Below, one piece after another: positions 1 to 11,486 of a DNA stretch of 11,486 nt (position 1 is its first letter; each line of letters opens with the position of its first letter). Both the position numbers and the translations under genes were made by a program. This stretch comes from Candidatus Helarchaeota ASGARD archaeon Hel_GB_B (GTDB taxonomy: Archaea; Asgardarchaeota; Lokiarchaeia; Helarchaeales; HEL-GB-B), in NCBI GenBank assembly GCA_005191425.1, contig SUPR01000102.1:1-11486 (forward strand), written 5' to 3'. Under the pieces are notes generated by a model. It searched no databases, was not told the DNA's origin, and saw only the letters and a program-made list of their open reading frames with translations.

Positions 1-1
1 C

Positions 2-364
2 TCGTGGCATCAATTCGTCACTATCTTAAAATATAAAATGGAACAAAAAGGAAAGCATTTAATCCTCGTGGACAGGTATTTTCCCAGCTCTAAATTATGT
101 TCGTGTTGTGGGTATAAGAACAAAGACTTGGGACTAAAAGACAGGAGATGGACTTGTCCGCAATGTCAGACTCACCATCATAGAGCTATAAACGCTTCTG
201 ATAATATTGAAGAAGAGGGTAAAAGAATTTTAAGAGAAAAAAATATCAAAATCATTAGGAATAATGATACTACCGTAGGGACTACGGTCGGTGCGTTTGG
301 AGAAGATGTGAGACTCTCCCTCGGAGAGCAATTTTCGATGAATTACGAATCCATCGCCCTTTAG
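2..364 (+). CDS. tnpB: TnpB (IS200/IS605-family RNA-guided nuclease) C-terminal part, 5'-truncated by the window edge; RuvC-III Asp apparently substituted
   Basis: The frame is open from base 2 (SWHQFVTILKYKMEQKGKHLILVDRYFPSSKLCSCCG...), so the ATG at 38 is internal. It shows the TnpB hallmarks YFPSSKxC, zinc-ribbon CSCC...CPQC, 'LGLKDRRWTCP', and HHRAINASDNI, which matches the usual HDRDxNAAxNI. The stop codon lies inside the right-end hairpin. Confidence 0.92.
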   Translation, partial: SWHQFVTILKYKMEQKGKHLILVDRYFPSSKLCSCCGYKNKDLGLKDRRWTCPQCQTHHHRAINASDNIEEEGKRILREKNIKIIRNNDTTVGTTVGAFGEDVRLSLGEQFSMNYESIAL

Positions 365-395
365 GGCGTGGTAGTTCAACAAATAACTATTCAGT
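251..395 (+). ncRNA. Putative TnpB omegaRNA/reRNA scaffold plus ~16-nt flank-derived guide
   Basis: Series of perfect hairpins overlapping the tnpB 3' end: ATCATTA-ggaa-TAATGAT (251-268), ACCGTAG-gga-CTACGGT (272-288), CTCTCC-ctc-GGAGAG (314-328) inside a GAAGAT/ATTTTC helix, and the terminal hairpin 351-371. TnpB RNAs are known to derive from the right end, with the guide taken from the downstream flank. Boundaries are inferred. Confidence 0.55.
351..371 (+). repeat. IS200/IS605 right-end subterminal hairpin
   Basis: CCA(T)CGCCC-TTTA-GGGCGTGG: an 8-bp stem with one bulged T and a TTTA loop, 4-8 nt before the TTCA/TCAA end motif. Confidence 0.8.
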
Positions 396-723
396 ATCTA
401 ATTGTAATATAATAAATCAATTTAAAATTAACTTCTTTTGAGTTAGATACAATTTTTTATTTTCTGGCAATTATTGGAAATTAAAAAATTTTGATAATTA
501 AAATCAAAAATTTTAAATTGATAAAGTATAAAGTTAAATCAAAAAAAAATATATTGTGAAGATAATAGATTAATGTGAAATAAGGATGAAAATATACCTC
601 TAAATTATCTAAATTTCTTAATGATTATTAAATTATGAAAATTTATTATTTTATGGAAAAAGTTATGGTAAATATAATGAAAAATAAAGTAGATATTCAA
701 TTTTAAGGAATTATTTAAATGTT

Positions 724-729
724 AGGTGA
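724..729 (+). promoter_or_regulatory. Archaeal-type ribosome-binding site for aor
   Basis: AGGTGA lies 7 nt upstream of the ATG at 737 and matches part of the archaeal SD consensus GGAGGTGATC. This favours 737 over 719 as the start. Confidence 0.55.
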
Positions 730-736
730 AAAAAAG

Positions 737-2668
737 ATGAGTAAAACCAAAGTTAAAGAGATAACAATACCAGATAAATTGATGGGGTATACACAAGTTA
801 GATTAGACGTAAATTTGACAGATGGTACTATTACAGAGTCAACAATACCGAAGGAATACTGCAGAGATTGGATAGGTGGGTATGGTTTTGGTGCAAAAGT
901 ATTATGGGATGAATTGAAGCCAGGCATAGACCCATTAAGCCCAGATAATATTTTTGTTTGGGCAATTGGCCCATTTCCAACTACGTTACTCCCAACAAGT
1001 TCAAAATATGGCGTTTTTGCCAAATCACCATTGACAGGTTTTTTTGGTATGTCTATTAGTTCCGGTTCGATTGCAGCACAAGCTCGCAGGGCAGGAGTTA
1101 ACTTAATTGTAATTAAGGGAAAATCGCCCACGCCAGTTTATTTAGTAATTGATGACGATGAACGATATTTAAAAGAATGTGGTGATCTCTGGGGAAAAAG
1201 TTGCTGGGAAACTGAGGAAATAATAAAGAATGAATTTAATGACCAAAGAATAGCTGTCATGGAAATTGGACCTGCTGGAGAACGAATGAGTAGAATTGCA
1301 TGTATTACAAACGATAGAAATAGACAAGCTGGTAGGACAGGCATGGGAGCTGTAATGGGTTCTAAGAACTTAAAAGCGATTGTATTTAGAGGGACAAAAG
1401 GTGTAAAAGTTGCACACCCAGTAGAATTTTATAAAAAAGCAAAGAAATTAAATAAAGTAGCAGTTGGACCTGCAACTTCAAAATATAGAGATTTAGGGAC
1501 TCCAGCTGGTTTGACGTCATATAATAAACTTGGTATGATGCCTACATTTAATCATAGAGAAGGGACTTGGGAAAAAATTGATGAAGGTCCTATAACTCCG
1601 GAGGAATTAAATGAAAAATGGGTTGCCAAGAAATGTGCTTGTACCGGATGTCCTATAGCATGTGACCATCTTGCGAGAGTTCCAAAAACACATCCCGATT
1701 ATCCTGGTATAGTTTCTAGTGTTGATATTGAACTGGTTTATTCATATGGAACTGGAACTGGTTGTTATGATTGGCCAACTATATTTAAATGTATTCAAAT
1801 AAGTGATAATCTAGGAATAGACGGTATATCAGGTGGAGTTACAGCTCAGATGGCTTGTGAATTATATGACTTGGGAATTATAACAAAAGAGGAATTAGGA
1901 TATGAACTTCCATTTGGGTCGACTAAAAATTTAGTCCGATTTGTAAAGGAAATGGCATTAGGAGAGGGGTTTGCCGGAAAGATTTTTGGCGATGGTACCA
2001 AAATGGCAGGCATACGTTTGGAAGAAATGGGTAAAAAGAATGCCAGCTTTTATGGGATGAACATAAAGGGCTTGGAATTGCCCGCTTTTGATCTACATGG
2101 GATGAGCAGTTTTGCTGTAGGTGAAAGTGTATCAATTCGAGGTGCATGCCATTTAAGGAATGGTGCCTATGGACTTGATGCCAAAGGAACATTTGATAGG
2201 TTCGGTTATGATAAACCACTCGAACGAGGTAAAGCTATTATAAAATTAGAAGATACATATTCAATAATTGATAGCTTTATAATTTGCAAATTTACGCGAG
2301 GTATATATGAAGGGAATGCCGAATTAGCTGAAGTTTATGAACTTGTTACTGGAATTCCAATGACTGAAGAATATTTGATGAAACGTGCAGAGGCAATTAC
2401 AACTCTATCGAAATGTTTCAATATAAGAGAGGGTGCGACAAGAAAAGACGACCATCCACCACCAAAATACTTCAAAGAAGCCCATACAAAAGGACCTGCA
2501 AAAGGAGTAACTCTAAAAGAAGATGGATTTCAAAAACTTCTCACTGGATATTATAAAGCTCGAGGTTGGGATGAAGATACAGGAATACCTACTGATGAAA
2601 AATTAAAAGAACTTGAATTGGATTTTGTAATTGATGAAATGAATAAAGCGAGGGCGAATAAAAAATGA
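737..2668 (+). CDS. aor: Tungsten/molybdopterin aldehyde:ferredoxin oxidoreductase family catalytic subunit (AOR/WOR)
   Basis: Family motifs: GGYGFGAKVLWDEL..GIDPLSPDN, KSPLTG, IGPAGE, GRTGMGAVMGSKNLKAI, [4Fe-4S] CTGCPIAC (1640-1663) plus the distal Cys in IICKF, DNLGIDGIS pterin-binding motif, RGACH, and the C-terminal YYKARGWD..GIP. The ORF track start at 719 is an alternative. Confidence 0.95.
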   Translation: MSKTKVKEITIPDKLMGYTQVRLDVNLTDGTITESTIPKEYCRDWIGGYGFGAKVLWDELKPGIDPLSPDNIFVWAIGPFPTTLLPTSSKYGVFAKSPLTGFFGMSISSGSIAAQARRAGVNLIVIKGKSPTPVYLVIDDDERYLKECGDLWGKSCWETEEIIKNEFNDQRIAVMEIGPAGERMSRIACITNDRNRQAGRTGMGAVMGSKNLKAIVFRGTKGVKVAHPVEFYKKAKKLNKVAVGPATSKYRDLGTPAGLTSYNKLGMMPTFNHREGTWEKIDEGPITPEELNEKWVAKKCACTGCPIACDHLARVPKTHPDYPGIVSSVDIELVYSYGTGTGCYDWPTIFKCIQISDNLGIDGISGGVTAQMACELYDLGIITKEELGYELPFGSTKNLVRFVKEMALGEGFAGKIFGDGTKMAGIRLEEMGKKNASFYGMNIKGLELPAFDLHGMSSFAVGESVSIRGACHLRNGAYGLDAKGTFDRFGYDKPLERGKAIIKLEDTYSIIDSFIICKFTRGIYEGNAELAEVYELVTGIPMTEEYLMKRAEAITTLSKCFNIREGATRKDDHPPPKYFKEAHTKGPAKGVTLKEDGFQKLLTGYYKARGWDEDTGIPTDEKLKELELDFVIDEMNKARANKK

Positions 2669-3189
2669 GTGCTAGTAAAAAGTTTCATAGGTTTATTTTT
2701 GTAGATCCAAATTTATGTACTGGATGCGAAATCTGCGAAGCAGTATGTTCATTTGTTCATGATGGAGAATTTAATCCATTAAATACAAGAATACACCGCG
2801 TTAGAATAGAACCAATTGTAAATATAGCATTGTCATGTCAAAAATGCGAAGATGCCCCTTGTATTCGGGCTTGTATGGAAAATGCCATTGAAAAAGATGA
2901 AGAAGGGTCAATAATTATCGATAAAGACAAATGTACAGGCTGCGGATTTTGTGTAAGAGCTTGTCCATTTGGTGTGATTACGATCCATTTAGATTCAAGA
3001 ATTGCCATAGCATGTGATTTATGCGAAAATATGAAGGAAGAATTTATTGATCCAGAGGTCGGTAAAAAAGAGCCCCAATGTATAATATTCTGTCCAAAAG
3101 AAGCAATTTCACTGAAAAATGTTGAACAGATTGGAGAAGAAACAAGGATAGATGCTGTAAAACGATTATTAGCAGAGCAACTTGATTAA
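2665..3189 (+). CDS. 4x[4Fe-4S] electron-transfer subunit (DmsB/CooF/HycB-like), partner of AOR
   Basis: Four Cys groups: CTGCEICEAVC, CQKCEDAPCIRAC, CTGCGFCVRACP and CDLC...PQCIIFCP. Its ATG overlaps the aor stop (ATGA, 2665-2668), which implies translational coupling. Confidence 0.95.
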   Translation: MSASKKFHRFIFVDPNLCTGCEICEAVCSFVHDGEFNPLNTRIHRVRIEPIVNIALSCQKCEDAPCIRACMENAIEKDEEGSIIIDKDKCTGCGFCVRACPFGVITIHLDSRIAIACDLCENMKEEFIDPEVGKKEPQCIIFCPKEAISLKNVEQIGEETRIDAVKRLLAEQLD

Positions 3190-3193
3190 ATAT

Positions 3194-3244
3194 AAATATT
3201 TATTTTTATTCTAAATAATATTTTCCTTTTTTTCATTATTTTCT
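3194..3244 (+). terminator. Candidate terminator of the aor-ferredoxin operon
   Basis: Weak AT hairpin (3194-3205 / 3213-3223, one bulge) followed by TTTTCCTTTTTTTCATTATTTTCT, between convergent genes. Oligo-T tracts are known archaeal terminator signals. Confidence 0.45.
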
Positions 3245-3288
3245 GATGTGAATTAAATTAACCAATAAACTTTACTTAATCTTTTAGA

Positions 3289-4002
3289 TCATAAATAGTT
3301 CAGTAATTCATGCAAATTATTGATTTCCAAATCAGGACTTGGGATATTTTCTTTTATTTTTCTGTTTTTTCGATTGATATATACGGCATAAATACCAGAA
3401 TTTTTAGCTCCGAAAATATCAGCAAATTGTGAGTCTCCTACATGAATGATTTCGTTATGATTAATATTTAAATTGTCAAGAATTTTATTAAAAAAGATTT
3501 TATTAGGTTTATATGCTTGAAGGTTCTCAGAGGTAAAGATATGATCAAATTTATTCTGAATGTTAAATTTTTTTAATTTATCATAAAGAAAATCATTATC
3601 GATATTTGAAGAAATAACAATTTTATAACCTTTATTTTTAATTTTATCGAGAGTTTCAGGGACTTCTGCAAATAATTCAATATCATTTAAAAGGTCAAAC
3701 CATATTTTAAGTGCATAACTTGGGTCGCCTTGTAATTTGTATTTATTAAATAGTTTTTTTGTTGCTTTTAAAAAGAAAATTTTTTGAGTAAGAAATTTTT
3801 GGTCTTTGTTATTAAGATTTCTCCACCCATCATTTATTAGAGAATCCCATTCTTTATGAAATTCATCTACATTAATGTCTTTTTTATTGAAATGGTCTAA
3901 AATAAGTTGACAAGCAATTGGGTGGGAATTTTTATCATTTAGTAAGGTATTAAAAGCGTCAAAAGATATTACTTTTATTTTATTTAGATTAAATATTGCC
4001 AT
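3289..4002 (-). CDS. HAD-superfamily hydrolase, subfamily IA (haloacid dehalogenase-like)
   Basis: Motif I ISFDAFNTLL, helical cap, motif II ISSN, motif III YKPNKIFF, motif IV HVGDSQFADIFGAKNSG, and C-terminal PDLEINNLHEL. Confidence 0.93.
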   Translation of the reverse strand: MAIFNLNKIKVISFDAFNTLLNDKNSHPIACQLILDHFNKKDINVDEFHKEWDSLINDGWRNLNNKDQKFLTQKIFFLKATKKLFNKYKLQGDPSYALKIWFDLLNDIELFAEVPETLDKIKNKGYKIVISSNIDNDFLYDKLKKFNIQNKFDHIFTSENLQAYKPNKIFFNKILDNLNINHNEIIHVGDSQFADIFGAKNSGIYAVYINRKNRKIKENIPSPDLEINNLHELLNYL

Positions 4003-4013
4003 ATTCGATCAAT

Positions 4014-4029
4014 AAACAATAGATTGTTT
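4014..4029. promoter_or_regulatory. Perfect 7-2-7 inverted repeat just upstream of the HAD gene, candidate operator
   Basis: AAACAAT-AG-ATTGTTT, 12-27 nt upstream of the HAD ATG (4002). The background is AT-rich, so chance occurrence is possible. Confidence 0.35.
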
Positions 4030-4087
4030 TTAGAAAATAAAATAGAATTATTTTCAATTATTAAAGATCAAGATGATGCTTTAAAAA

Positions 4088-7000
4088 TTATTCTTCTTCT
4101 AATTTTCTCATAATTTCTTTAGCGCGTTTAGAGAATATGTTTGCTTTTCGTCTATTATTGATCCTCAGTGCAAGTTTAGAGGCATATTGATATAGTTCAA
4201 TAGCGCTTTCAAGTTCATTATTTCGCAATGCTTCTCTAGCTTTTCTAATTATTGACCCGATCTCCAAATTAATTTCTTCAAATTGTTCTTGAGTTAATTC
4301 TCCCGGTTTAGCAATAATTTCTTCTTCAACTTCTTTTTTTGGTTTTTTCCAGGTTTTCTTTTTCTTTGGACTTAGTTTGTCTAGTTCATCATATTCTTTA
4401 GCTTTATCCAGAAATACGCTAGCCATGTGATGTTTATTGATGTTTACCGAGAGATTAGCGATATATCGATAAAGTTCGGCTACTCTTTTAAATTGTTCCT
4501 TTTCGATTGCAATTTTAATTGTTTTTAAATTATCTTTAATAGAGTTTTGAATTTCTTCGATTTCTTCAAGCGAGAGTTTAACGGGGACTTCTTCTTTTGG
4601 TCTAATTGCTTCTATTTTTTCTTTTTCCTCGGGTTTTATTTCTTCTTCCTCTTCTTCTTTAACTTTTTCTTCTTGTGAGATCTGTTTGATAATACGTTTG
4701 ATATCCTGAGCAGGTACAATTACTTTTCTTTCATGAATATTCTTATAGACCAAGTAAGTGGCAATAACAGCGATCATAATAATAGCAATAGCAATAATGA
4801 GTGCATAAGGAAATTTGTAAGTTATTGGAGGGTTATATGGAATAATATGAATTGTAGTTTCATTTAATTTTTCGCCATTTAAATTAAAGTTGATAGTCTT
4901 AATACCATCATTATCGTATAGTGTGATGTAAATCTTCCAGTCATTGACTTTATGTATTTCGAGATTTGAATAGAAAGAGTCATTAAAAACTAATTGTATA
5001 TTAGAGAAATGACCAGATAATATTTGAGTTAGGTTTATGGAGTTACCAAAATTGTCTTCAATCACAACAGTGATATTCTGCAGTCCTTCAATGTCAGATA
5101 CATTGCCTTTTATGACCAAATCAATTCCTACATTTAATTGATTACTAGGAAGTCTATCTACCCCGACACAGACTTGAATTTGATTAATTATGGGCTTATT
5201 ATTTAATATGCTAATATTTATAGTTTCAGTTGAATTACTCATAGCTCCTACTTCATCAATTACTCCTACGAAATAAGTATAATTACCAGTTATAAAATCA
5301 ATTGCAGGTGTAAAATTGACTATCCAAAGTGAATAATTTTTACTGTAATTCATTAACATTTTATAAATTGTTTTGTTCGGGGCTCTAATAAAAGCATATA
5401 ATTTGAGTAATGATGTTCTATTTGCTATATCAATATCAGTTGCATTCGCTAACAGCAGTAGTGAGTGATTTCTATATAAATATGATTGCGATAAATGGGT
5501 AGATAAATTTAGTACTGATAAATTATACGGATGTTCAGGTGCCCAGTTAGAAACATTTATTATGATAGAAGAATTTAATGTCCGAGATGCATTATCATAA
5601 TCAACTACTATAAAATATAAATTCCATTCGCCACTTCTATTAAATTGAGAGAATGTATAATTACTTGACCAGTTTAATCCGACTGAGGAAATATCAGACA
5701 TTGGAAAACAAATTTGTTCACCATAAGAGTTATTTAATAGAAATGAAACATTTTTTACGCCTGGATATCCATCTCTGTCAAACACAGAGACATTTATTTC
5801 TAGGGTTTCATTAACGCGGTGTAATTGTGTTGTGTTTAATTTAGTTGGGGACGGTATTTTATAATTAAATTCAGGAAGCCAATTATTAACATAGAAATAC
5901 CAATCATCGTAATCTTTATAATAAGTTTTCTCTCCCCATTCATCTTCTAAAATAATTGCAAACCAATATTTACCGGTTTTATTACCTTTAAAATTGAAAC
6001 TTGCATTCCAAATACCGTATTCTGCTTGATATGGGTTATATGGACTAGGCTGAGTTTCGTTGTGCATCGTAATTTTTGACCAATTTTCTAAAGACAATGA
6101 GAAATTTTGAGAGATTAATAAAGTCACATTTAATTCATTATTTATATGTTTAAGTGGATCTTGATCGGTTTCTATAGCTTTTATACGAACCCAAAAAGTG
6201 TTATTGACTCGCCAGATATTTTCATGAAGGTTTCCAGTTTGATGACTTATATTTTCAAAAGTAGTAGTATCATTTATGCCGGTTGTATTTAAAAGGAACC
6301 TTGTAGTGTTTGATAGAGGGCCAAAATAATTTAAAAACGGAGGGTTACTCCTTAAATAAAATGAACTATGAACACTAAAATTAACATCTTGGTCATAAAT
6401 ACCCCAGACCGCATTTTTCCATCCTAAAGATTCTCGAGTAAATCCGGGAGTCCAATGTCTATCAAAAATTGTTATTGCCCTGTAATTAAAGGTCGTTCCA
6501 TAGATATGTAATTCATTCCCACCAGATTTTTTATAACACGGGATATAATGGTGTTGATAATAGAATTCAGCCAATGGATTTGCACCTAAATCTGTGTTAG
6601 TTAAATTTACATATATAATTGGATTAGAATCAAAATCAGTGATTGATGCCCATAATTGACCATTTCCATCTAAATATGGCCCAAATGGTTTGGTCTGTCT
6701 AATATATATATTGTCTCTATACGAATAATTTAAAAATGCATGTACCAATGGCCTATAATTTCCAGGCATTATTTCAGTCATATTTTGATTTATTAAAATA
6801 TTTTCAGGGTCTCCAAATAAAATATACTGTAAACTATCTTCTGTAGTATTTGAAAATCCACTCAATTCGGTAATATTTTGCTTCCAATTAAATGAATACA
6901 TATGGCTTGTTTTATTAATGCCAGACAAAAGTGCTTGACCAATTGTATAATTTTGGTATTTTAAAAGATTTTGAATAGCATCATAGATTAAGAATTCAGA

Positions 7001-9976
7001 ATATCCGGGACTATTTGCTCGGATATTGCAAATAATGTTGGTAGCGCCGTGAAGTAATAAGGTTTGGGGTATTTTAGTTGACCCAGCAAAAGATGACTGC
7101 ATTAAAATGAACTTTGAATGTATATTGTTTAAATTACTATCTATATATTGGTTAGATTTCCAATCTTGAAGTCCAACACTTGGAAATATGAAATTTTGGT
7201 GCGTGGGATCGGGATCGTTGGGATTTCCACCATTGTTGTATCCACGCCATCCATCTACGTTTGTAAACAGAATCGAACTGTTATCAGAATACGGGATATT
7301 GTCAAATTTTATTGCACCCGAATAATACCAAAAACCAATATTATTTAACAAATTAATAATCTCATTACTTCCAGTATGATTTTCATTATAAAAATTATAT
7401 TTGGATAAATTCTGGGGGATATATTCTGAGAAATTGTAAAAATTATTATTAATAGAGAAATTATGATAATAATTAAGAGAACTTGATAAAGAATTTGGTC
7501 TGTTAATTAACCGTTGATAATTAATTTGATAGTTTATATAATTTACTTCAAGTGATACGTTACCATAAGATACATTTATGATGAAAAATAATTCAGACCT
7601 GTTATGTTGATTTTTATTTAAGAAATTATGAATTTGAGATGCGGGAATGTTATAATAATCAGATTTATCAGTAGTAGAATTAAAAATCGTCGTATTAATA
7701 TATTGTATATCGTTTAAAGACCAATTATAAATAGCCCAGCCTGCTTTTATAATTGAAGCGTCCGAATAATTTAATTTTGCAATTACAGTTATATTTATCG
7801 AAGTGATATTATCAATTGCGATATTGTAATTAGAGAGATTTAAGGCATAAGCCATAATAATTGATCCATTAGGAAAATTTGAATAAGAATGATAAATTGA
7901 ATCGTTATACCGAACTGCATTTATAGTATTAGAGAAATTTCTAGCGGTTAAATTTATTTGCGTTATTGTAGAATTCTGTTCGGGTGGTAAATTAAGGGTC
8001 GATGGGACGTATTCTTTTGTTAAATTTAGAAATGATAAAATAGGATAATAAATATTGTTCATTATTAATATAGAATTTTCATCACTAGATTTACTCCCAA
8101 ACCTTCCTACTAATGATTTTCCAAGGATAGCCCTATCAAATGTCGGTGATAATTCATCAAGAGGCTCAACAATTATTATGGTCTTCTTTTCTGGATAACT
8201 GGCATTCATTGCAGTAAGCCAATTATAGAAAGTATCAGAAAGGTTTACCATATCTTTAAAAACAGGCACACTTTGATTAAGAGTTCCTCTCCCAAATGGA
8301 TTTTGTAAAACACTCTTCACTAATTGTGAGTAAGTATCCTGGGATTTCTGATGGATATTATATGTTTTATTATCAGATAGAATTATTGGAGCACCATGAA
8401 AAGCAGCTAAATAAGATGCAGGTGCAAAATTTCCGTTTGAGCTTGAAGTAATTACAAAATCAGGCTCAGAACTAATAGATTTTATTTTATTAATTATTTT
8501 CGATTCTGTTGTAAGGTTTTCAAAATATGTTATACCAGCATTCTTAAGTTCATTATATATTTTAGTTGGAATTTTTTGTCTTGGGCTTAGAATTATACTT
8601 TTATTTGCACCAAAATATTTTATTGCGTCAATTGTACTATTGGGAACTGAATTATTATTTAAATATAACATTGGATAATTTAAAAGTGATGATAGAACAG
8701 CACCATTACTTGAAGATTCAATACAATTTAATAAATAATTATTTTCTTTTTCCATTTCAATAGAAATATTAAATGGAATTGTCTGATTTTGATTACCCGT
8801 TACTAGTATTTTCCAACTCCCAGTTTCAGGATAATGAAGTGATATTGATTCATTCATTACAGGATTCTGGTAAAATGAAGGGATTACAGGACCTTTAATT
8901 AACTGACCGCGCGGAGAAATGACCCATAAATCTAAATCTTCATTCGATTTTGGTGTCCAAGTTAAATTGATATTTACCGTCTTATAATTATCAGAAATTA
9001 TAATTGGTTTCTCATAATAGGAAATATTACTTACAACTATTTTATATTTAATATTACTCAATTTAGACCTATTTACTATTTCTAATTTCCATTCAGACAT
9101 ATTTCCCGGATATTTTACCTTTGGAAAAAATACCCATTTATTATATGTGTCCAAATTTGTGTCATAAACCCAATTTTTTCCATCAGTCGTATTTCCCATT
9201 AATTTCATTATAAAAGAATTAGAATCATTTATTGTAAAATAATAAGCACCTGTATCTAATGAAATATTGAGCGATGAATAAACGTTTGTCGTATCGTTTA
9301 TTGTCCACTCATTAATGATATTCTGATAACTATTAGCATTTAAACTGTTATTCTCATTAATTGTCGTTTTATATGGTCCTTGGAACGTCATATTTGCAAA
9401 AGCTAAAATTACAGTATCTGGTTTATACCAAAAAAACCGAGCTATCGAACTTGTAATATTGAATAAATCAGTTGAATTGAAAATAGTATTGTCAGAACCT
9501 GTAATACCCGATAATGTATTATAATAATTTATTTCTTGATCAGTTACATTTCCTAAATAAAGTATTTCGTCTATTCCACCCCATTTATCGCAATATTGTT
9601 TCCAATCTTCCAAAAAATAACTTTTATAACTAGTTTGCTTTCCATAAATCTGTGGCATTAAAAATGTTTTGTTTTGAAATTTGTAAATAGAAATGGGAAT
9701 TGAACTTAAATATAAAAATTTATTAAAGTAAGAGGACTCATCTCCACTAATTACTGTTAAGATTTTCATTGGTAAAAAATTGGGGTACTTTTTGAAATAA
9801 ATATTGGCAAAATTATTTTCTGATTTTATTAACTTAAAATCAGTTGCTTGATTAGATTGATGGGATTGATTATTATATTGTAATTTTTCTAAATGAAATA
9901 AAGGTAAATAAATCGAAATCATAAGAATTGAAATTAAAAAAAAAGTTGATACCATTCTACTATTTATTTTTACCAT
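4088..9976 (-). CDS. Giant membrane-anchored surface glycoprotein: CWB2-like repeats + PPC-like domains + inactive C25 (gingipain-like) fold + 5 cadherin/Ig-like repeats + TM + 2 cytoplasmic helical repeats
   Basis: Uninterrupted ~1,960-codon ORF. N-terminal hydrophobic stretch STFFLISILMISIYLPLF; NGAVLSSLLNYPMLYL and FAPASYLAAFHGAPIIL (CWB2-like); LTW...DLDLWVISPRG...PETGSWKILV (PPC-like); VGRF, TIGQAL, YILFGDP (C25-like); TM FPYALIIAIAIIMIAVIATYLVY (4745-4813) followed by basic residues; about 40 N-x-S/T sequons in the first ~830 aa by hand count. Start is ATG 9976 (AGGTTGATC 6 nt upstream) or TTG 9988. Confidence 0.92.
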   Translation of the reverse strand: MVKINSRMVSTFFLISILMISIYLPLFHLEKLQYNNQSHQSNQATDFKLIKSENNFANIYFKKYPNFLPMKILTVISGDESSYFNKFLYLSSIPISIYKFQNKTFLMPQIYGKQTSYKSYFLEDWKQYCDKWGGIDEILYLGNVTDQEINYYNTLSGITGSDNTIFNSTDLFNITSSIARFFWYKPDTVILAFANMTFQGPYKTTINENNSLNANSYQNIINEWTINDTTNVYSSLNISLDTGAYYFTINDSNSFIMKLMGNTTDGKNWVYDTNLDTYNKWVFFPKVKYPGNMSEWKLEIVNRSKLSNIKYKIVVSNISYYEKPIIISDNYKTVNINLTWTPKSNEDLDLWVISPRGQLIKGPVIPSFYQNPVMNESISLHYPETGSWKILVTGNQNQTIPFNISIEMEKENNYLLNCIESSSNGAVLSSLLNYPMLYLNNNSVPNSTIDAIKYFGANKSIILSPRQKIPTKIYNELKNAGITYFENLTTESKIINKIKSISSEPDFVITSSSNGNFAPASYLAAFHGAPIILSDNKTYNIHQKSQDTYSQLVKSVLQNPFGRGTLNQSVPVFKDMVNLSDTFYNWLTAMNASYPEKKTIIIVEPLDELSPTFDRAILGKSLVGRFGSKSSDENSILIMNNIYYPILSFLNLTKEYVPSTLNLPPEQNSTITQINLTARNFSNTINAVRYNDSIYHSYSNFPNGSIIMAYALNLSNYNIAIDNITSINITVIAKLNYSDASIIKAGWAIYNWSLNDIQYINTTIFNSTTDKSDYYNIPASQIHNFLNKNQHNRSELFFIINVSYGNVSLEVNYINYQINYQRLINRPNSLSSSLNYYHNFSINNNFYNFSEYIPQNLSKYNFYNENHTGSNEIINLLNNIGFWYYSGAIKFDNIPYSDNSSILFTNVDGWRGYNNGGNPNDPDPTHQNFIFPSVGLQDWKSNQYIDSNLNNIHSKFILMQSSFAGSTKIPQTLLLHGATNIICNIRANSPGYSEFLIYDAIQNLLKYQNYTIGQALLSGINKTSHMYSFNWKQNITELSGFSNTTEDSLQYILFGDPENILINQNMTEIMPGNYRPLVHAFLNYSYRDNIYIRQTKPFGPYLDGNGQLWASITDFDSNPIIYVNLTNTDLGANPLAEFYYQHHYIPCYKKSGGNELHIYGTTFNYRAITIFDRHWTPGFTRESLGWKNAVWGIYDQDVNFSVHSSFYLRSNPPFLNYFGPLSNTTRFLLNTTGINDTTTFENISHQTGNLHENIWRVNNTFWVRIKAIETDQDPLKHINNELNVTLLISQNFSLSLENWSKITMHNETQPSPYNPYQAEYGIWNASFNFKGNKTGKYWFAIILEDEWGEKTYYKDYDDWYFYVNNWLPEFNYKIPSPTKLNTTQLHRVNETLEINVSVFDRDGYPGVKNVSFLLNNSYGEQICFPMSDISSVGLNWSSNYTFSQFNRSGEWNLYFIVVDYDNASRTLNSSIIINVSNWAPEHPYNLSVLNLSTHLSQSYLYRNHSLLLLANATDIDIANRTSLLKLYAFIRAPNKTIYKMLMNYSKNYSLWIVNFTPAIDFITGNYTYFVGVIDEVGAMSNSTETINISILNNKPIINQIQVCVGVDRLPSNQLNVGIDLVIKGNVSDIEGLQNITVVIEDNFGNSINLTQILSGHFSNIQLVFNDSFYSNLEIHKVNDWKIYITLYDNDGIKTINFNLNGEKLNETTIHIIPYNPPITYKFPYALIIAIAIIMIAVIATYLVYKNIHERKVIVPAQDIKRIIKQISQEEKVKEEEEEEIKPEEKEKIEAIRPKEEVPVKLSLEEIEEIQNSIKDNLKTIKIAIEKEQFKRVAELYRYIANLSVNINKHHMASVFLDKAKEYDELDKLSPKKKKTWKKPKKEVEEEIIAKPGELTQEQFEEINLEIGSIIRKAREALRNNELESAIELYQYASKLALRINNRRKANIFSKRAKEIMRKLEEE
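4100..4576 (-). repeat. Two ~61-65 aa helical repeats (protein level) in the cytoplasmic tail
   Basis: LSLEEIEEIQNSI...AELYRYIANLSVNINKHHMASVFLDKAKE (4382-4576) and LTQEQFEEINLEI...IELYQYASKLALRINNRRKANIFSKRAKE (4100-4297) align without gaps, with 19 of 61 positions identical. Confidence 0.8.
4835..6760 (-). repeat. Five tandem cadherin/Ig-like beta-sandwich repeats (protein level, ~110-155 aa)
   Basis: Repeats start at about 6760 (NYRP), 6349 (SNPP), 5887 (NWLP), 5551 (NWAP) and 5203 (NNKP). Each has a mid DxD-type motif (TDFD, TDQD, FDRD, TDID, SDIE) and a late hydrophobic-D motif (IYDQD, LEDEWG, VVDYDN, VIDEVG, LYDNDG). Confidence 0.65.
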
Positions 9977-10004
9977 ATTTACGATCAACCTAAATGGATT
10001 AATA

Positions 10005-10020
10005 TTTATATAGAGTTCTT
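10005..10020 (-). promoter_or_regulatory. Candidate archaeal TATA box/BRE for the giant surface-protein gene
   Basis: The minus strand reads AAGAACTC-TATATAAA (10020-10005), about 17-30 nt before the TTG/ATG starts. It would place the TSS near 9980-9988, i.e. a short or leaderless mRNA, which partly conflicts with the RBS candidate. Confidence 0.35.
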
Positions 10021-10147
10021 ATTATCATAAATAAATTGATTGGTATAAATGTATTTAATAACTTTTTGTGTTTAATTTTATAATTAATTGAATATTAAAT
10101 CTAATATGTAATTAAAATGAGAATTTTACTCACTGAATCAATTTAAT

Positions 10148-10162
10148 AAAAAAATAAAAAAA
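10148..10162 (-). terminator. Oligo-T terminator downstream of the last CDS
   Basis: The minus strand reads T7-A-T7 about 33 nt after the stop at 10196. Confidence 0.5.
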
Positions 10163-10195
10163 GAGATTTTAAAGTTTTTGATCAGGTTATTTAAA

Positions 10196-11485
10196 TTAAA
10201 ATAGTGCTATATTTACTGCTACCGCTGTAGTTGTTGCAATTCCTTTTTCTGGGCCACTAGATGGTCTTACTTCGTAAGTACCTTCCTTAGTAGTCCAAAC
10301 AAATCGGAAGTAAAGTGTTTCAATTCGGTGTGAGCTTATAGCATCAACTACAAATTCGGGCGTCAATAGAAAATTGAAGTAGTACATTATTATGTAGCTC
10401 TGGTTATATCCTAGCAAATCAGTCATTCCAATCTTTAGAGATTTTGTCTTAGGTGGAGTCGTATTTAAGTTCCATGTCATTGTAGACCTCATCGGGAAAA
10501 TACCAATACGAGCTAGTATTTTCGAATTGGTATCATTTGTATCAGCAGAAATGGATATCCTATCTAAATATCCAAGTGCATATTTCTGGGTCATGTTTAG
10601 GAAGAATTCTCTTAGATAGATATTTGGCCGAATTGTGACATTCAAGTTTATATTACCTTCTAAGTCAATATAGACCATTGTAACATTTACCGTTGGAATG
10701 TTATCAACTTTTTGAGGAACACCTTCTACTTGATAATTATCTTTATACCATATATCGCCCATTTTACCGTTATCTTTGACAAAACTGTCCCAAGCTTCAA
10801 TCCTAACTCTAATACTTTTTGCAAAATGTTGTTGTGTGAAGTTTAGTGTTATTGGGAAAATATTTGATCCGCTCTCGATTGGGCCGTATAATTTATGAGT
10901 TATATTGATCTCAGGTCTGTCATTTAGACTTATATTGAATATTCTCCCGAATCTACTATCCCAATTAGAGTTTAATCCAGGAACTTCTGGATAATAAGCT
11001 AATGGGTCGTATAATTTCGCTTCAATTAAATAGTTTGAAATGAAACCTTCGGGTAATTCAATAGTCTTAGCACCTGTTTCAATACCCCAACTACTGGACC
11101 ATTCTTTAGCCCAGAACCGTACCCAAGCACTAACGTTATAAGATTTTTTACCTTTTTGATAGCCTAAGTCATTAGCGATATCATTTAATTTTACTGCAAA
11201 CTTTACTTGTGAAACATTTTCTAATGAACCAACATTTTTAATCTTTGCCCTGTTGCTAAGGAATAAATTCCAGGATTGAATATTTGGATTTCCTACATCA
11301 TCAGTGCCACCATTTAATGCATAATAATGATGTCCTTTTGCACTGAAATTGGTCAAAGAGCCACTACTTTCATTCCATAATGGTGATCCACCACTTGGCA
11401 GATCCATTAATTTATTCCATCTGTGGTCAGTATCGTTATAATATTGAATTATTACACGTTCAACATTGTTAGCAGAGATATTATC
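10196..11485 (-). CDS. C-terminal portion of an unknown secreted/surface beta-rich glycoprotein, 5'-truncated by the window edge
   Basis: The frame stays open upstream of the ATG at 11407 to the window edge (DNISANNVERVIIQYYNDTDHRWNKL-MDL...). It has more than 10 N-x-S/T sequons, alternating beta-strand patterns, and NDRP/DNIP linker-like motifs. No catalytic motif or TM helix is visible. Confidence 0.85.
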   Translation of the reverse strand, partial: DNISANNVERVIIQYYNDTDHRWNKLMDLPSGGSPLWNESSGSLTNFSAKGHHYYALNGGTDDVGNPNIQSWNLFLSNRAKIKNVGSLENVSQVKFAVKLNDIANDLGYQKGKKSYNVSAWVRFWAKEWSSSWGIETGAKTIELPEGFISNYLIEAKLYDPLAYYPEVPGLNSNWDSRFGRIFNISLNDRPEINITHKLYGPIESGSNIFPITLNFTQQHFAKSIRVRIEAWDSFVKDNGKMGDIWYKDNYQVEGVPQKVDNIPTVNVTMVYIDLEGNINLNVTIRPNIYLREFFLNMTQKYALGYLDRISISADTNDTNSKILARIGIFPMRSTMTWNLNTTPPKTKSLKIGMTDLLGYNQSYIIMYYFNFLLTPEFVVDAISSHRIETLYFRFVWTTKEGTYEVRPSSGPEKGIATTTAVAVNIALF

Positions 11486-11486
11486 G

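Follow-up and report, generated by a model that had tools for sequence, protein, structure and literature searches.

A giant type-I membrane glycoprotein of Helarchaeales with a predicted cytoplasmic tail of two MIT/TPR-like modules

Introduction

The S-layer glycoproteins of the Haloferax volcanii csg type possess a C-terminal membrane anchor, in which the membrane helix is followed by just a few basic residues, or are lipid-anchored following cleavage. The protein described here, encoded in an 11,486-nucleotide contig of the Asgard archaeon Hel_GB_B (SUPR01000102.1, analysed in full and hereafter termed the window), resembles these in its large, putatively N-glycosylated ectodomain, its one C-terminal helix and its paucity of cysteines, yet it differs from them in the 218 residues that follow the helix and include two folded modules, and no sequence match to S-layer families was obtained. 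By analogy only, it may also be compared to integrins and cadherins, which similarly combine a large glycosylated ectodomain and a single membrane pass with a short non-enzymatic tail that recruits adaptors; homology to these is absent, and their tails consist mostly of short linear motifs whereas folded modules are present here. Cultured Lokiarchaeia have no ordered S-layer, and their cell bodies and long protrusions bear complex surface proteins (PMC9834061). The genome under study belongs to the Helarchaeales and carries a full ESCRT cluster. Binding between MIT domains and MIM helices has been demonstrated for Asgard Vps4 (PMC7240154). An original prediction, made from the DNA sequence, had described a receptor-like giant protein linking an adhesive and pseudo-protease ectodomain to a cytoplasmic protein-interaction tail, with a possible role in contact sensing or trafficking. 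We found no published description of this architecture.

Results

The coding sequence of the 1,962-residue glycoprotein occupies 4088..9976 on the reverse strand (as do all features below), with its stop codon at 4088-4090, and full-length homologues comprise 1,959-1,961 residues. The open reading frame extends to a TTG codon (4088..9988); however, translation is likely to begin at the ATG at 9976, as this codon is preceded by a Shine-Dalgarno-like site, GGTTGATC, at 9990-9983, and the ATG-started gene coincides exactly with the limits given for it in the original prediction. An independent ENA assembly holds a 99%-identical copy of the gene, and several studies of vents and marine sediments have yielded metagenome runs with near-identical DNA, so that the gene is no assembly artefact; none of the public runs listed with near-identical DNA was an RNA dataset.

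Kyte-Doolittle windows exceeded 1.8 at two places only, corresponding to residues 8-30 (9887..9955) and 1722-1744 (4745..4813), in agreement with the hydrophobic N-terminus and single transmembrane helix that had been foreseen. The former segment, preceded by K3 and R7, may serve as a signal peptide or, if left uncleaved, as an N-terminal anchor, while the latter reaches a hydropathy of 2.97, is kept in all homologues and is directly followed by the sequence KNIHERK. The ectodomain of about 1,690 residues lying between them (residues 31-1721; 4814..9886) contains 13% Asn, only 6 Cys and 94 N-x-S/T sequons, and its homologues are alike in this respect. In 2,000 shuffles of the same ectodomain residues 34.4 +/- 5.0 sequons were obtained (maximum 54), representing a 2.7-fold excess with a z of 11.9, and a reversed control motif occurred 36 times; by this count the ectodomain is shown to have been selected for dense, predicted N-glycosylation. 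The 218-residue tail harbours one sequon as compared to 0.7 expected, a scarcity explained by amino-acid composition alone (16% K, 19% E and few N, S or T), for which reason the sequon-poor tail was dropped as evidence of topology. In five homologues the contrast is the same, their ectodomains containing 67-112 sequons and their tails 0-1. With its sequon-rich ectodomain, one membrane helix and folded, non-enzymatic helical tail, the protein is, as judged from sequence, a single-pass, type-I (N-out/C-in) membrane glycoprotein.

Upstream of this gene, the window includes the C-terminal 429 residues (10196..11485) of a sequon-rich protein of about 3,000 residues, which is cut by the contig end and is devoid of a C-terminal membrane anchor. 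A giant gene on the same strand is positioned directly upstream in three other loci, and the partner at the distant locus P0006 retains 30% identity (E 2e-48), while a distant one-module homologue, P0013, has no upstream partner gene. The glycoprotein gene is usually preceded by one for a conserved, predicted secreted glycoprotein of about 3,000 residues.

Within the ectodomain, an AlphaFold2 model of residues 426-1106, based on an alignment of 6 sequences, mostly failed (mean pLDDT 41) and the list of ectodomain domains is consequently in part conjecture. It comprises a tentative Rossmann-like segment of alternating beta strands and alpha helices at residues 426-500 (8477..8701; pLDDT 53-88 for these blocks only), a jelly-roll beta-sandwich resembling carbohydrate-binding modules at residues 668-821 (7514..7975), a degenerate peptidase-C25 (gingipain)-like segment at residues 885-1065 (6782..7324), and a membrane-proximal region at residues about 1388-1700 (4877..5815) with weak Ig-like or beta-sandwich signals, where matches to DUF4625, Big_7, MG2, PKD and Big_13 all scored under their cut-offs. 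The adhesive character originally ascribed to the ectodomain is weakly favoured by the jelly-roll domain, which was modelled at middling confidence. Pfam and NCBIfam agreed in detecting no kinase, cyclase or DNA-binding domain in the whole protein, as had been anticipated, and the NCBIfam search returned nothing at all. Neither database returned an S-layer or surface-layer family at E <= 1, most of the ectodomain being without a usable model, and PDB sequence searches with the tail, a tail profile and an ectodomain profile retrieved nothing meaningful. In these searches the protein as a whole matched no characterised S-layer or protease family.

The C25-like segment aligned by hhalign to Helarchaeales C25 peptidases with 83% probability (E 9e-6, 86 columns), the Cys column falling on the Ser of QSS. 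Residues 883-1059 present their motifs in the same order as gingipains: a beta-strand followed by WYYSG takes the place of the C25 Y-x-G-H-G, a hydrophobic strand ending in QSS (QSSFAG) takes that of the Cys strand, and L-F-G-D-P, within an FGDPEN that matches the C25 end motif, closes the domain. The segment differs from C25 in the loss of the catalytic His and Cys in every family member, in about 45 additional residues between the two motifs, in the lack of a Pfam C25 match in this protein at E <= 1, and in that the fold was not obtained from the model. In a distant homologue of 2,078 residues, PF01364 scored 20.3 bits, or 23 bits together with neighbouring pieces (profile positions 296-372), against a cut-off of 23 bits. 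A search for distant relatives with the C25-like part recovered the family itself only, and leads from the ESM Atlas pointed to PPC and archaeal Peptidase_C25 (search by shape; by features, scores 0.81-0.83). The pseudo-protease element of the original prediction is moderately supported.

Following the membrane helix, the tail begins with a juxtamembrane motif (residues 1745-1770; 4667..4744) of the pattern P-x4-K-x-I-I-x2-I-S-x-E, in which P, K, I, I, I, S and E are invariant in 7 homologues and which is richer in invariant positions than any other stretch of the tail. It continues with an acidic E/K-rich spacer modelled as a low-confidence helix (residues 1771-1797; 4586..4666), module 1 (residues 1798-1870; 4367..4585; module profile E 5e-26), a polybasic linker of the type KKKKTWKKPKK, K-rich in all homologues (residues 1871-1889; 4310..4366), and module 2 at the extreme C-terminus (residues 1890-1962; 4091..4309). 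The two modules are mutually homologous repeats of about 70 residues (31% identity over 64 ungapped residues, E 5e-10), and each was modelled by AlphaFold2 as a bundle of three helices with pLDDT >90 (tail-model positions 63-85, 89-105 and 109-128; 156-178, 182-198 and 202-221). The tail is on this basis not disordered, in keeping with the original prediction, which had also correctly described its two helical repeats. The low pTM of 0.36 indicates that the modules are independent of each other, and the 19-residue polybasic linker has a pLDDT <50. Tail identity amounts to 40-59% per 50-residue window as compared to about 50% overall, meaning that conservation is not higher in the tail than in the ectodomain; both modules are retained in homologues of down to 31-36% identity.

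The closest relatives of these repeats would appear to be MIT domains and single TPR hairpins. The modules form asymmetric antiparallel three-helix bundles of about 70-80 residues, as do the MIT domains of Vps4/SKD1, MITD1 and USP8 (about 70 residues), with which they share the pattern A..A...(L)Y..A in helices 1-2 and K/R-A-x-E in helix 3, while the tandem arrangement of two modules is shared with Vta1/LIP5 and calpain-7. Differences from MIT include a shorter loop between helices 2 and 3, evident as an 11-column gap in the hhalign alignment, and the attachment of the modules to a giant membrane glycoprotein, at its cytoplasmic end, whereas MIT domains reside on a soluble ATPase, protease or adaptor. 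Module 2 alone covered positions 6-63 of 66 of the Pfam MIT profile (PF04212; E 0.0029) with 18.1 bits, under the gathering score of 30 bits, and module 1 gave no match; among 12 homologous tails at E <= 1, three matched MIT (best E 0.011) and three TPR_12 (best E 0.0028). Aligned by hhalign to 30 Asgard Vps4 MIT domains, the repeats reached 87% (E 3.9e-6), and 78 copies of the module reached 94.2% against Asgard Vps4 MIT (E 1.1e-7, 49 columns), as compared to 28.6-48.5% overall for reversed decoys and 28.6% for the one run beside the latter; the module profile failed to retrieve this genome's own Vps4 MIT at E <= 1e-4. Among the best 50 of 48,161 chains in a structure comparison, eight were MIT-domain structures, including LIP5, Vta1 and calpain-7 (rmsd 1.8-3.0 A over 59-70 residues, 18-25% identity), with TPR and designed bundles level with them in Z, and a Foldseek search of the PDB with the whole tail (best E 0.086) returned TPR and tandem-MIT proteins intermixed. 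With respect to TPR, helices 2-3 of the module resemble one hairpin, and LGN, Rap and designed TPR proteins were among the structural matches. TPR_2 reached just E 2 in this tail; paralogous modules pass TPR_2 and TPR_8, as in a protein on contig C142 composed of these modules only (47.6 and 42.7 bits, both above cut-offs). TPRs usually occur as contiguous arrays of at least three motifs that build a superhelix, while here two solitary modules, each a hairpin plus a long leading helix, are split by disordered charged linkers.

In this genome 59 copies of the module are distributed over 31 proteins. These include type-I glycoproteins on contigs C124, C134, C106 and C128, the ectodomains of which exhibit no BLAST similarity to the one described here, several polytopic membrane proteins, soluble proteins with 5-9 copies, and zinc-ribbon proteins. 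The module profile at E <= 1e-4 had 38 matches here, as compared to 2-6 per genome in the rest of the class and 0-2 in the remainder of the phylum, the first count being inflated because sequences from the present genome were in part the source of the profile. The tail module has expanded in this lineage and recurs on many different proteins. The family of the whole protein is rare, with 8 matches in a search of 1.84 billion representatives, every one of which derives from Helarchaeales or Lokiarchaeia-type MAGs, and the full two-module tail was encountered only in genomes of the same order. Large MIT-matching frames in sister genomes were rejected as orthologues, being soluble multi-module giants or carrying N-terminal modules. 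A roadblock/longin-like segment discerned by eye in the tails encoded on C134, C106 and C124 was not confirmed by Pfam.

Discussion

On balance, and with modest confidence, we regard the gene product as probably the membrane-anchored subunit, endowed with a docking tail, of a complex that two surface glycoproteins form in Helarchaeales and related Lokiarchaeia. The ectodomain, with a Rossmann-like segment, a glycan-binding-like jelly-roll domain, a dead gingipain-like domain and Ig-like stalk domains as its presumed parts, would tether the secreted partner to the outside of the cell. The tail, in the order amphipathic juxtamembrane motif, acidic spacer, module 1, polybasic linker and module 2, would act as a docking site in which each module, as a TPR-clan bundle of MIT type, may recognise a helix or peptide within a cytoplasmic protein. 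In this manner surface proteins could be coupled to a common scaffold or network of adaptors in the cytoplasm, which would govern their positioning, clustering or turnover. Such coupling is the likeliest role, rather than enzymatic signalling, because the module is found on four further type-I glycoproteins and on polytopic and soluble proteins; docking is deduced from the fold and from the reuse of the domain. The expansion and reuse of the module, together with the paired glycoprotein of about 3,000 residues, point to a generic docking tail on a surface complex and not to a dedicated receptor, and it is in this sense that the receptor-like reading of the original prediction is amended: its type-I architecture stands, while contact sensing or trafficking stays conjectural, the tail being no better conserved than the ectodomain. 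This want of higher conservation also weighs against the docking-tail reading itself, just as the P0013 locus, lacking a partner, counts against a two-protein complex.

That the ectodomain is an active gingipain-type surface protease, and the protein hence a membrane-bound peptidase, might be suspected as the similarity to C25 spans the C-terminal half of the catalytic domain and several true C25 peptidases are encoded by this genome and its relatives; with Ser, Gly or Asp in the catalytic Cys column of all seven family members inspected, no His in the WYYSG motif, hence no His-Cys dyad, and no Pfam C25 match, this has practically no chance of being correct, and was ruled out on account of the missing catalytic residues. 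A structural envelope glycoprotein substituting for an S-layer, in which the tail would only stabilise anchoring by self-association of modules or by contact of the linker with acidic lipids, is improbable, if the best placed of the alternatives. It would accord with a giant, heavily glycosylated ectodomain paired with a secreted giant, with the conservation of the polybasic linker and amphipathic juxtamembrane motif, with the lack of enzymatic and signalling domains and with the many irregular surface proteins of Lokiarchaeia. It does not readily explain why two well-folded modules are kept down to 31-36% identity, and reuse of the module in soluble multi-module and zinc-ribbon proteins favours protein-protein interaction. 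For other archaeal surface proteins, one membrane helix and a few basic residues suffice for anchoring.

Somewhat less probable again is that both modules are functional MIT domains which bind MIM helices of ESCRT-III, the surface complex thereby recruiting ESCRT-III or being sorted as its cargo, in the context of vesicle budding, protrusion scission or membrane repair. The near-complete coverage of the Pfam MIT profile by module 2, the hhalign values of 87-94% against Asgard Vps4 MIT and the eight MIT structures among the 50 best chains speak in its favour, as does contig C128, where genes for Vps4, two ESCRT-III proteins and Vps25 lie together with others of the ESCRT and ubiquitin systems, both ESCRT-III proteins ending in a MIM1-like L-x3-I-x2-L-K helix. 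The sub-threshold Pfam score and the absence of a match for module 1 tell against it, as do the equal recovery of MIT and TPR_12 in 3 of 12 tails, paralogous modules that score as TPR_2 or TPR_8 instead of MIT, the failure of the module profile to find the genome's own Vps4 MIT, and the tie of TPR and designed bundles with MIT in Z. A single ESCRT-III ligand moreover seems unlikely given 59 copies in 31 proteins. The broader proposition, that the tails of this and related Asgard surface glycoproteins carry MIT-type docking sites for ESCRT-III, is slightly more doubtful still. If true, giant Asgard surface complexes would be wired directly to the membrane-scission machinery, and receptor sorting, or the cargo-triggered formation of vesicles and protrusions, would then have an archaeal forerunner.

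How the surface of Lokiarchaeia is linked to the eukaryote-like machinery inside the cell, comprising actin, ESCRT and small GTPases, bears on models of eukaryogenesis, and this family offers a concrete candidate in the form of a conserved two-gene surface complex, the anchored subunit of which ends in MIT/TPR-like modules. Should the module only self-associate or have no partner, the protein would be an ordinary, if very large, envelope glycoprotein. The network to which the module belongs numbers at least 31 proteins in a single genome, four other single-pass glycoproteins among them, and finding the ligand of the module would reveal what Asgard surface proteins couple to.

Results

The window spans the entire 11,486-base contig C5 of a 3.54-Mb assembly (28% G+C), and its long minus-strand ORF (4088..9988) opens at a TTG. 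This TTG falls within a Shine-Dalgarno-like sequence, GGTTGATC, with an ATG at 9976 downstream at the usual spacing, and the product is therefore a giant protein of 1,962 residues, in exact agreement with the coordinates of the original prediction. A TATA-like TCTATATAAATATT at window 10001-10014 (-) sits just ~30 bases ahead of the ATG and overlaps the place where the Shine-Dalgarno-like sequence (9983-9990, -) is expected; an own promoter and co-transcription with the upstream giant gene are both possible. The giant gene is real: a second assembly carries a copy with 99% identity, and DNA nearly identical to it occurs in metagenomes of vents and marine sediments from several studies. MAGs assigned to Helarchaeota, Lokiarchaeota and Promethearchaeota supply the named homologues of its product. 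The downstream genes, encoding a HAD hydrolase (3289-4002, -) and an aldehyde:ferredoxin oxidoreductase overlapping a 4Fe-4S ferredoxin gene (719-3189, +), are syntenic with it in close relatives only, and comparison of homologous loci yielded no functional hint from them. At window 2-364 (+) the contig end cuts a TnpB/Cas12f-like (IS605 OrfB) gene, leaving a C-terminal fragment with a TNB zinc-ribbon domain (E 5.6e-22); a sister assembly carries a complete 421-aa gene at this place.

Hydropathy analysis established just two hydrophobic segments in the giant protein (residues 8-30 and 1722-1744), in line with the predicted hydrophobic N-terminus and single transmembrane helix. The 1,691 residues between them contain 94 N-x-S/T sequons, as compared to 34.4 +/- 5.0 in shuffles of the same residues (z 11.9) and 36 occurrences of the reversed motif, so that the proposed sequon-rich ectodomain was confirmed. 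N-glycosylation in archaea takes place on the outer face, and the excess is a signature of selection for this modification. In five homologues the outer part holds 67-112 sequons and the tail, the C-terminal part that follows the membrane helix, 0-1; sequon scarcity in the tail, which has 218 residues with 16% K and 19% E, was rejected as topology evidence, its composition alone predicting 0.7.

Pfam returned only sub-threshold Ig-like matches on the ectodomain, in its membrane-proximal third, and AlphaFold modelled residues 426-1106 poorly (mean pLDDT 41), with a beta-alpha segment at 426-500 as one of two usable parts. Residues 883-1059 display the motif order of C25 (gingipain) peptidases. 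When aligned by hhalign with eight C25 domains of Helarchaeales genomes, the stretch running from the Cys strand up to the closing G-D-P motif scored 83% (E 9e-6); in the 2,078-aa homologue from another genome, G063, Pfam C25 scored 20-23 bits. Every member has Ser, Gly or Asp in the catalytic Cys column, and another sequence stands in place of the His motif, which makes 'pseudo-protease', the term used originally, a fair description; that this segment represents a degenerate protease domain is moderately supported by these alignments. Elsewhere in the genome a Peptidase_C25 match of 110 bits (G000:C163:8580-9527, +) is broken by one TAG and one TAA and is a possible pseudogene, and some C25 paralogues of the related genomes L078 and L079 also lack the catalytic Cys. 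In the giant protein, as anticipated, neither catalytic nor DNA-binding domains were detected.

From the membrane the tail comprises a juxtamembrane motif, an acidic spacer, module 1, a K-rich linker and module 2. The conserved motif, P-x4-K-x-I-I-x2-I-S-x-E, is its densest cluster of invariant residues. The two helical repeats noticed originally align gap-free (31% identity, E 5e-10), and AlphaFold2 with a 12-sequence alignment modelled each as a three-helix bundle of its own with pLDDT above 90; the connecting linkers have low confidence (pTM 0.36). The tail is thus folded and, by topology, cytoplasmic; neither of the outcomes named beforehand as telling against the prediction, an extracellular or a disordered tail, was found. 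When the repeats were searched exhaustively against 1.84 billion representatives, only 8 proteins were recovered, all of the same family or its fragments. A more distant branch, consisting of the 2,028-aa homologue P0013 and members from two sister-family genomes, has one module only.

Module 2 on its own covers nearly all of the Pfam MIT profile, with a score (18.1 bits) under the cut-off of 30, and module 1 has no Pfam MIT match. Among 12 homologous tails MIT and TPR_12 were each matched three times, and paralogous modules pass TPR_2 and TPR_8, not MIT. Against 30 Asgard Vps4 MIT domains, hhalign gave 87% for 23 family repeats; 78 module copies of this genome gave 94.2% (E 1.1e-7) against Asgard Vps4 MIT, as compared to 28.6% for a reversed decoy. 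The module profile failed to recover the genome's own Vps4 MIT at E <= 1e-4. The module is not a demonstrated MIT family member, and is viewed here as a distinct TPR-clan unit of MIT-type architecture, a putative small helix- or peptide-binding bundle.

Two rounds of HMM searching in the six-frame ORFs identified 59 modules in 31 proteins of this genome. Other ectodomains carrying the same tail module, which the original prediction proposed to survey, do exist: four further single-pass glycoproteins, with 8-67 sequons each, end their cytoplasmic tails in one or two modules. These are encoded on contigs C124 (G000:C124:19462-25053; 1,863 aa, plus a zinc ribbon), C134 (G000:C134:12309-17411; 1,700 aa), C106 (G000:C106:26807-31849; 1,680 aa) and C128 (408 aa), and their ectodomains have no BLAST similarity to the giant protein. 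The first three have cytoplasmic tails of 450-540 residues with the three-helix module at the end; a roadblock/longin-like segment right after the membrane, read by eye, had no Pfam match and was dismissed. Modules also occur in polytopic membrane proteins (C112, with nine, C107 and C121) and zinc-ribbon proteins (C132 and C92). The C112 protein (G000:C112:11884-14667, -) is nearly all module, its nine copies arranged around two membrane helices, and a soluble protein (G000:C142:2658-4253, +) is made only of modules, in eight copies. Outside this order the commonest carrier is a conserved two-module soluble protein of ~300 residues, present in most Lokiarchaeia genomes sampled; here it lies at G000:C163:11375-12304 (+), its N-terminal ~100 residues preceding the two modules. 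Sister-family genomes encode very large soluble proteins (from more than 1,100 to more than 2,100 residues) built up of similar units, with sub-threshold Pfam MIT matches. At E <= 1e-4 the module profile has 38 matches here, a count inflated by the inclusion of some of this genome's own sequences in the profile, 2-6 in each of eleven other genomes of the class and 0-2 in each genome of other Asgard classes.

Directly upstream, window 10196-11485 (-) encodes the C-terminal 429 residues of a second giant protein. At three homologue loci (65%, 57% and 36% identical) a giant sequon-rich gene lies on the same strand 90-300 bases upstream, and the window ORF shares 30% identity (E 2e-48) with its counterpart at the most distant locus of the three. 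This upstream partner has ~3,000 residues where complete, lacks a C-terminal membrane helix in the one full C-terminus read, and has no Pfam match. The P0013 locus is without this neighbour.

Discussion

The occurrence of one module on unrelated ectodomains speaks for a cytoplasmic ligand or scaffold common to them, and against a one-off receptor. ESCRT-III is a candidate ligand, as the same genome has an Asgard-type ESCRT cluster on contig C128, comprising a Vps4 whose MIT domain is strong (55.8 bits), two ESCRT-III genes of the Snf7 family, Vps25, ESCRT-I/II-like genes, ubiquitin and E2 genes, and the hhalign comparisons point to MIT-type architecture. Genuine ESCRT-III docking sites are nonetheless improbable to our minds, the modules scoring under the MIT cut-off and their paralogues matching TPR. 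We found no description in the literature of MIT/TPR-like modules on Asgard surface proteins, and in the part of an ESCRT survey consulted (PMC11188069) MIT is mentioned only for Vps4.

Somewhat less doubtful, albeit still unlikely, is a protein with a purely structural role in the envelope, its tail serving only to stabilise anchoring; this would accord with the giant glycosylated ectodomain, but the folded modules of the tail recur on soluble proteins, which speaks against it. An active protease, to which the C25-like motif order might point, is highly improbable given the replaced Cys and His positions. We rate the giant protein as an archaeal anchored surface glycoprotein, a known kind, of which the folded adaptor tail is its own variation. 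The analysis shows its topology, glycosylation bias, folded modules, module reuse and conserved gene pair; the physical complex with the upstream protein, and any binding by the modules, we infer. On balance we lean towards an anchored subunit which would hold its secreted giant partner on the cell surface of this archaeon, while the tail modules would dock a cytoplasmic partner common to its other surface and membrane proteins.
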